Below, in pieces: positions 1 to 64,000 of a DNA stretch of 64,000 nucleotides. The stretch's first letter is position 1, and each line of letters begins with the position of its first letter. The DNA comes from an archaeon. Its GTDB lineage: Archaea > Nanobdellota > Nanobdellia > SCGC-AAA011-G17 > VGLX01. The DNA lies in the NCBI GenBank assembly GCA_043810595.1, contig JBDRNX010000031.1, positions 25,443 to 89,442 of the forward strand, read 5' to 3'. The notes below the pieces were generated by a model, which saw only the letters and a program-made list of their open reading frames with translations, had not been told where the DNA came from and did no database searches. A program made the translations under genes and the position numbers.

Positions 1-406
1 ATGTTGATGGTATTATGCCTTTTGTGGGGTCTGTTTGGGTTAGCATGTTGAACCCTGCCAAGAGTAGGCCTAGCGTGATTGCGAATATTATTGCGGAAAA
101 TAGGATTAGTGTTGCGAAGCTTGCTGCTCCCTCTGGTGTGATATTTAGGTGCGCTGTTTTTATCGCTGTTTCCAGTTCTTCTTTTTCTTCTGGTTTTGGT
201 GCTACTTTGATCAGTTTTTCTGCGAAGTTGCACAGTTTTTCGTATGTGCTTAGTGCTTTGCTCATCGCTTCTTCTCTGAATATTAGGTATTCTTTAGAAA
301 AAGCTTCGTTGCTTGCTGTGTCGGCGTTGTAAGAGTCTATGTAGCCCCCTATTTTTTTGCTGTACTTGCTGAGGATATCCCTGACGTCCTCATCTGCTGG
401 CCTCAT
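1..406 (-). CDS. Partial (C-terminus beyond window start) membrane protein immediately downstream of the secretion ATPase; possible T2SS-F/FlaJ/TadC-like platform protein
   Basis: Manual translation of the reverse strand from ATG at 404-406: MRPADEDVRDILSKYSKKIGGYIDSYNADTASNEAF... with a hydrophobic TM segment (ATLILFSAIIFAITLGLLLAGF) around aa 100. A-ending codons typical of minus-strand genes here. Only a 14-nt gap to the stop of the upstream ATPase, suggesting an operon. Confidence 0.45.
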   Translation of the reverse strand, partial: MRPADEDVRDILSKYSKKIGGYIDSYNADTASNEAFSKEYLIFREEAMSKALSTYEKLCNFAEKLIKVAPKPEEKEELETAIKTAHLNITPEGAASFATLILFSAIIFAITLGLLLAGFNMLTQTDPTKGIIPST

Positions 407-420
407 TATTTACCTCTTTT

Positions 421-2715
421 TTAAAATCCTTTCTTTTCTTTTATCTTCTTTTTGAGCCATTCTTCCCATTCGTTTAATATCTGTTTGGTGTCTATCCCGC
501 CGGTTTCTTCTCTTATTTCGTCTGATATTCTGTGGAATTGGTCGTTGCATAGTATTACGAATTCGGCTTCTAGAAGGTCTGGCATGTTCATTTTTTCTGA
601 ATATTGCACAAGTTTTTCTTTTACTTTTGCTCTGAGCATTACGTTGTCCCATACCGCTGCCCAGTTTCCTACCCAGTCTTTTACGTTTCCTGCTATGGCT
701 TTGAGCACTTCGCTGTCTCCGTTTATCAGGTCGTCTGTCGGTTCTAGGGTATCTGTTTTTGAGTTGTATTTCATCAGATCAACGAATCCCCTTTCCCTTA
801 GCGGGTCGTCTTCCCAGTGTTTTCTAACTTCTGTTATGCTCATTACTCTTCTCCATCTGTGCAGTCCGTCTGGGCTTTTGATGGGGTTAGCTATTATTAT
901 TACGTCTGTTGCCTTGAAACTTGTTCTCGGCACTTGCAGGTCGTTGACGACTCTGTCGAATACTCCGTATGGGCTGTCTCCGTGTATCGTTCCTGCCACG
1001 ACGTTCGCCAGTGCTCCTATTCTCATTGCTTCGTAAAGTGCGAGTGCTTCTTTGCTTCTTATTTCTCCCACTATCAGGCTTGAGTCGCCCATTCTCAGGC
1101 TTGTTCTTATTCCCTCGTCTGCCGGTATTTCTGTCCCGCCTGTTGTTAGGGCGCTCCTGACTTTTAGCGGTTGTATGTTGTAACCTAGGTCTCTGAGCGA
1201 TTCTGTCGGCAGTTCTAATGTGTCTTCTACTGTTATTATTCTGTATTTTCTCATTATTTCTACGAGTACTGCCCCTAGCAATGATGTTTTTCCTGAGCTT
1301 CTTGTTCCTGCTATGATCATGGTTCTTGCTCCGTCTATCATGAAGCTCATGAGTCCTGCTGCTAAAGGGTTAAGCATCCTGTTTTTTATAAATAGGGGCA
1401 GAGTCCATGGTTTGTCTCTGTGTCTTCTGAATGTGTATGATAATCCATAGGGGTTGAGTGGGTTTTGTACTATTGCTACTCTGGCTCTTGCTCCCGGTAT
1501 TTTTAATTCTGTGTCAAGTATGGGGTTTGCCTCGTCTAGTGGTCTGCCTGATAGCATCCTGAATTTTGATGCCCAGCTTTGCGCGTCTGTTTTTGAGGGT
1601 ATTATGTTTGTTACGCATTCGTCATAGTCCTGATGTACGAGGAATATGGGTGTTTGTCCTATGGGTCCGTTTATCGTGATGTCCTGGACTTTTTCGTCCT
1701 GGAGCAGTACTTCCACAAGTCCAAATCCTACTGTGTACCTTACTAGTACTTCTGCTAGTTCTCTAAGCTCGTCATAGTCCAGGTCTACCCCCCTGTTTTC
1801 TGAGAGTTCTTGTATCAGGTCTTTTCCTATGTTTGTGAAAGTATTTCTCATTTTTTCTGGTTCCAGAAACTCTTCTTCTCTCGGCTGGTGTTCTGATAGC
1901 ACTTGTCTTGCGTAATCCAGTAGCATGTACTTGTCTTCGGTGAGTTTGAATTCTGGCGGCGTTAGGTGGTAGATGTATTTTATGTCTTCGGGTATGCTTA
2001 GTATGTTTACTTCTGTGTTTCCTATAGAGTATACGTCTAGTTCCCTCGCATTTAGGGGTATTTGCGCCATCAGTCTTGTGAGTAGGAAGTCTGGTGTGAT
2101 TGTTGGCTTGAATATGGTCGCGTATAGGCTCCTGTCACCGATGTGGTACCCGGCCAGGTTTTGTTTTGCTATATTCACTAGTTTTGTTTCGTCGAGTAAG
2201 TCGTGTACGTATTGGAGTAAGTCGATGAACATCTGTCCTGATTCTATCTCCTCTTCTGCTGTCATTTTCTTGAGTTTTAGTTTTTCGTCCCTTACCACCC
2301 TCTTCAGCTCTACGTATGCTCCTAGCGGGTCGCTTCTCATCATGTTGAATACTATATCCTGTATTATTGAGTACCTTCTCGGGAGGTCTGCTGCTGTTGC
2401 TTCTGTTCCCATGGCCCCAGGGCTTAGCGCTCTTTTTTGCTTGAGTAGTCTGTTGTAGAGCATTGCTATTTCGTTGAGCATCTGCGTCTGCTCATAGTCG
2501 TAGCTGTAGTGTTTTCTCTGTGCGAACACTATCCTGCTTGTTGACGGCGCCTCAACAAGTTTGTCTATCGTCATTGCCATTACTATTGCGTTGTCTTCTA
2601 TAGAAGGGAGGTATGGCCAGTCTTCTAGGTTAATCCTCATTACCTCTTCTTCGCCCTCTTTTATTATTTCGTATCCCCAGGTCGGTATTTTTTTCTCGCC
2701 AGCCATTATCACCAC
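421..2715 (-). CDS. Type IV pilus/archaellum-type secretion ATPase (FlaI/PilB/VirB11 superfamily) with a long N-terminal extension
   Basis: Walker A GTRSSGKTSLL and a TVEDTLEL-type Asp box in the C-terminal half of the 764-aa ORF. An N-terminal region of about 250 aa precedes the ATPase core. Confidence 0.8.
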   Translation of the reverse strand: MVIMAGEKKIPTWGYEIIKEGEEEVMRINLEDWPYLPSIEDNAIVMAMTIDKLVEAPSTSRIVFAQRKHYSYDYEQTQMLNEIAMLYNRLLKQKRALSPGAMGTEATAADLPRRYSIIQDIVFNMMRSDPLGAYVELKRVVRDEKLKLKKMTAEEEIESGQMFIDLLQYVHDLLDETKLVNIAKQNLAGYHIGDRSLYATIFKPTITPDFLLTRLMAQIPLNARELDVYSIGNTEVNILSIPEDIKYIYHLTPPEFKLTEDKYMLLDYARQVLSEHQPREEEFLEPEKMRNTFTNIGKDLIQELSENRGVDLDYDELRELAEVLVRYTVGFGLVEVLLQDEKVQDITINGPIGQTPIFLVHQDYDECVTNIIPSKTDAQSWASKFRMLSGRPLDEANPILDTELKIPGARARVAIVQNPLNPYGLSYTFRRHRDKPWTLPLFIKNRMLNPLAAGLMSFMIDGARTMIIAGTRSSGKTSLLGAVLVEIMRKYRIITVEDTLELPTESLRDLGYNIQPLKVRSALTTGGTEIPADEGIRTSLRMGDSSLIVGEIRSKEALALYEAMRIGALANVVAGTIHGDSPYGVFDRVVNDLQVPRTSFKATDVIIIANPIKSPDGLHRWRRVMSITEVRKHWEDDPLRERGFVDLMKYNSKTDTLEPTDDLINGDSEVLKAIAGNVKDWVGNWAAVWDNVMLRAKVKEKLVQYSEKMNMPDLLEAEFVILCNDQFHRISDEIREETGGIDTKQILNEWEEWLKKKIKEKKGF

Positions 2716-2790
2716 TTTTTAATATTAACACAAGTTTTAATAATCGAGTATAAGTATTAATCTATAAATTAAATAGTTTTCGTTTTAAAA

Positions 2791-3162
2791 ATGGCAGAGG
2801 AATCTCAAGAAGTTAATTTGTCGTACGTTCTTAGTGATTTGAATGCGCGAGTTCGTGTTCTTGAGAGTAAATACAGCTTGTTCGGTGAGCGTTTGCTTGT
2901 CATCAACCAGAACATGATTGAGGAGTATAAAAAAACTATACGTGATATAAAGACCATCCAGGGCGAGCTTTCAGAGGTGAAGAAGGAGGTTTTCTACCTT
3001 AAGGAGGTTCTTTCTGACTTGAATAAGGAGTTTGATGTTTTTGCTAGAAAGGATCAGGTTAAGGTTTTAGAAAAGTATATTAACTTGTGGAATCCTATGA
3101 GTTTTGTCACTGAGAAAGATGTTATTAACATAATTAAAAGGGAGGCTGGTAAAAAATCGTAG
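2791..3162 (+). CDS. Hypothetical coiled-coil protein
   Basis: 123-aa ORF with T/G-ending, host-like codon usage and a plausible TATA upstream; no recognisable motif. Confidence 0.45.
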   Translation: MAEESQEVNLSYVLSDLNARVRVLESKYSLFGERLLVINQNMIEEYKKTIRDIKTIQGELSEVKKEVFYLKEVLSDLNKEFDVFARKDQVKVLEKYINLWNPMSFVTEKDVINIIKREAGKKS

Positions 3163-3185
3163 TTCCTACTGATGACGTCCTGGGG

Positions 3186-3833
3186 ATGAGGAAAAGGGGT
3201 ATGTCTGATGAGGATATAGTTGAGGAGCTAGCTAATAAGGGGAGTAGTTACCAAGAGATTTCTGAGGCTCTTAATCAGGCTGATATAAAGGAGGGTGTTG
3301 CTACAGTTTCTAATAATTTTTCAGAGGCTGGTCAGATGCAGGAGTCTGCTCTCTCTCGAGGCGGCGGTGACGATATCAATATTCCTGCCCCCTCTCCGAG
3401 TGATGCTGTTCCGGAGTCCGAGCTGGAATCGGCTCCTTCTTTCACTCCTAGCGTTCAGATGACTCCTTCTGCGCCTGTTCAGTTTACTGCGCAGGCCCCT
3501 TCGCTCTCGAGCGAGGATGTTCAGGAGTTGATTGAGTCTATTATTGAGGATCGCTGGCAGCAGGTTGTTGCCTCTGTTGGTGATATTAGTTTGTGGAAGA
3601 GTAGGACTGATGATGACTTGGTTGCTATTAAGCAGGAGATTCTTCGCGTCGAGGATCGCATGACGAGGTTGCAGACTGCTTTGGTTGGCCGTGTTGATGA
3701 GTACAGCAAGTCTATTTCTAGGGTTGGTTCTGAGGTTGCTGCTTTGGAGAAGGTTTTTGAGAAGATTATGGAGCCTTTGACTTCTAACATTAAGGAACTC
3801 AATAGGATTACTCAGGAATTGAAGAGAAAGTAG
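3186..3833 (+). CDS. Hypothetical protein with a Ser/Pro/Ala-rich linker and a C-terminal coiled coil
   Basis: 215-aa ORF with host-like codon usage, a low-complexity S/P/A stretch, then heptad-like sequence. Confidence 0.4.
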   Translation: MRKRGMSDEDIVEELANKGSSYQEISEALNQADIKEGVATVSNNFSEAGQMQESALSRGGGDDINIPAPSPSDAVPESELESAPSFTPSVQMTPSAPVQFTAQAPSLSSEDVQELIESIIEDRWQQVVASVGDISLWKSRTDDDLVAIKQEILRVEDRMTRLQTALVGRVDEYSKSISRVGSEVAALEKVFEKIMEPLTSNIKELNRITQELKRK

Positions 3834-4418
3834 CTAATCATCTGTTGTGCTTAGCAGTCTTACCGTTTGCGATGCTATTATGAGCAGTAGGAACATTCCC
3901 AGTATCTTTGGGCTGAATACTATGTTTCCGACTGTTACGAGGAAGTGTTGGCCTCCTGTTGCCGTTGGTTGTGTTGTTCCTGTCTGCGGTTCTGTTCCTG
4001 TTGGGTAGGGGTATGACCCTTGTGTTATCGCCGCTATTTTTGATCCGAATACCTGTGTGAATGCTATTACGAGTGCTATTACGAGTATTATCAGTATGGT
4101 CCATACGTTTCCGCTTTCTGACATGGCATCGGATATGGTTTCTGCTTTTACTCCCAGGAACATGAACACTAATAGCAGCGACATGAGTATTACCAGCAGT
4201 ATTACTAGCCAAGGTGCGATTATTGTTACCAGCTGTCTTGCTTCTGAAACGAACATGAATAGCATTGCTACGCTGAATGCTATCAGCGCATCCATTCCCG
4301 CATTTGCGCCTAAGATTTTTGTTTTCTGCAGTATTGCGAAGAATACCGTGAAGACGAATAAAAAGATGAATACTGGTATGAAGTAGTTCAGTATGTTTAT
4401 GTCCAGTATTGTTGCCAT
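3834..4418 (-). CDS. Multi-pass membrane protein, paralog 1 of 3 in tandem
   Basis: 194 aa with 4-5 predicted TM segments; shares the N-terminal motif (...ILQKTKILG...) with the two following ORFs. Confidence 0.5.
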   Translation of the reverse strand: MATILDINILNYFIPVFIFLFVFTVFFAILQKTKILGANAGMDALIAFSVAMLFMFVSEARQLVTIIAPWLVILLVILMSLLLVFMFLGVKAETISDAMSESGNVWTILIILVIALVIAFTQVFGSKIAAITQGSYPYPTGTEPQTGTTQPTATGGQHFLVTVGNIVFSPKILGMFLLLIIASQTVRLLSTTDD

Positions 4419-4419
4419 T

Positions 4420-4989
4420 TTATTGTCCTTTGAATGCTTTTCCTATGTCTTGGAAGCTTTTGTAAAATTTCCGTTCTTCGCCTGTTTTGCTTTTTCCTGC
4501 TATGAAAAAGAATAGTATCAGTCCCGCTGCTGCGAATGCTATTATTTTCCAGTCTGTTTCTGTGATTTCGAGCCAGTCTGGCAGCCATTGTATTCCTTCT
4601 TCTTCTGCTGCTTGTCCCAGCCCCCATATTACTCCGACTACTGCTATTATTACGAACACGAATAATAGTCCGCCAGTCCATTTGTCTGATTGCACTCCGA
4701 ATATTCCCAGTATTATGAGGAATGCTATTATTACGAGGATGAACATCGACACGTTTGGCAGGAATCTGTTAATCAGGGCCACTAGGGTATCACTTCTTAC
4801 TATTAGGAATCCTGCTACCAGTGCTATTACTATGTTGAACTTGTGGCTCTCTTCTCCGAATATTTTTGTTTTTTCCAGTATTCCAAATATTATCGTGAAT
4901 ATGAGGAAGAATGGCAGCACGACTTCGTAGAATCCTGTTGATTCAAGGTCTGATATTATGCTGCTGAAGTCTATATCTTCTAGTACCAT
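4420..4989 (-). CDS. Multi-pass membrane protein, paralog 2 of 3
   Basis: 189 aa; similar to its neighbours (FGILEKTKIFGEE motif) with similar TM topology. Confidence 0.55.
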   Translation of the reverse strand: MVLEDIDFSSIISDLESTGFYEVVLPFFLIFTIIFGILEKTKIFGEESHKFNIVIALVAGFLIVRSDTLVALINRFLPNVSMFILVIIAFLIILGIFGVQSDKWTGGLLFVFVIIAVVGVIWGLGQAAEEEGIQWLPDWLEITETDWKIIAFAAAGLILFFFIAGKSKTGEERKFYKSFQDIGKAFKGQ

Positions 4990-4992
4990 TTT

Positions 4993-5529
4993 TTAATCGC
5001 CTCCTCTTTTTTTGCTCCCGCCTGTTATGAATAGTATCGCTCCTATAACTACCCCCAAAAATATGAGTGTCATTCCCGCTGTTGATGTCCAGAAGTCAAA
5101 CCCGAACATGTCCCAGAATTCGTCCCACCATCCTACTGCATTCAGGAATATGAGTATTATTCCCACGAACAGGGCAAATATCAGGAATCCCTTGACGTAT
5201 TTGTGGTTTTCGAAGTTGAATTCCTTGTCGCTCATTATGAAACCGACCACCATCATTAGGCTCATCAGAACTACTAGCAGTACTGCCACTTGAGGTATCG
5301 ATATCTGTATTGTTTCCACTAGTCTTGGCGTCGCTACTAGGAACAGTGCCATGACGAATGCTATCATTGCGTTTATGTTTGTTTTTGGCTTTCCGTCTTC
5401 TACTCCGAATATTCTTGTTTTTTCGAGAACTCCGAATGTTACGGTGAAAATTAGTAGGAATGGTAATATTATATCATAGAAACCTAAGTCTTTAAGGAAC
5501 TCTAGTCCTCTGCTCAACGGAGTTACCAT
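4993..5529 (-). CDS. Multi-pass membrane protein, paralog 3 of 3
   Basis: 178 aa; FGVLEKTRIFGVE motif conserved with its neighbours. Confidence 0.55.
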   Translation of the reverse strand: MVTPLSRGLEFLKDLGFYDIILPFLLIFTVTFGVLEKTRIFGVEDGKPKTNINAMIAFVMALFLVATPRLVETIQISIPQVAVLLVVLMSLMMVVGFIMSDKEFNFENHKYVKGFLIFALFVGIILIFLNAVGWWDEFWDMFGFDFWTSTAGMTLIFLGVVIGAILFITGGSKKRGGD

Positions 5530-5565
5530 GGTTTAATAAAAAAATTAACTAGTATAAAAATTTTG

Positions 5566-5841
5566 TTATTTGGGCTCTTCTTCTGTTTCTTCGTATGTTG
5601 GTATCGCTTGTTTGGATATTATTATCACGTCGCCTACTGATTTCACGTACTGGTGTGGTACTATCACTCCTTTCGCCCCTCCCAGGACTTTGCTTAGGAA
5701 GGAGTTCCTTGACGCTCTTACCCTCCAGCCGTGCACTTTGTTCATTGTCAGTATGGCTTCTTCTACGTCTCCGAAGTAGTCTCCTGTGTCCGTGAACACT
5801 TTCATATCGTATATCTCTGTTACTTGCTTCACTTTTAGCAT
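5566..5841 (-). CDS. PRC-barrel domain protein
   Basis: 91 aa; G-rich beta-barrel pattern (VHGWRV...GGAKGVIVPHQYV) typical of PRC-barrel proteins. Confidence 0.55.
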   Translation of the reverse strand: MLKVKQVTEIYDMKVFTDTGDYFGDVEEAILTMNKVHGWRVRASRNSFLSKVLGGAKGVIVPHQYVKSVGDVIIISKQAIPTYEETEEEPK

Positions 5842-5907
5842 TTCACTTACCTCCTGTTTTTCCTTGAGAAGAAAAAATTTTTAAGTATTTAAAGATTATT
5901 ATTCTCT

Positions 5908-6621
5908 ATGCTTAAATTTGGGAATCTGACCATTGTGGGTACTTCTCACGTTTCTGCCGACTCGGTTAAGGAAGTTGAGAGGGTTTTGATAGCTGTTAGG
6001 CCCGAAATCGTGGCTTTGGAGCTTGATTTTCCCAGGTTTAGGTCTCTGCTCTCCCCCAAGAGGGGTGGTCCTGGCATTGGTGACATTAGGAGGGTTGGTT
6101 TTAAGGGTTTTCTCTTTAACCTTATCGGTGCCTGGGCTGAGAAGAAGATTGGTGATGTTGTGGGTGTTTCTCCTGGTTCTGAGATGCTTAAGGCGGTCCA
6201 GGTCTGTAATAGGTTGGGTTGTGATATCGCCTTGATCGATCAGGACATTTCAATAACCCTGAGCCGCTTGTCAAAGGGGATTACTTGGAAGGAGCGTTTC
6301 AGGTTTGTTTTTGACCTGGTTAAGGCTTTTTTTGTTCGTAAGCCTGTGGTTGATTTTGATCTTCGTAAGGTTCCCCCTCAGGAGGTTGTTGATAAGTTAA
6401 TTTCAAAGGTTCGTAAGGACTATCCTTCTTTTTATCGTGTTTTGATTGCCGAGAGGAACGTTTACATGTCGAAAAACTTATATAATCTGCTCTCCTTGAA
6501 TAAGAAAGTGGTCGCCATAGTTGGTGCTGGCCATGAGTCTGAGCTTATCGGTTTGATAAAGGGTTATGATAAGCCCCAGCGTTCGAAGTTGGTGTTGCTC
6601 AAGCATCATAAAAATGGTTAG
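5908..6621 (+). CDS. TraB/PrgY-family protein
   Basis: N-terminal GTSHVSADSV...IVALELD signature of the TraB/GumN family. Confidence 0.65.
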   Translation: MLKFGNLTIVGTSHVSADSVKEVERVLIAVRPEIVALELDFPRFRSLLSPKRGGPGIGDIRRVGFKGFLFNLIGAWAEKKIGDVVGVSPGSEMLKAVQVCNRLGCDIALIDQDISITLSRLSKGITWKERFRFVFDLVKAFFVRKPVVDFDLRKVPPQEVVDKLISKVRKDYPSFYRVLIAERNVYMSKNLYNLLSLNKKVVAIVGAGHESELIGLIKGYDKPQRSKLVLLKHHKNG

Positions 6622-7342
6622 TTTTACTGGAAAAGAGGTGAGGCATTTAGTTCTTGCTACTCTGGCTCTTGCTTTTGTTTTTGGTTTTGATGATGGCAGG
6701 CCTTCTTTTGAGGTTGTTTTTTGGTTAACTAATTACATTCGTCTCTGTTTTGTTGCTGCTGCTGTTCTTCTTGTTTACACTCTTGCTCAGAAGCTTGTCG
6801 CTGATCGTTATGGTTGTTTTTCTGAGTTTAGGTTGTGGACTGTTGGGCGTTATGGTTTCCGTCCTCAGAATAAGTTTAAGCATCCTATGCCTCTCGGTGT
6901 TATTATAGGTTTTCTTGTTGCTTTTCTTTCCTCTGGTAAGCTTTTCTTTCCTGCTTTGGCTTCTTTTGAGTTGACTGAAGAAAGGCATAGGCGTATCGGT
7001 CGCAGGTATCTTAACGTTACTGGTGTGGAGGTTGCTAAGATAGCTTTGTCTGGTGTCTTTGCTGCTTTGTTGTTGGCTTTTGTCTTTTCTATTTTTAATT
7101 TTAAGGAGGTTGTTTTTGTTGCTTCTTTGTTTGCTGTTTTTCAGATGCTTCCGGTTCCCGGCCTTGATGGCGTTAAGGTTTTCTTCGGTTCCCTGGCTTA
7201 TTTTGCTACTTCTGCTGCTTTTGTTTTGGTCTCTGCTATCCTGCTTAATTTTGTTTCTGGTTTGACTGCTTTCTTTATCGCTTTTATCGCCGCTGGTGTT
7301 TTTGGGATTATGTTCTACTACTACCGTATTTATTCTAGCTGA
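6614..7342 (+). CDS. Degenerate site-2-protease (M50)-like polytopic membrane protein lacking HExxH
   Basis: MLPVPGLDG matches the M50 LDG motif, but the expected HExxH position reads AQKLVA. The likely start ATG at 6614 overlaps the TraB stop by 8 nt. Confidence 0.45.
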   Translation: MVSFTGKEVRHLVLATLALAFVFGFDDGRPSFEVVFWLTNYIRLCFVAAAVLLVYTLAQKLVADRYGCFSEFRLWTVGRYGFRPQNKFKHPMPLGVIIGFLVAFLSSGKLFFPALASFELTEERHRRIGRRYLNVTGVEVAKIALSGVFAALLLAFVFSIFNFKEVVFVASLFAVFQMLPVPGLDGVKVFFGSLAYFATSAAFVLVSAILLNFVSGLTAFFIAFIAAGVFGIMFYYYRIYSS

Positions 7343-7601
7343 AGAGGCTTATTACTCCCTTCTGTGTAAGCCATATCGCTGCCACCCATGTTAGTATGCT
7401 AAACCAGCCGTAGAACGCTAATACCATTATGATTCCTGCTGCGATGTCTACCATGCTGGGTACGCTTTTTATGTATATGGCCCCTTTTACTATCAGGTAG
7501 ATTGCTAGGGCTATTGCCATGGTTTTTGCTACTCCGAATCTTAGAAGTATTATGCTTAGCGCTGCTAGCAGGTCGAATATGCCGAGTAGCTTGACTACCA
7601 T
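7335..7601 (-). CDS. Small membrane protein
   Basis: 88 aa with 2-3 TM segments and A-ending codons consistent with a genuine minus-strand gene. Confidence 0.45.
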   Translation of the reverse strand: MVVKLLGIFDLLAALSIILLRFGVAKTMAIALAIYLIVKGAIYIKSVPSMVDIAAGIIMVLAFYGWFSILTWVAAIWLTQKGVISLFS

Positions 7602-7653
7602 ATGTTTTACTATGTTTTTACTTTTTAAAAATTTAATTAAAAAGTAAAGGTTG

Positions 7654-7938
7654 TTATTTGAGTTCTATTTCTATCCCGCCGACGAATTTTGCTGCTACGT
7701 TGTATACCCATGCGCCTACAGCTCCGCCTATCAGGCCGATAACTCCATACATTATCGGTAATATTATTATTGACAAGGGGCCGGTCCATAGGGGCAGTCC
7801 TGCTTCTGTTGGTTCAGTCACCGTTGTTACTGTGTTCAAAAAGGTAAAGAAGATTCCTAAAAGCAGTCCGGCTACTGCCATTATTATCCCTTGTATTTTC
7901 GCTACCGACCATACTCCTAGTTTTTTTACTACAGCCAT
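7654..7938 (-). CDS. Small membrane protein
   Basis: 94 aa with 3 TM segments and host-like minus-strand codon usage. Confidence 0.45.
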   Translation of the reverse strand: MAVVKKLGVWSVAKIQGIIMAVAGLLLGIFFTFLNTVTTVTEPTEAGLPLWTGPLSIIILPIMYGVIGLIGGAVGAWVYNVAAKFVGGIEIELK

Positions 7939-8038
7939 TTTTCAACCTCCTTAGTTATGTTTTATGTTGCAGGTAAGGTTTATATATTTCTGCCCTTTCA
8001 TTTTGGTGGGGTATTGGTAGTGATCTGTTCTCACCAGA

Positions 8039-10255
8039 ATGTTTATGGAACTTAAGAATTTTAAGCCTCGGCTTTATCAGGAGTCGATTTTCAATAGTTG
8101 TAAGAGTAAGAATTGTTTGGTCATCCTCGGTACGGGTCTGGGTAAGACTGCTATTGCTATGATGCTTGCTGCTAACCGTCTCGATCTTTTTCCTAATTCT
8201 AAAATCCTGTTTTTGGCTCCGACAAGGCCTCTTGTTGTTCAGCATTTTGAGACTTTCAAGAAGCATCTGGATATAGATAATGACAAACTTGTTTTTTTCA
8301 CCGGGCAGATTAAGCCTGAGGAGCGTGAAAGGCTTTGGAAGGATGCTACAGTAATTTTTTCCACACCTCAGAGCATCAGTAATGATATTCTGAGCGGCCG
8401 TGTTTCTCTCGAGGATGTTTCTGCTTTGGTTATTGATGAGATCCAGCATTGTGTTGGTGATTATGATTATGTTTGGATTTGTAAGCAGTATGACAAGATC
8501 GCTAAGTTCCCCAGGATTCTTGGCTTGACTGCTTCTCCCGGTAGTGATGTTGATAAGGTTATGGAAGTCTGCAAAAATGCTTTTATCGAGGATATTGAGA
8601 TTCGTACTGAGGAGGATGAGGATGTTAAACCTTACGTCCAGCAGGTAGATGTGGATTATGTGCTTGTTGACCTTCCCGAAGATTTTAAGGTAGTGCAAAA
8701 ATATCTTACAGATGCTTACAAGTCAAAGTTGCAGAAGTTGAAGGATTACGGTTTGGTCACCGCTGTTAGCAATCTCTCTAAGAAGGATTTGTTGTCTATG
8801 CAGAAGGATTTGCAGCGAAGGATTATTTCTGGTGACCGTGATTTCATGATACGTAATGCCGTTTCTGTTCTTGCTGAGGTCATGAAGGTCAATCACGCTT
8901 TGGAGCTTCTAGAAACGCAGGGTATTTCTTCTCTCTTTACTTACATGCGTAATATGTATGAAAGTTCTGCTAAAACCAAGGTTAGGGCTGTTAAGCGTCT
9001 TGTTAAGGACCCCAATTTCAGATCTGCCTATGTGAAAACTCAGATTCTGTTTGAATCTTCTTTGGAACACCCTAAGATGGACGTTCTCAAGTCCTTGATT
9101 TCTTCAGAGGTTTCCAAGAATCCTGATGTTAAGATTATAGTTTTTAATCATTATCGGGATTCTGTAGCTAGGTTGGTTGACACTTTGAATCAGTTGGAGG
9201 GTGTCAAAGCAAAGTTGTTCGTTGGCCAAACAAAGAAGGCTGGTATTGGTCTCTCCCAGAAGGAGCAGATTAAGATTCTTGGTGAGTTTAAGCAGGGCTC
9301 TTACAATGTTGTTTGTATGACTTCTGTTGGGGAGGAAGGTCTTGATATTGTTTCCGTTGATATGGTCGTTTTCTTTGAGCCTGTCCCTTCTGCTATCCGT
9401 TCTATTCAGCGTCGTGGTCGTACAGGCCGTCAGTCTAAAGGCCGTGTTGTTGTTCTCGTTACTAAAAACACTCGTGATGAAGCCTATCGCTGGACGGCCC
9501 ATCATAAGGAGAAGCGTATGCATCGCATAATTGCAACTTTGAAGAATAAGTTGCAGCTTCAGTCTGATAAGCAGCCTACACTTGTTTCTTTTATGGAACA
9601 GAAGGAGCAGTTTAAGGTTATGGTGGATTCTCGTGAGAAATCTTCTAACGTTGTTCGTGAGCTGGTTAATCTTGGCGTTGGCGTTTCTATGCAGAATTTG
9701 CCAGTTGCTGATTATGTTATTTCAAGTAGGGTTGGTATTGAGCTGAAGACTAAGCAGGATTTCATAAATTCTATCATAGATAAGCGTTTGTTGCTCCAGG
9801 TTAGGGCGTTGCGTAACAACTTTGAATCACCCCTTCTGATTATTGAGGGGGAAGAAGATATTTATTCTATCCGCAAGGTTCACCCTAACGCTATTAGGGG
9901 TATGCTTTCCAGCATCGCACTTGATTATAACGTTCCTATAATTTACACAAAGAATCCAAAGGACACTGCTGAGTTGATTTTTACGATTGCTCGTCGTGAG
10001 CAGGAGAACAAGGATAAGGAGTTTCCCCTTAGGCTTGAGCGTAAGCCGTTAACAACAAAGGAGCAACAGGAATACATAATTGAGTCTTTGCCTGGTGTAG
10101 GTCCTTCTCTTGCTAAGTCTTTGTTGGATGAGTTTGGTAGTGTTTCTAAAGTCTTTAATGCTGATAAGGATCATTTGCAGAAAGTTAATAACTTGGGGCC
10201 TAAGAAGGCTGAGGATATTAAGCGTATTGTTGATGAAGGCTATGAGAAATCCTGA
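8039..10255 (+). CDS. hef: Hef-type helicase-nuclease (SF2 helicase + ERCC4/XPF nuclease + HhH2)
   Basis: Walker A GTGLGKT, DEIQH box and helicase C motifs (QRRGRTGR). C-terminal ERCC4 domain (VMVDSREKSS...VADYVIS...LLIIEGEE) and an HhH2 tail (LPGVGPSLAKSLL). Confidence 0.85.
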   Translation: MFMELKNFKPRLYQESIFNSCKSKNCLVILGTGLGKTAIAMMLAANRLDLFPNSKILFLAPTRPLVVQHFETFKKHLDIDNDKLVFFTGQIKPEERERLWKDATVIFSTPQSISNDILSGRVSLEDVSALVIDEIQHCVGDYDYVWICKQYDKIAKFPRILGLTASPGSDVDKVMEVCKNAFIEDIEIRTEEDEDVKPYVQQVDVDYVLVDLPEDFKVVQKYLTDAYKSKLQKLKDYGLVTAVSNLSKKDLLSMQKDLQRRIISGDRDFMIRNAVSVLAEVMKVNHALELLETQGISSLFTYMRNMYESSAKTKVRAVKRLVKDPNFRSAYVKTQILFESSLEHPKMDVLKSLISSEVSKNPDVKIIVFNHYRDSVARLVDTLNQLEGVKAKLFVGQTKKAGIGLSQKEQIKILGEFKQGSYNVVCMTSVGEEGLDIVSVDMVVFFEPVPSAIRSIQRRGRTGRQSKGRVVVLVTKNTRDEAYRWTAHHKEKRMHRIIATLKNKLQLQSDKQPTLVSFMEQKEQFKVMVDSREKSSNVVRELVNLGVGVSMQNLPVADYVISSRVGIELKTKQDFINSIIDKRLLLQVRALRNNFESPLLIIEGEEDIYSIRKVHPNAIRGMLSSIALDYNVPIIYTKNPKDTAELIFTIARREQENKDKEFPLRLERKPLTTKEQQEYIIESLPGVGPSLAKSLLDEFGSVSKVFNADKDHLQKVNNLGPKKAEDIKRIVDEGYEKS

Positions 10256-10574
10256 TAAGCTCGTTTACATTTATGTGGTAGGATTTGTCTTTCATCCTTC
10301 CGTTGCATGTTATTCTTGAATCGGGGTCTTTTATTATTAACATGATTTCATCTGCAGGTTCTATGAGCTCGCGTAGTTCTGCTGCTTCAATTTTTTGTGT
10401 CAGCTTTCCTTTTTCTTTTGCTTCATGTTCTAATGCCCCACATATTTTTGTTATAAGTGTTGGTTCTGCATTTTGTATTACTACCACATTTCTTTTTTCG
10501 GCGTTTTTGAAATAATTTTGAACAATATCCCGTATCAGAAACTCGTAGAAGTCTTTTTCGGTGGTTTTTTTCAT
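10218..10574 (-). CDS. Hypothetical protein
   Basis: 118 aa with A-ending codons typical of host minus-strand genes; convergently overlaps the hef 3' end by 38 nt. Confidence 0.4.
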   Translation of the reverse strand: MKKTTEKDFYEFLIRDIVQNYFKNAEKRNVVVIQNAEPTLITKICGALEHEAKEKGKLTQKIEAAELRELIEPADEIMLIIKDPDSRITCNGRMKDKSYHINVNELIRISHSLHQQYA

Positions 10575-10615
10575 TCCGAAAATTGATAATGGGTTTTGTT
10601 GTCTTTTAAAGATTA

Positions 10616-11137
10616 TTATTCTAGAGAATATATGTCTAGGGTTTCATACATCGGTCCTTCCGGGGCTAAAGTGCTTTTGATGAGTTTGAATTCTTCGACT
10701 TCAAACTTCATCTCTTCCATTTTCATGTTTAGTTTTTCTTTCATTGCTTGTTTGTCTTTTATTGATTTTACTCTTCCCAGTGTTATGTGCGCTTTGAATC
10801 TGTTGTCCCTTGGGAACATTTCCTTTAGTTGTGTGTCTATCTTTGCCTGCAGCTCGTCCAGTCTTCCCTTAAGTCCGACCCATATAACTTTTATGTAGGT
10901 GTGGTTTGGGAAGGCTCCTACCCCTTCAAGGTTTGCTTCGAATTTTTTCATTTTTATTTTTCTCAGTTCTTCTTTGACTTTTTCTGCCTGTTGTTCTGTT
11001 ATCTCACCAAGGAATTTTAGCGTGCAGTGGTATTCTTTTGTAATTGTTATGTTCCCTAGTTTTGAGAATTCTTTTTGCATCTCTTTTATTTTTTCCTTGT
11101 ATTGTTCCGGTATTTCGATGGCTATGAATGTTCTCAT
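10616..11137 (-). CDS. RNA 2',3'-cyclic phosphodiesterase / 2'-5' RNA ligase (LigT/ThpR, 2H family)
   Basis: Two H-x-T/S-x motifs (HCTLKFLG and HITLGRV) in a 173-aa protein. Confidence 0.75.
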   Translation of the reverse strand: MRTFIAIEIPEQYKEKIKEMQKEFSKLGNITITKEYHCTLKFLGEITEQQAEKVKEELRKIKMKKFEANLEGVGAFPNHTYIKVIWVGLKGRLDELQAKIDTQLKEMFPRDNRFKAHITLGRVKSIKDKQAMKEKLNMKMEEMKFEVEEFKLIKSTLAPEGPMYETLDIYSLE

Positions 11138-11898
11138 AAAAGTTCACCTACTATTTTTGCTGCTAGTTTTGTTGTCATCCCGTTAATGTCTTTCTGTGGG
11201 TTAACTTCTACTAGGTCCACTCTCCTTAAATTTTTTAGCATTTTCAATCTTTGTATGAAATAGATTAAGTCCCTGGCCTGCATTCCCGCAGGTTCTATGT
11301 AGCCTGTGCCTGGTGCTTGTGACGGGTCTACAACGTCTATGTCTATTGATATGTATAGGGCGTCAAAAAGTCTTGCTATCTCCATCATCGTGTCGCATGT
11401 TTCTTCTATGTTATCTCTTAATTCTTTCATGGTGTAGCACTTGATTCTCTTTTCTGTTATGTATTGTTGTTCTTTTTTGTCCATGCTTCTTATTCCTACC
11501 AGGATTAGGTTCTCCTTTTTCAGGGTTCCTTCCTCTACCAGCACCCTTATGAAGTCTTCGTGGCTTGGCGGTATAAAATTATTCTCACAGTCCGGGTGTG
11601 CATCGAACACTATAAGCCCGGCATTTTTAGTTTTTTGCACTACCTTCTTGAACAGCGGATAAGTGATTGAGTGGTCTCCTCCTATGAATAGGTCGCCTTC
11701 TTTCTCTAATATTCTTTCATTGGTTTCTTCTATGTTGCTCTTGTTGACTTCAACTTGATCGACTTCATAGAATAAAGTTTTTCCTTGTTCGTTTACAGAA
11801 AGCTTCTTCAGCTCTTCTATTATTACATCTGGTGCTTTTTCTGTTCCAAGGTTCTTTCCCAGGCTTCCCTGTGATGTTCCCACTTTTACTATTTTCAT
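11134..11898 (-). CDS. Arginase/agmatinase-family ureohydrolase
   Basis: GGDHSITYPL, DAHPD and SIDIDVVDP Mn-binding motifs. Confidence 0.8.
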   Translation of the reverse strand: MKIVKVGTSQGSLGKNLGTEKAPDVIIEELKKLSVNEQGKTLFYEVDQVEVNKSNIEETNERILEKEGDLFIGGDHSITYPLFKKVVQKTKNAGLIVFDAHPDCENNFIPPSHEDFIRVLVEEGTLKKENLILVGIRSMDKKEQQYITEKRIKCYTMKELRDNIEETCDTMMEIARLFDALYISIDIDVVDPSQAPGTGYIEPAGMQARDLIYFIQRLKMLKNLRRVDLVEVNPQKDINGMTTKLAAKIVGELL

Positions 11899-11913
11899 GT
11901 GTTTATTGACTTA

Positions 11914-11937
11914 GAATTTGTCTTTTAAAGCTTACGC
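11914..11937 (-). promoter_or_regulatory. BRE/TATA-like element (reverse strand AAGCTTTAAAAGACA) about 25 bp upstream of the agmatinase start; near-identical copy at 13215-13238
   Basis: gaatttgtcttttaaagcttacgc differs from gaatgtctttttaaagcttacgcc at 13215-13238 only by 1-2 indels or substitutions. Both copies overlap the GCG-TAA end of the upstream ORF. Confidence 0.5.
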
Positions 11938-13197
11938 TCTTATGATATTTTCGCTTATTACTGGTTTATATAAAACAATTTTTCCTTTTCTTTCTTTATA
12001 GATCAAATTGTTTTGTAGGAGTATATTCAAATGGGGCGCAGGGCATACACCAATGAGTCCGTCTAAATCCCTCGGCCTTATCCCGAGAGGATGGGATTGT
12101 ATTATGTTATAGACTTGTTCACATCGTTGATGTAGACTTTTTCCTTTAAATCGGGGGAGTACCTTTTTGTATAAACAAATCGCTCTGGACGAGTCTATTA
12201 CGAGCCTCCCATAATCCTTATTATACTCATTTAAAATTTGTCTCATTAGTCTTAATTCAGGATTATCGTAACTCCTCAAAGCATTAATAACTTTTTTACA
12301 GTAATCATTATAAAATTCTCGCCCTTCAACAGTTATCTCAGCATTGGATAAGATGTAAGAGCCCTTAAACTTTATCACTTCTAAAATGTCTTGTTTTACA
12401 AGACCGGAAAAGATATTGGTGATATCACTCAAATGTTTATGATCCAAGACCTCGGATGTTCTGTTGCATTCGAGAACTATTCGAGGGTTATCAAGTATTA
12501 AATTTTTAACGGCCTCGGTTAACGCTTTGTATCGTGAAACTTGTTTTGTATCACTTAAGTTTTTGCCAGTCCATTTGTATTCACTCCATCCTTTTTGTTC
12601 TGTAGAGGTGGATTCATAATTTATAAAGCGGAGGTCTCTTAGTTCTTCCAAATGTTCTTTAACACAAACCCCGGCTAGTTTTAAAAGTTCAGCTAGGTCT
12701 GTACGTCTCATAGGTGTATCGGACAACATATCAAGGATCATAACTTTATTGTAAGGAGATCTACTTTCACCTCCTGACTGAGTCACCCCTAGGAGTGATA
12801 AAAACGATAGGTTATACTCATTAGCCTTTTTTAATGTAAATGCAGCGATTGGTTTCCCAAAATGTTCCCCTGCATCGCTTATTGACCAGGCTTGTACCCA
12901 CTTTGAAAAATTATTGTACAATAGTTTTTCCTCGCACACCATACCTATCGGAACAAATGTCTTTTTACAGTAACCTCCATGAGAGCCAGATTTGATACTA
13001 AATTGGTAAGAGGTAACCTCATCGAATTCCTTTTTGAGTTGGTACCCTGTTTTTGGGTTTTCGTCAAGTAAAATTAAGTCTGTTTGTTTTGATTCTGAAT
13101 TTACACAAGATAAGATAGATGTTAATCTAGAATCTAAAAAGGATGGAAATTCTCTTTGTCTTACAATTTTTCTATCTTTTATTTTATATCTTCTCAT
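11932..13197 (-). CDS. Hypothetical protein with wHTH-like segments; atypical codon usage (putatively horizontally acquired)
   Basis: 421 aa with a wHTH-like stretch (MRRTDLAELLKLAGVCVKEHLEELRDLRF). Mixed G/C-ending codons (gcg, gag, gcc, ctc, tcc) unlike the A-ending host minus-strand genes. Confidence 0.5.
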   Translation of the reverse strand: MRRYKIKDRKIVRQREFPSFLDSRLTSILSCVNSESKQTDLILLDENPKTGYQLKKEFDEVTSYQFSIKSGSHGGYCKKTFVPIGMVCEEKLLYNNFSKWVQAWSISDAGEHFGKPIAAFTLKKANEYNLSFLSLLGVTQSGGESRSPYNKVMILDMLSDTPMRRTDLAELLKLAGVCVKEHLEELRDLRFINYESTSTEQKGWSEYKWTGKNLSDTKQVSRYKALTEAVKNLILDNPRIVLECNRTSEVLDHKHLSDITNIFSGLVKQDILEVIKFKGSYILSNAEITVEGREFYNDYCKKVINALRSYDNPELRLMRQILNEYNKDYGRLVIDSSRAICLYKKVLPRFKGKSLHQRCEQVYNIIQSHPLGIRPRDLDGLIGVCPAPHLNILLQNNLIYKERKGKIVLYKPVISENIIRA

Positions 13198-13214
13198 AAG
13201 TCTCTAATGCTCAA

Positions 13215-13238
13215 GAATGTCTTTTTAAAGCTTACGCC
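13215..13238 (-). promoter_or_regulatory. Second copy of the ~24-bp BRE/TATA-like element, upstream of ORF 11932-13197
   Basis: Near-identical to 11914-11937 and in the same position relative to the stop codon of the preceding ORF. Confidence 0.5.
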
Positions 13239-14398
13239 TTGAATATTTTTGGCAGCCTTGGTGCTTTTTGCCCCTGATACGATCCCCTGTAGGGGTTTTC
13301 TATCCCCCCACATAGCTCTTCCAGTTCTACCTTCCCGCAGTACTGTCCGTCTTGTATCCTCCAAGGCCTGAACGACCAGAACTCCAGGGTTATTTCTCCG
13401 TTAAATCCTGGGTCAAAAAATCCTGCAAAGTGCGATAATAATCCTACCCCCAATCCGGTTGCTTCTCTAGATAATCTGCCGCAGAGGTTGCCTAGTTTTA
13501 CTCTCTCTTTTGTTCCCAGCAAGTATAATCTGTCCTTTTCCATGAACAGCTCTTCATTCCCTTCTATCTCGTCGAAATAGTCTTCAGGTTTATAGAAATC
13601 CGTTTTTGTTAGGTCCAGTGGTTTTGATGCCCCTCTTTTGTGTGCGTAAACTTTTTCTGTGCTCAGTGTTAATTTAAGGCAGTCTTGTTCAAGTATTTTT
13701 TCTAGTCTTAGGAGCTTGTTGTCTTGGTACACGCTGACCAATTCACTTCCGTAGTGTGCTTTTATCTGCCCTCTGGTTAGGTGAGATGAATCTCTTTCTC
13801 TAAGTCTCATCTGGAACAGTCTTGTCTGTGCTGGTTTGAGCAGTATTGGAAATGCGAAAGGTTCTACTACGAAATAGAAGTGGTCTGGTTCTCTTGTTGG
13901 CACCCCTGGTTCAAGCACTCCGAATTTTTCTGAGAAAGCATGGCACATGCACCCTACTCTTCCTGTCGTGCTTTTTGCATCTGTTTCTCCTTCGAAAAGT
14001 TCAGGTAGCCTTACTTTCTCATGGCTCTTTACAACATAAATGTAACTGGGGTTGCAAACATAACCCTCTTCAGGGATTCTTATTTTGTTTATCGCATGCC
14101 TGTGTAGTGCTAGCAGGTTGAATCTTGTGAATCCAGCATTCAGCACATAAAGTTCATTTCCCACTCTGAGTTCTATGGATGAGGGTTGTATCTGGTCTGG
14201 CTCAGGCTCTGGGTCCATTACAAACCCTTTGCTCGTTACTAGTCTATGTGTGGTGCGGTCTTCTGCTATTAAGCCTTGTCTTACAGAATTGCGGTAAGGT
14301 GGCTCTGTATGAAGGTCAGGTAAAAATGTATTGATTAGGTAGTCCATGTTGCGGTATTTCAGCAATTCCTTTATTTTTTGGTCTGTTAAAGCACCCAT
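13232..14398 (-). CDS. Tandem dCTP deaminase/dUTPase-fold protein (DCD-like); atypical codon usage
   Basis: Both halves carry Dcd-like motifs: IQPSSIELRVG and TTGRVGCMC in the N-terminal half, GFFDPGFNGEITLE in the C-terminal half. G/C-ending codons are unlike the host. Confidence 0.55.
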   Translation of the reverse strand: MGALTDQKIKELLKYRNMDYLINTFLPDLHTEPPYRNSVRQGLIAEDRTTHRLVTSKGFVMDPEPEPDQIQPSSIELRVGNELYVLNAGFTRFNLLALHRHAINKIRIPEEGYVCNPSYIYVVKSHEKVRLPELFEGETDAKSTTGRVGCMCHAFSEKFGVLEPGVPTREPDHFYFVVEPFAFPILLKPAQTRLFQMRLRERDSSHLTRGQIKAHYGSELVSVYQDNKLLRLEKILEQDCLKLTLSTEKVYAHKRGASKPLDLTKTDFYKPEDYFDEIEGNEELFMEKDRLYLLGTKERVKLGNLCGRLSREATGLGVGLLSHFAGFFDPGFNGEITLEFWSFRPWRIQDGQYCGKVELEELCGGIENPYRGSYQGQKAPRLPKIFKA

Positions 14399-14458
14399 AG
14401 AATCCCTTTTGATTATGTAGTTATTTATACTTTTGTGAATTGAAAAATATATTAAGAA

Positions 14459-15529
14459 TTATCTTGTGATTTCAAAGGAGCTTACTTCTTCTAGTAGTTT
14501 TTTTGCTTTTGCGTTTGTTTTGAAGTGTTTTCTCACGGGTTCTATTAGCTTGTTGACGTGTATCGCTGCGGCTTCCTTCAAGTCTAAGGGGTGTATCTCT
14601 CCATTTGAGTAGAGCTTTGTCAGTTCCTTGTAATCAGCCACTGTTAGAGGTCCTTGTTTTTTTCTCTCTATTTTTATTTCTTTGAATTTCTCGAAGAGTA
14701 TGTAATTGTAGTATTCCATTATTGGGTTTTCATGAGTTTCTTTTTCCGGGCAGTATGCTTTCATGATCTTCCTTTTTACCTCTTCTTCCGTGTCTGTCAT
14801 GAATATTGCTGTGTCCGGCTTGCTTTTGCTCATCTTCATTTCTATGGCTTTCTCAACTGTGTCTTTTTCGCTTGTTTCGACTTTTTGCAGTCCTGCTAGC
14901 ATGTGGTGGCTTATTATTACTGGTTTCCACCATCCTAACTTTGGTCCTATCTCTCTTGCCAGGACGTTTACTTTTCTCTGGTCCATTCCCAGCTGTGTTA
15001 TGTCTGCTTCCAGTTGGAATATGTCTGCGCACTGCATGCACGGGTAGAGTATTTGTGATGCTTGCATTACCTCTTCTTCTTTTCTTCCCATTATCTGTCC
15101 GCATCTTATTATCCTGTTTAGTGTTGAGTTCCTTGCTATCTGCATGACTTTTTTCCAGTAGTCTTGTTCTTTAACAAGGTCGTTTGCCCAGATGAATTCT
15201 ACTTTGTCCAGGTCCATCCCTGCGGTTTTCCAGACTTCTATGAGGTATTTGCCTACTGTTTGTATTTTGTTCAGGTCACCGCCCATTTTATTGTTTGCCC
15301 AAGCGTGCCAGTCTGCTACCAGCATCTTGAATTTTACGCCTGTTTTTGTCATCTTGTTGACGTTGATTGCTCTCATGATTCCTTGTGCTATGTGTACTTT
15401 TCCAGAAGGTTCGAATCCGTCATAGGCTATTGGGTGGGCTTTTTTGTTTAGAAGTTCTCTGAGTTCTTCTTCTGTGATTATCTCTTCGCCCACTTGTCTT
15501 ATCAAATCAAGTCTTGCCTCTGTGTTCAT
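14459..15529 (-). CDS. tyrS: Tyrosyl-tRNA synthetase (archaeal type)
   Basis: YDGFEPSGKVHIAQG (HIGH region) and KMSKSKPD (KMSKS motif). Confidence 0.9.
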   Translation of the reverse strand: MNTEARLDLIRQVGEEIITEEELRELLNKKAHPIAYDGFEPSGKVHIAQGIMRAINVNKMTKTGVKFKMLVADWHAWANNKMGGDLNKIQTVGKYLIEVWKTAGMDLDKVEFIWANDLVKEQDYWKKVMQIARNSTLNRIIRCGQIMGRKEEEVMQASQILYPCMQCADIFQLEADITQLGMDQRKVNVLAREIGPKLGWWKPVIISHHMLAGLQKVETSEKDTVEKAIEMKMSKSKPDTAIFMTDTEEEVKRKIMKAYCPEKETHENPIMEYYNYILFEKFKEIKIERKKQGPLTVADYKELTKLYSNGEIHPLDLKEAAAIHVNKLIEPVRKHFKTNAKAKKLLEEVSSFEITR

Positions 15530-15582
15530 GTTAAGTTTTTATTAGAATTAATATTATAAAACTTTCTGTTCGGGTTAACTTA

Positions 15583-16107
15583 TTATTCTTGTAAGCTTAT
15601 CTCAAATATGTCTTCTATCTCCTCTTTCTGTGTTTCAAGGATATTCTTGTCTGATTTGTTGCATGCGCAGTTGCATGTCTTTTCAAGGTCTTTCTCAAAA
15701 TACAGCACGCCCCTGTTCCAGTTTAGCGGGTATATCCTGCATATTGTCGGTATAACCCGCCTGGGCAGGTTTTTTTCAGTTACCAGTTTGTATAGAGCGC
15801 ATCCTTTTCCTTTTGGAAGGTGGAATATGCATTGTCCTGTTTTGTTTTCATTGCTTTCAACTGAGTTTCCGCCAAGGTAGTCTGGGTCCCCAGACCATTT
15901 TCCTTTGAAGAATTTTTTGGGGGTTATTGCAAGTGTTTTTCCTATACTGCCTTTATGTTTTATTATAAGGTCGTGTGATTCTTTGTCAATATCGCACCCC
16001 CCGATGCAGCAGGCATCATCACACGGTGTTCCATAGCACGTCCTTTCATCAAATCCTTTGCAGGTGTTTACTTCTTTTGCTACTTTTGTTATTCTAATCT
16101 TATCCAT
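15583..16107 (-). CDS. Cysteine-rich putative zinc/iron-chelating protein (YkgJ/UPF0153-like)
   Basis: CxxC-rich clusters: CYGTPCDDACCIGGCDID, CNCACNK. Confidence 0.45.
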   Translation of the reverse strand: MDKIRITKVAKEVNTCKGFDERTCYGTPCDDACCIGGCDIDKESHDLIIKHKGSIGKTLAITPKKFFKGKWSGDPDYLGGNSVESNENKTGQCIFHLPKGKGCALYKLVTEKNLPRRVIPTICRIYPLNWNRGVLYFEKDLEKTCNCACNKSDKNILETQKEEIEDIFEISLQE

Positions 16108-16218
16108 CCTTTATTTTTTATACGCCAGTGTTTAATAATTTTACTTTAGTCCTTTTTTCCGTAAATCTTCCGTAATTTTCTTAGCCATGTTTATTAAGAA
16201 ATTTCTAAAAGCCATTTT

Positions 16219-17421
16219 ATGCTTGCCTCTATAATTATTGCAATATTGGTTGGTTGTTTCTTAGGCATATTTACAGGCCTCTGTCCCGGCGTTCATATCA
16301 ACCTGGTTGCTGTTCTCCTCCTCACCTATTCTGCTCTCTTCCTTAGTTATGTTTCTCCTTTGTTTCTTGCCGTTGTTATTGCTTCGATGTCCATCACCCA
16401 TACTTTTCTAGATACTATTCCTAGTATTTTTCTTGGCGCTCCTGATTCTGATACTGTTCTTTCTGTTCTTCCTGGCCACAGGATGCTTATCAAGGGCCGT
16501 GGATATGAGGCTGTGATGCTCACTGTCATCGGTTCCCTGGGTGCGCTCGTTATCGTAGTTGCTCTTACTCCTGTAGTCATCCTTGCGGTTTCTAAGGGTT
16601 ATCCCTTGATTAAGCCTTTCATAGGTTTTATTCTTGTTTTTTCTTCTGCTTTTCTTGTCTGGCGTGAGAAAAAGGCTAGGTATTGGGCTTTGGTTCTTTT
16701 CCTAGTTTCGGGTGCTCTGGGCATTTTTGTTCTCAACATTCTTGATTTGAAGGATCCTTTGTTTCCCATGTTGTCAGGTTTATTCGGTACCTCGATGCTT
16801 GTTGTTAGTGTTAGGGAAAACACGAAGATTCCTAAGCAGAAGCATAAGAGTATTACAATTTCCAAGAAATGTTTTTGGCAGGCTTTGTTTTCTTCTGTTT
16901 TTTCTTCTTCTCTCTGTTCTTTTCTTCCTGCTCTCGGCCCTACCCAAGCTGCTATTATCGGTTCTCAGTTTTGTAAAAAGTTAGGTGATAAGGGTTTTCT
17001 TGTTCTTGTCGGAGGTATCAGCACGGTTAACATGGTTTTGAGTTTTGTTTCTCTGTACGTTATTGGTAAGGCCAGGAACGGTTCTATAGTTACTATGTCT
17101 GAGATTCTTAAGAATTTTAATTTTGATTTGATGGTCCTTTTTATTGGTGTTTCTCTTTTGGCTGCTTGTGTTGCTACTTTTCTTGCGGTTTTCTTTACTT
17201 CCAGGTTTTCTGTTTGGATTTGCAGGGTTAACTATAAGGCTTTGTGCATTTCCATAATAATTTTTATTGTTTTTCTTGTTTTTCTTCTCTCGGGTTTTGT
17301 GGGTTTTCTTGTTTTGTGTGGTGCTACTTTTGTTGGTTTATTCCCTGCTTATCTTGGTATCGGTAGAAATCACATGATGGGTTGTTTGATCTTGCCCGTT
17401 ATTTTTTATTTCTTTTTATAA
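16219..17421 (+). CDS. Polytopic membrane protein (possible TctA/DUF112-like transporter component)
   Basis: 400 aa with at least 10 TM segments in two halves; G/P-containing loops (CPGVHINL, LPALGPTQAAIIG). Confidence 0.4.
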   Translation: MLASIIIAILVGCFLGIFTGLCPGVHINLVAVLLLTYSALFLSYVSPLFLAVVIASMSITHTFLDTIPSIFLGAPDSDTVLSVLPGHRMLIKGRGYEAVMLTVIGSLGALVIVVALTPVVILAVSKGYPLIKPFIGFILVFSSAFLVWREKKARYWALVLFLVSGALGIFVLNILDLKDPLFPMLSGLFGTSMLVVSVRENTKIPKQKHKSITISKKCFWQALFSSVFSSSLCSFLPALGPTQAAIIGSQFCKKLGDKGFLVLVGGISTVNMVLSFVSLYVIGKARNGSIVTMSEILKNFNFDLMVLFIGVSLLAACVATFLAVFFTSRFSVWICRVNYKALCISIIIFIVFLVFLLSGFVGFLVLCGATFVGLFPAYLGIGRNHMMGCLILPVIFYFFL

Positions 17422-17459
17422 CCATAATCTTTTTATACCCTATTGGAGGTGTTAACCGC

Positions 17460-17720
17460 ATGACTGGGAAGCATAGGGATTTTGTCTTTAAACCTGCAAG
17501 GTCTTATCCTGTTGGCACGCATTTGAAGCTTGAAAAAATTATCAAAGAGGGACAGTCTGAATCGATAATTCGTGTTAGGGCTAAGATGGGTTATGTGAAT
17601 GATGTTTACATACTTCATGCCAGCGAGCCTAAAAAATATATTGGCAAGAATCTTGTAATAAAGAAAGTTGTACCTGATTTCATGCGCAACACCTATTATC
17701 TTCAGCCAAGTATAGTGTAG
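17460..17720 (+). CDS. Small hypothetical protein
   Basis: Internal ATG at 17460 (MTGKHRD...) avoids overlap with the preceding membrane gene. Confidence 0.25.
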   Translation: MTGKHRDFVFKPARSYPVGTHLKLEKIIKEGQSESIIRVRAKMGYVNDVYILHASEPKKYIGKNLVIKKVVPDFMRNTYYLQPSIV

Positions 17721-17726
17721 TACGAA

Positions 17727-17876
17727 TTATTTCTTTTTTGCCTTTTTCTTCTTATCTTCTTCTTCCAGTATTAATGCTCCTATATACCCACATTTCTTGC
17801 ATATGTATTTTCCGAAGTGCGCGCCCATGTACAGGGTTATGTCTTCGGATTTGCATTTTGGGCATTTCAGAACCAT
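17727..17876 (-). CDS. Small zinc-ribbon protein overlapping the 3' end of the PolD large subunit gene
   Basis: 49 aa: MVLKCPKCKSEDITLYMGAHFGKYICKKCGYIGALILEEEDKKKKAKKK with CPKC...CKKC; overlaps the DP2 stop by about 10 nt. Confidence 0.4.
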   Translation of the reverse strand: MVLKCPKCKSEDITLYMGAHFGKYICKKCGYIGALILEEEDKKKKAKKK

Positions 17877-20800
17877 TTGCCCAGGGCCTCTTGTTTGTCT
17901 ACTTCTTTTCCGAATACGCTGTCTATCCTGTTTTTGGTCAACTCTAGGGTTTGTCTCAAGTAGGGTGGAAGCGAGTATTTCTCTGCCAAGAACAGTGATG
18001 GCGCCAGGTATTTTATGATGCTTCCTTGTGATATCGTAAATATTATCCTTCCTCCGCATTTGCATCTTCCAGTTAATGGAGGTCTTCTGTATTTCTGGTT
18101 GCAGTCTACGCATCTGAATTGTTGCATTGAGAATTTTCTCAGGTTTCCTCTTATGTCCCTGAGTAGGTGCTTTTCTATCACCAGTCTTGCTACGTCTGCT
18201 TCGTCTACTGCCCTTATTTTTTCTGCTAGCTGTAATTGTTTCATTATTTTTTCCAGCATGGTTGGTATGTTTTTGTATGCGCTTCTTCTTGTTCCATCGT
18301 TTATGTCCGTTGTGTCATGCGTGAATCCGTAATCGTAGTATTGTTTTTCTGTTCCCAGTCTTGATTTTAGTTGTTCTATTTGTATTTCCCAGGGGTATTT
18401 GTATTCTTGTGCTGCTTCGTACAGCTCTAGGGGGTACTCGTATACGACGTCCATGTCAAATACCATGTCGTCTACTTCTGTGGGTATTATTTTTGATGAT
18501 TGCACTAGCGGTGCGTCCTGTACAGATCCCCTGTGGGAGGGCAGGTAGCTTCTCGAGAAGTTTATTAGTGCATCTAGCAGTAGTATTACGCATGCCTCAT
18601 CTCCATCTGCATCTCTTCTCATCAGGCTGTGGTAGAGTGGGTGTGCCATGAATCCTTGTGTTTTTGAGAATCCTATTATTCTTGCTACCACTCCTGCTGA
18701 TGTGTGGGGGCTCATTCCAAGTACAAGGTGTCCAACCAGTTCTTTTTCTGTCTTTAGGTTGTAGAATTTTTTCATTCCGTAGAGTCTTAGTAGCATTTCG
18801 TCTATGAATTTTGATACCCTGAATAGTACTTTGTCCGCTCCTTCCTCTGGTCCTTCTGTGAATCCCGGTAGTACTACGTCTTGTGGTTTTAGTTCTAGTA
18901 TTTGGTCGTCTCTTTCCAGTTTCTTGTCGTATATGTCTTTTTCGTAGCCCAGTTCTTTTAGTTTTGCTACGCTTATTCCTATTTCTTTTGGCTTGAAGTG
19001 TGTGAGCACAGTTTCTGTCATGTCATACCTTATTGTTCCGTCTTTGTTTACGTATACTTTGTTTATCGCTCTCAGGATTCCCTTAGCCAGGTTTTCTGGT
19101 ATGTGGTTTTTGTTTGATGTTCCCCTTACTCCTTTGATCACGGGGGGTATGTTTTTTGTTTTTATTTTTTTGATTGCTTGATCGAAGTAGTATTTTATGT
19201 CTATTTCTTGTGTTTTGTAGTTCTGGTTTTTTCCGTGTTCTCCGCATTGGTCTGTTTCGTAGTCTTTTTTGCATCTCGGGCAGTGGTAGAGTTTCTTTGT
19301 TTTTTCTCCGCATTGCTCGCAGATTGGGTATATGGTTGTTTTGTTGCATTTTTCGCATTTGTGTATCGGGAAGTCTCCTGTCACTTTTCCCTTTTCTATA
19401 GCCGTTTTGAAGTTTCTCATCTTTCCGCCTTCTTGTCCCACCGGGAATAGTACTTGCGGGCTTCCGTCCATCTCTCTCTGTTTTGCTTTTTCAGGCCTTC
19501 CCATCCTCGCTCCTATGAACGTTCCTGACTTGTCTCTTATGGTTATTCCTGAGATTGCATTCACTATTTCCAGCACGTTTTCAGTTTCCATGCCGTTTAT
19601 TTTTTGCACTACCTCATCTACGTGGTTGAATTCATCTAATCCCAGTGCTGCCAGCAGTGCTGTTACTTCGTCTCCCTTTATTGTTATGTTTTCTTTTGCT
19701 GTTACAGTATGGGGTAATCCTAGAAGTTCTAGTGCTCTTTTCGGGTCTTTTCCCTCTACGTCGCTTGTTACGTCGTAGACGTATGGCAGTGTTATTTTGT
19801 CTTTTTCTGTTTTGCCTTGTTTTATCCAGTTCAACAGCGTTAGCAGTTGTTTTTTGTTTATTTCTTTCCAATGGTATGTGTGTTTTGGATGCAGCGGCAC
19901 TTTGTTTTGTCTTGCTATTTTTATTGATTCTTCTATGTCGTTTACTTCTTTTTTTATCCCTGCTTTTTCGAGTTCTTTCTTGTACCACTCCTCATTATAG
20001 CCGCAAGGTACTAGTCTGTGAGCCCTGTTGAAGAAATCACCATAATTTATGAGTATGTCCCCTAGGAATATTATTTCTTCGACATCTTTGACGTATTTTC
20101 TTGCTTTCTCTTCAGTGTCTAGCATCATTACTGATCCGTTTTTCAGCTTCACAGTTGGTCCTTCTATTTGGTCGCATACTGCTATTGCTGTCGCTTTTCC
20201 CGGTCTTTCCATTTTTAGTTGGGTTCCTATTGCTACGAAGTCGTCCATCACTGCCATGCTCGCAGGGTGTACTGCATCAGAGCTGAACCCCGAGTTTCTG
20301 CATCTTCCGTACCTTAGTCTGAATCCGCCTTTTCTTAGCGGGTGTGTGAGTACCGGTCTTCCTCCCACAAGGTCGTGTATGAACGTGTAGTCTGGTTTGA
20401 TTTTTTCTTGTGCCCCCTCTTCTCCTTGTGCTTTGCTTTTTTTCTGTATTTCTAGGAATTCGTCAAGGAAGTCCCATTGTTCAAGTTCAAAGTCTTTTCC
20501 CCATTTTTTAAGCTGTGTGTTTACTTTCTTTGCTTTTTGTGCCAAACATTCTGCTAGAACTAAGCATGGCCCGTTCCTTATTCTGTTGGTTCCTATTCTT
20601 TTCAAATCCTTGTAGTTGCTTACCTCATATTTTTCTGAAGGGTCGCCGTCAATTTGTACTGGCAGTTTTTTTATCAAAAATCTTAGTTCTTCTTCGCTAG
20701 GGTAGTATTGTAGGTTGGTTACTCTATCATGGTAATCGTATACTTCTGTTACGTTCCTGTTCAGTTCTTCTTCTGTGATGTCATATGCCTCATATCCCAT

Positions 20801-21319
20801 CTTCTTTCTTATGTAGTCAGCTATTAACACTGATACTGATGCTCCTGTTCCTCCTGCGCTTCTTACGGGTCCTGAGTACATTAACGCAAAATAATTTTTT
20901 CCGTCTCTTCTCTGTCTTATTTGTAGTTCAACAAAGCCTTCTAGTGGTGATGCTACTACTCCTACTGTTGCGTATGCAAACCCTACCCTTATTCCTATTT
21001 CCATGGCTTCTCTTTCGTCTTTGAATTTGCAGAATTTTTGTTGTGTTACTTCTAGTGCTACTGTTAGTGCTACTCTCCAGTCTAGTGTGCCATACTGCTT
21101 TTCGAGTTCGTGTATTCTTTGTACCACTCCAGAACCTTTGATTTGCGGTGCTACTGCGCTTATCAGTCCTTCTACTCTTTCTGCCATGTTAGCTGCAAGT
21201 GGTATTTCTACGTAATCTAGAGGGTCGTGGCCTTTTTTTCTTGCTTCTTCAGCTGTTTTGTAGCATTTTTGCAGTTCGAGGTCTAGATTCTCAAAATATT
21301 TGTCTATTTCTGTAGGCAT
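17867..21319 (-). CDS. polC: DNA polymerase II (PolD) large subunit DP2
   Basis: 1150 aa; DP2 catalytic region RRDADGDEACVILLLD and multiple Cys4 zinc modules; no intein-sized insertion. Confidence 0.9.
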   Translation of the reverse strand: MPTEIDKYFENLDLELQKCYKTAEEARKKGHDPLDYVEIPLAANMAERVEGLISAVAPQIKGSGVVQRIHELEKQYGTLDWRVALTVALEVTQQKFCKFKDEREAMEIGIRVGFAYATVGVVASPLEGFVELQIRQRRDGKNYFALMYSGPVRSAGGTGASVSVLIADYIRKKMGYEAYDITEEELNRNVTEVYDYHDRVTNLQYYPSEEELRFLIKKLPVQIDGDPSEKYEVSNYKDLKRIGTNRIRNGPCLVLAECLAQKAKKVNTQLKKWGKDFELEQWDFLDEFLEIQKKSKAQGEEGAQEKIKPDYTFIHDLVGGRPVLTHPLRKGGFRLRYGRCRNSGFSSDAVHPASMAVMDDFVAIGTQLKMERPGKATAIAVCDQIEGPTVKLKNGSVMMLDTEEKARKYVKDVEEIIFLGDILINYGDFFNRAHRLVPCGYNEEWYKKELEKAGIKKEVNDIEESIKIARQNKVPLHPKHTYHWKEINKKQLLTLLNWIKQGKTEKDKITLPYVYDVTSDVEGKDPKRALELLGLPHTVTAKENITIKGDEVTALLAALGLDEFNHVDEVVQKINGMETENVLEIVNAISGITIRDKSGTFIGARMGRPEKAKQREMDGSPQVLFPVGQEGGKMRNFKTAIEKGKVTGDFPIHKCEKCNKTTIYPICEQCGEKTKKLYHCPRCKKDYETDQCGEHGKNQNYKTQEIDIKYYFDQAIKKIKTKNIPPVIKGVRGTSNKNHIPENLAKGILRAINKVYVNKDGTIRYDMTETVLTHFKPKEIGISVAKLKELGYEKDIYDKKLERDDQILELKPQDVVLPGFTEGPEEGADKVLFRVSKFIDEMLLRLYGMKKFYNLKTEKELVGHLVLGMSPHTSAGVVARIIGFSKTQGFMAHPLYHSLMRRDADGDEACVILLLDALINFSRSYLPSHRGSVQDAPLVQSSKIIPTEVDDMVFDMDVVYEYPLELYEAAQEYKYPWEIQIEQLKSRLGTEKQYYDYGFTHDTTDINDGTRRSAYKNIPTMLEKIMKQLQLAEKIRAVDEADVARLVIEKHLLRDIRGNLRKFSMQQFRCVDCNQKYRRPPLTGRCKCGGRIIFTISQGSIIKYLAPSLFLAEKYSLPPYLRQTLELTKNRIDSVFGKEVDKQEALGKWF

Positions 21320-21398
21320 GTAGAATGATTACCCCCTTTCCCTACTGCTTTATTCCTTTGTTGTTTTTATTGTTTTTGGTTTTATAGAATAATAGTTT

Positions 21399-23036
21399 TT
21401 AACTCGAGAACTTCAGCATTCTCATTTCCCTAGTCTTCAGGTTGATTATTGGTACTCTTGAAGGTTCTGGGTGGTGTCCTGTTTTTTCTTGGAATGCTGT
21501 TTTTGATTGCCAGCAGCTCGCACATATCGTTGTTATGTTGTTATAACTGGATATTGCTGCTCTGTGTATGTGTCCCGTTACAAATAAATCTGGTACCTTG
21601 TTTATTACCATTATGTCTTTTTTTGTGTCCGGTATGTACAGGTTAGATCCGTGTGTTGGTGCTAGGTGTCTTTTTTGTAGTAAGAATCTCATTATCAGTT
21701 CTGGTTTGTCATACCCCCCATTCATTCTTATGTAATCTACGTTGCTCGCGTAGTAGTCAAAGCTGTAACCATGGTATAATAGAACGTCAAATCCGGGGAA
21801 GTCTTTTGATGATTGTATGTTTACGACGGCAGGGTTGCTTACCATCATGATGTTTGGTAGTTTTAACAGGTCTGGTGCCATCTCTTCTGTTAGTGGCGGT
21901 TGCGGTTCTGATATTCTCAGTGCGTCGTGGTTGCCTGGGCAGATTATTATTTTCACGTCTTTTCTTATCAGGCCTAGGAGTTCTGCTGCTTTCTCGTATT
22001 GTTTTCTTATGTCGCTTATCGCTAGTTCCTTATCCTGTTCCGGGTATATTCCCACGCCGTCTACCAAATCCCCAACTATGAACATGTATCTTGTTTTTTT
22101 TGCCATTTCTTTTTGTTCCCTGTTTCCGCTTTTGCAGTTTATCCAGTTGATGAATCTCGTGAAGTCCTTTGCTAGGAATAGGTTGCTTCCTATGTGCAGG
22201 TCTGCTGTGAATACCGCGTATGTTTCATCTGGCGCTTTTCTTATCTCTTTTGTTAGTGGCACGTCTGGTGTTAGGATTTCGTTTGCAAATATCACTTGTC
22301 CGCTTAGAGTTCCTCTTATTCCCACCACTTCATCTGTGACCAGGTTTTTTGTGAGGTTTATGAGTTCGTTTTTGTTTTTGTTTATTATTACTGTTATTTG
22401 TCCTGTTGGGTCTTCTACTGTTAGGGTTGCTCCGCCGTTTTTTGTTGTTCTTTTTTCTATTATCATCCCTATGATTTCTGTTCTTGGTATTTTTGTCTTG
22501 CCGCTCAGTCTGTTTATCGATACCACGTTCTGCAGGTCTGATCTGTTTTGCAGTATTTCTTTGAGTGAGTTGTATCTTGCTTTGAAGTGGCTTACGAAGT
22601 CTTTTACATCTCTTTTCTGGGCATCTTCGTTGTAGGATTCCAGCACTATGACATTATGTTCTATTCCATCTCCGTTTGTTATTTCCAAGGTTTCTTCTGG
22701 TTGTTTTATCTCTTCCAGTATGGTGTCGAGTTTTTCTTTTTTCTCTTCGTCTATGTTGTATTCCATCAAGTCCAAGAATGTCTCGTAGACTTTTCCGTTC
22801 TTTCCCTTTTCCATGAGGGCTCTTGATCTTTCGAATTCTGTCCAGTTTATTATCAATGGTTTTCTTGTTTTTTTGAGCACTTTATGTAAATCCCTGTTTA
22901 TCACTAGAGGTTTTGTTGCTGTTCTTATTTTTTTATCGATGTCTTGTAAGAATTTTTCGTCGAGCTCTTCTTCCATTAGGTCTGGACTTATGAGGTAACC
23001 TTGTTCTATGAAGTTTTTTATGAGCTCTTCCTTCAT
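21399..23036 (-). CDS. polB: DNA polymerase II (PolD) small subunit DP1 (calcineurin-like phosphoesterase)
   Basis: OB-fold N-terminal region; phosphoesterase motifs DLHIGS, GDLVDG, GNHD, GHIH. Confidence 0.9.
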   Translation of the reverse strand: MKEELIKNFIEQGYLISPDLMEEELDEKFLQDIDKKIRTATKPLVINRDLHKVLKKTRKPLIINWTEFERSRALMEKGKNGKVYETFLDLMEYNIDEEKKEKLDTILEEIKQPEETLEITNGDGIEHNVIVLESYNEDAQKRDVKDFVSHFKARYNSLKEILQNRSDLQNVVSINRLSGKTKIPRTEIIGMIIEKRTTKNGGATLTVEDPTGQITVIINKNKNELINLTKNLVTDEVVGIRGTLSGQVIFANEILTPDVPLTKEIRKAPDETYAVFTADLHIGSNLFLAKDFTRFINWINCKSGNREQKEMAKKTRYMFIVGDLVDGVGIYPEQDKELAISDIRKQYEKAAELLGLIRKDVKIIICPGNHDALRISEPQPPLTEEMAPDLLKLPNIMMVSNPAVVNIQSSKDFPGFDVLLYHGYSFDYYASNVDYIRMNGGYDKPELIMRFLLQKRHLAPTHGSNLYIPDTKKDIMVINKVPDLFVTGHIHRAAISSYNNITTICASCWQSKTAFQEKTGHHPEPSRVPIINLKTREMRMLKFSS

Positions 23037-24241
23037 AGATTCAGGCCCTCTTTGAGTGTTTTTGTTATCTCGTCCATCGTTGTTTCTGGCAGGTCTAGTC
23101 TTATCTCCCTGGTTCTTCCGTATCTTCCTTTGGATATCACTTTGGTGTTTATGATTCCCAGCATGTCTAACTCTGCTATGATGTCTGACACTCTTCTCTG
23201 CGTTAAGGGCCTTACTCCTGTTTTCAAGCTATGTCTTTTGTATGTATCGTATATGTCTCCTGTGAATATTTTTTGTCCGTCGTTTTTGCTAAGTTCCAGT
23301 ATTGAGTATGTCACTAGTTTGAATTGTTTTGGGTTTATTTTTACTGCTTCTATTATTCTGTCCCTGTCTATTTTTTCTTCTGCTTGGTCCAGGTTTTTGA
23401 TTAGTATTTTTTCTTGGTTGTTTCTTTCTGCTAATTCGCCTGCCACCCTGAGCAGTTCTATCGCTCTTCTTGCATCTCCGTGCTCTCTTGCCGCGTATGC
23501 TGCGCACTTCTCGATTAACCCCCCTTCTAGCACATCATCTTTTAACGCCATCCTTGTTCTCTGTCTCAGTATACTCTGTAGTTGTATGGCGTTGTACGGC
23601 TCGAATAGTATTTCTTCTTCTGACAGTGAGCTTTTTACTCTCGCATCAAGTTCGTTTGTGAATTTCAGGTCGTTTGATATTCCTATCAGGCTTACCACGC
23701 TGTGTTTCAGTTCTGTGTTTATTCTTGTTAGTGTGTATAGAATTTCGTCGTTTATTTTTTTGACGAGCTGATCTATTTCATCAAGTATTATTATGAGCAT
23801 TATTTTTTGTTCTTCTATCATTTTTAGGAATACGTCATACACGTCTTTTGTTGGCAGTCCTGTAGTTGCTACTTTTCCCCCCATCTCCTGTATTACTTGT
23901 GCTATTAGTCTGTATTCTGTGTCTGCTACCCTTTGTAGTTTACAGTTTAAGTATATTATTTTTAGGGGCACGTTGTTTTTCTGTGCCATTTCTTCTATTT
24001 CTCTTGTTACGTATTTTATTACTACGGTCTTTCCTGTGCCTGTTTTTCCATATATGAATAGGTTGGATGGTTTTTCTTTTCTTAAAGCTGGTGCTAGTAT
24101 GCTTGCTACCTCTTCCATTTGTTTTTTTCTGTGTGGTATTTCCTTTGGCACATAGGTTGATTGAAGGTATTTTTTGTTTATGAACAAAGGATCCTTTTTG
24201 AGGTAGTTCTCTAAGAATTTACTTAACCCCGTTTCAGACAT
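23033..24241 (-). CDS. cdc6: Orc1/Cdc6 replication initiator (AAA+ with winged helix)
   Basis: Walker A GKTGTGKT, Walker B LIIILDEID and a C-terminal wHTH; 4-nt overlap with DP1, operon-like. Confidence 0.9.
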   Translation of the reverse strand: MSETGLSKFLENYLKKDPLFINKKYLQSTYVPKEIPHRKKQMEEVASILAPALRKEKPSNLFIYGKTGTGKTVVIKYVTREIEEMAQKNNVPLKIIYLNCKLQRVADTEYRLIAQVIQEMGGKVATTGLPTKDVYDVFLKMIEEQKIMLIIILDEIDQLVKKINDEILYTLTRINTELKHSVVSLIGISNDLKFTNELDARVKSSLSEEEILFEPYNAIQLQSILRQRTRMALKDDVLEGGLIEKCAAYAAREHGDARRAIELLRVAGELAERNNQEKILIKNLDQAEEKIDRDRIIEAVKINPKQFKLVTYSILELSKNDGQKIFTGDIYDTYKRHSLKTGVRPLTQRRVSDIIAELDMLGIINTKVISKGRYGRTREIRLDLPETTMDEITKTLKEGLNL

Positions 24242-24730
24242 CGTTTCCCCCTTTCCATATATTAGTCAAAATTTTTGAAAAAAATTTTAAAATTCATTAT
24301 GAGGAACTACTATGGTGTATTTAAAGATTTTTATTTTGTAAGTTGTATCACCTACCCCTTGTGTTCCATTGCACATTTCATTTTACAATTTTTCTTGTGT
24401 TTTGTTGTGTTATCATTTCTGAATTAAGAAATGTTGCTGAAAAGTAACACCATCCTTTCCTATGGAACTTTTCTTGAGTAATAACACTTTTTACTTTAAT
24501 ATATATATTTTATTCTATATATTATACTATAACACGGAAATATTTAAATAATAAATAGAAAATTTTTAATTGATAGATTACTAGAATTACGTCTTTTTAC
24601 CGTCTAATTTTACAAAATAGATACTTTTTGTCATTTTTGGATTACTAATTATATTTTTTGAATAGTTTTTTGTTGTTTTAGGGTTTTAGCTTCTGTATTG
24701 TGTATATTTTCTGGTATTTCCGTAAATTTT
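24242..24730. other. Candidate replication origin: AT-rich non-coding region with inverted ORB-like dyads flanking a putative DUE, upstream of cdc6-polD
   Basis: A 489-bp non-coding region. GTTCCATTGCACA at 24362-24374 (+) and GTTCCATAGGAAA on the reverse strand at 24453-24467 resemble the mini-ORB consensus TCCA..GGAAA. They flank an ~80-bp AT-rich stretch. Confidence 0.5.
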
Positions 24731-25705
24731 TTACTGATTTTTTCCATGAGAAATAGGGGTCTGGGGGTGTATTAGAAATCCCTTTAGTTTATCTGCACGG
24801 TCAAAAACTTTGTATTTGTTGTATGCTATCCTAAACATCAGTATTTTTTCATGTTTTAGCATATCCCTTTTGCTTAAGTATATTACAATTTCTTTTTTGT
24901 GCTCTTTTTCTATCTTTTCTAGTAGTTCGCTTTGTTGTTTTAATGTGTAGCCGCAGCTTTCTGTCAGATCGAAAACGTAGATTATTGTTTCTCCCAGGTG
25001 TTTCATTGCTGTGTGTGCTATTTTTTCTATGTCATTCATCTTGTCATACCTATTTAGTGTTCCTGGTGTGTCTATCACTTGCAGTTCTTTCCCTACATAG
25101 CCCATCATTATGTCTTTTGTTGTGAATGCGTATGGCTTTATTTCTACGTTTGCTTTTGTCAGCCTTTTTAATAGGGTTGATTTTCCTACGTTTGGGAATC
25201 CTGTTATGCATGCTGTTTTGATTTTGGTTTTTATGTTTGGTATCTCTTTTACCGCTCTTCTGGCTTCTTCCAGGTATTTGAGCACCCCCCCTATTTTTTT
25301 TATTAATGAGCTCATTCTTCCGTAGAATTCTCTCTTGTTTCTTTCTGCTTTTTGGTTGTTTTTGCTGAACCTTATTCTGTTCTTATAATCATTGTGGAGT
25401 TGTGCCGCTTTGTTTTTTGTCCAGTTAATTCTTCCCAGGGTCTCTTTCAGTTTTTTCGTTCCTATTTTTATTTCTATGAGTTCTCTGTAGAATTCTGCTA
25501 GTTGGTTTATGTTTGGGAATGTTTTTTCTATCTTGCTTAGGTCTTCGTAGATTGAGTCTTTTGCTGTTTTTATCTCTTCCATCAATCTTACTTTTATTTT
25601 CTTTTTCGGATCCTTTACTTTGACTTTTACTTTTCTGGCTCTGTTTATTGCCTTCCTCATGTAAAATTCTGGTTTTTCTATTTTCAGTTCGCCGAATGCC
25701 ATCAT
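24731..25705 (-). CDS. NOG1/Obg-type GTP-binding protein
   Basis: G1 GFPNVGKST, G3 DTPG, and the coiled N-terminal region typical of archaeal Nog1-like GTPases. Confidence 0.7.
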   Translation of the reverse strand: MMAFGELKIEKPEFYMRKAINRARKVKVKVKDPKKKIKVRLMEEIKTAKDSIYEDLSKIEKTFPNINQLAEFYRELIEIKIGTKKLKETLGRINWTKNKAAQLHNDYKNRIRFSKNNQKAERNKREFYGRMSSLIKKIGGVLKYLEEARRAVKEIPNIKTKIKTACITGFPNVGKSTLLKRLTKANVEIKPYAFTTKDIMMGYVGKELQVIDTPGTLNRYDKMNDIEKIAHTAMKHLGETIIYVFDLTESCGYTLKQQSELLEKIEKEHKKEIVIYLSKRDMLKHEKILMFRIAYNKYKVFDRADKLKGFLIHPQTPISHGKNQ

Positions 25706-25724
25706 TACCTTTATATATTAGTTA

Positions 25725-26057
25725 TTGTTACTATTTTTAAAACCTTTCGGAGGTAAAAAGAGGATGGATTGGCTTATTTTCATCATAGGTATGGTTGTTG
25801 GTGTTCTATTGTTTGAGGTGGCAAAGCATTTCTTTTTTAAGAGGACTGGTCGTCTGGTTTTGTTTCTTGTTATAGTGTTCATTCTTTTCATAATTTTCAG
25901 TGCCGTCTTTGCTAAGAATGATTTTTTTAAGGAGAATAAGTTTGTTCAGACAGGTGCTGCTATTGCGAACGTATTTTCGAAGAACACTGAGGGTGTGAGG
26001 CAGGAGGGTTTGGATAAGGGTTCTGGTTTATTTAACTCGACGTTTAAGCGTGAATAG
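25725..26057 (+). CDS. Small membrane protein
   Basis: 110 aa with two TM segments and host-like codon usage. Confidence 0.3.
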   Translation: MLLFLKPFGGKKRMDWLIFIIGMVVGVLLFEVAKHFFFKRTGRLVLFLVIVFILFIIFSAVFAKNDFFKENKFVQTGAAIANVFSKNTEGVRQEGLDKGSGLFNSTFKRE

Positions 26058-26121
26058 TTTTTTTGTAAACTAGAAATCTTTATAAACAAGTTGGCATATT
26101 TGAAGATGAGGAGGATTTAAA

Positions 26122-26391
26122 ATGGTTGACGAAGAGAGGGAGAAAAGGTACGCTAGACAGATCATGGGTAAGACCGTTGTTACGAAGTCTGGTAAGCGTT
26201 TTGGCGAAGTTAGTAACATTACTTTTGAGACTAGGACTGGTGAGTTGATCCAGATTGTTCTCAGGAATCCTACAAGTTATGCTCAGGGTCTTGATTTGGA
26301 AAGGGATAAGGGAGGTAATCTGACCATTCCTTTTTCGGCTGTCATGGCTATAGGCGACTTTGTTGTTGTTGCTGAAGAAGATATCGTTTAG
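26122..26391 (+). CDS. PRC-barrel domain protein
   Basis: 89 aa; the GKTVVTKSGKRFGEVSNITFE beta-rich pattern resembles the PRC-barrel ORF at 5566-5841. Confidence 0.5.
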   Translation: MVDEEREKRYARQIMGKTVVTKSGKRFGEVSNITFETRTGELIQIVLRNPTSYAQGLDLERDKGGNLTIPFSAVMAIGDFVVVAEEDIV

Positions 26392-26439
26392 GGCCTTAAA
26401 ACAAGTTTTATAAAGTTTTTTCTTTTAATATATTGTACT

Positions 26440-28305
26440 ATGCCCCGCAAGTATGAGTCTACAAAGGATATTAAGGTTTCTCCTGTGATTGCCGATCAGA
26501 TTATCGGTCAGGATGAGGCGGTTAATATTATTAAGAAGGCTGCTAGGCAGCGCCGCCACGTTCTCTTGATTGGTGATCCGGGTACTGGTAAGTCTATGAT
26601 TGGGCAGGCTCTGGCTGAGCTTCTGCCTAGGGAGCGTCTTAAGGACATTCTTTCAGTCCCTAATCCTACTGATGATAACGTCCCAATCATTAACACCGTT
26701 CCTAAGGGGGATGGTAAGATTCTTGTTACTAGGGCTAAGCTTCAGTCGATGTCTTCTTTCAAGAATCAGAGTGTTATCATGTTCCTCTTTGTTTTGGTGG
26801 TTTCCCTTCTTCCTTATTATTTTTGGCGTAAGGGTTACATTTCTGATATTATTTACGCAGCCAGCATGATTACCGGTATCGTTTTCATCGTTGGTTTTAT
26901 GATTTTCCTTAACTTGAATAAGCGTACTCGCAGCTCTTCAGTTATTGTGCCGAGGCTTCTTGTTGATAATTCTGATAAGGTTAAGGTTCCTTTTGTTGAT
27001 GCTACTGGTGCTCATGCCGGTGCCTTGCTTGGGGATGTTTTGCATGATCCTCTGCAGTCTGGCGGCTTTGGTACTCCTGCTTATGAGCGCTTGATTCCCG
27101 GTATGATTCACCGTGCTAACGGTGGTGTTTTGTTTATCGATGAGGTTGCTACCCTTTCGCGTAAGTCGCAGCAGGAGTTGCTTACAGTGACTCAGGAGAA
27201 GAAATACCCGATAACTGGTCAATCCGAGCGTTCTTCCGGTTCGATGGTTCGTTCTGAGCCTGTGCCTGCTGATTTTGTTTTGGTGGCGGCTGGTAACGTT
27301 GAGACTGTCCAGCACATGCATCCTGCTCTTCGCTCAAGGATTAGGGGTTATGGTTATGAGATTTACATGAATAACCACATGCCTGACACTCCTGAGAACA
27401 GGGATAAGATTGCTGTTTTCGTGGCCCAGGAGGTTACTAAGGATAAGAAGATCCCTCATTTCAGTAAGTCTGCTGTTGATGAGATAATTAATGAGGCTAA
27501 GCGTCGTGCTGACTCTTCTAACAGCCTTACCTTGAGGTTGAGGGAGCTTGGTGGCATTGTTCGTGCTGCGGGCGACCTTGCTTACGAGAAGGGTGCTAAG
27601 CTTGTGCAGCGTGAACATGTTCTTGGGGCTAAGCGTATTGCCCGTTCGCTTGAGCAGCAGATTGCTGATAGGTACATAGAGAACAAGAAGAAGTATGAAG
27701 TCATCGTTACTTCTGGTAGGCGTGTGGGTCGTGTTAACGGCTTGGCTGTTATCGGTTCTGGCTATGCCTTTTCAGGGGTTATCTTGCCTATCGAGTCCGA
27801 AGTTACTCTTGGTGGTAAGAGGGCTGAGTTTGTTGCTACTGGTCGTTTGGGTGAGATTGCTAGGGAGGCTGTTAAGAACGTTACAGCTATTATCTTGAAG
27901 TTTTTTGGTGAGGACATTAAGGAGAAGTATGACATTTATGTGCAGTTTTTGCAGACACAGGAGGGTGTTGAGGGTGACTCTGCTTCTATTGCTGTTGCTA
28001 CCGCTATCATTTCTGCTTTGAAGAAGCTTCCTGTTAAGCAGGATTTGGCTATGACTGGTTCGCTGTCTGTTCGTGGTGAGGTTCTTGCTGTTGGCGGTGT
28101 TACCTCTAAGATTGAGGCAGCTATAGAGGCGGGTATTCACACTGTAATAATTCCTAAATCTAATTTGAAAGATGTTGTTCTTTCCAAGGATGCGGCTTCT
28201 AAGGTGGATATAGTTCCTGTTTCTAATATCAGGGAAGTTTTGAAAGTGGCCTTGGATTGGAAGGGCAGGGAATCTATTTGGAGAAAGATTTCTAAATCAC
28301 AATAA
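26440..28305 (+). CDS. lon: Archaeal membrane-bound Lon protease (LonB)
   Basis: Walker [13 protein letters not shown], two TM helices inserted in the AAA domain, and a C-terminal S16 domain with the catalytic Ser context [15 protein letters not shown]. Confidence 0.9.
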
Positions 28306-28563
28306 ACCTTTGTATGCTTCGAATGCTTCTTTTGTTAGCGCCCACACCTTTTTTGTTTTGTACTCTCTTCCTGTCACCGCTTTTGGTACTTCTTTTACCA
28401 GTCCTCTCACTTTCATCTCGTTCAGCAGTCTTAGCGTGAACTCGTCGTCTCTGATTATTTCTTCTCCTATCCTGTACGTGGACAGCCCGGTTATGTTTTC
28501 GTATAGGACGCTTAGAATTTCTTCTTTGATTCTTTCCTCTCTTTTTTTGGATATCCTTGTCAT
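28297..28563 (-). CDS. Small winged-helix DNA-binding protein
   Basis: 88 aa; helix-turn-helix-like segment ([13 protein letters not shown]...[13 protein letters not shown]). Confidence 0.4.
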
Positions 28564-28691
28564 TTTCGTAACCCCTTCATTTTTTCGGTTAAACGAGTTT
28601 ATCGCTTTTTCCTTTATTTTGTTGTTTAAGGACCTTTTTAATTTTTTCTTTCCAAAAGTCTTAAATATTCTCTTCCTCTTTTTACTTTTTT

Positions 28692-30350
28692 ATGTTTGAG
28701 GATCACATTATTAGTCTTCTTAAGAAGGAGCTTAAAGATGCTGAAATCAGGCTAGAGGTGCCTCCTGACCCCCTTCTTGGGGATTTTGCTTTTCCTTGTT
28801 TTTCGCTTGCTAAGGTCATGAAGAAGTCCCCTAATCAGATTGCTTCTGAACTTGCTTCTAAGCTTAAGCCAACTCCCTTTGTCTCTGAGATTAAGGCTTC
28901 AGGCCCTTATCTTAACTTCTTTGTTAACAAGGCCAAGTTTAATGATCTTGTTCTTTCAGGTGTTTTGAAGGGGAAGGATAAGTATGGTTCTGACGGTTCT
29001 GGCAAGGGTCAGAAGGTTCTTATTGAGCATACAAGCTTTAATCCTAATGCTCCCCCCCATCTCGGTCGTGCGAGGAATGCTATTATTGGCGATTCTCTTG
29101 TTCGCATTTTCAGGTTTCAGGGTCATAAGGTTGAGACGCATTTCTTCGTTAATGACGTCGGTAAACAGGTTGCTATGCTTGTTTTTGCAGCTAAGAGCAG
29201 GAAGCCTTCTTTTGATTCCTTGCTGAAACTTTACGTCGATATTAATAAGAAGGTTAAGCAGAATCCTGGGCTTGAGAGGGAAGTTTTTGATTTGCTTTAT
29301 AAGCTTGAGCGTGGCGATGCGAAGGTTAAGAAGCGTTTCAAGGATATCGTCGGTATTTCCATTAAGGGTCAGCGTGAAATACTCTCTGAGCTCGGTATCA
29401 ATTACGACTTTTTTGATTATGAGTCAAAGTATCTTTGGGATAAGTCCACTAAGGAGGTGTTGGCGAGGCTTGAGAAGTTTTCTGAGTGTTTTACCGATGC
29501 TGATGGTCGTAAGGTTCTGAACCAGGAGGAGTATAAGACTGAGATGAAGGCCCCCTATCTTGTCCTCACAAGGTCTAATGGTACCTCACTCTATGCCCTG
29601 AGAGACGTTGCTTATACAATTGAAAAGGTGAAGAAGGCTAAAAACAACATACTTGTCGTCGGTGAAGATCAGAAGCTTTACTTTAAGCAGCTTTCCTCTG
29701 CTTTAAAGCTATTAGGCGAACCTTTTCCAAAAGTTGTTCATTATTCCTACGTTTTACTGACAGAAGGGGCTTCTATGTCTACTAGAAAGGGTAACGTTGT
29801 TTTGTTGAAGGATTTTATGAAGGGGCTTGTTTCTAAGGCTGATAAGGAGATTAAGTCAAGGGAGGGTAAAAGTTCGCATAAATTAGCAAAGGTTATTGGT
29901 TTGGGCGCTTTGAAATACACCTTTTTGAAGGTTTCTAATGATAAGAACGTGGCCTTTGACTGGTCCACTGCCCTTTCTTTTGAGGGTGATACGGGCCCTT
30001 ACATCCAGTATGCTCATGCTCGTGCCTCTTCTATTTTGAGGAAGGCTAAGTTTAAGCCGGGTAAGGTTGACTGTCGTCTCCTTTCCAAGGATCAGGAGTT
30101 CAATCTTGTGAAGCACCTGTCGCTCTTTCCGAAGGTTGTTTCCGACGCTGCTGACACCTTGCACCCGCACATCATAGCTAACTACCTTTATCAGCTGGCT
30201 AAGCTTTTTTCAGATTTTTATCACAACTGTCAGTGCATAGGTGTGGATAAGGACATTTCAAAGGCGAGGTTGGCTTTGGTTGCGGCTACCAAGCAGGTTA
30301 TTGCCAACGGTCTGGGTCTCCTCGGTATTACCGCTCCAGATAGAATGTAA
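28692..30350 (+). CDS. argS: Arginyl-tRNA synthetase
   Basis: Class I catalytic region NPNAPPHLGRARNAIIGD...VNDVGKQ and a C-terminal DALR anticodon-binding domain. Confidence 0.9.
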   Translation: MFEDHIISLLKKELKDAEIRLEVPPDPLLGDFAFPCFSLAKVMKKSPNQIASELASKLKPTPFVSEIKASGPYLNFFVNKAKFNDLVLSGVLKGKDKYGSDGSGKGQKVLIEHTSFNPNAPPHLGRARNAIIGDSLVRIFRFQGHKVETHFFVNDVGKQVAMLVFAAKSRKPSFDSLLKLYVDINKKVKQNPGLEREVFDLLYKLERGDAKVKKRFKDIVGISIKGQREILSELGINYDFFDYESKYLWDKSTKEVLARLEKFSECFTDADGRKVLNQEEYKTEMKAPYLVLTRSNGTSLYALRDVAYTIEKVKKAKNNILVVGEDQKLYFKQLSSALKLLGEPFPKVVHYSYVLLTEGASMSTRKGNVVLLKDFMKGLVSKADKEIKSREGKSSHKLAKVIGLGALKYTFLKVSNDKNVAFDWSTALSFEGDTGPYIQYAHARASSILRKAKFKPGKVDCRLLSKDQEFNLVKHLSLFPKVVSDAADTLHPHIIANYLYQLAKLFSDFYHNCQCIGVDKDISKARLALVAATKQVIANGLGLLGITAPDRM

Positions 30351-30390
30351 TACAATAATCTTTAAATAGGGCCGGTTATTTCTTTCGGTT

Positions 30391-30825
30391 ATGCCTATAG
30401 TTGGTTTTAATTTCGATAAGATCCTTGTAGAGAGGATTAAGCCCGTCGAGGGGCAGGTTAAGGTTAAGAGGAATCTTTCTATCAAGGATATTAAAAAGCA
30501 GGAGATTGTCCTCAGCCCTAAGAAAAAGGAAGAGATCCTTAAGTGTAACTTTGATTTTTCTGTAGATTACGAACCTGGTTTGGGTAAGATCTTAATTGAG
30601 GGCCACATACTTTTCATTGATGAGCCCGCTGAGATTAAGAAATTGTTTGATGGTTGGAAGAAAAATAAGGAGCTTCCTGTACCAATCATGACCTTGTTGC
30701 TCAACACAGCCTTGGTAAGGTCTAACATCAAGGCCTTGAGTCTTATTCAGGATGTTAATTTGCCTCCACACATGCAATTACCGACGATAAATCCTAAGTC
30801 TAAGGCTAGCGATTATATTGGTTAA
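30391..30825 (+). CDS. Hypothetical protein
   Basis: 144 aa with host-like codon usage; no recognisable motif. Confidence 0.4.
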   Translation: MPIVGFNFDKILVERIKPVEGQVKVKRNLSIKDIKKQEIVLSPKKKEEILKCNFDFSVDYEPGLGKILIEGHILFIDEPAEIKKLFDGWKKNKELPVPIMTLLLNTALVRSNIKALSLIQDVNLPPHMQLPTINPKSKASDYIG

Positions 30826-30891
30826 AATAGTTCTCAAACAAACAAACAAACGCATCCCAAACACATCTAGGGACGTGCTCGGAGAGACAAA

Positions 30892-31599
30892 ATGGCTGAT
30901 TTTGATTCTGAAAGGGAAGAGAGGCTGAAATTAGCGTTTTCCAAGATAAAAGCCGATATTGACAGCCTCCGAAGCGAGTTTAACGCGCTAAAAGAAATCA
31001 TAACCAAACAACAGGACCTCATGGAGGTCTTCCTTTCTAAAATGGCTCAAAACAGGCAAGAAAGCCAAGATTTTGAGGGTTTTTCGGGTATTCCGCTAGA
31101 GGGTTCCACAGGAAATGAAGGGGTCCAAACAAACAAACAAACAAACAAACAAACAAACAAACAAACACATCCCAAACAAACAAACACATCTTTACCAGTT
31201 TTATCGACGGAAGAACAAAAAACCCAAACCCCCCATTTACCAACCCCTCAAACCGCCCTTCCCCTCTCCACCATGAAAAAAGATCTCCTGAACAAGTTTG
31301 TATCTCTCCCCAAAAGGGAATTTCTGGTATTTTTGACCATTTATCAACTAGAGGCCGACAAGGGTTCTGTTACCTATCCTGACATCGCAAGCCAGCTCAA
31401 ACTCTCAGAAAGTGGGGTTAGGCACTATGTTTTTAATCTCATCAAGAAGGGGGCCCCTATCCTGAAGAGGAAAATCAACAATAAATCGACGGTACTCTCA
31501 CTTTTGCCCGAATTTAAGGAGTTAAACCTCCAAAAAGAGCTTGTTGATATCTACCTCCACCTGGACTCTCATCAGAGAACACTTATGGATGAATACTGA
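30892..31599 (+). CDS. Coiled-coil / low-complexity repeat / C-terminal winged-helix protein; paralog of 31860-32537 with atypical codon usage for a + strand gene
   Basis: Central (QTNK)n encoded by (AAAC)10. C-terminal wHTH (FLVFLTIYQLEADKGSVTYPDIASQLKLSESGVRHYVFNLIKKG). A/C-ending codons are unlike other + strand genes. Confidence 0.55.
   Translation: MADFDSEREERLKLAFSKIKADIDSLRSEFNALKEIITKQQDLMEVFLSKMAQNRQESQDFEGFSGIPLEGSTGNEGVQTNKQTNKQTNKQTHPKQTNTSLPVLSTEEQKTQTPHLPTPQTALPLSTMKKDLLNKFVSLPKREFLVFLTIYQLEADKGSVTYPDIASQLKLSESGVRHYVFNLIKKGAPILKRKINNKSTVLSLLPEFKELNLQKELVDIYLHLDSHQRTLMDEY
31127..31166 (+). repeat. Perfect (AAAC)10 tetranucleotide microsatellite inside the CDS, followed by the degenerate copy ACATCCCAAACAAACAAACACATC; a related segment sits at 30835-30868 in the gene's 5' leader
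   Basis: Direct reading: aaac x10 from 31127. The upstream copy caaacaaacaaacaaacgcatcccaaacacatc ends about 20 bp before the ATG. Confidence 0.85.
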
Positions 31600-31603
31600 T
31601 TAT

Positions 31604-31828
31604 CTCTCACTTTTTTAGTTTTATGCGTAATTTGGGTCTGTTAACACTTAATTTCTCTCAGCGCCCCTCATTTTTTACCAGTTTCTCCCTAATCCCTTCT
31701 TATTACCTCTTGATATCCCCTATTTTCTTCTCACTTTATAGAATTTATACGTAATTTACCCTTGTTATTTCCCTTTTTTCATTGCTTTTCCTACCTATTT
31801 TCCTCTCACTTTATAGAATTTATACGAA
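31604..31828 (+). repeat. Three promoter-like direct repeats (CTCACTTT[T/A]TAG(AA)TTTATRCGWA) in a convergent intergenic region
   Basis: R1 at 31604-31634, R2 at 31726-31757 and R3 at 31801-31828. R2 and R3 share 23 identical bp (tctcactttatagaatttatacg). Each contains a TTTATA TATA-box-like core. Spacing is 125 and 74 bp. Confidence 0.6.
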
Positions 31829-31859
31829 CAAATCTCTCTGTTCCTACCATGTTCTTAAC

Positions 31860-32537
31860 CTATTTTTTTACCCTTTTCTTTGCCTGTACTTCTACCTTTT
31901 TTGGCTTTTTTAGGATCTCTTCTTTTACTTTCTCTTCTACGTAGAACCTCTTTGTTCCGTCATTCTCTACAACCTCTTTCACGAGATCCGGACTCTTCAG
32001 TTTTATGTTAGTTATCTGCCCCCTAAGTGTTGATTTGTTTTTTCCTAAAATCATACACAAATCCTCATAACTCATTTTTGCATCAGAATTTAGTAAAATC
32101 CATATCAATCCTCTTTCCATAACTGATAAATTTTTCAATTTTTCTAGGGTGTTTGTTTGGACGGACATCTGTTTTAAACGGACATCTGTCCTTTGGACAC
32201 GTGTTTGGACGCCCGTTTGGACACGTGTTTGGACACGCGTCCAAACCCCCTTTATTTCTTCCATATCTCCCTCTATTTTGTCCAATCTTTTGTGTAAATT
32301 TTCAAACCGGTCTTCATGTTTTTCGTGTTTTTCAGTGAAGTGAGTTATCCAAACGTTAACCGCATCCATATCTTTTTTCAAATTTGTAAAAGAAAAACCT
32401 AATTTTTTGTTTAGATCCCCAATTTTTTCATGAGCTGCATCGTCTCTTTTTTTAAAAAAACCAAAAACCATAGTTAACTTACAAAGTTTACTCTTTAATA
32501 AACCTTCCTTTTTTGCTAGAAACTTTTTGTAATTCAT
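31860..32537 (-). CDS. Coiled-coil / repeat / winged-helix protein; paralog of 30892-31599
   Basis: Central VWTRVQTRVQTGVQTRVQ repeats and a C-terminal wHTH (LIWILLNSDAKMSYEDLCMILGKNKSTLRGQITNIKLK); host-like A-ending codons. Confidence 0.55.
   Translation of the reverse strand: MNYKKFLAKKEGLLKSKLCKLTMVFGFFKKRDDAAHEKIGDLNKKLGFSFTNLKKDMDAVNVWITHFTEKHEKHEDRFENLHKRLDKIEGDMEEIKGVWTRVQTRVQTGVQTRVQRTDVRLKQMSVQTNTLEKLKNLSVMERGLIWILLNSDAKMSYEDLCMILGKNKSTLRGQITNIKLKSPDLVKEVVENDGTKRFYVEEKVKEEILKKPKKVEVQAKKRVKK
32150..32245 (-). repeat. Degenerate 12-bp tandem repeats (GTCCAAACACGT-like, read on the coding strand) encoding the TRVQ/VQT repeat
   Basis: Four or more units of gtttggacacgt / gtttggacgccc / gtttggacacgc on the + strand, flanked by ggacatctgt half-units. 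Confidence 0.7.
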
Positions 32538-32599
32538 TAAATCTTTTTGATAATAAAATTTATAAATACCCTTATCATTTTTAATTTAAATTTGTACAA

Positions 32600-33367
32600 A
32601 TGAAAGAATTCACCTACGATGGGGTCACCTACAAGATTGACGATTCTAAAAAGGTTAGTGGAGTGGGTGACTTTGATGAGAATGCCAAGACTATCCTCAT
32701 AGATAACGATATGCCGGATAAGTTTCACGACGGTATTGCTGTTCACGAAATTGAGGAGAGGAAGTTGATTAGGAGGGGCCACAGTTATGTTTATTCACAT
32801 AATGAGGCTCAGAAGAAGGAGCTTTCTTTTTACGAGTCCAAGTTTGGTAAGGATAAAGCCATTAAAATGCTTAATGAAGAGGAGCAAATCGTTCTTTCCA
32901 TATCTCCAGGGCGTTTGGTTACGCGTACAAAGAAGCCTAAGGACATTACTACAACGCCCCCTATCGTTGAAACTACATGGGTCAGGCAATTGATTTACGA
33001 AAGCAAGAAGTACCTTATTAATAATTCTAGCAGGCTTGTTGGTGCAATTGTTGATCTTTATGAGAAAAAGAGTATTATTTACATAGATTGTGACGTTCCT
33101 GAGAGATTTTTTGAGGGTTTGGCTGTTTTTGAGATCGAGACTCGTAAGTTGATTAAGAAGGGGTTTAGTTATAATCAGGCATATGATGCGGCTCAGAAGA
33201 AGGAAGAGGCGTTTTACGAGACTAAATTCGGCAAGGATGTTGCTCATAAGATGGTAGATGAGGAGGCTAAGTTGCAGTCCAGGAAGTTTTCTGCTGAGAA
33301 AAGGGAGCTGAAAAACGAGAACGGTCATAAGGTGATTTATGGTAAGGATGAGATTCTTTCCAGTTAG
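32600..33367 (+). CDS. Hypothetical protein with an internal tandem duplication of a ~100-aa module
   Basis: Module 1: DNDMPDKFHDGIAVHEIEERKLIRRGHSY...AQKKELSFYESKFGKD. Module 2: DCDVPERFFEGLAVFEIETRKLIKKGFSY...AQKKEEAFYETKFGKD. Confidence 0.5.
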   Translation: MKEFTYDGVTYKIDDSKKVSGVGDFDENAKTILIDNDMPDKFHDGIAVHEIEERKLIRRGHSYVYSHNEAQKKELSFYESKFGKDKAIKMLNEEEQIVLSISPGRLVTRTKKPKDITTTPPIVETTWVRQLIYESKKYLINNSSRLVGAIVDLYEKKSIIYIDCDVPERFFEGLAVFEIETRKLIKKGFSYNQAYDAAQKKEEAFYETKFGKDVAHKMVDEEAKLQSRKFSAEKRELKNENGHKVIYGKDEILSS

Positions 33368-33461
33368 TTGCAAAAGTTTATATATAACTTTGATTTATAA
33401 TTTTCTTAGGGGGTGTTCAAGCACGGAAAAACTTTCATCGTTTTTCTTTTCTGTGTAAACT

Positions 33462-33656
33462 ATGGCTTCTAGCGACGACCCGCCTCCTTTGGAATTTATT
33501 GTTAATCCCTCTAAAGTCAATTCTGGCGATAAGGTACTTCAGACTTTTCTCGAGGGGGACCCAGATCCTGTTGATTACATTGTTAACTCAGTTAAAAATG
33601 CTGCTAAACCCCCTTTTCAGTCTTATTTGAAGTCTGTTCATAGCAAATTTTATTAA
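33462..33656 (+). CDS. Small hypothetical protein
   Basis: 64-aa ORF with no distinguishing feature. Confidence 0.2.
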   Translation: MASSDDPPPLEFIVNPSKVNSGDKVLQTFLEGDPDPVDYIVNSVKNAAKPPFQSYLKSVHSKFY

Positions 33657-33678
33657 TTAAATATGCCTCTTACTTGCT

Positions 33679-34212
33679 ATGAAACATCATTTTAGGCGTC
33701 CTCTGTCTTGGGTTATTTTAATACTCATAGTTCTTTTAATCGTAATCCTTGTTATCCCTCTTACTCAGAGGAATAATCCTGTTTCCGAGCCTTCGGGTGA
33801 TGAGTGTGTAGTTGATTCCAACTGCCCTGCTTATCGTTGTCCTGGTGTTCGTGCTGCTTGTATTAACGGTTATTGTAATCCTGTTGACTTGAAGGGGGCG
33901 GTTACTCGTTGCGTTGATTTGCAGAATCCCGTCTGTGGCAACGGTGTTTGTGAGGGTAGCGAGCGTGATGGTGGCTGTCCTTCTGATTGTGGGGGCCAGT
34001 ATGGTTTGACTGAGGATGTGTGTGAGTCTGCCGGCGGTAACTGGAATGAATGCGGTAGTCCTTGTGCTGGTACGGGTGCTAAGTATTGTGCTACTGTTTG
34101 TGAGGCTCATTGTGAGTGTGGGGGGGTTGCTGGATTTACCTGTCCTGAGGGTTATGGTTGTAGGCTTTCTGGTCAGATTGCCGACGAGCTTGGTGTTTGT
34201 GTTCCTGCTTGA
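33679..34212 (+). CDS. Secreted or membrane-anchored cysteine-rich protein
   Basis: N-terminal signal anchor (LSWVILILIVLLIVILVIPL) followed by about 28 Cys in CxxC/CxC spacing; strongly host-like T-ending codons. Confidence 0.5.
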   Translation: MKHHFRRPLSWVILILIVLLIVILVIPLTQRNNPVSEPSGDECVVDSNCPAYRCPGVRAACINGYCNPVDLKGAVTRCVDLQNPVCGNGVCEGSERDGGCPSDCGGQYGLTEDVCESAGGNWNECGSPCAGTGAKYCATVCEAHCECGGVAGFTCPEGYGCRLSGQIADELGVCVPA

Positions 34213-34283
34213 AACTTGTAAGAAAAAGCAGCATCTTTTTGTTGATAAATAAGTTTAAATAATACATCTGTTTCCTCCGCACA

Positions 34284-34667
34284 ATGCCAGAATTCAAGTA
34301 TTTGGGTTATGAACCTAATAAGAATAAGCGCCATTTTATCTCTCAGAGGGCTTTTCTTTTTCGCTATGTTGGTGAGAATAGGGTTCAGGGTGAGATCATT
34401 AAGGAATTGGGTTCCCTTTTTGCCTCTCAGTCATTCACACCTTTTGAGTTGGTTTCTTTCGAGGATAGGTATGCTCTTCATGTTTTAGCTAGGCATAAGA
34501 ACATCCGCATCCCTATTCACATCGCAAATTATCATCGTGCTATTACGAAGGATTTGTATTATATCAGTGTCAGTTACGGTAATTTGGGTTCTAAGTTTGA
34601 GGATGAGCGTTCAAAACTCGAGGATATTCTGGAAAAGGCCTGTAAGAGTGTGAGCGGTAAGGTTTGA
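34284..34667 (+). CDS. Hypothetical protein
   Basis: 127 aa with host-like codon usage. Confidence 0.4.
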   Translation: MPEFKYLGYEPNKNKRHFISQRAFLFRYVGENRVQGEIIKELGSLFASQSFTPFELVSFEDRYALHVLARHKNIRIPIHIANYHRAITKDLYYISVSYGNLGSKFEDERSKLEDILEKACKSVSGKV

Positions 34668-34805
34668 TTTTCCGGAAGATTTTCGCTTTGGTGAAAAACC
34701 CCGGAAATACCCCTTTTTTCTTTCAAATTTTATTGTATGTTAGTCTGAAAGATATACTTTCCATTCAATAAATCTATATTAATCCTCCCAAGGAGTATTT
34801 TTTTA

Positions 34806-35807
34806 ATGGAAGATTACAAAAAGGGGCCTGTTATTTTTGCTTTGAGTTCTACTAAGCTTTTTGGCAAGAAGTTGGGTACTAATGGTTTGTTGGTTGAGGA
34901 GACTTTTCCCGACGGTGAACCTTATGTTAAGCCGAATCAAGACATTCGCGGTTGCGATGTTTTTGTTGTTCAGTCTTTGCATAATTATGGCAGTAATGGT
35001 GAGAGTCTGGGTGATAAGTTGTTGAAGTTAATAATATTCTGTAACGCTGCTTATCATGCTTCTGCTCAGAGGATTACTGCAGTGATTCCACACCTTGGTC
35101 TTTCTAGGCAGGACAGGAAAGCTGGTTCTAGGGACCCGCTTTCTGCTCAGGCCCTGGCTATGGTTTTGGAATCCTGTTTTGTTAACAGGTTGCTCACGAT
35201 GGACCCGCATAATCTTGCTATTCAGAGTGGTTATAGGATACGTTCAGATATGCTTAAGCCTTTCAGGCCTTGGATTGATTATTTACATCCTTATTTTATG
35301 AAGGAGAAGAAGGTCGGTTTGATAGCGCCGGATAATAACGCTAAGAAGGATCGTGTTGACCCTCTTGAGGAAAGAGTTTTGACTTATTATGAAGGTAAAC
35401 CACCTTTTAGGTTGATTACAGGCTTTATCCCTAAGCAGAGAAAGAGTGGTAAGTCCATAAAATCGGGTAGGGCTGTTGTATATGGGGATATCAGGGACTC
35501 TCTTGTGGTTATTCCCGATGATGAATCATCAACTGGGGGCACGATGATAAATGCTGCCAGGAAGGTTAAGGATAGGGGTACAAGGTATGTAATTGGCACT
35601 GTTGTGCACAACAAGTTGAGCAAGGAGGCAGCGCATGCTATACAGGAGGAGAAAAGTATTGATGAGTTCTGGGTTATGGATACTATTTGTAGGCCTGAAT
35701 TGATCAAGAAGTATCCAAAATTCAAGGAGATTTCTGTGGCTAGTTACTTTAGGAAAGCTATAGAAAACATTCATGAGGAGAAATCTTTGAGTGCTGAATT
35801 GTTCTAG
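34806..35807 (+). CDS. prs: Ribose-phosphate pyrophosphokinase (PRPP synthetase) family
   Basis: FPDGEPYV, RGCDVFVVQS, RITAVIPHLGLSRQDRK, and a PRPP-binding loop VIPDDESSTGGTM. Confidence 0.75.
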   Translation: MEDYKKGPVIFALSSTKLFGKKLGTNGLLVEETFPDGEPYVKPNQDIRGCDVFVVQSLHNYGSNGESLGDKLLKLIIFCNAAYHASAQRITAVIPHLGLSRQDRKAGSRDPLSAQALAMVLESCFVNRLLTMDPHNLAIQSGYRIRSDMLKPFRPWIDYLHPYFMKEKKVGLIAPDNNAKKDRVDPLEERVLTYYEGKPPFRLITGFIPKQRKSGKSIKSGRAVVYGDIRDSLVVIPDDESSTGGTMINAARKVKDRGTRYVIGTVVHNKLSKEAAHAIQEEKSIDEFWVMDTICRPELIKKYPKFKEISVASYFRKAIENIHEEKSLSAELF

Positions 35808-36221
35808 AATTTCTTGTATTCTATGCCGTCTTTTAGTACTATGCCTTCAGCCTCTATTACTACTACGTCGTCTAGTGTGTAGGTGGTGTCTAGGAACATG
35901 GCTACGAAGGCTTTTCCGTCTAGGGCCTTGTGGCATGTGTTCGGGGCTTACAATAAATTTCAACGTCTCTTGAAGTTGCAGGATCCAGAAGGTATTAGAG
36001 ATGCTGCTTGTGACATATATTGGAATCACCTGATGCAGTTCCCTCCTGGTTATACACTCGATAACCTCCCTTAATCTATTTTTGTTGTGCTTTGTAGAAA
36101 AAGGTTCATAAATGAGACATTATGTCCTCTGGATAGCACATTTCTCATAAAAACTACTTATAATCAACGTTCCACGTAGTTTTTACTCAGTTTAGAAGCT
36201 ATTTGTTGTTGAATTTCAGGT

Positions 36222-36572
36222 CTACCCGCCCTTCTGAACGCTTACTCCTTTGAACTTCCCTTCCAAACCGGGGGGTGCGAAGCTTGGCTTTATTACCAAG
36301 TCGACTATGTCTCCCTCTTTAAGGTTTTTGTTCCAGTCAGTTGATGTGAACCTTACAGGCTTTTTTTCTTTGTCTATGTGTACAGTCACGCTTCTTGTTG
36401 ACCAGTACAGGTCGCTTATGTAGCTGTTTTGTTTTATTGATAGGACCTTTGCTTGCCTGATGTGTTGTTCTGGTTGCATACGCTCCCACACAAGTCCATA
36501 AACCCCTGTTCCGAGAAGTGCTGTATATGCTGTTATCAATCCGGCATAGAAAACTCTTTTCATCTTTCCCAT
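36222..36572 (-). CDS. Membrane-anchored hypothetical protein
   Basis: 116 aa with one N-terminal TM segment. Confidence 0.4.
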   Translation of the reverse strand: MGKMKRVFYAGLITAYTALLGTGVYGLVWERMQPEQHIRQAKVLSIKQNSYISDLYWSTRSVTVHIDKEKKPVRFTSTDWNKNLKEGDIVDLVIKPSFAPPGLEGKFKGVSVQKGG

Positions 36573-36667
36573 GTTTATTCTTGTGAGTCAGAAAATATAT
36601 AAACTTTTTTATGCGTAATCTTTATATAGGAATTCCCCTTTTTCAGCCGTAAAGCTAGGTTTTTCAC

Positions 36668-36955
36668 ATGGTTTCAAAGTTAGTTAAGGACGTACTGGAG
36701 ATATATGATAGGAAAGAGTTAGTTGATAATATTGAGGATACTACTGATAGGCTTGTTGTTCTGCTTGGCGAGAGGTTGAGTTCTAAATACATAAACCCAA
36801 ATACTGTTGATGGTATCTTATACTTGGCAATTGAAGCAGGCGTTAATTATGGTGTGAAGACAAGTGATGGCCTGATTGATTATCTCCGTCACTTAAGTGA
36901 GAATGATAAAGCTTTAATAGTAAGGAAGTTTGCTTCAGGGGTGTCTGGATTGTAA
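36668..36955 (+). CDS. Hypothetical protein
   Basis: 95-aa ORF. Confidence 0.35.
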   Translation: MVSKLVKDVLEIYDRKELVDNIEDTTDRLVVLLGERLSSKYINPNTVDGILYLAIEAGVNYGVKTSDGLIDYLRHLSENDKALIVRKFASGVSGL

Positions 36956-36996
36956 TAGTCCTTAACGGAGGATGCCATTAAAAAAGAGGTGACCTT

Positions 36997-37812
36997 ATGT
37001 TTGATCAATTGGAAACTGAGCTTAAATTGCGTGGTTTTTCTCAACAAACCATCAAAACGTACATCAGGCATAATAAGTTGTTCTTGGATTACGTTAAGAA
37101 GGAACCCAGTCAGGTCACTGAGGAGGACATTAAGAATTATCTTGCTCACGCGATTTCTGATGAGAAGGCAGCACCTAGAAGTATTGCTTTGAAGAAGGCT
37201 GCTCTTAAGTTTCTTTATGATGAGATGATGCGGAAGGGTATTGTTAATCTGAAAACTCCAAAAATTCCCAAGTCCAGCCCGTCCGTACTTACAAAGGAAG
37301 AGATTAAATCCTTGATAGAAGCAGCCCCCCGTGACAAAACTAGGTTGATAATGGAGTTGATTTATTCTTCAGGTCTCCGTGTTTCAGAATGTGTTACCCT
37401 TAAGGTTAATGACTTGGATTTGGATGGTAAGATAGTGAGGGTGAAATCAGGGAAAGGTAACAAGGACAGGATTACAATACTTTCTCAGACTGTAGTTAAT
37501 GGGCTGAGGCGTTACATCTTGACTTTGGATAAGAACGAGCAGTACTTATTCCCTAACTCTAAAGGGAGCAATCTTTCTGTTCGCAACATTCAGAAGCTTG
37601 TACAGAAGGCAGCTTCGAAGGCAGGGATAAAGAAGAATGTTTCTCCTCACGTGCTCCGTCACAGCTTCGCAACCCACCTCCTTGAAGGAGGTACAGATAT
37701 AAGGCTTATACAGGAATTGCTCGGCCATTCGCAGTTGTCGACGACACAGATATATACCCATGTCTCGCGGGAGCAGATTAGCAGGATAAAAAGCCCCCTC
37801 GACACCATATGA
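36997..37812 (+). CDS. xerA: Tyrosine recombinase, XerA/XerC/XerD-like
   Basis: SAM-like N-terminal domain and a catalytic R...HVLRHSFATHLLEGGTDIRLIQELLGHSQLSTTQIYTHV region (R-H-R-Y). Confidence 0.85.
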   Translation: MFDQLETELKLRGFSQQTIKTYIRHNKLFLDYVKKEPSQVTEEDIKNYLAHAISDEKAAPRSIALKKAALKFLYDEMMRKGIVNLKTPKIPKSSPSVLTKEEIKSLIEAAPRDKTRLIMELIYSSGLRVSECVTLKVNDLDLDGKIVRVKSGKGNKDRITILSQTVVNGLRRYILTLDKNEQYLFPNSKGSNLSVRNIQKLVQKAASKAGIKKNVSPHVLRHSFATHLLEGGTDIRLIQELLGHSQLSTTQIYTHVSREQISRIKSPLDTI

Positions 37813-37892
37813 GCCCTCCTCGGCGAAAACGCTAAATTTATATACTATTAATCCTTCTATATTCGATATAAATTAGAGAGGTGAAAAAGTAA

Positions 37893-38021
37893 ATGGGAAC
37901 TATCCTTTTGAAACATGCCGTTAAGAGGAAGCCCGGTTACCTTTACTACATAGACGCTAAAGGTAACGTCTGCGAAGCAAAGATGGCTCGTGGCGGCAAG
38001 AAGAAAAAGAAAAAGAGGTAA
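37893..38021 (+). CDS. Small basic protein (42 aa) with a strong upstream RBS
   Basis: GAGGTGA lies 8 nt before the ATG. Product: MGTILLKHAVKRKPGYLYYIDAKGNVCEAKMARGGKKKKKKR. Not in the ORF track (under 60 aa). Confidence 0.3.
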   Translation: MGTILLKHAVKRKPGYLYYIDAKGNVCEAKMARGGKKKKKKR

Positions 38022-38058
38022 AAACCTTTAGTTTTTTATTAAAATTTTTTTTATTTTT

Positions 38059-38292
38059 TTAAGTTGAATCTATCAGGCAAACTTTCTCTACCTTTCGGTC
38101 TCTACCAAACTCTTCTTGGTATCTGGATTTTGTCTGGTTTTCTTTGACTTTCTCGAGTAATGTGTACATTCTTTCATATATTTCGAGGTGATCTGTCCTG
38201 TGGCAGTGGTCCATCTGTGTTTTGGTCCACCTTATCAGGTCGTCTATGTCAAAACATTCGTCTAGAAGGTGGTCCTTATACATAGTTTTCAT
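38059..38292 (-). CDS. Hypothetical protein
   Basis: 77-aa ORF. Confidence 0.3.
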   Translation of the reverse strand: MKTMYKDHLLDECFDIDDLIRWTKTQMDHCHRTDHLEIYERMYTLLEKVKENQTKSRYQEEFGRDRKVEKVCLIDST

Positions 38293-38304
38293 TTTCCCCT
38301 CCTT

Positions 38305-38598
38305 TTATACCCCTTTGAACACGTTTTTGACTATCTTTTTAGTTATTAAATATTCCTTTTCACCCTTCTTAGTAAGCTCGTATATCTTCTTTCTCCCGTC
38401 CTTCTTGTAAACTACCAGTTGGTGTTTTTTGAGCTTTTTCAAGGCAGGGTAGATTGTTCCAGGTGTCAGTTTTGTTCCTTTCCTGCTCCCTATGCTCAGT
38501 GCCAGATCGTCCCCGCACCTCTTGCCTTTTTTCAGCTCGTGGAGTATGTGGAACGATAAAAAACCCCTAAGATCTAGAAATTCCGGCACCTCTTTCAT
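38305..38598 (-). CDS. PadR-family transcriptional regulator
   Basis: GDDLALSIGSRKGTKLTPGTIYPALKKLKKHQLV matches the PadR wHTH pattern. Confidence 0.65.
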   Translation of the reverse strand: MKEVPEFLDLRGFLSFHILHELKKGKRCGDDLALSIGSRKGTKLTPGTIYPALKKLKKHQLVVYKKDGRKKIYELTKKGEKEYLITKKIVKNVFKGV

Positions 38599-38812
38599 GT
38601 ATTTATTGTATGCTCAATAATTTATAAACATTATTATTGTATAGCATATATATTGCTTGTAAGATATATTGTTTATAAAATAGATAGTGTAAGCAATACA
38701 TAGTATGAACAATAAGAATGCCCGCTTAAAACTTTTAAGCATTTATGAAAGGTTTTAACACATGCTTTGATTAAAATTTTTTGTCAAAAAGTAGATTTTT
38801 TAAGCATGTTTT

Positions 38813-39247
38813 TTGAACATAACAATTCTTAAATATTTCAGTAGGCTCTTTTTAGGCATGGAAGAGCTCTCCCTGATGAAGAAGTGGATGCTTCTTGTGC
38901 TTTATGTTCTCGCAGCCGTGATTACTTACTTCCTTTTCACGTCTGAAAATGTTATGCTTTTCAAGGTTGTGATTGTCGCTCTTATGTTTATCTTTCTTGT
39001 TTTCTTCACTTTTAATTTTGGTATTTTCAAGCAGAGCTTGGTTCTCCCTTCCGAATCGTCTGACATGTTGCGTTACACCATGTCCTGTCGTTCTTGCGGT
39101 TGGGAATGGATGTCTAATGTGACGAAGAAAGCGCTCGCTCCGACCAAATGTCCTAACTGTGGTGAGGATAAGCTCGAGATCCTGGGCTGGAGAAGGGTAA
39201 AGGTTTTAAATAAGAAAAATAAGGACCTTAAAGAATTCATTAAATGA
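38813..39247 (+). CDS. Membrane protein with a C-terminal zinc ribbon
   Basis: Two TM segments, then CRSCGWEW...CPNCGEDKLE; its stop abuts the tRNA-Lys gene. Confidence 0.45.
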   Translation: MNITILKYFSRLFLGMEELSLMKKWMLLVLYVLAAVITYFLFTSENVMLFKVVIVALMFIFLVFFTFNFGIFKQSLVLPSESSDMLRYTMSCRSCGWEWMSNVTKKALAPTKCPNCGEDKLEILGWRRVKVLNKKNKDLKEFIK

Positions 39248-39321
39248 GGGTCCGTAGCTCAGGTTGGAAGAGCAGCTGGCTCTTAACCAGAAGGTCGTGG
39301 GTTCAAATCCCATCGGGCCCA
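39248..39321 (+). tRNA. tRNA-Lys (anticodon CUU)
   Basis: Manual cloverleaf. Acceptor stem GGGTCCG/CGGGCCC with a single G-U pair; D stem GCTC/GAGC; anticodon loop CTCTTAA with CTT at positions 34-36; T arm GTGGG-TTCAAAT-CCCAT; discriminator A. No encoded CCA. Confidence 0.8.
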
Positions 39322-39457
39322 GTCATTATTTTTTTATTTTCCCGAGTACGAGCATGACTGATACAAGCACAATCATGTTCAGTAGGGCTTATGCTACCAT
39401 ACCTTCCATAAATCCCTCGATAATAAGTAAGGATTAAGAAGTCTTATGTTTAAAAAT

Positions 39458-39667
39458 TTAACTTTCTAGTTTCTCGACCAGACCTATGTTTGGGTAGGTA
39501 TAGCTCCTTATGAAAGAAACTTTTTTTAGGTCGGGTTTTCTGTCTCTTACCCTCCCTGCTTTTTCTACTTTTAATCTTAGCGATGATTCTGGGCTTTTCC
39601 AAAAATATGATTTTTTTGGGTAATCCGGATCTAAAACAAACCCCCCCTCACGTCTATCTCTGTACAA
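39458..39667 (-). CDS. Hypothetical small protein
   Basis: 69-aa ORF; weak. Confidence 0.2.
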   Translation of the reverse strand: MYRDRREGGFVLDPDYPKKSYFWKSPESSLRLKVEKAGRVRDRKPDLKKVSFIRSYTYPNIGLVEKLES

Positions 39668-39822
39668 AAACCCCCATATGTTATGTACTCCCTTAATCTC
39701 TCGTCAATTTTGAAATCTTTCGGGCTATACTGACATTGTCCGAGACAAGAAAGTGTTATGTTATCCATAATATTCTCCTCTTTCCTGTATTAATAAAATA
39801 ATTTGTGTTAAAAAATATAGAA

Positions 39823-40533
39823 TTAACCCAGGTAGTTCAGGTCTTCTTCTCTCTTGCTCTTGTGTTCGGCTGCTTTCTTCCCTTTTTCTAGGATTTCTTT
39901 TATTGTTTGTTCGAATTTCTCGGCTGCTTTTATCAGCGGTTTGTAATCAACGTCTAATCCCAGGTAATCGTCGAGGATTTCTATGACTTTTGCTGCGGCT
40001 TTGCTATCGCCCAGTCCGACGTGGCTTTCTACGAACACACAGGATACCAAAGTTGGGTTTTTTAGGAGTAACGCTCCGGTAACGCCCATAACCATCCCCT
40101 CTTTTAACGGCTGTAATCCGAGGCTTTCGAATGTTTTTTTCTTTGTATCGCTGCTTGCGTAGTAGAATGTCCTCATCCCCTGCTCTTCTGATCCTATCGC
40201 TTCTAAGCTTATGACCTCTTTTGCTTTGACCATTTTTGATAGTTGCAATAAAGCTCCTGATATCTTCCATTCAAGTCCTTTTACTGCACTGAGAGCGTGT
40301 ATTATCACTATGTTGTGTTTTTTATCGTAGTATATCCCTAAAGGTTCGACTACTTTTGAATCATGTACTGCTGCAATTGGCATTAACTCATCTGACCATA
40401 TTTTTCCTATCTGTTTCGCTTCCAAGTGTTTGATCAAGAATTCTGTTGCAATCGTCCCAACCAGTCCGAATCCTGGGAATCCCTCTATTATCACCGGATT
40501 TTTTGGTTTCTGTGCCAACTGTATTTGCATCAA
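39823..40533 (-). CDS. PAC2-family proteasome assembly chaperone (PbaA/PbaB-like)
   Basis: N-terminal IIEGFPGFGLVGTIA is typical of the PAC2 family. Confidence 0.65.
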   Translation of the reverse strand: MMQIQLAQKPKNPVIIEGFPGFGLVGTIATEFLIKHLEAKQIGKIWSDELMPIAAVHDSKVVEPLGIYYDKKHNIVIIHALSAVKGLEWKISGALLQLSKMVKAKEVISLEAIGSEEQGMRTFYYASSDTKKKTFESLGLQPLKEGMVMGVTGALLLKNPTLVSCVFVESHVGLGDSKAAAKVIEILDDYLGLDVDYKPLIKAAEKFEQTIKEILEKGKKAAEHKSKREEDLNYLG

Positions 40534-40623
40534 TCTACCTTAAAACACAAATCCTTTATATACTTTTTGTTAGCACTATCGTAATAGTAAAATATTTAAA
40601 GTTTCTTTTCCTCTTCTTATCTT

Positions 40624-41319
40624 ATGAGGGGGTTTTTACTATTTTTTGTTGTGATGTTTTTGCTTAGCGGCTGCGCTCAGCAGGTCCCTACTCAAATTAT
40701 CAGCAGCAGTTCTTGTGATCAGGAGTTGGAGGACCTTCAGGCATATGTTTCTGAATTAGAGGACAGGATTTCTCTGCTTGAGAAAGAGAATGCCGATATG
40801 AAGAAGCAGCTCGACGATTATTATTTCACTCAAATCACAAGCGATGTTGATTTGCTTGATTGGAACTCAGAGGAGATCATGAGGGGTATGATTCTGTACA
40901 ATGCGAGGTATTCCGAGGGGGGTTGGTGGACTTACTTCTATCATCTTGACACTAAGAATTATTATTACCAGCAGGGTGCTGTCCTCCCAGAGGATCCCTT
41001 CTTTAACTTGAGGTATAAGAACAGCGGTCAGGAGTACAATATCTCAAGTTTGAGGATTATCAACATAGCGCTGGGTAATAGGACGCTAGGTGATGAGACT
41101 TGGAAGGATTATCTCGGTAAAGTTTTGAGGGAGACGCAGGTTGATACGGACTTGACGTGTTACCAGCAGACTGCTTGCAGGCAGATTCAGGTTATTAAGT
41201 GCAATAAGAAGAATCAGAAACTTTATGTCTGGTCTGAAGGTACTAATCTTTTCATGTCCAGGAATGATGAGGGTGTGGTCTTGGATACCTTCCAGAGATT
41301 TTACTGCACTCAAAAATGA
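40624..41319 (+). CDS. Secreted or lipoprotein-like hypothetical protein
   Basis: Signal peptide with lipobox-like LSGCAQQ, then a coiled coil. Confidence 0.45.
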   Translation: MRGFLLFFVVMFLLSGCAQQVPTQIISSSSCDQELEDLQAYVSELEDRISLLEKENADMKKQLDDYYFTQITSDVDLLDWNSEEIMRGMILYNARYSEGGWWTYFYHLDTKNYYYQQGAVLPEDPFFNLRYKNSGQEYNISSLRIINIALGNRTLGDETWKDYLGKVLRETQVDTDLTCYQQTACRQIQVIKCNKKNQKLYVWSEGTNLFMSRNDEGVVLDTFQRFYCTQK

Positions 41320-41666
41320 ACGATTGGTTGGAAAAGATTAAGAGTTCTAAAAAATGGATTATCGTAGAGGGTGAAAAAGATAAGAAAGCGTTGCGCAAGT
41401 TGGGCGTAAAGAATGTTATTTCAATTTCTCGCAAGCCTTTGTTTGAGTTCATTGAAGAGATATCATTAAAACACAAGGAAGTTATAATCCTGACTGACTT
41501 GGATAGGGAAGGTAAGCAGCTTTATCACAGGCTGAAGCAGGGCTTGCAGAAAAATGGTGTTAGGATTGACAATCAATTTAGGGAATCTTTGTTTAAGGAA
41601 ACTCACTTGTCGCAGATTGAGGGGATTTTTCACTATTTTTCTAAGCGCTTTTCTGAGTTGAAGTGA
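41316..41666 (+). CDS. Small Toprim-domain protein
   Basis: IIVEGEKD ... ILTDLDREG, the Toprim E and DxD motifs. Confidence 0.55.
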   Translation: MNDWLEKIKSSKKWIIVEGEKDKKALRKLGVKNVISISRKPLFEFIEEISLKHKEVIILTDLDREGKQLYHRLKQGLQKNGVRIDNQFRESLFKETHLSQIEGIFHYFSKRFSELK

Positions 41667-41949
41667 CCTGTTTGAATTTTTCTTTTGCTTTTCTCTCTTT
41701 CCAGTACACCTGGTGTGAAGAAATCTTTTCAAACAATGCGATGCCCATGGCAACAATGTCACTTTGGTAAGGCTTGAGTCCTTTGTCAACGATTATCTTT
41801 TTTGCCTCGTCTAAGCATTCGCCCATCAGTTTTATGTTTTCTTCTCTCGCCTTAGTCTCCTGCTCCTTTTCCTCTTCTGGGGTGAGCTCTATCTCTTCCC
41901 ATACCTTGTAACTGTCCTTTGTCCTTGGAAAGCTCTTGCTAAATGGCAT
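41641..41949 (-). CDS. Hypothetical protein
   Basis: 102-aa acidic, coiled ORF. Confidence 0.35.
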   Translation of the reverse strand: MPFSKSFPRTKDSYKVWEEIELTPEEEKEQETKAREENIKLMGECLDEAKKIIVDKGLKPYQSDIVAMGIALFEKISSHQVYWKERKAKEKFKQVTSTQKSA

Positions 41950-42001
41950 TTTTCACCCCCTTTAATGAGAACTTGAGTTTAATAAAACTTACTTTTAATT
42001 C

Positions 42002-42271
42002 TTACAGCAACGCCTTTATTTTTTCTATGTATTCCGCAACTTTGTTGCCATTATCTGTAAGTTTTATCATCTTTATCCTGCCCTGTTTGACAAACTCAAC
42101 GAGCTTTGCCCTTTCCATCTCTTGCAGGATTTTAACTGCGTGTGAATAAGTGCAGTCAACTTCTTTTGCTAGAACGCTCCCATACCTGTTTTTACCGCCT
42201 TTTCTCAGAGCAACCAGTATCATCGCCGGTTTTCTCCTGAAAAATACCTCAAAAATATCTTTTTTAACCAT
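42002..42271 (-). CDS. Small HTH/wHTH transcriptional regulator
   Basis: 89 aa with an HTH-like core (YGSVLAKEVDCTYSHAVKILQEMERAKLVE). Confidence 0.45.
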   Translation of the reverse strand: MVKKDIFEVFFRRKPAMILVALRKGGKNRYGSVLAKEVDCTYSHAVKILQEMERAKLVEFVKQGRIKMIKLTDNGNKVAEYIEKIKALL

Positions 42272-42459
42272 CGTGCTCCCCCTATCACACTCTTTCTAGC
42301 GTTATTATCTTGAAACATTCATAATTAATCGCTTATATTTAAATGTTTGCTTTTAAAATATATATCAAAAGCGATAAAACAGAAAGTTTTATATAATTTA
42401 TTTTTAAGTTTTGTGTTTCGGCAAAAACTTTATTAACTTTCCTTCTTTTTCCCTCTCTA

Positions 42460-43743
42460 ATGCTTGATATCAGGTTCATAAGGGAGAACAGGAAGCTTGT
42501 TGAAGAGAACTTGAAAAAGAAGTTCATGCCGGACCGTATCCCCCTTGTTTCTAAGCTTGTTGGCAACTACGAAAGGTCAATAAAAATAAAGCAGGATCTT
42601 GATTCTTTGAGGCATAAGCGCAACCAGATTTCTGAGGAAATAAACCGACTGCAGAAGGAAAAGAAGGATTTCTCTCATAAGATAAAAGAGGTTAAAGAGA
42701 TTCCTGACAGGATTAAGGCCTTGGAGAAGGAGTTTGAGGAATTAACTGCAGTGAACAGGTCTTTGCTGATTAAGGTTCCGAACATCATGCACAAATCCGT
42801 TCCCATCGGCAAGGACGCATCAGAGAATAAGGTGATTAAGAAATGGGGCAAGGTCCCGAAGTTTAAGTTCCCGATAAAAAACCATGTTGAGCTTGCTGAA
42901 AGCCTTGGCGTGGCAGATTTTGATGCTTCTGCTGAGACTTCTGGTAACGGTTTTTATTTTCTTAAGGGTGAGCTTGCTCTGCTTAACCAGGCTCTGATTA
43001 GGTTTGCGATTGACACCTTAGTTAAGAAGAGATACACCTATGTTGAGCCCCCTCTGATAGTAAGGGAGAAGGTTGCTAAGGCCGCTGGCAATTTCGAGCA
43101 GTCCTTGCAGACGATGCTGTACAAGGTGGAGGGGGAGGATTTGCTCCTGATCCCGACAAGTGAACATGCGGTCCTAGGTATGCTGACAAATAAAGCGATA
43201 CCTGAAGAGGACATCCCTTTGAAATTCTGTGCTTATTCGATGTGTTTCAGGAAGGAGATAGGGAGTCACGGAATAAATGAGAAAGGTTTGTGGAGGACTC
43301 ATCAGTTCAACAAAGTGGAGCAGTTTGTTTTCTGCAGGCCTGAGGATTCCTGGAAGTATTATGATGAGTTGCAGAAAAACTCAGAAGAGCTTTTCAGGAA
43401 GTTGAAGATTCCTTACAGGATTTTTGAGTGCTGTTCAGGCGACCTTGGGGATTGGAAGGCAAAAAGCTCTGACCTGGAAGCGTACAGGCCCACTACAGGT
43501 AAGTATGAGGAGGTCGGCTCTTTAAGTAATTGTACAGATTATCAGGCTCGCGACTTGAATATAAAATGCATCGATAAGAAAGGTGAGAAGAGGGTTCTTC
43601 ATACCCTGAATAACACAGCCATTGCGACTTCAAGGGTTATGGTTGTTATACTCGAGAATTACCAGCAGAAGGACGGTTCGATAAAAGTTCCTGCTGTCTT
43701 GCAGAAGTATATGGGGGGAATAAAAAAGATTGGTGGTAAATGA
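42460..43743 (+). CDS. serS: Seryl-tRNA synthetase
   Basis: N-terminal coiled-coil arm and class II motifs 2 (FRKEIGSHG...GLWRTHQF) and 3 (GSLSNCTDYQARDLNIK). Confidence 0.9.
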   Translation: MLDIRFIRENRKLVEENLKKKFMPDRIPLVSKLVGNYERSIKIKQDLDSLRHKRNQISEEINRLQKEKKDFSHKIKEVKEIPDRIKALEKEFEELTAVNRSLLIKVPNIMHKSVPIGKDASENKVIKKWGKVPKFKFPIKNHVELAESLGVADFDASAETSGNGFYFLKGELALLNQALIRFAIDTLVKKRYTYVEPPLIVREKVAKAAGNFEQSLQTMLYKVEGEDLLLIPTSEHAVLGMLTNKAIPEEDIPLKFCAYSMCFRKEIGSHGINEKGLWRTHQFNKVEQFVFCRPEDSWKYYDELQKNSEELFRKLKIPYRIFECCSGDLGDWKAKSSDLEAYRPTTGKYEEVGSLSNCTDYQARDLNIKCIDKKGEKRVLHTLNNTAIATSRVMVVILENYQQKDGSIKVPAVLQKYMGGIKKIGGK

Positions 43744-44363
43744 ACAGAACGGTTAAAAGGCTTATCTTTGTAGAAACGATTTTCCTTTTCGGCTTCGGGC
43801 TTTTCGGTCCTATCTATGCGATTTTTGTCGAAAAGATAGGGGGTAACATTCTTGACGTGGGCATAGCATATTTTATCTTTCTCGTATGTATGGCAACTTT
43901 TGAGTTACCAATGGGCAAGCTTGCTGATAAGTATGGCCGGAAATGGTTCCTTGCTTTTGCTTATTTCCTTGCAGGGCTGACTTTCTTGGGTTATATTTTT
44001 GTTGAGAACATCTATCATATATTCTTCCTTCAAGTTTTGTATGGTGCTACTTTGGCAATCGGCGACCCTGCCTGGGATGCTTGGTTTTCTCGTTCTTTAG
44101 ATAGGTCTAAGGAAAGTTTTGAGTGGGCGTTATTTCACATGTCCACCGGTTATGCAGAGGCGATTTCTGCTTTGATTGGCGGTGCAATAGGCTATTTTAT
44201 CGGTTTTAAGACATTGTTTGTTATAAGTGCAGGTCTTGCTATTGTAAGCGGAATAGTAACTTTGGGATTGAAAGATTTTAAAATTGAGGGTCCTAAGCAT
44301 CATGTGTTTCATAGAAGGCACCTTTGTAAGAGAAGATTTGTTAAAAAAATAAAAAGGGGTTAG
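43740..44363 (+). CDS. Half-size MFS-type transporter (six TM only); possibly truncated or a pseudogene
   Basis: The MFS loop motif GKLADKYGRKW sits between TM2 and TM3. The ORF ends after about 6 TMs (207 aa) and overlaps the serS stop by 4 nt (ATGA). Confidence 0.45.
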   Translation: MNRTVKRLIFVETIFLFGFGLFGPIYAIFVEKIGGNILDVGIAYFIFLVCMATFELPMGKLADKYGRKWFLAFAYFLAGLTFLGYIFVENIYHIFFLQVLYGATLAIGDPAWDAWFSRSLDRSKESFEWALFHMSTGYAEAISALIGGAIGYFIGFKTLFVISAGLAIVSGIVTLGLKDFKIEGPKHHVFHRRHLCKRRFVKKIKRG

Positions 44364-44423
44364 GTTCTAACTATTTTTGAAAAAAGGAAAGATTTTTAAA
44401 GCGACCTTTTTTCTGTTTTCAAC

Positions 44424-45134
44424 ATGGAACCTACAGAGAGTAAAGTACCAAAACACATAGGAATTATATTAGATGGGAACAGGCGTTTTGCCAAGCGGCT
44501 TATGATAAAGCCATGGAAGGGACACGAGTTTGGCGCTAAGAAGATTTGGAAGCTTTTTGACTGGTGTAAGGAGCTCGAAATACATGAGGTTACCCTATAT
44601 ACCTTTTCCATCGAGAACTTTAACAGACCTAAGGACGAGTTTGATTACTTGATGCAGCTTTTTCAGAAGGAGTTTAAGGCTGTTAAGAACGACCCGAGGA
44701 TTCACAAGAACAAGATAAGGATTAATTTCATAGGTAGGATTGAAATGTTTCCTAAGCTTGTTTATGATGCTATGAAGGAGCTGATGGAAGCTACCAAGAA
44801 TTACAAGGATTACATCGTTAATTTTGCTATGGCTTATGGTGGCAGGGCAGAAATTATTGACGCTATTAAGAAGATTGCTCAGAAGATCAAGGAAGGCAAA
44901 GTTGACGTTGACCAGATCAACGAGCAGATTTTCTCTAAGGAGCTTTACATGGAGAGCGAGCCCGACCTCATAATAAGAACTTCTGGTGAGCAGAGAACTT
45001 CTGGGTTCTTGATATGGCAGGGTTCTTACGCTGAGCTTTACTGGTGTCCTAAGAATTGGCCAGAATTCGAAAAAGAAGATTTGATTGAGGCTATAGAAGA
45101 TTACATGCTTAGGGAGAGAAGGTTTGGTAGATAA
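44424..45134 (+). CDS. uppS: Undecaprenyl/di-trans,poly-cis-prenyl diphosphate synthase (cis-prenyltransferase)
   Basis: HIGIILDGNRRFAKR and the C-terminal ELYW...ERRFG signature. Confidence 0.85.
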   Translation: MEPTESKVPKHIGIILDGNRRFAKRLMIKPWKGHEFGAKKIWKLFDWCKELEIHEVTLYTFSIENFNRPKDEFDYLMQLFQKEFKAVKNDPRIHKNKIRINFIGRIEMFPKLVYDAMKELMEATKNYKDYIVNFAMAYGGRAEIIDAIKKIAQKIKEGKVDVDQINEQIFSKELYMESEPDLIIRTSGEQRTSGFLIWQGSYAELYWCPKNWPEFEKEDLIEAIEDYMLRERRFGR

Positions 45135-45142
45135 CCAGTAAA

Positions 45143-45745
45143 ATGAAAATTCTTGCTGCTGGCGACCTTCACGGCGATACGAGGCTTGCTAACGCTTTGG
45201 CTAGGAAGGCTGAGAAGAATAAGGTAGACCTCGTTGTTCTTTGCGGCGATATAACTCTTGATGACTGTTCTACTTCAAATCTTATAGGCCCTTTCGTTAA
45301 GAGGAAGAAGAAAGTTCTTTTAGTTCCAGGCAATCATGAGACCCTGGCTACTGCTGATTTTCTTGCGGAGCTTTATGATGCAACAAACCTTCATGCTTAC
45401 TCTGTTAAGGTTAAGGGTGTCGGTTTCTTCGGCTGCGGTTTTGCCAATGTCGGGTTGAACAGGTTGAAGGAGGAAGAGATTACAAAGATATTGAGTAGGG
45501 CTTATCAGAAGATAAAGAGTGCTAAGAAGAAGATTATGGTCACTCACGTTCACCCCGAGGGGACTTTGATGGGTAAACTTACCTCTTTCTTCCCAGGTTC
45601 TTCTGGAGTTAGGAAGGCGGTGAGCAAGCTTAAACCGGACATCTTGTTGTGCAGTCACGTTCACGAGGCAGAAGGTGTGGAAGAAAAAATCGGTAGAACA
45701 AAAATAATTAATGTGGGTAGGCAAGGTAAGATAATAAAAATCTAA
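45143..45745 (+). CDS. Calcineurin-like metallophosphoesterase
   Basis: GDLHGD, GDITLDD, GNHE and HVH motifs. Confidence 0.65.
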   Translation: MKILAAGDLHGDTRLANALARKAEKNKVDLVVLCGDITLDDCSTSNLIGPFVKRKKKVLLVPGNHETLATADFLAELYDATNLHAYSVKVKGVGFFGCGFANVGLNRLKEEEITKILSRAYQKIKSAKKKIMVTHVHPEGTLMGKLTSFFPGSSGVRKAVSKLKPDILLCSHVHEAEGVEEKIGRTKIINVGRQGKIIKI

Positions 45746-45966
45746 AGCCCTAGTTCTTTGAACTCGTCTCTTATCTCTTGTTTCCTGCTTCTCATCCTGT
45801 TCTGGGCATATTTGTTCCAGCACTCTTTCTCGAAGTACTGGTCTTCACCGTATTCGTTCTTTCTTAATACGTAGTTTTCCGGCTTCAAGTTTCCGAGAAC
45901 GTCAATTTTATCCACTATCTTGAAGTTTTTGTTGCAGAATTGACACCTTTTCATATCGTCTGCCAT
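45742..45966 (-). CDS. Small Cys-containing hypothetical protein
   Basis: 74 aa with CQFC...C. Confidence 0.3.
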   Translation of the reverse strand: MADDMKRCQFCNKNFKIVDKIDVLGNLKPENYVLRKNEYGEDQYFEKECWNKYAQNRMRSRKQEIRDEFKELGL

Positions 45967-46131
45967 ATGCTTACCCTATCTTTTTAGGGATTTAAATTTT
46001 TTCGTTATTCAGAATATACTCCCTTTTTTATCTGGCTTAGCATGATGTTGTGGTACTCTACCTCCCAGGCTCTGAGCATTCTTTGTTCTAAACAGAAAGT
46101 TTTTAATAACTTGGTTTTTATTCGTCTTTCT

Positions 46132-48195
46132 ATGGCAGAGTTAATTATCACTGAGAAGCCTAGTGCGGCGCTTAAGATAGCCACCGCTCTGGCTGATGAC
46201 AGTCCGGTGAAGAAGTCGGTTAACAAGGTTCCTTATTACGAGCTTAAGTACAAGGGAAAGGACATAATTGTTGTAAGTGCTGTAGGTCATCTCTACACTG
46301 TTGGTGAGAAGACAAAGGGAAAGTGGACTTACCCCGTTTTTGATATTGAGTGGAAGGTTTCTGCTGACGTCAACAAATCTTCTGCGTTCACGAAAAAGTA
46401 TTTAACCTTGATCAAGTCTCTTGCTAAGAAATCTGATTCTTTTGTTGTTGCTACAGACTTTGATATAGAAGGTGAGGTCATAGGCTACAATATCATAATT
46501 CACGCCTGCAAGAAGAAGGATGCTAAGCGTATGAAGTTCTCAACGCTTACTAAGGAAGAGCTTCTCAACTCTTATGAGCATGCTTCCCCCCATCTTGTTC
46601 GGGGTCAGGCCGAGGCTGGCCTTACCAGGCACGAGCTTGATTGGTTGTGGGGGATTAACATTTCTAGGGCTTTGACCCTTTCGGTTAAGAACGCTACGAG
46701 GATTCACAAGGTTTTGTCTTCAGGCCGTGTTCAGGGTCCTGCCTTGCACATCCTTGTTGAGCGTGAGAATGAGATAAAGGCTTTCAAGCCTGTCCCTTAC
46801 TGGCAGGTCGAGCTTCACGCTAAGAACGGGTTGGAGGCTTTGCATAAGACTGACAAGTTTTGGGATAAGGCCGAAGCTGACAGGGTTATGGATCACGTTA
46901 ATGGAAAAAAGGCTGCGGTTTCAAAGGTGGTGACCGAGGAGTTTGAGCAGTTGCCTCCTCACCCCTTTGACTTGACTAGCCTACAGATGGAGTCTTACCG
47001 CACTCTGAGGTTGAGCCCTAAGGACACCCTTGACATCGCGCAGGAGCTTTACATCGCCTCTTTTATCTCTTACCCGAGAACAAGTTCCAGCCAGTTGCCT
47101 TCCACTCTTAATTTCAAGAAGATTCTTTCTGACATTTCAAAACAGTCGGAGTTCAAGAACCTTGCTGGTGAGTTGTTAAAAAAGTCTAACTTAATTCCTA
47201 ACAACGGCAAAAAGTCCGACCCTGCTCATCCAGCAATCTACCCCACCGGTGTTTTGCCTGAAGGCCTTACTGGGAAGGCCAAGGATCTTTATGAGCTTAT
47301 TGTCAGGAGGTTTCTAGCCACTTTTGCAGATCCTGCTGTTAGGCAGAAGATGAATGTTGAGATAGATGTGGACGGTGAGCCTTTTGCTGTTAGCGGAATA
47401 AAAACGATTGAGCCTAACTGGCACAGGTTTTACGGAAGGTTTGTTAGGCATGATGAAGTTGAGCTTCCAAGCATAAAGGAGGGTCAGCAGCTTGATGTTA
47501 AGGAGTTTGTTTTATATGACAAGGAGACTCAGCCTCCAAAGCGTTACTCTCCTGCTTCCATGGTTAAGGTTCTGGAAAGAAAAAATCTCGGAACAAAAGC
47601 TACCCGTGCTGATATAATAGAAAGTTTGTATGACCGTGATTATGTGAAGGAGAGGGCTATTGAAGTTACAACCCTCGGTGTTAAGACTATAGAGGTTCTT
47701 GAGAACTATTGTCCGGAAATAATTGATGAGAAACTAACAAGACACTTTGAAAGGGAGATGAACATGATTATTGGGGGTAAGAAAGAGGGTAAAGACATTA
47801 TTGAGGAAGCGAAGAGGATTCTTACCAAAACTCTTAAGCAGTTCAAGGAGAACGAGAAAAACATCGGCAAGGGGCTTGCAGAAGCTTTCAAGGAAACCGT
47901 CAACAAGTCAATGATTGTTGGTAAGTGTCCTGTTTGCGGCTCTGACTTGAAGATTATGTACTCCAAGAAGAACAAGTCTTATTTTGTTGCCTGTTCCAAC
48001 TATCCTAACTGCAAGACAACTTTCTCTCTCCCGAAGTATGCCCTTCCAAAGCCGTCTGGTAAGTTTTGTGACGCTTGCGGCTACCCCATTATTAACATGA
48101 TCAGGAAGGGCAAGAAGCCTTATGAGTATTGTATTAACCCTCATTGTAAGAAGAAAGAGGAGTGGTACAAGAAGAATATGAATCAGAACATGTAA
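46132..48195 (+). CDS. topA: DNA topoisomerase, type IA (archaeal Topo I/III-like)
   Basis: Toprim domain (ELIITEKPSAA, TDFDIEGE) and C-terminal zinc ribbons (CPVCGS...CSNYPNC, CDACGY...CINPHC). Start moved to the internal ATG at 46132 (MAELIITEKPS). Confidence 0.85.
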   Translation: MAELIITEKPSAALKIATALADDSPVKKSVNKVPYYELKYKGKDIIVVSAVGHLYTVGEKTKGKWTYPVFDIEWKVSADVNKSSAFTKKYLTLIKSLAKKSDSFVVATDFDIEGEVIGYNIIIHACKKKDAKRMKFSTLTKEELLNSYEHASPHLVRGQAEAGLTRHELDWLWGINISRALTLSVKNATRIHKVLSSGRVQGPALHILVERENEIKAFKPVPYWQVELHAKNGLEALHKTDKFWDKAEADRVMDHVNGKKAAVSKVVTEEFEQLPPHPFDLTSLQMESYRTLRLSPKDTLDIAQELYIASFISYPRTSSSQLPSTLNFKKILSDISKQSEFKNLAGELLKKSNLIPNNGKKSDPAHPAIYPTGVLPEGLTGKAKDLYELIVRRFLATFADPAVRQKMNVEIDVDGEPFAVSGIKTIEPNWHRFYGRFVRHDEVELPSIKEGQQLDVKEFVLYDKETQPPKRYSPASMVKVLERKNLGTKATRADIIESLYDRDYVKERAIEVTTLGVKTIEVLENYCPEIIDEKLTRHFEREMNMIIGGKKEGKDIIEEAKRILTKTLKQFKENEKNIGKGLAEAFKETVNKSMIVGKCPVCGSDLKIMYSKKNKSYFVACSNYPNCKTTFSLPKYALPKPSGKFCDACGYPIINMIRKGKKPYEYCINPHCKKKEEWYKKNMNQNM

Positions 48196-48977
48196 CCCAT
48201 GACTTCTTTTATGTTGCTTACTTCTATTACATTAAGTCCTTTTTCTTGGAAGTATTCGCTTAGGTCTATTGTTGTTGGCACCATTCTTGTTCTGTAGTAA
48301 ACAAAGCCGCCGGTTTCTCTCTTAACGGTCTGTTTTTGGTAGTATGTGAATGTTTTCTGTCCTGCAGGTATAAGGAATATTTCATACCCACTGTCTGCTG
48401 CAGCATCTCCCTTCTCGATTAGGCTTCCAACTTTTCCTATGCTACCATCAACTTCTATCGTTCCTGTTATAGCCACACCTTCCTTCACAGGTTTGTTTTC
48501 TATCGCTGATATTGTTGCGATTGTCATTGCTGCTCCAGCGCTCGGTCCACCAAGCACTATTCCGTTGATGTCGAAGTCTATCAGCACGTTTTTGTCTTTG
48601 AGGTCTGTTTGTGTTATTTCTTTTGCTATTTCAACAGAGGTTACTGCGCTGTATTGCGTATCCGGTTCCACGAAAGGGTTGGTGTTAATGAGTACCTTCC
48701 CGTCGCCAGGCGTTATCTCTACCGTAACATCGCCTACTATGCCCTCTCCTTGCGGACTAACTGCTAGGACTTTCGCTTTCGCTTCTGAGCTCTGCAGCGT
48801 CATAGCGGACCCTGCTGTAGGTTTCGGTACGCTCTCCAAATTTATCTTTTCATCTTGCTCAAAGAAGTTATGTTGGAGGTTTGATACGTTATAAGCTAGA
48901 AAGAACCCTATCAGGAACATCAGTATTAGGCTTGCTGCCAGTTTCGGGGTTGTTATCCTGTGTTTTTTGAATACCAT
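48183..48977 (-). CDS. Membrane-anchored S16 (Lon C-terminal) peptidase-domain protein
   Basis: N-terminal TM anchor, then GPSAGAAMTIATISA...ITGTIEVDGSIGKVG resembling the Lon proteolytic domain. Confidence 0.55.
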   Translation of the reverse strand: MVFKKHRITTPKLAASLILMFLIGFFLAYNVSNLQHNFFEQDEKINLESVPKPTAGSAMTLQSSEAKAKVLAVSPQGEGIVGDVTVEITPGDGKVLINTNPFVEPDTQYSAVTSVEIAKEITQTDLKDKNVLIDFDINGIVLGGPSAGAAMTIATISAIENKPVKEGVAITGTIEVDGSIGKVGSLIEKGDAAADSGYEIFLIPAGQKTFTYYQKQTVKRETGGFVYYRTRMVPTTIDLSEYFQEKGLNVIEVSNIKEVMGYMF

Positions 48978-49590
48978 TTTCGAGTATTTTGAACCTCATC
49001 TCCTTTTTTTCAGGCTTTTTTAATCTTATGAATCTCGGTTCTATCCCCAGTTCTATTATTTTTTTGCTGAAGTCGCATACCATGTCACCGCCTACGCATT
49101 TTATTTCATTGTTTTTCGGGTCTGTGTAAACCTGGGTGGTTATCAAGACTGGTATGTTTTCTTTTGTTATGAGTCTCAGCTGTTTTAGCTGTTCTGCCAT
49201 GCTGTTGTTTGTTTCTTTTGCGTTTTTTATAAGGGCTACCCTGTAATGATGGCTTATCGTGTCCACTACAACTAATCCGACTTTGCCCTTTTTAACTATT
49301 TGTTTTAACAGTTCAAATTTTCTTATTTGGTCTTTGAAGCTTCTTATTTTTAGGACTATTATGTTTTGTAGTAGCTCTTCCTTTCCTGATGCTAGTTGTT
49401 TTGCTCTTTCGATGTTAAATCCGTTTTCGGTGTCGAGGTAGACCACTCTCTTTTTTTCTTCTGCTTGTTTTAGGGCTGCTATGGTTGCCAGGGTTGTTTT
49501 TCCTGAAGCTGGCGGCCCGTATATCATGGTTATTTCTTCTTTGTATCCTTCCAAAAATTCATCAATGTCCTTGTTTCCGGTGCTTATCAT
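48889..49590 (-). CDS. radB: RadB/KaiC-like RecA-superfamily ATPase
   Basis: Walker A GPPASGKTTLA and Walker B LVVVDTIS. Start set to the internal ATG at 49588-49590 (MISTGNKDIDEFL); the 82 codons upstream in the ORF track look like spurious extension. Confidence 0.65.
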   Translation of the reverse strand: MISTGNKDIDEFLEGYKEEITMIYGPPASGKTTLATIAALKQAEEKKRVVYLDTENGFNIERAKQLASGKEELLQNIIVLKIRSFKDQIRKFELLKQIVKKGKVGLVVVDTISHHYRVALIKNAKETNNSMAEQLKQLRLITKENIPVLITTQVYTDPKNNEIKCVGGDMVCDFSKKIIELGIEPRFIRLKKPEKKEMRFKILENGIQKTQDNNPETGSKPNTDVPDRVLSSL

Positions 49591-49720
49591 CTTTTTTCCT
49601 TTATGCTTTCTTTCTTTATATTGTTTTATAATGATATTGTGCTTGCAAATATATTTTGTAGTATATTGTTTAAAGGAAAAATTTATATACAAGCTGTATA
49701 CACAATTAGTATATACCAAA

Positions 49721-50071
49721 ATGGCAGACGTTTTTGAGAACATCATGATTTGTAATTCTTGTAGGAAGAAAACCGTCAAGGGAGAGGCAGTAAAGGATGG
49801 TTTTGTTATCAGGGTGTGGAAATGCCCCTCATGCAATCAAACATGGCCGCATCCTGGTGATTTGGAAAAGTATCAGAATTTCAAGAAGATAAGGGAAAAA
49901 AACTTCAGCGTTAAGCTTAGGATGGTTGGTAACAGCTACACGATTTCAATTCCTAGGGAGATAATCACGTTCCACCAGGTCCAGAGAGATGAATTGGTCA
50001 GGCTTGCTATGGAAGATCCTGATAAAGTTGTATTATATTTTTCAAGAATGGCAAAGTTTATTAAGCAATAG
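49721..50071 (+). CDS. Small zinc-ribbon + SpoVT/AbrB-like (swapped-hairpin) domain protein
   Basis: From the internal ATG at 49721 (MADVFENIMICNSC...CPSC), with the AbrB-like motif VKLRMVGNSYTISIPREI. Confidence 0.45.
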   Translation: MADVFENIMICNSCRKKTVKGEAVKDGFVIRVWKCPSCNQTWPHPGDLEKYQNFKKIREKNFSVKLRMVGNSYTISIPREIITFHQVQRDELVRLAMEDPDKVVLYFSRMAKFIKQ

Positions 50072-50087
50072 GGGGGGTTAGGTTTTT

Positions 50088-52373
50088 ATGGCAACACCAA
50101 TCGCAGAAGTTAATTTGAAAGTGATGGAGGCCTTGCAGGAAGAGGCCTACAAGGGAATTGTTAGGATAGATTCTGAGACTATGCATGCTATTGGTGTAAG
50201 ACAAGGTGGCGTAGTTGAGATTGAGGGCAATAAGAAAACCGTCGGCATAGTTGACCGCGCCTACCCCACTGATGTTGGCCAGTCAATAATCCGTATGGAT
50301 GGTATCCTGAGGCGTAACTCCCGTACAGGTATTGGTGAGCTTGTCAAGGTGAGGAAGGCTGATGTTAAGGAGGCTAAGTCTATTACTATAGCTCCTGCTC
50401 AGAAAGGTGTTACGATTCAAGCTGATCCTGTTATCTTCAAACGTGGTTTGCTGGGAAGGGCGGTTGTCAAGGGTGATCAAGTTGCTCTTGGTGGTGCTCG
50501 TTCAAGAAGGCGTACCATGGAAGGTTCACCGTTCGAGGAAATTTTTGAAGCTTTCGAGCAGGGTTTCATGGGTCCTTTCGGTTTGGGCGGTTTGAAGTTT
50601 ATAGTTGTTGAAACTAACCCCAAGCAGGCTGTGATAATAACTGAAAACACAAGCATTCAATTGAGCCCCAAGGCTGTTGAGATTCCTGAAGAGAAGGTTA
50701 TCGATGTTACTTATGAGGACATTGGTGGTCTTGGGGAGGAATTAAAAAAGGTTAGGGAGCTTGTTGAAACTCCGTTGAGGCATCCTGAGTTGTTCCAAAA
50801 ATTAGGAATAGAGCCTCCTGCAGGAATTTTGCTTTACGGTCCTCCTGGTTCAGGTAAAACTCTGTTGGCTAAAGCAGTTGCTAACGAGTCAGAAGCTAAC
50901 TTCATATTGCTGAACGGTCCAGAAGTTATGAACAAATTTTATGGTGAGTCTGAAAGAAAAGTTAGGGAATTGTTTGAGGAGGCAGAAAAGAACGCTCCTT
51001 CAATTATTTTCATTGATGAGATTGACGCAATCGCTCCAAAAAGGGAAGAAGTTCACGGCGAAGTTGAAAGAAGGGTTGTTTCTCAGCTTTTAACAATGAT
51101 GGATGGTTTGAAATCTAGGACCAGAGTTGTTGTTATTGGTGCAACGAACAGACCTAACGCTCTTGATCCTGCTTTAAGGCGTCCTGGAAGGTTTGACAGG
51201 GAGATCCAGATAGGTGTTCCTGATAAGAGGGCAAGGTTGGAAATATTGAAGATTCACACAAGGAACATGCCACTCGCTAAAGATGTTAAGCTGGAAGAGT
51301 TAGCTGAGGTTACTCACGGTTTTGTCGGCGCTGACCTTTCTGCCCTCGCAAAGGAAGCTGCCATGAACGTTTTGAGGAAGGTGCTGCAGAATGTTCAGCT
51401 CAGGGAAAAGGAACCGGTACCTCAAGAAATTCTGGATAAGATAATTATAGAAGGCAAAGATTTTAGGGATTCTTTGAAGATTGTTAGGCCCTCTGCTATG
51501 AGGGAAGTTTTGATTGAGACCCCTAATGTCAGTTGGTCCGATATTGGCGGCCTCGATCAGTTGAAGCAGGAATTAAAGGAAGCGGTTGAGTGGCCAATTA
51601 AGAATCCTGACTGTTTCAAGAGATTGGGGATCAGACCGCCTCGTGGCATTTTATTGTACGGCCCTCCAGGAACTGGTAAGACTTTACTTGCAAAAGCTGT
51701 TGCAAAGGAGTCAGAGGCAAACTTTATTTTTGTTAAAGGGCCTGCATTGTTGAATATGTGGGTTGGTGAAACAGAGAAAGGTGTTAGGCAGGTCTTTGAG
51801 AGGGCAAGGCAAACTGCTCCAACAATTATTTTCTTTGATGAGATTGATGCGATAGCACCAAGGCGTGGATTTGAGGTGGGCAGTAAAGTTACTGAACGTA
51901 TCGTTAACACGTTACTTTCTGAGATGGACGGCTTGGAAGAGTTGCATGATGTTGTTGTTATTGGTGCTACTAACAGGCCCGACATTCTTGATCCTGCCTT
52001 GTTGAGGCCTGGAAGGTTTGATAGGTTGTTGTTGACCTCCCCTCCGGATGAGAAGTCAAGGCTTGAGATATTCAAGATTCACACCGCGAAGATGCCCCTT
52101 GCTAAGGATGTTAAGATTGAGGATTTTGCAAAGGGGTCTGAGGGATATTCGGGTTCTGACCTTGAGGCTGTTTGTCGTGAAGCTGGAATGCTTGCCTTAA
52201 GGGAAGACATAAAGGCTAAGGAAGTTAAGAAAAAATTCTTTGAAAAAGCCATTGAAAAAATAAGGCCTTCAATACCCAAGGATACGATGGACAAGTATAA
52301 GGCCATCGAGGACGAATACTTGAGAAGTGCTAAGTCTGCTCTGCAGAGAAACCAGCAGAATTACTTTGGCTAA
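50088..52373 (+). CDS. cdc48: CDC48/VCP-like AAA+ ATPase (two AAA domains)
   Basis: N domain followed by D1 (GPPGSGKT ... IIFIDEID) and D2 (GPPGTGKT ... IIFFDEID). Confidence 0.9.
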
Positions 52374-53239
52374 ATCTTTGTTGTTATTTTTGGGTTTTCT
52401 TTTACTATTACCGTATGTTCTGCTTGGCTTACGAGCGCTTTCGTTTTTTCAGGCAGTTGCGGGTAATGATGCAGTATTCCTTGGTTTTCCAGTAGTGTTA
52501 AAGCAAAATTGGCTGCGGGAAATTTTTTTAGTATCCATCTTTTTGCAAATGGTAACTCGTGGTATTCTTCTACTATGAACTGTATCATCTTTCTTATTTT
52601 CATATCTCTCACCGGTTTTATCTGCTCTATCCTGTAAATTCCTGAGGGTTTTCCCTCTATTATCCTCCCTTCTCCATTCGTTGCGAAGGGTTCCACCGCG
52701 AAGATTTGGCCTTCTTCAAGCTCTGTCGGGTCGTTGTTGTCGTAGTTCGGTATGGTGATTCCCGCGTGCAGGTTGTATTTCTCTACCTGGTGTCCTGACA
52801 GGTTTATTATCGGAACAAGGTTAAATTCTTGAATTGTTTTTTGCACCACCTTACCTATCTCGCCTATCTTTGTTCCTGGAGTGAACATCTTCAGGGCTTC
52901 GTTCAGCGCTTTCTCGCTTGCTTCTACGAATTCCTTGTGTTCTCCCAGGTCTACTGTGCATGCTATATCACCTATAGCACCGTTTACATGTGCTCCTATG
53001 TCTATCTTCACGAGTTCTCCTTCTTTGAAAGTTGTTTCATCGTTAGGAAAAGGTGTGTAGTGTGCTGCTATGTGGTTTATGGAAAGGTTGATGGGGAATG
53101 CTGGTTTTGCTCCCAGGCTTACTATTTTTTCTTCTATTTTTTCTGCTACTTCCAGTAGCGATGCGTCTGCTTTCACAAGTTTCTTCCCGAATTCCATCGC
53201 TTCTGCTGCTATCTTTCCTGCTTTTTCCCAGTCTTCCAT
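52370..53239 (-). CDS. map: Methionine aminopeptidase, type 2
   Basis: Pita-bread fold metal ligands (D...D...H...E...E pattern); archaeal-type 289 aa. Confidence 0.85.
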
Positions 53240-55620
53240 TAAAAGTCCCCCAGTTTCTTTTGACTTGCCATTTCTGTTATGTATTCTTTTTTGTATCCCA
53301 GCACTTCCAGCACTGGACCTACTGCTGGTATTATCTGGTTATTTATATAATATTCTGCATCATAATCCTGCGCTTCTTGGGGTGGTTTTGCCCTGTCCCT
53401 TATCGGTCCTTTTCCCGGTGTTACAACATACATTATGGTGGTTCCTATCCCTACGTGCATGCCGTTGGCGCTCATTCTTTCTGCTACCGCAACGTGTGGA
53501 CCTCTTCGTTGGTAGTCGTCTAGGTTTTTTTGCAGTTGCGTTCTTATTATCATGTCTTCCATGTCAAACTTCCTGTTTCTTATATCTTTTATTATGTCCT
53601 TTACGTACTGTATCGCTTTTTCTTTGTTGTTTTCTTTCAGTATCATGGCAAATACTTTCTTCTGGACATCTTTTGCCAGCCTGCTCCAGTCCCTTCTTAC
53701 CGATTCAAACCCCTTGACTATTAGTTCCCCTTTCTCATTTAGCAGCACGTACTTCTTTTTTGCTCCCGTCGCTTCGCTTTTCTTTGATACAAAAATCCCT
53801 CTTGGGTACATGCTTTCAAGTTCAAGCTCCATTATTCCAGGCAGCTTTTCATTTATTTTTTTTATGAATTCAATGACTTCTTTCTTTGTTTTTTTGCCTA
53901 GGCTGAGTACTATTGAGTCTGTATCCCCGTAAATGACTTCGAATTCTTTTTGTGCTTTTTCTATCGTGTTCGTGATGTAGTACCTTGCGAATGCTGTTAT
54001 GGATTCTGCGCATTCCCTGCTGTACCATCTGGCTCCGAAGAATCCCATGTAGCCGTATGCTGAGTTTCCTACTGTTTTTAACGCGTAAGATCTCCCTTCC
54101 AGTGCTTTGTCGAACTTTTCTTTGAGGGCTTTCTTCAGTTCGTTCCTTTTCATTAGCACTTCTTTTATTGATTTGGTTATGAACCCCTCTTTTTTTGTGA
54201 AGTAATGCCTGACCATCTTCCCTTTCTGGTCTATCTCCGGCGTTTCATAACCTTCTTTTTCTTTTGTTATTGTTGTTGGGGTTATGTTATAAGAGACTAT
54301 TATGCTGGGGTACATTCCTTTGAAGTCCACAAGTGCGAGGTTTTCATAAAGTCCTGGTTTTGGGTCGTAGACGAATGCTCCCTTGTATTTTTCTTGCATC
54401 ATCCTTTCCATTGTAACTTCCCTGTGTGGTCTGTTTGGGCATATCTCGTTGTATTGTTTTGCTTTTCTTATTAGGTACCATTCAACCAGTTGTCCGTAGC
54501 TCAGTCTTGATATGTCAAATATCGGTTGGCCTATGACTTTTGTTAGCTCATTTAAGTTTGTGATTATCCTCTGGCAGATTTTGTATGTTATCTCCGCATC
54601 TTTTAGGTTGTACATGCATATCTCTTCTATTTCTCGGCCTCCAGAGTCCCATACTAGGCCCATCTTTCCTATTTCCAGTTCTGCTTTCCCCTCGCCGATT
54701 AGTTCTTTTGCGACTGAGTTTAGGTCGAAATTTTCTGTTTTTAGGGTGTATCCCATTATGGTGGTTATGAAACTGAATAAGTCTATGTGTATCACGTTTG
54801 TTCCTGCTTTTGTTGTTCTTCTCCTGTTTATGTCCAGCCCTTTTATTTCCCCGTCTATGTTTACCTTGTTTTTTTCTGCTCTTGTTCTTATGTATGGTAT
54901 GTCAAAACCGTCGGAGAAATACCCCACAACGTAGTCCGGATCGTATTCTTTTATCGTTTTTATGAATTCTTTCAGCAGTTCTGCTTCGTTGCTTACGAAC
55001 GTTATGTCTTCTTCTGTCGGGAACTTTTTCCATGTTATCACTTTTTTCAGTTTTTCTCCGTAGAGTGCGAGGCTTATTATCGGGTCTTTTGTTGCTACCG
55101 AGAACCTTCCGGGTTCGAAATACGTCTCTATGTCAAATGCAAGAACTTTTGGATTATCATAGGCGCCTTCTTTCGGTGTTATTTTCTTTATTTTGTTTCC
55201 GTCTGCTTCTATTTCGTAAAGCTGTAACGGTATTATTCCCTTGTCTATTAGGTACCTTCTTGTGAAGTTTATATCTATTTCAAATGTTGCTTCGACGTCC
55301 CTCGTGTGTCTTATTTCGCTGCTTATTTTTGCGACGTCTGTTGGGTTCTTTACTGTTACCTTTATCGCTTTTGTAGGTTGTTCATAGAATTTTTTGTTTT
55401 CTATCACTGCTTTTACAACGTTTTTTGTTTTTTCTATCTTCTTTTTCAGATCTTCTATGTTTTTTTTAGCTGTTACCCAGAAGTATGGTTGTAGCGAATC
55501 GTCAATAAGTTCTATTTTTTTGCTTTCTGTAGTTCTCCCTATTAGTTTTATGACCGCTTTTTCCCTGTTCTCATAGTCTACTTCTAAAGGGTAAAATCCT
55601 ATTTTCATCTTCCTTACCAT
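53239..55620 (-). CDS. polB: Family B DNA polymerase
   Basis: Exo I (FDIETY), Pol A (DFKGMYPSII), Pol C (YGDTDS) and KKKY motifs; 793 aa with no intein. Confidence 0.9.
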   Translation of the reverse strand: MVRKMKIGFYPLEVDYENREKAVIKLIGRTTESKKIELIDDSLQPYFWVTAKKNIEDLKKKIEKTKNVVKAVIENKKFYEQPTKAIKVTVKNPTDVAKISSEIRHTRDVEATFEIDINFTRRYLIDKGIIPLQLYEIEADGNKIKKITPKEGAYDNPKVLAFDIETYFEPGRFSVATKDPIISLALYGEKLKKVITWKKFPTEEDITFVSNEAELLKEFIKTIKEYDPDYVVGYFSDGFDIPYIRTRAEKNKVNIDGEIKGLDINRRRTTKAGTNVIHIDLFSFITTIMGYTLKTENFDLNSVAKELIGEGKAELEIGKMGLVWDSGGREIEEICMYNLKDAEITYKICQRIITNLNELTKVIGQPIFDISRLSYGQLVEWYLIRKAKQYNEICPNRPHREVTMERMMQEKYKGAFVYDPKPGLYENLALVDFKGMYPSIIVSYNITPTTITKEKEGYETPEIDQKGKMVRHYFTKKEGFITKSIKEVLMKRNELKKALKEKFDKALEGRSYALKTVGNSAYGYMGFFGARWYSRECAESITAFARYYITNTIEKAQKEFEVIYGDTDSIVLSLGKKTKKEVIEFIKKINEKLPGIMELELESMYPRGIFVSKKSEATGAKKKYVLLNEKGELIVKGFESVRRDWSRLAKDVQKKVFAMILKENNKEKAIQYVKDIIKDIRNRKFDMEDMIIRTQLQKNLDDYQRRGPHVAVAERMSANGMHVGIGTTIMYVVTPGKGPIRDRAKPPQEAQDYDAEYYINNQIIPAVGPVLEVLGYKKEYITEMASQKKLGDF

Positions 55621-55649
55621 CTTTTGGTTTTATTTAACCTTTTCGAGAA

Positions 55650-56615
55650 TTACTGGCTGTCAATCGTTGTGTGGTCTGCTATGTGTAGTCTTCCTTGGAA
55701 TCTTTTCACCGATGTTTCTTTCCCTATTATGGATTCCTTAAGGTTGCTATCCTCTATCGTGCTTTTTTCGTCTATTATGCTGTCTTGTATTTTTGAGTTT
55801 GTTATCTTTGCTCCCTTGTTTATAGTTACGTAAGGTCCTATCTCAGAATTTTCTATTATAACATCATCATCTATAAAGACAGGCTCTATTACCTTGCTCT
55901 CTGTTTCTATTTTTTTGTTGTTTTCTTTCAGGAGTTCCCTGTGCGTTGATAGTAATGTTTCTACTTTTCCTGTGTCAAGCCATTTTTCGATGGTGAAGGT
56001 TTTGAATTTTTCTCCTTTGTTTACCATCATTTGTAGGGCATCAGCCAGATAGTATTCGCCTTTGAGGGTTATGTCCTTTCTTATTATCTCTCTTATTGCT
56101 TCGAATAGTTCTTTGTGTTTGTTTATTTGGTACATTCCTATGAGCGCTAGGTTGCTTGGCGGGTTTTTTGGCTTTTCAACTATCCTTGTCACGTATTCCT
56201 TCTTCTCTATTATCCCAAATCTTTCCGGAGTGTCTGTTTCTGCAACCACTAGGTTACCTGCGCAAGCTTCATCTAGTTCTATCTTTCCTTTGAATGCAGT
56301 GTCACAATATACTATCAGGAATGGTCCGTCTATGAGGTGTTCTGTTTGCAATATTGCGTGCGCATCACCTCTCCTTTCTTTCTGGTAAACGTAGCTCTTT
56401 TTGAAGCTGTAATTCTTGCTCATGTGGTCCATTACCTGTTCCCCCATCGGTCCTAGTATGAATATAACCTCGTCTATCTTTTGTGATTTTTCTATTTCGT
56501 CTATTATGTGGTTGATTATTGGTTTGCCTGCTATGCTCATCAGCACTTTGTGGGTTACGTGTGTTGTAGGTCTCAGCCTGGAGCTCAGTCCTGCTACCGG
56601 TATGACTACTTTCAT
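55650..56615 (-). CDS. Sugar-phosphate nucleotidyltransferase with a C-terminal left-handed beta-helix
   Basis: N-terminal VIPVAGLSSRLRPTT signature plus C-terminal hexapeptide-like repeats. Confidence 0.7.
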   Translation of the reverse strand: MKVVIPVAGLSSRLRPTTHVTHKVLMSIAGKPIINHIIDEIEKSQKIDEVIFILGPMGEQVMDHMSKNYSFKKSYVYQKERRGDAHAILQTEHLIDGPFLIVYCDTAFKGKIELDEACAGNLVVAETDTPERFGIIEKKEYVTRIVEKPKNPPSNLALIGMYQINKHKELFEAIREIIRKDITLKGEYYLADALQMMVNKGEKFKTFTIEKWLDTGKVETLLSTHRELLKENNKKIETESKVIEPVFIDDDVIIENSEIGPYVTINKGAKITNSKIQDSIIDEKSTIEDSNLKESIIGKETSVKRFQGRLHIADHTTIDSQ

Positions 56616-56650
56616 GATTTAGCTAAGGTCAGTAAAATTTAAAAAGCTTT

Positions 56651-57301
56651 TTAGAAGAAATGGCTTATCGGTTTGCTTCTTATTATTGCGTTTGGTTCTG
56701 GTTTGAAGACGTATGCGTAATGGCTGTCGAAGTATCCGCATCTGAAGTGGTTTAATGGCAGCCCTGTTCTTTTGCTCAGCATCAACGCGTAGAAGTATGT
56801 TTGTGTTGTTGCATATTCTTCTCTGTGTGCGTTTGGTTTGTAGTCCCATACCCAGATATTGCCGTCTTCGAATCTTAGCAGGTCTATGTGTCCTGTTAAG
56901 GGCTCTCTTGTTTTGAATATGTTGATATAGTCTTCGATTTCGTCTTCCTTTATCCATATGGGCACTTCTACCGCTACTGTCTTGTCATCGTTTTCTAGCA
57001 TGAATACCTGTACTTTTGAATGGTTGCTGTTATACCTTCCTTCGTTTTGTTCCAGTCCGTACCTTGTCAGAAGGCTTACTTCATGCCCTGTTACTTCTTT
57101 TGGTGTTATACCTATCTTGAATCTAAGTTTAGAACCTCTTGGCCCCTTTTCGAAGTATTCATTGGGGCAATCATCAAATATGTGATAGAGGTAATTCTTC
57201 AAAGGGTTGAGCCCGTTGTTTAGGAGTTCTGCTTTTTTATTGTGTACCCTGTAATGGTAGAACCAGCCGTGTTCGAACGACGCATGCTTTATCACTATCA
57301 C
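56651..57301 (-). CDS. PD-(D/E)xK nuclease-superfamily-like protein
   Basis: GHIDLLRFEDGNIWVWDYKP resembles the RecB/Cas4-like D...E.K core (D-x-n-E-x-K with a DYK motif); no Cys cluster. Confidence 0.35.
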   Translation of the reverse strand: MIVIKHASFEHGWFYHYRVHNKKAELLNNGLNPLKNYLYHIFDDCPNEYFEKGPRGSKLRFKIGITPKEVTGHEVSLLTRYGLEQNEGRYNSNHSKVQVFMLENDDKTVAVEVPIWIKEDEIEDYINIFKTREPLTGHIDLLRFEDGNIWVWDYKPNAHREEYATTQTYFYALMLSKRTGLPLNHFRCGYFDSHYAYVFKPEPNAIIRSKPISHFF

Positions 57302-57385
57302 ACCTCTTTTTCTTGCTTTATGCTTTTTCTTATTATTATAAGCTTTTTGGTAACTTTTTTATATTTGTCCTTTAACTTAATTCAT

Positions 57386-58396
57386 ATGGGTTTGAAAATT
57401 TCTGAGCTTATCCCCAAGAAGGACATCAAGTTTGAGGATTTGGCTAATAAGAAGATTGCTGTTGACACTTCCCAGATGCTTTACCAGTTCCTAAGCTCTA
57501 TCAGGCAGCAGGACGGCACTCCCTTGATGGATTCCCATGGCAGGGTTACTTCCCATTTGGTTGGTATTTATTCACGTGTTTCAAATCTTATCATGAAGGA
57601 CATTAAGCTTTGTTTTGTTTTTGATGGGAAGCCTCCTTCTATGAAGGTTGAGGAGCAGGAAAACAGGGCTTCACGGAAGAGGGCTGCTGAGGAGAAGATG
57701 CACAGGGCGCTTGAGGAAGAAGATATGGAAGCTGCTTTGAAGTATTCCAAGCAGACTTCAAGGCTTAACTGGGAGATGGTCAAGGAGGCTAAGGAGTTGA
57801 TTTCAGCTATGGGCCTTCCTGTGGTTCAGGCTCCTTCAGAAGCCGAGGCTCAGGCTTCTTACATGTGTCGCAAGAAGGATGTTTGGGCTGTTGCGAGTTC
57901 TGATCATGACTGCCTTGTTTATGGCGCTCCAAGGCTCATTATGAATCTCACCTTGTCCAGCAAAAGGAAGCTTCCTAACGGTTCTTATGTGTGGATAGTC
58001 CCGAATCTTATAGAATTAGATGAAGTTCTTGATGCTTTACAAATCAACAGCGAGCAGTTATTGGTTCTTGCCATACTGTCAGGCACTGATTTCAACGTCG
58101 GTGGAGTTAAGGGTATTGGTCCGAAGAATGCCTTGAAGCTTGTTAAGGATTTGAAAACTGCTGAGAAGGTTTTTGCTAAGGTCAAGCCTGATTTTGATTG
58201 GAAGAAGGTCTATAAGATTTTCAAGGAGATGCCCACCACAGATGATTATTCCCTCAAGTGGGGCAAGGTTGATGAAAGTAAGATAAGAAAGCTTTTGGTT
58301 GACGAGCACGACTTTTCAGAAGAGCGTGTTGAGAAAACTCTTGAGAAGTTGAGAGGGGAAGGCAAGAGTCAGAAGGGCTTGGGAGATTTTTTCTAA
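57386..58396 (+). CDS. fen: Flap endonuclease 1
   Basis: N domain (IAVDTSQMLYQFL, FVFDGKPP) and I domain (GLPVVQAPSEAEAQ), plus a C-terminal PIP-like tail; start at the internal ATG at 57386. Confidence 0.85.
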   Translation: MGLKISELIPKKDIKFEDLANKKIAVDTSQMLYQFLSSIRQQDGTPLMDSHGRVTSHLVGIYSRVSNLIMKDIKLCFVFDGKPPSMKVEEQENRASRKRAAEEKMHRALEEEDMEAALKYSKQTSRLNWEMVKEAKELISAMGLPVVQAPSEAEAQASYMCRKKDVWAVASSDHDCLVYGAPRLIMNLTLSSKRKLPNGSYVWIVPNLIELDEVLDALQINSEQLLVLAILSGTDFNVGGVKGIGPKNALKLVKDLKTAEKVFAKVKPDFDWKKVYKIFKEMPTTDDYSLKWGKVDESKIRKLLVDEHDFSEERVEKTLEKLRGEGKSQKGLGDFF

Positions 58397-59145
58397 TGAA
58401 AGTTAAGTTTCTTAATTCAAAAGGGGGTACTTTGGTTGGTTACCTCTACAAGCCTATCAAGAAGACTGACAAGGCTGTTATATTCTGTCATGGCTTTATG
58501 GGTTTTAAGGAGCCATTTAGGTTTTGGGCCAAGTACCTTTCTTTAAGGGGTTTTATCACTTTAGCTTTTGACTTTACTGGCAGCGGTGAGTCTGACGGTT
58601 ACCTTACTCAAGGCACAATCTCTCAAGAAGTTTCTGATCTCGATCGTGCTATTACTTTTTTAAAGAAAAATCACGGTGTTAAAAAAGTGTGTGTGCTGGC
58701 TCACAGTATGGGCGCAGCAATTGCTGTGATTTCAGCTTCCGAGAACAAAGATATAGGCTGTATTATTGCCCTCTCCCCCCTGGTTATTTTTAAAGGTAAA
58801 CCTTTTAAGGACTATGCCAACAAAATAGCAGATGTGTGGGAGTCCAAAGGCCTTTGTGAACTGGTCAGGTGTAAGAGAATGCGTTCTCTTAAACTTAATT
58901 TTTTTACTGATTTGAAGAAGTATGACGTTTTGCAGGCAGCTAAGAGGATTAAAATCCCTATTTTGATTATTCACGGTGATTCAGATTCGGTTATAGACAT
59001 TAAAGAGGGAAGAATTCTTTATGATGTAGTAAAGGTTAAGGATAAGAAGTTTTATACAGCGGAGGGTGTCGGTCACTATTTTGAAAAACACAAATTGAAG
59101 CTTCACGGCATTATATTGGACTGGTTTAGGAAGTACTTAAAATGA
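58396..59145 (+). CDS. Alpha/beta hydrolase
   Basis: HGF oxyanion motif, AHSMGAA nucleophile elbow, and a C-terminal His. Confidence 0.6.
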   Translation: MKVKFLNSKGGTLVGYLYKPIKKTDKAVIFCHGFMGFKEPFRFWAKYLSLRGFITLAFDFTGSGESDGYLTQGTISQEVSDLDRAITFLKKNHGVKKVCVLAHSMGAAIAVISASENKDIGCIIALSPLVIFKGKPFKDYANKIADVWESKGLCELVRCKRMRSLKLNFFTDLKKYDVLQAAKRIKIPILIIHGDSDSVIDIKEGRILYDVVKVKDKKFYTAEGVGHYFEKHKLKLHGIILDWFRKYLK

Positions 59146-59954
59146 CAACTTTGAAAGAGGCTTTGAAAGGTAAGTTGAGTGCGAAGGAGCTTGCTCTGGT
59201 CCCGCGGTCTTTTGACCTAGTTGGGGATATCTTAATCTTTTCTGAGCTTAAAGGTTTGAAAAAAAGAGAGAAGTTGATTGCTAACGCTGCTTTGGATTTG
59301 TTTAAGCAGGTCAAGACTGTTGCTGTTAAGTCTGAAAAGCACGCAGGCCTTTACAGGACAAAGAGCGTTAGAATAATAGGTGGTGCAAAAAATAAGGTGA
59401 CAACTTACAAGGAGAACAACGTGGTTATGAAACTTAATGTTGAAAGTTGTTATTTCTCACCAAGGCTTGCTACCGAGCGCTTAAGAATAGCTAAGTTGGT
59501 CAAACCTAAAGAATCTGTTTTGGTAATGTTTTCTGGCATAGCCCCCTATCCTTTAGTTATAGCTAAGAACTCAAAGGCTAGGGAGATTTATAGTGTTGAG
59601 ATAAACCCCGAAGCGCATAAGTATGCTCTTGAGAATGTTAAGCTTAACAAGCTTAATAACATATTTTTGTTCAAGGGTAATGTTAAGTCCGTTCTCCCGA
59701 AGCTGAAAAAGAAATTTGATAGAATTGTTATGCCCCTACCAAGAACAGGAGAGAATTACCTTCCCCTTGCTTTGTCAGTCGCTAAGAAAAATTCCATGAT
59801 TCATTTTTATGATTTTGAGTTTGAGGAAAACATCGACAAGGCCGTCGAGAAGGTCAGGAAGCATTATAAGAAATGTAAAATCCTTAGAGTTTTGAAGTGC
59901 GGCGAATACTCACCTAGGAAATACAGGGTTGTCGTTGATTTCAAGGTGCTCTGA
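59142..59954 (+). CDS. SAM-dependent tRNA methyltransferase of the Trm5/Taw2 (Met-10+) family
   Basis: Met-10+ like core (VLVMFSGIAPYPLVIA ... FDRIVMPLP). Confidence 0.6.
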   Translation: MTTLKEALKGKLSAKELALVPRSFDLVGDILIFSELKGLKKREKLIANAALDLFKQVKTVAVKSEKHAGLYRTKSVRIIGGAKNKVTTYKENNVVMKLNVESCYFSPRLATERLRIAKLVKPKESVLVMFSGIAPYPLVIAKNSKAREIYSVEINPEAHKYALENVKLNKLNNIFLFKGNVKSVLPKLKKKFDRIVMPLPRTGENYLPLALSVAKKNSMIHFYDFEFEENIDKAVEKVRKHYKKCKILRVLKCGEYSPRKYRVVVDFKVL

Positions 59955-60021
59955 CTCAAAAGCTTTAAATATCTTATCTTTATCCTAAAACAGAGGTGTT
60001 CTAAGCTTTGGGGGTTGAAAT

Positions 60022-61941
60022 ATGAAAGCAAGACTATTCGCAATTTTTATTGTTATAACCTTAGCGGCTTCTATCGTAGTGATTGCTGACGATTACCCTA
60101 AAATTTACAAGAGGGTTATTGCGGACAAGGCTGGTAAGGACGATATAAGGTTTTTGCAAGACCATGGTTGCTTGATTAAGCATACGTTGAAAGGTGCTGC
60201 TTCTTTTGAGTGTCCTGAAGATGTGTTGCCCACTTTGAATGTTCGTGAGTCAAGAGTTTTTCACACGATGGATTTGGCTGCAGACAAGCAGATAGGTGCT
60301 GACAAGGTCTGGGCCGAAGGCATTGATGGCAGCGGTGTTAAGGTTGCTGTTCTTGATACAGGAATAGACATAGACCACGTTGAGTTGCAGGACAGTTACT
60401 TGGGCGGCTATGATTATGTTAATAACGATGACAACCCAGATGATGATAACGGGCACGGGACTCACGTTGCTGGAATAATAACAGCTAACGGTAACGATGC
60501 TAATGCAAAGGGTGTTGCTCCTAGTGCGGGCATCTACATGTATAAGGTTTGTGATTCTGCTGGCTCTTGTTACGAAGATGATATGATGGCTGCCATGGAA
60601 GCTGCTGTTGCAACTGATGCTGAGGTTATGAGTATAAGCATCGGTGGTGGAAGTTTCGCAACAGAGAATTGCGATTCTGATCAGTTAGCTGCAAAGGTTA
60701 ACTGGGTTGTTGACCAAGGTTTGACAGTGGTTGTTGCTGCAGGCAACGACGGAAGAGGGGTCTCTACTCCTGGTTGCGCTTCTAAGGCCATAGCTGTCGG
60801 CGCTGTTGACAAGACTAATAACGTTCCTTACTGGTCTGGTAGGGGTAAGGCATTGGACATAGTTGCTCCTGGAGTCGATATATATTCTATAGTGGTGGGC
60901 AGTTACGGAACTAAAAGCGGTACTTCGATGGCCACCCCTCACGTTTCGGGGGTTGTTGCTTTGTTGCTCGATACTAATTCAGCGTTAACTACCTCTGACA
61001 TAAAAACTGCTTTGTACAATACAGCCAATCCCGTGAGTAAGTGTTACAGTTGTAGGTTCTGGTTTGGGACTTATTGTTATGGTGTGATTGAAGTTACATG
61101 TACCACTTCCATAACCGGTGCAGGAATCGTTGATGCTTATGAAGCCTACACAACTGTTAAACCGACAGAGACCTGTTCATCTGATGCCGAGTGTGATGAC
61201 AGTATAAGTTGTACAGATGATACTTGTGCTAACGGAGTATGTGATAATACTCCAAACGATGCCATCTGCCCAGCTGATAGTTGGGTTGAAACTGGAAATA
61301 CGAGTTGGGTAGGGGATACACAGTGTACAGAGAAAGAACAAAAAGAAGAGGAATACAGGAATCACTATTGCGATAAAATCTTAGATTGCAAATACGATGT
61401 AACAGACACAAGATGGATTGATACAGAGAACACAAGAAACAAAGCTGACGGAACCTCTTGTGATGATGGGTTATATTGTAACACAGGTGAGGCATGTCAG
61501 TCTGGAACTTGTACTGGCGGTTCTGCTCGCAGTTGTAATGACGGTAACTCTTGTACTTCAGACACATGTAACGAGAACTCGGATGCTTGCGATTACATTT
61601 GGCCTAGTTGCAGTTTAACCAGTGATGGTTGTTGCGGACCTTCTTGTAGTTCAGCAAACGATGCTGACTGTTCAACAGCTGTGAAGTGTTGGAGCGGTTC
61701 GAATAAGTATCTTTACAGGAATACGAATCAGATGAGAAAATTCTGTAAGTGTGCAACAGGAGCTTACGGTTATAACAGTTACAGCTATTCTAGGTTGTTC
61801 AAAACCGTTTACAGGTACACTGATTCTGGGAATAATGAGAATTGGGCGACGACTTCAACTTCGTCCTTCGGTCCTGTGTACAATGTAAAATGTCCTAACG
61901 GTAACAGTTACAATACCGACCAGGATTATTACTACGGCTAA
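60022..61941 (+). CDS. Secreted subtilisin-like serine protease (S8) with a long C-terminal cysteine-rich extension
   Basis: Signal/TM segment, catalytic triad contexts VLDTGID, HGTHVAG and GTSMATPHVSG, then about 270 aa containing around 40 Cys. Confidence 0.85.
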   Translation: MKARLFAIFIVITLAASIVVIADDYPKIYKRVIADKAGKDDIRFLQDHGCLIKHTLKGAASFECPEDVLPTLNVRESRVFHTMDLAADKQIGADKVWAEGIDGSGVKVAVLDTGIDIDHVELQDSYLGGYDYVNNDDNPDDDNGHGTHVAGIITANGNDANAKGVAPSAGIYMYKVCDSAGSCYEDDMMAAMEAAVATDAEVMSISIGGGSFATENCDSDQLAAKVNWVVDQGLTVVVAAGNDGRGVSTPGCASKAIAVGAVDKTNNVPYWSGRGKALDIVAPGVDIYSIVVGSYGTKSGTSMATPHVSGVVALLLDTNSALTTSDIKTALYNTANPVSKCYSCRFWFGTYCYGVIEVTCTTSITGAGIVDAYEAYTTVKPTETCSSDAECDDSISCTDDTCANGVCDNTPNDAICPADSWVETGNTSWVGDTQCTEKEQKEEEYRNHYCDKILDCKYDVTDTRWIDTENTRNKADGTSCDDGLYCNTGEACQSGTCTGGSARSCNDGNSCTSDTCNENSDACDYIWPSCSLTSDGCCGPSCSSANDADCSTAVKCWSGSNKYLYRNTNQMRKFCKCATGAYGYNSYSYSRLFKTVYRYTDSGNNENWATTSTSSFGPVYNVKCPNGNSYNTDQDYYYG

Positions 61942-61953
61942 TTTTTTCTTTTT

Positions 61954-62691
61954 TTATTTTTTTGAGAAGTCATCTATTTTTCTCTGTCTTTTTTGATCTT
62001 TTTCCAGGTACTTTGGTGGGTTGACTTTTACAAATTTGAAGCCCCAGTCTTCGAGCATGTGCTTCGCATTTGGACTTACCTTCGGGCATGCTAGCACTCC
62101 CCTGACTCTTTCCACGCCTTTCATTTTCTTTATCTTTTCTACATATCTTCTTAGTTGTGTTACGGCTTTCAGGTCTCCGCAGTATCTCTTGCATTCTACA
62201 ACTACAAGTGTATTGTTCTTGTCGTAACCGAAAACATCTATGAATCCGTATTTTGTGTGTTCTTCTAGGCTTAACGGTTTGAATCCTTCTTCTATGAGTT
62301 CTGGGTTGTTGTATATTTTTTCTGCCATGTCTCTTTCTGTTCCTTTGAGCATTATCTTTTCGTTGTCGTTCATGAACTGTGTGTGTAGGAAGTAGATTTT
62401 GTGCAGTCTTATCTGTATCTCTTCTTTTTGGGATTTGTTTGTGCTTTTCAGAACCGGGTCCTCTTCCATTATTATGCTGTGCTCGGAATCTGCTTTCATG
62501 TAGTTCACCGGTGTGTTTCCGTTCGGTTGGTGTATCAACAGGTTTCTGTCTGGTTTTATTATTATGAGTCTGTCTCCTGCTGGCAAATAGCTTTCTGCTC
62601 TTCCGCTGTAGTCTATGCTGCAGTTGGCTGAAAGAATTATTGTTTGTTTTGTGTTTAACACTTCCCTTAATTTTGCTATGTATTCTTGCAT
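61954..62691 (-). CDS. nucS: Endonuclease NucS/EndoMS
   Basis: N-terminal dimerisation/DNA-binding domain and a C-terminal RecB-like nuclease (IDVFGYDKNNTLVVVECKR...QLRRY). Start placed at the internal ATG (62689-62691, MQEYIAKL); a longer form extending to 62820 is possible. Confidence 0.75.
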   Translation of the reverse strand: MQEYIAKLREVLNTKQTIILSANCSIDYSGRAESYLPAGDRLIIIKPDRNLLIHQPNGNTPVNYMKADSEHSIIMEEDPVLKSTNKSQKEEIQIRLHKIYFLHTQFMNDNEKIMLKGTERDMAEKIYNNPELIEEGFKPLSLEEHTKYGFIDVFGYDKNNTLVVVECKRYCGDLKAVTQLRRYVEKIKKMKGVERVRGVLACPKVSPNAKHMLEDWGFKFVKVNPPKYLEKDQKRQRKIDDFSKK

Positions 62692-63239
62692 TTTCCTATT
62701 ACATACATTTCTTTGCTTCCGCTTTTTGATGCTTCCGGCTTTGCTGTTTTCACGAACTTGAATTCTTTTTTCACTTCGTTGATGAAATTCTGGTAGTCTC
62801 TGCCTTGGAAGATTTTGCATACGAAGTTGCCACAGGTTTTTAATTTTTTCTTTGCTACAGTTAATGCTTGTCTTGCTAGGTCATAGCTCCTTTCCTGGTC
62901 CAGCTCCCTTATTCCAGATGTTTTTGGGGCCATGTCGCTCAGGACTACGTCAAATTTTTCCAGAGAATCTACAACTTCTTTGTTGTATATGTCTGCTTTT
63001 ATGAAAGTGAAGTTTTCTGCTCTTACCTTAGCCTTTTCCAAATCTATCCCTACTATCTTTCCTTCGCTTCCCACGATTTCTAGCGATGCTTGAACCCATC
63101 CTCCGGGGCTGCATCCCAGGTCAAGTACCCTACCTCCTTTTTTTATTATTTTATATTTCTTGTTAAGCTGTTTCAGTTTGTAGACTGACCTGGCATAGTA
63201 CCCTTCTTGTCTCGATTTTTTTGTGTAAAAGTCTTTCAT
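62676..63239 (-). CDS. rlmE: FtsJ/RlmE-type rRNA 2'-O-methyltransferase
   Basis: RSVYKLKQLNKKY...VLDLGCSPGGW SAM-binding motif and the K-D-K-E catalytic pattern. Confidence 0.8.
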   Translation of the reverse strand: MKDFYTKKSRQEGYYARSVYKLKQLNKKYKIIKKGGRVLDLGCSPGGWVQASLEIVGSEGKIVGIDLEKAKVRAENFTFIKADIYNKEVVDSLEKFDVVLSDMAPKTSGIRELDQERSYDLARQALTVAKKKLKTCGNFVCKIFQGRDYQNFINEVKKEFKFVKTAKPEASKSGSKEMYVIGKCKNT

Positions 63240-63241
63240 AT

Positions 63242-64000
63242 TTATGTAAGGCCAAGCTCTAGTCTCTTCTTGTGCGTTATCGCTGTTGGCGCTTCCCCAC
63301 CGTGCCAGGTGAATCTTGGTCTTACCCTTATCGGGTATATTCTTTCAGAATTGTCGTCTAATATTATTCCTGCACCCGCTTCTCTGGGCAGGTTGTTTAA
63401 ATGTGTTAGCAGGTCTTCTGTTTGGTAGCTCTGCATCATCTCGTTCAGTGCTTCCACGTCTGGTCTTGCTGTGATCCTGTGGCTAAGGATTAAGTCTGAT
63501 TGCGTCATGACATCTTTGTGTATTTTTCCTGGTTGTTGTGTTGCTAGTATCAGCGATACTCCTGGTTGTCTTCCTTCTCTGAGGACTGTTACGAGCGCGT
63601 CTGTTGCTGCTGTTTTTCCAACGTCTGGAAGGAATTCATGTGCTTCGTCTAACAGAAGCCATACCATTGGTTTTTTGTCTTTTTCTTCTTCGTCATATCC
63701 TCCCACGTAACTGTAGCCGCCGCTTATCATCTTTATCTCTTCTGTCTTCCTTGCCCCCATTCTTTCTAGGAATAGTCTTTTTGTTATTAGCCCTATGACA
63801 AGTGATTTTACTCCCCATCCTCCTGATCCTGTGTAGCAGCTTACGTCGAGAACGCTTACTTTTCCTGCTTGTGATATTTCGCTCATCTTTGTTCCTTCCA
63901 TGTCAAACAGCCCCCATCCTTTTGCTGCTCTGAATCTGTTTTTGGCTGAGTTTTTTGTGTTTATGTCCAGTTCCTTGTCGCTGTCTATTGCTTTTACTAT
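63242..64000 (-). CDS. Partial HerA/DUF87-type (FtsK-HerA superfamily) ATPase; N-terminus beyond window end
   Basis: Walker B LLLDEAHEF and LILATQQP with a sensor region. The reading frame stays open upstream of the ATG at 63901 all the way to position 64000, so the gene is likely longer than the ORF-track call. Confidence 0.5.
   Translation of the reverse strand: MVKAIDSDKELDINTKNSAKNRFRAAKGWGLFDMEGTKMSEISQAGKVSVLDVSCYTGSGGWGVKSLVIGLITKRLFLERMGARKTEEIKMISGGYSYVGGYDEEEKDKKPMVWLLLDEAHEFLPDVGKTAATDALVTVLREGRQPGVSLILATQQPGKIHKDVMTQSDLILSHRITARPDVEALNEMMQSYQTEDLLTHLNNLPREAGAGIILDDNSERIYPIRVRPRFTWHGGEAPTAITHKKRLELGLT

Follow-up and report, generated by a model that had tools for sequence, protein, structure and literature searches.

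An origin recognition box and slippage-prone repeats in the linker-coding DNA of a convergent, origin-proximal pair of predicted winged-helix genes in DPANN archaea

Introduction

Arrays of protein-binding sites located in the linker-coding part of the gene of a DNA-binding protein are found in the O gene of phage lambda, which harbors ori lambda, and in the repC gene of pT181. The gene pair described here, referred to as A and B, resembles these systems in that arrays are placed in linker-coding DNA, which would act as code and as cis-element at once. On the other hand, A and B give no sign of being initiators, their best-identified site is one for Orc1/Cdc6, and the pair is chromosomal and vertically inherited; moreover, the region adjacent to the arrays has 33% GC and the polarity of the origin recognition box (ORB) points elsewhere. 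Clustered near-origin repeats, partly located in genes, are also occupied by the helix-turn-helix or winged-helix proteins RacA, which carries a coiled coil and binds ram sites, and ParB, which binds parS. The A-B locus shares the origin-proximal clustering of sites with them, but its domain order and fold family differ and no partner NTPase (ParA/SegA-like) was found within ±10 kb. The DPANN archaea have tiny genomes, mostly devoid of partition systems, and to our knowledge nothing is known experimentally about how the replication of their chromosomes starts or is organized; the literature search found no paper linking DPANN, ORBs and the A/B family.

Archaeal ORBs and mini-ORBs, such as the ORB cluster in dp1 of Pyrococcus, present the same TTCC..GGAA dyad, GAAAT and G-string as the box reported here, and likewise occur within a few kb of cdc6 (PMC1904270). 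The Pyrococcus dp1 boxes lie inside coding DNA and are still bound by Cdc6 in vivo (PMC1904270). The present locus differs from these known ORBs by having one or two boxes fixed family-wide in the linker-coding segment of a winged-helix gene, by their reading in two frames, by a lineage-variable microsatellite following the box, and by a distance of 1.5–7.6 kb from the AT-rich core. The ucm motif of Sulfolobus origins is, as proposed here for the non-ORB boxes, an origin-associated element other than an ORB that is read by a dedicated accessory DNA-binding protein, UBP; however, UBP has another fold and hundreds of genomic sites, and ucm is placed within the unwinding element, whereas the boxes here are confined to one locus (PMC12141716). 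Finally, a long perfect tetranucleotide repeat within an ORF, prone to slippage and variable in copy number, is characteristic of the contingency loci of Haemophilus and Neisseria (PMC2651432, PMC3315296). Unlike those loci, the repeat of gene A was seen in in-frame alleles only, keeps its position over deep divergence while its unit changes, and belongs to the gene of a conserved, origin-proximal, predicted DNA-binding protein.

The A-B Gene Pair and Its Neighborhood

The window, which is the whole 64-kb stretch of archaeal DNA analyzed, contains gene A on the plus strand (30892–31599, 235 aa), delineated from its ORF, an AlphaFold model, Foldseek searches and 37 homologs. The model of A comprises a long N-terminal helix (aa 3–59), a disordered linker (aa 60–123) and a winged helix (aa 125–224), the last with pLDDT values of 86–95 across aa 130–220. 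The top Foldseek matches were the ArsR/SmtB/MarR winged-helix proteins CadC, SmtB and MarR (E ~1e-3, TM to target 0.56–0.64), and the model and these matches concur on a winged helix-turn-helix fold for the C-terminal domain. In contrast to such regulators, the proteins of the pair remained below all Pfam and NCBIfam thresholds (the best Pfam match, HTH_24, scored 19.9 bits against a cut-off of 21.9, HTH_36 and DnaD_N matched A weakly, and NCBIfam yielded none above cut-off), presumably dimerize through an N-terminal helix of 55–80 residues, and have a disordered linker of 20–60 residues. No PHROGs family passed its threshold either, and a PDB sequence search returned weak, non-significant matches only.

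Gene B is located on the minus strand and had been described as spanning 31860–32537. This long ORF is indeed present, but the start is most likely at 32471 (M23 of the long ORF), yielding a gene at 31860–32471 that encodes 203 aa, in agreement with NCBI MFH1332180.1 (203 aa) and with the family N-terminus MxFGFFKK. The layout of B includes a hydrophobic-basic N-terminus (MVFGFFKK), a helix (aa 5–86), a disordered repeat linker (aa 87–106), a winged helix (aa 108–186) whose recognition helix, KSTLRGQIN, is nearly invariant, and a Lys-rich tail. The pairwise similarity between A and B is weak (22% identity, E=0.005) and becomes convincing only because of the comparison of their profiles by hhalign (probability 97%, E=3e-11). 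Together with the architecture of both proteins, this comparison bears out the preliminary description of A and B as homologous coiled-coil/winged-helix proteins; judged from their profiles, they are ancient paralogs composed of a long helix, a disordered linker and a winged helix.

A profile search of contigs with a 16-sequence alignment recovered 3 loci. In each of the 69 DPANN loci whose flanks were long enough, A and B converge, and the MAGs bearing the pair are labeled Woesearchaeota, Pacearchaeota and Nanoarchaeia. In the window, the canonical oriC (24242–24762) lies beside the orc1/cdc6 initiator gene (23036–24241, minus strand; Pfam Cdc6_C, Cdc6_lid and AAA), which is on the same strand as the genes of PolD DP1 (21399–23036; DNA_pol_E_B) and DP2 (17867–21319; PolC_DP2). 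A motif search placed ORB-like boxes at 24444–24467 and 24354–24374 on the minus strand and at 24742–24762 on the plus strand, and the first and the last of these flank, in inverted orientation, an AT-rich core with 19% GC (24480–24720), as also observed in loci L087–L090. Further conserved members of the origin-proximal cluster are a PRC-barrel protein (26122–26391, plus strand; Pfam PRC, E=1.3e-8), a PRC gene being placed between A and oriC in L087–L090 as well, and an 88-aa small protein (28297–28563, minus strand) with 41% identity (E=8e-13) to a 92-aa neighbor of A in L087. The gene preceding A encodes a 144-aa protein of unknown function (30391–30825, plus strand), which is a conserved neighbor of A, with 33% identity (E=1e-20) to a 139-aa neighbor in L087 and synteny with A in L001–L003.

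An Origin Recognition Box Inside Gene A

The linker-coding DNA of A contains an ORB, TTCCACAGGAAATGAAGGGGT, at 31104–31124 on the plus strand, which encodes S-T-G-N-E-G-V and is the sole perfect match to the consensus TTCCANNGGAAANNNNGGGGT in the window. Its dyad, TTCCANNGGAA, occurs in the 64 kb only at this position and at 24457, in the cdc6-adjacent origin. The dyad core with its TTCC and GAA motifs (TTCCAnnGGAAA) is present at 31104–31115 as TTCCACAGGAAA, it is followed on its 3′ side by the G-string GGGGT (31120–31124), and the box agrees with 14 of the first 16 nucleotides of the reverse-complemented P. furiosus ORB1 oligo. The Pyrococcus ORB1 with which the box agrees is bound by Cdc6, and ORB clusters within the coding part of Pyrococcus dp1 are likewise occupied in vivo (PMC1904270). 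We infer from this agreement that Orc1/Cdc6 binds within gene A.

Several observations indicate that the box is conserved as DNA. The family peptide S-x-G-N-x-G-V is encoded by the invariant TTCCAnnGGAAAnnnnGGGGT, and among 63 A genes its codons were TCC in 63, GGA in 61 and GGG in 63, compared with usages elsewhere of 14% for TCC (P=3e-50) and 22% for GGG (P=6e-34), these Fisher P-values overstating independence because the sequences are phylogenetically related. Moreover, eight A genes carry two ORBs, spaced 43 or 73 bp apart and in different reading frames, with essentially no difference between the two copies in the six genes that have them 43 bp apart. When a weight matrix was built from the A sites, its next-best matches fell in the regions upstream of cdc6, and an ORB was also found upstream of B in L023 and L069.

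The distance from the ORB of A to cdc6, the AT-rich oriC with its inverted ORBs and PolD was 1.5 kb in L087–L089, 7.6 kb in L090 and 6.3 kb in the window, and the dyad end of the box faced oriC in all five of these long contexts (five genomes examined). Placed inside a gene at 1.5–7.6 kb from the AT-rich core, this box does not directly flank the unwinding element and is an outlying one, like ORB3 in dp1 of Pyrococcus; distant and intragenic as it is, it may have no role in initiation.

Repeat Arrays in the Linker-Coding DNA

Directly after the ORB, gene A presents a tract composed of C and A only (31125–31190, plus strand), in which a perfect (CAAA)10 at 31126–31165, equivalent to (AAAC)10 at 31127–31166 and translated as QTNKQTNKQTNKQT, is followed by CACATCC(CAAA)2CAAACACATC, the whole encoding QTNKQTNKQTNKQTHPKQTNTS. 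Apart from one (AT)5, (CAAA)10 is the only simple repeat of at least 5 units in the window. Similarly, when perfect runs of period 4 with at least 4 units were counted across related loci totaling 344 kb, A genes (46.5 kb) held 39 and all other DNA held 1, a distribution that places the repeat enrichment in A far above chance; the single exception was the copy located upstream of A in the window. In the relatives of A the tract begins directly after GGGGT without exception, but its unit is lineage-specific (CAAA, CAGA, CAAG, CATT, CACT or a 12-mer), and the encoded peptide is not kept where the unit has changed (QTNK, TDRQ, QASK, HSFI, HSLT, HMQT). The 48 nt on the 3′ side of the ORB in A genes are composed of 49% A, 31% C and 9% T. 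The recognition helix of A is variable, and a strict code relating it to the repeat unit was not upheld, as QTNK tracts are paired with RHY, RSY, RTH, RGY and RDY helices.

A second copy of the tract, already recognized in the preliminary description, is located in the non-coding DNA that separates the stop codon of the 144-aa gene from the A start (30835–30868, plus strand). It consists of (CAAA)4 CGCATCC CAAACACATC, and 30835–30863 is 97% identical to 31150–31178 across 29 nt. The orthologous loci L001–L004 have such an upstream copy with 1–4 copies of the 11-bp unit CAAACACATCC, in L006, L007, L010 and L013 the upstream motif and the coding unit change together, and overall the upstream sequence and the coding unit vary together in five separate clades; in the majority (CAGA) clades, no upstream copy of the tract was found. 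The in-frame read-through of the 144-aa gene into this copy (QTNKQTHPKHI) was considered and set aside as trivial, given that this T-poor DNA lacks stop codons.

In B, the tandem array at 32192–32237 comprises 3.8 copies of the 12-bp unit GTCCAAACACGT, translated as TRVQTRVQTGVQTRVQ. As previously claimed, the central regions of both genes are tandem repeats of DNA with a common core, GTCCAAAC, which occurs six times in the window, always within A or B (plus strand, 31123 and 32239; minus strand, 32155, 32203, 32215 and 32227). The four minus-strand copies form, on the strand of B, an array of TGTYCAAACA boxes (32150–32246), in which the inverted copy at 32239–32246 generates GTTTGGACacgcGTCCAAAC. 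At the nucleotide level the VQT units of B are this box, present in 3–5 copies at 12-bp spacing in the linker DNA of the family and identical at 9 of 10 positions to the flank of the ORB in A, GTTCCAACAG. Synonymous sites are strongly biased: Q is encoded by CAA in 232 of 232 cases (P=2e-43, which overstates independence for the reason given above), T by ACA in 210 of 232 and V by GTC or GTT in 225 of 232, while GTC reaches 48% in the boxes against 7% and the preceding four-fold site is T in 192 of 212 (91% against 42%). In addition, 38 of 266 box copies are off the usual reading frame and read as LSKQ, L006 retains 4 boxes with the VQT peptide absent, and boxes were also found at −51 of B in one clade and upstream of A in the clade of the window. 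Both elements, the ORB and the TGTYCAAACA box, are constrained at synonymous sites and are also found in other reading frames.

The A-B convergent intergenic region (31600–31859) is T/C-rich on the plus strand and carries ~30-nt repeats (31605–31633, 31719–31751 and 31794–31826) as well as oriented copies of the CTCACTT box (31606, 31730 and 31805). In 69 intergenic regions, CTCACTT was found 146 times in the sense of A and 0 times in antisense. No Rfam family matched the intergenic region, and the window together with four 20-kb relatives yielded no known RNA families other than tRNAs.

The arrays of A and B change by slippage, in frame. For example, the B protein of the Logan contig L084 is that of the window minus one 12-bp VQTR unit, and orthologs of A have 7 units, or interrupted 5+4 units, compared with 10 in the window, so the remodeling by slippage and the variation in copy number expected by the preliminary description are both apparent. 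All length differences between relatives were multiples of 12 bp, and none of the 64 assembled, box-bearing A ORFs uncut by a contig end was out of frame. No exact match in a collection of 15 billion proteins was obtained for the A protein, for any of four variants with in-frame unit changes, for four products of frameshifts or for two other starts, and B alone gave a strain-level variant in protein and contig look-ups. A re-initiation model, in which the shifted frame ends in ATGA over Met128, was rejected because Met128 is not conserved.

Proposed Role and Alternative Explanations

We lean toward explaining the repeats as a local version of cis-elements that operate at the nucleotide level and are embedded where an origin-proximal gene pair encodes its disordered linkers, with the QTNK and VQTR peptides as passengers. 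As the constraint is on nucleotides, these odd peptides would be by-products of DNA signals, and reading the two-frame box as a DNA signal explains a puzzling conserved low-complexity peptide. That the tract abuts an ORB, that the repeats are nucleotide-level elements and that the locus belongs to an origin-proximal cluster had all been missed before. For the non-ORB boxes (TGTYCAAACA, the C+A tract and CTCACTT), we infer the binders from sequence: the winged helix of B would bind the TGTYCAAACA boxes in B, in the ORB flank of A, upstream of A in the clade of the window and, for one clade, at position −51 relative to B, and A, with its variable recognition helix, may recognize the tract specific to its own lineage together with the corresponding upstream copies. 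Orc1/Cdc6, A and B on their boxes would form a nucleoprotein platform beside oriC, which might make A and B expression depend on occupancy by the initiator, through roadblock or autoregulation, or serve in origin organization. Slippage starting at the ORB flank (ACAGAC or CAAAC) is the probable source of the tetranucleotide array, the linker being expected to tolerate any in-frame sequence. The missing upstream copy in the CAGA clades, the inconsistent pairing of helix and unit in A and the distance of the intragenic ORB from the AT-rich core weigh against this explanation.

A bolder proposal, which we regard as unlikely, is that A and B constitute an unrecognized origin-organizing system of DPANN archaea that controls initiation or anchors and segregates the origin, with its own binding sites in linker-coding DNA. 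In such a system, operating in cells without ParAB/SegAB, B would be tethered by MxFGFFKK, which could be a membrane-binding helix, and, extended by its 80-residue helix, would sit on the 12-bp-spaced TGTYCAAACA boxes, while A, paired with B via the long helices, would be placed next to Orc1/Cdc6 at the ORB of its own gene. Whatever its role, the locus supplies a conserved set of cis-elements, namely an ORB whose polarity is defined, boxes spaced by 12 bp and CTCACTT boxes that are oriented, and since it places two uncharacterized, predicted DNA-binding proteins beside oriC, the question of how DPANN replication is organized becomes testable in vitro with recombinant proteins. It also appears to illustrate cleanly, in a natural setting, how a signal for protein binding can constrain coding DNA, one 20-nt box being read in two frames.

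The start of the tract always right after GGGGT, the free drift of unit and peptide, the presence of in-frame states only, the disorder of the linker and the weak correspondence between helix and unit would equally be expected if the microsatellite of A were functionless, with bound Orc1/Cdc6 or the ORB flank promoting polymerase slippage, a period-4 array being regenerated beside the box because a disordered linker tolerates any in-frame product, and only the ORB and the B boxes under selection. This account is nevertheless improbable in our judgment: the joint variation of non-coding upstream copy and coding unit in five clades is not predicted for a pure by-product, pure tracts of 7–10 units carry a frameshift load and yet are kept in dozens of lineages, and the ORBs of oriC are not followed by tracts of the C+A type. 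Another view, that a one-unit gain or loss toggles A between a full-length and a truncated, helix-only protein and creates heritable ON/OFF heterogeneity, draws on the bacterial tetranucleotide paradigm (PMC2651432, PMC3315296). The perfect, non-triplet (CAAA)10 inside an ORF, like the runs in relatives that reach 8 perfect units, has a length at which slippage is frequent in bacteria, frameshift products would end at 126–164 aa without the winged helix, and two assemblies made independently are interrupted at the edge of the tract. However, such a switch is very unlikely, since the 64 assembled alleles include no OFF state and differ by 12-bp multiples alone, the predicted ON/OFF variants were unmatched in the exact look-ups, arrays are interrupted or short in many relatives (the longest perfect run is at most 4 units in 19 of 40 A genes having a run of at least 3), and the gene is of a conserved, origin-proximal housekeeping type rather than a surface or restriction gene. 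The phase or length switch put forward in the preliminary description as the reason for the tract is thus not supported by the assembled alleles, the position of the tract moreover outlasting its unit; OFF alleles may still arise at low frequency, and in-frame microsatellites should not be read as phase switches without population data.

Since initiator genes containing their own origin are known, as in lambda O, the module could also be viewed as a second origin, a replicator-initiator unit like whiP/oriC3 of Sulfolobus in which A, B or both are initiators, the boxes in the two genes are their iterons and the T-rich intergenic region is the unwinding element. The inverted arrays bracket a 260-bp region with 33% GC and oriented repeats, an ORB is present, and the weak HTH_36 and DnaD_N matches of A point in the same direction. 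Even so, this possibility is remote, given that the dyad end of the ORB points away from the intergenic region and toward the canonical oriC, whose own dyad ends face the AT-rich core, that 33% GC is far less AT-rich than the 19% of oriC, that the arrays are ~1 kb apart and that helicase-loader features are absent. Least credible is selection on the peptide, in which a QT-period-4 linker motif is maintained and the likeness of the DNA arises from codon bias and homogenization by slippage. Although the VQTxVQTxVQT and GVQTNKQTNKQT peptides are conserved in most members, synonymous sites are frozen far beyond the codon usage of these genes, including the rare codons GTC, TCC and GGG, and this freezing, the off-frame boxes, the two-frame ORBs and the boxes of L006 largely refute a peptide-level reading; in addition, boxes occur in non-coding DNA and the A peptide is wholly altered when the unit changes.

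Age and Orientation of the Pair

A 13-nt in-frame inverted repeat connects A (31123–31135) and B (32150–32162), and inversion at these GTCCAAACAAACA copies with a swap of the winged helix was considered. An hsdS-type shufflon was rejected, as none of the 69 loci has a swapped N-/C-terminal combination and the cores differ in distal clades; the N-terminal half of A is also as compositionally atypical as its C-terminal half. The atypical codon composition of A for a plus-strand gene, noted earlier, was confirmed at third positions (A.31 and T.23, against.13 and.42 in the other plus-strand genes), but its attribution to a recent inverted duplication is not supported, because a convergent pair in 69 of 69 loci across lineages is ancient. 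In fact, the codon composition of both genes is intermediate, and it is the same in three orthologous loci at 66–75% identity; this constancy indicates a stable state and not a fresh inversion.

Architecture and Age of the Gene Pair

Gene A (30892–31599, plus strand, 235 aa) and gene B (31860–32471, minus strand) form a convergent pair near the replication origin. The start of B is most likely at 32471, and the resulting 203-aa product agrees with the N-terminus of the family and with NCBI protein MFH1332180.1 (MAG labeled "archaeon"). The linker-coding DNA of this ancient winged-helix pair may double as a platform of cis-elements, of which the clearest, as predicted from sequence, would be a canonical Orc1/Cdc6 box.

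AlphaFold models obtained with family alignments as input predicted one common architecture, composed in protein A of a helix (aa 3–59), a disordered linker (aa 60–123) and a winged helix (aa 125–224), and in protein B of a helix (aa 5–86), a disordered linker (aa 87–106), a winged helix (aa 108–186) and a disordered Lys-rich tail, with the repeats of both genes located in the modeled linkers. The top structural matches were ArsR/SmtB/MarR winged-helix regulators, and searches of Pfam, NCBIfam, PHROG and PDB assigned neither protein to any family. Compared pairwise, A and B were barely similar (22% identity, E = 0.005), whereas the comparison of their profiles (probability 97%, E = 3e-11, 161 columns) indicated that they are clearly homologous, as had been claimed in the preliminary description. 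At the N-terminus (32447–32471 in the window), B proteins conserve a hydrophobic and basic motif, M-x-[FWL]-G-[FWL]-F-K-K, which A proteins lack and which resembles the short amphipathic helices that target proteins such as SepF to the membrane.

The pair is old and widespread. While 37 A homologs were detectable, those of B exceeded 100 in an indexed search, with 651 representatives at 50% identity, from genomes labeled Woesearchaeota, Pacearchaeota, Nanoarchaeota and Nanoarchaeia. When metagenomes were scanned with the B alignment as query, 80 loci of at least 559 hits were obtained, and an A-family gene was convergent to B in all 69 loci with sufficient contig flank, a count that takes in the window and three genome-collection loci besides the metagenome loci. 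This arrangement, together with a codon composition of A and B that was the same in three orthologous loci, led to the rejection of a recent inverted duplication as the origin of the pair. The order Lon, 88 aa, ArgRS, 144 aa, A, B was also kept in the orthologous loci L001–L003.

A Predicted Origin Recognition Box Within Gene A

A family-wide peptide, S-x-G-N-x-G-V, directly precedes the repeat tract of A, and its encoding DNA is invariant (T TCC AYW GGA AAT NNN GGG GTY). Ser was encoded by TCC in 63/63 sites (14% elsewhere in A genes), one Gly by GGA in 61/63 (no figure for the rest of the A genes) and the other by GGG in 63/63 (22% elsewhere). Judged by its consensus, TTCCAnnGGAAAnnnnGGGGT, this DNA is a predicted archaeal origin recognition box (ORB). 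The copy at 31104–31124, TTCCACAGGAAATGAAGGGGT, was the sole perfect match to the ORB consensus in 64 kb, and its first 16 nt shared 14 positions with P. furiosus ORB1 (oligo reverse complement TTCCAGTGGAAATGAAACTCTGGGGGG), which is bound by Cdc6 and has the core motifs "TTCC" and "GAA" (PMC1904270). The bare dyad TTCCANNGGAA occurred exactly twice in the window, in the ORB of gene A and, within the AT-rich DNA adjoining orc1/cdc6, at 24457.

Eight A genes each carried two ORBs, spaced by 43 or 73 bp; where the spacing was 43 bp (six genes), the two copies were essentially identical. The copies differ in frame, one encoding S-T-G-N-x-G-V and its partner (L/V)-P-Q-E-x-x-G. Since one 20-nt element is thus maintained in two frames of the same gene, peptide selection cannot explain its conservation. 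In L023 and L069, an ORB followed by the flank motif of the A box (GGGGCTTCGACAGAT) was located outside the genes, some 110 nt 5′ of B in non-coding sequence.

The Origin Neighborhood

The window encodes Orc1/Cdc6 (23036–24241, minus strand) and the PolD subunits DP1 and DP2, and the segment beside them (24242–24762) has the sequence features of a textbook archaeal oriC. The stretch adjoining orc1/cdc6 (24242–24730) has 24% GC, and its core (24480–24720, 19% GC) lies between inverted ORB-like boxes, at 24444–24467(–), 24354–24374(–) and 24742–24762(+), with dyad ends toward the core. AT-rich tandem repeats occupy 24268–24531. Four distant relatives on long contigs shared the layout B, A, 92-aa gene, 137-aa gene, PRC-barrel gene, oriC, cdc6, DP1, DP2, with an AT-rich oriC (13–24% GC) bearing inverted ORBs and located 1.5 kb (three genomes) or 7.6 kb (one) from the ORB of A. 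The window has matching small genes (PRC, 26122–26391; 88-aa and 144-aa genes), spaced apart by NOG1, Lon and ArgRS. In 5/5 genomes the ORB of A had its dyad end toward oriC, co-oriented with the near-side oriC ORB; Orc1 monomers bind ORBs with defined polarity (PMC12141716).

On the B side, 5/5 long contexts have a XerA-like tyrosine recombinase gene at 2–6 kb from the pair (window 36997–37812; L087 6761–7594; L088 6010–6837; L089 7023–7850; L090 3392–4228). It directly adjoins a small "Recombinase" (PF07508) ORF in L087 and L088, and L090 has only a faint PF07508 match about 2.4 kb away. An intein (Intein_splicing, LAGLIDADG) splits DP2 in L088 (16527–20603), and in L089 (16176–20582) the called product joins DP2 to bacterial-type PolIII-alpha domains (PHP, DNA_pol3_alpha), a fusion that could stem from an error of gene calling or assembly.

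Repeat Arrays and Their Slippage

The repeats of both genes were re-checked in the window and are real and non-random. A perfect (CAAA)10 (31126–31165) runs on to 31190 as CACATCC(CAAA)2CAAACACATC, with the translation VQTNKQTNKQTNKQTHPKQTNTS, and gene B presents 3.8 copies of a 12-bp unit (32192–32237), translated as TRVQTRVQTGVQTRVQ. All 6 copies of GTCCAAAC in the 64 kb fell within the two genes, and apart from their repeats the sole simple repeat of at least 5 units was (AT)5. Upstream of gene A, 30835–30863 was 97% identical to 31150–31178 over 29 nt.

GGGGT is followed without a gap by the C+A-rich tract in all A genes. The 48 nt following the ORB averaged 49% A, 31% C and 9% T, with a median T-free run of 39 nt. 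The unit varied among loci: CAAA in the window clade (peptide QTNK), CAGA in most loci, with up to 8 perfect units (TDRQ), CAAG in L010 (QASK), CATT in L006 and L067 (HSFI), CACT in L007 (HSLT), a 12-mer in L013 (HMQT), and none in L011. Perfect period-4 runs of at least 4 units numbered 39 in A genes (46.5 kb) versus 1 in the other ~300 kb.

Slippage, as proposed previously, does occur: in L084 (Logan contig, SRR27458548) the B protein was that of the window minus one VQTR unit and otherwise identical, and A orthologs carried (CAAA)7, (CAAA)5CAAT(CAAA)4 or (CAAA)5CACT(CAAA)4. The edge of the tract was also the end point of two independent assemblies. It had further been suggested that the tract is a potential phase or length-variation switch. 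A one-unit change is predicted to cut A to 126–164 aa, without the winged helix, and out-of-frame alleles surely arise; their maintenance is unsupported, as is switching as the purpose of the tract, given that 64/64 uncut ORB-bearing ORFs were in frame and that length differences were multiples of 12 bp without exception. An exact look-up in a collection of 15 billion proteins found no predicted ON and OFF variants of A. The tetranucleotide array would rather represent a slippage-prone flank of the Orc1/Cdc6 box.

A Conserved DNA Box in Gene B

Codon usage was counted in 232 V-Q-T units from 83 distinct B genes. Gln was CAA in 232/232 units (60% elsewhere in the same genes), Thr was ACA in 210/232 and never ACT/ACC (52% and 42% elsewhere), and Val was GTC or GTT in 225/232 (53% elsewhere), with GTC alone reaching 48% against 7%; the four-fold site preceding the unit was T in 192/212 cases (42% elsewhere). 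From this codon freezing, it follows that the conserved object is the DNA box TGTYCAAACA. Its spacing is usually 12 bp, 38 of the 266 sense copies were out of the VQT frame and read L-S-K-Q, and L006 retained four boxes with the VQT peptide wholly absent. Within 20-kb contexts the box was restricted to the A–B locus; in one clade it also occurred upstream of B, at –51 and near –260. The ORB flank opens with 10 nt (GTTCCAACAG; window clade GTCCAAACA) that matched this box at 9/10 positions, and the 12-bp array could consist of evenly spaced copies of the ORB-flank motif.

Candidate Binding Proteins

The recognition helix of B (K-S-T-L/I-R-G-Q-I-N) is nearly invariant, like its box. That of A, SESSIRDY, is conserved across the large CAGA clade and changes in exactly the unit-divergent clades (RHY with CAAA, RT/GY with CATT, RSY with CACT, RAY with CAAG, RTH with the 12-mer), and these clades also have a matching motif repeated 5′ of A. 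Together, the patterns of A and B suggest recognition by each protein of elements within and next to its own gene. The helix–unit code was inconsistent, since QTNK tracts also pair with RSY, RTH, RGY and RDY helices, and binding by A is therefore weakly supported. The ucm/UBP pair (PMC12141716) sets a precedent for an accessory motif at origins that has its own dedicated protein.

Intergenic Elements and Strand Asymmetry

Most A–B intergenic regions (31600–31859 in the window) carry 2–5 copies of an oriented box, CTCACTT(TT), with 146 A-sense versus 0 antisense copies in 69 related regions. It also occurs within the 3′ end of B, where AAAAGTGAGAG reads K-S-E-S, and resembles the complement of GGGGTGAGGG, by which the oriC ORBs of L087, L089 and L090 are extended. 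Distal clades (L020, L028, L037, L039, L060, L083 and others) present two conserved intergenic palindromes, TTATTCGnTTAAACGAATAA and CCCTAAATCTn(3–6)ATTTAGG, which were absent from the window clade and had no Rfam match, and a CGTCGATAAA motif 3′ of the stop codon of A.

Divergent from B, 32600–33367 encodes a 255-aa protein in which about 120 aa (YDGVTYKIDD...HEIEERKLI...FYESKFGKD) are duplicated internally, with no family match save a weak one to a PHROG of unknown function.

Third codon positions showed an extreme strand asymmetry throughout the window and L001–L003 (T.42 and A.13 in plus-strand genes; A.50 and T.09 in minus-strand genes), and the plus strand is therefore G/T-rich throughout the window. 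The relatives L087–L089 were without it. Its sign did not change across the cdc6-adjacent origin (24.5 kb), so replication could be unidirectional, or the window could belong to a single replichore of a different origin. The only exempt genes were A (A.26–.36, T.25) and B (A.38–.42, T.20–.25), an exemption that was the same throughout the clade (four of four genomes), for either half of A, and when the tract was left out.
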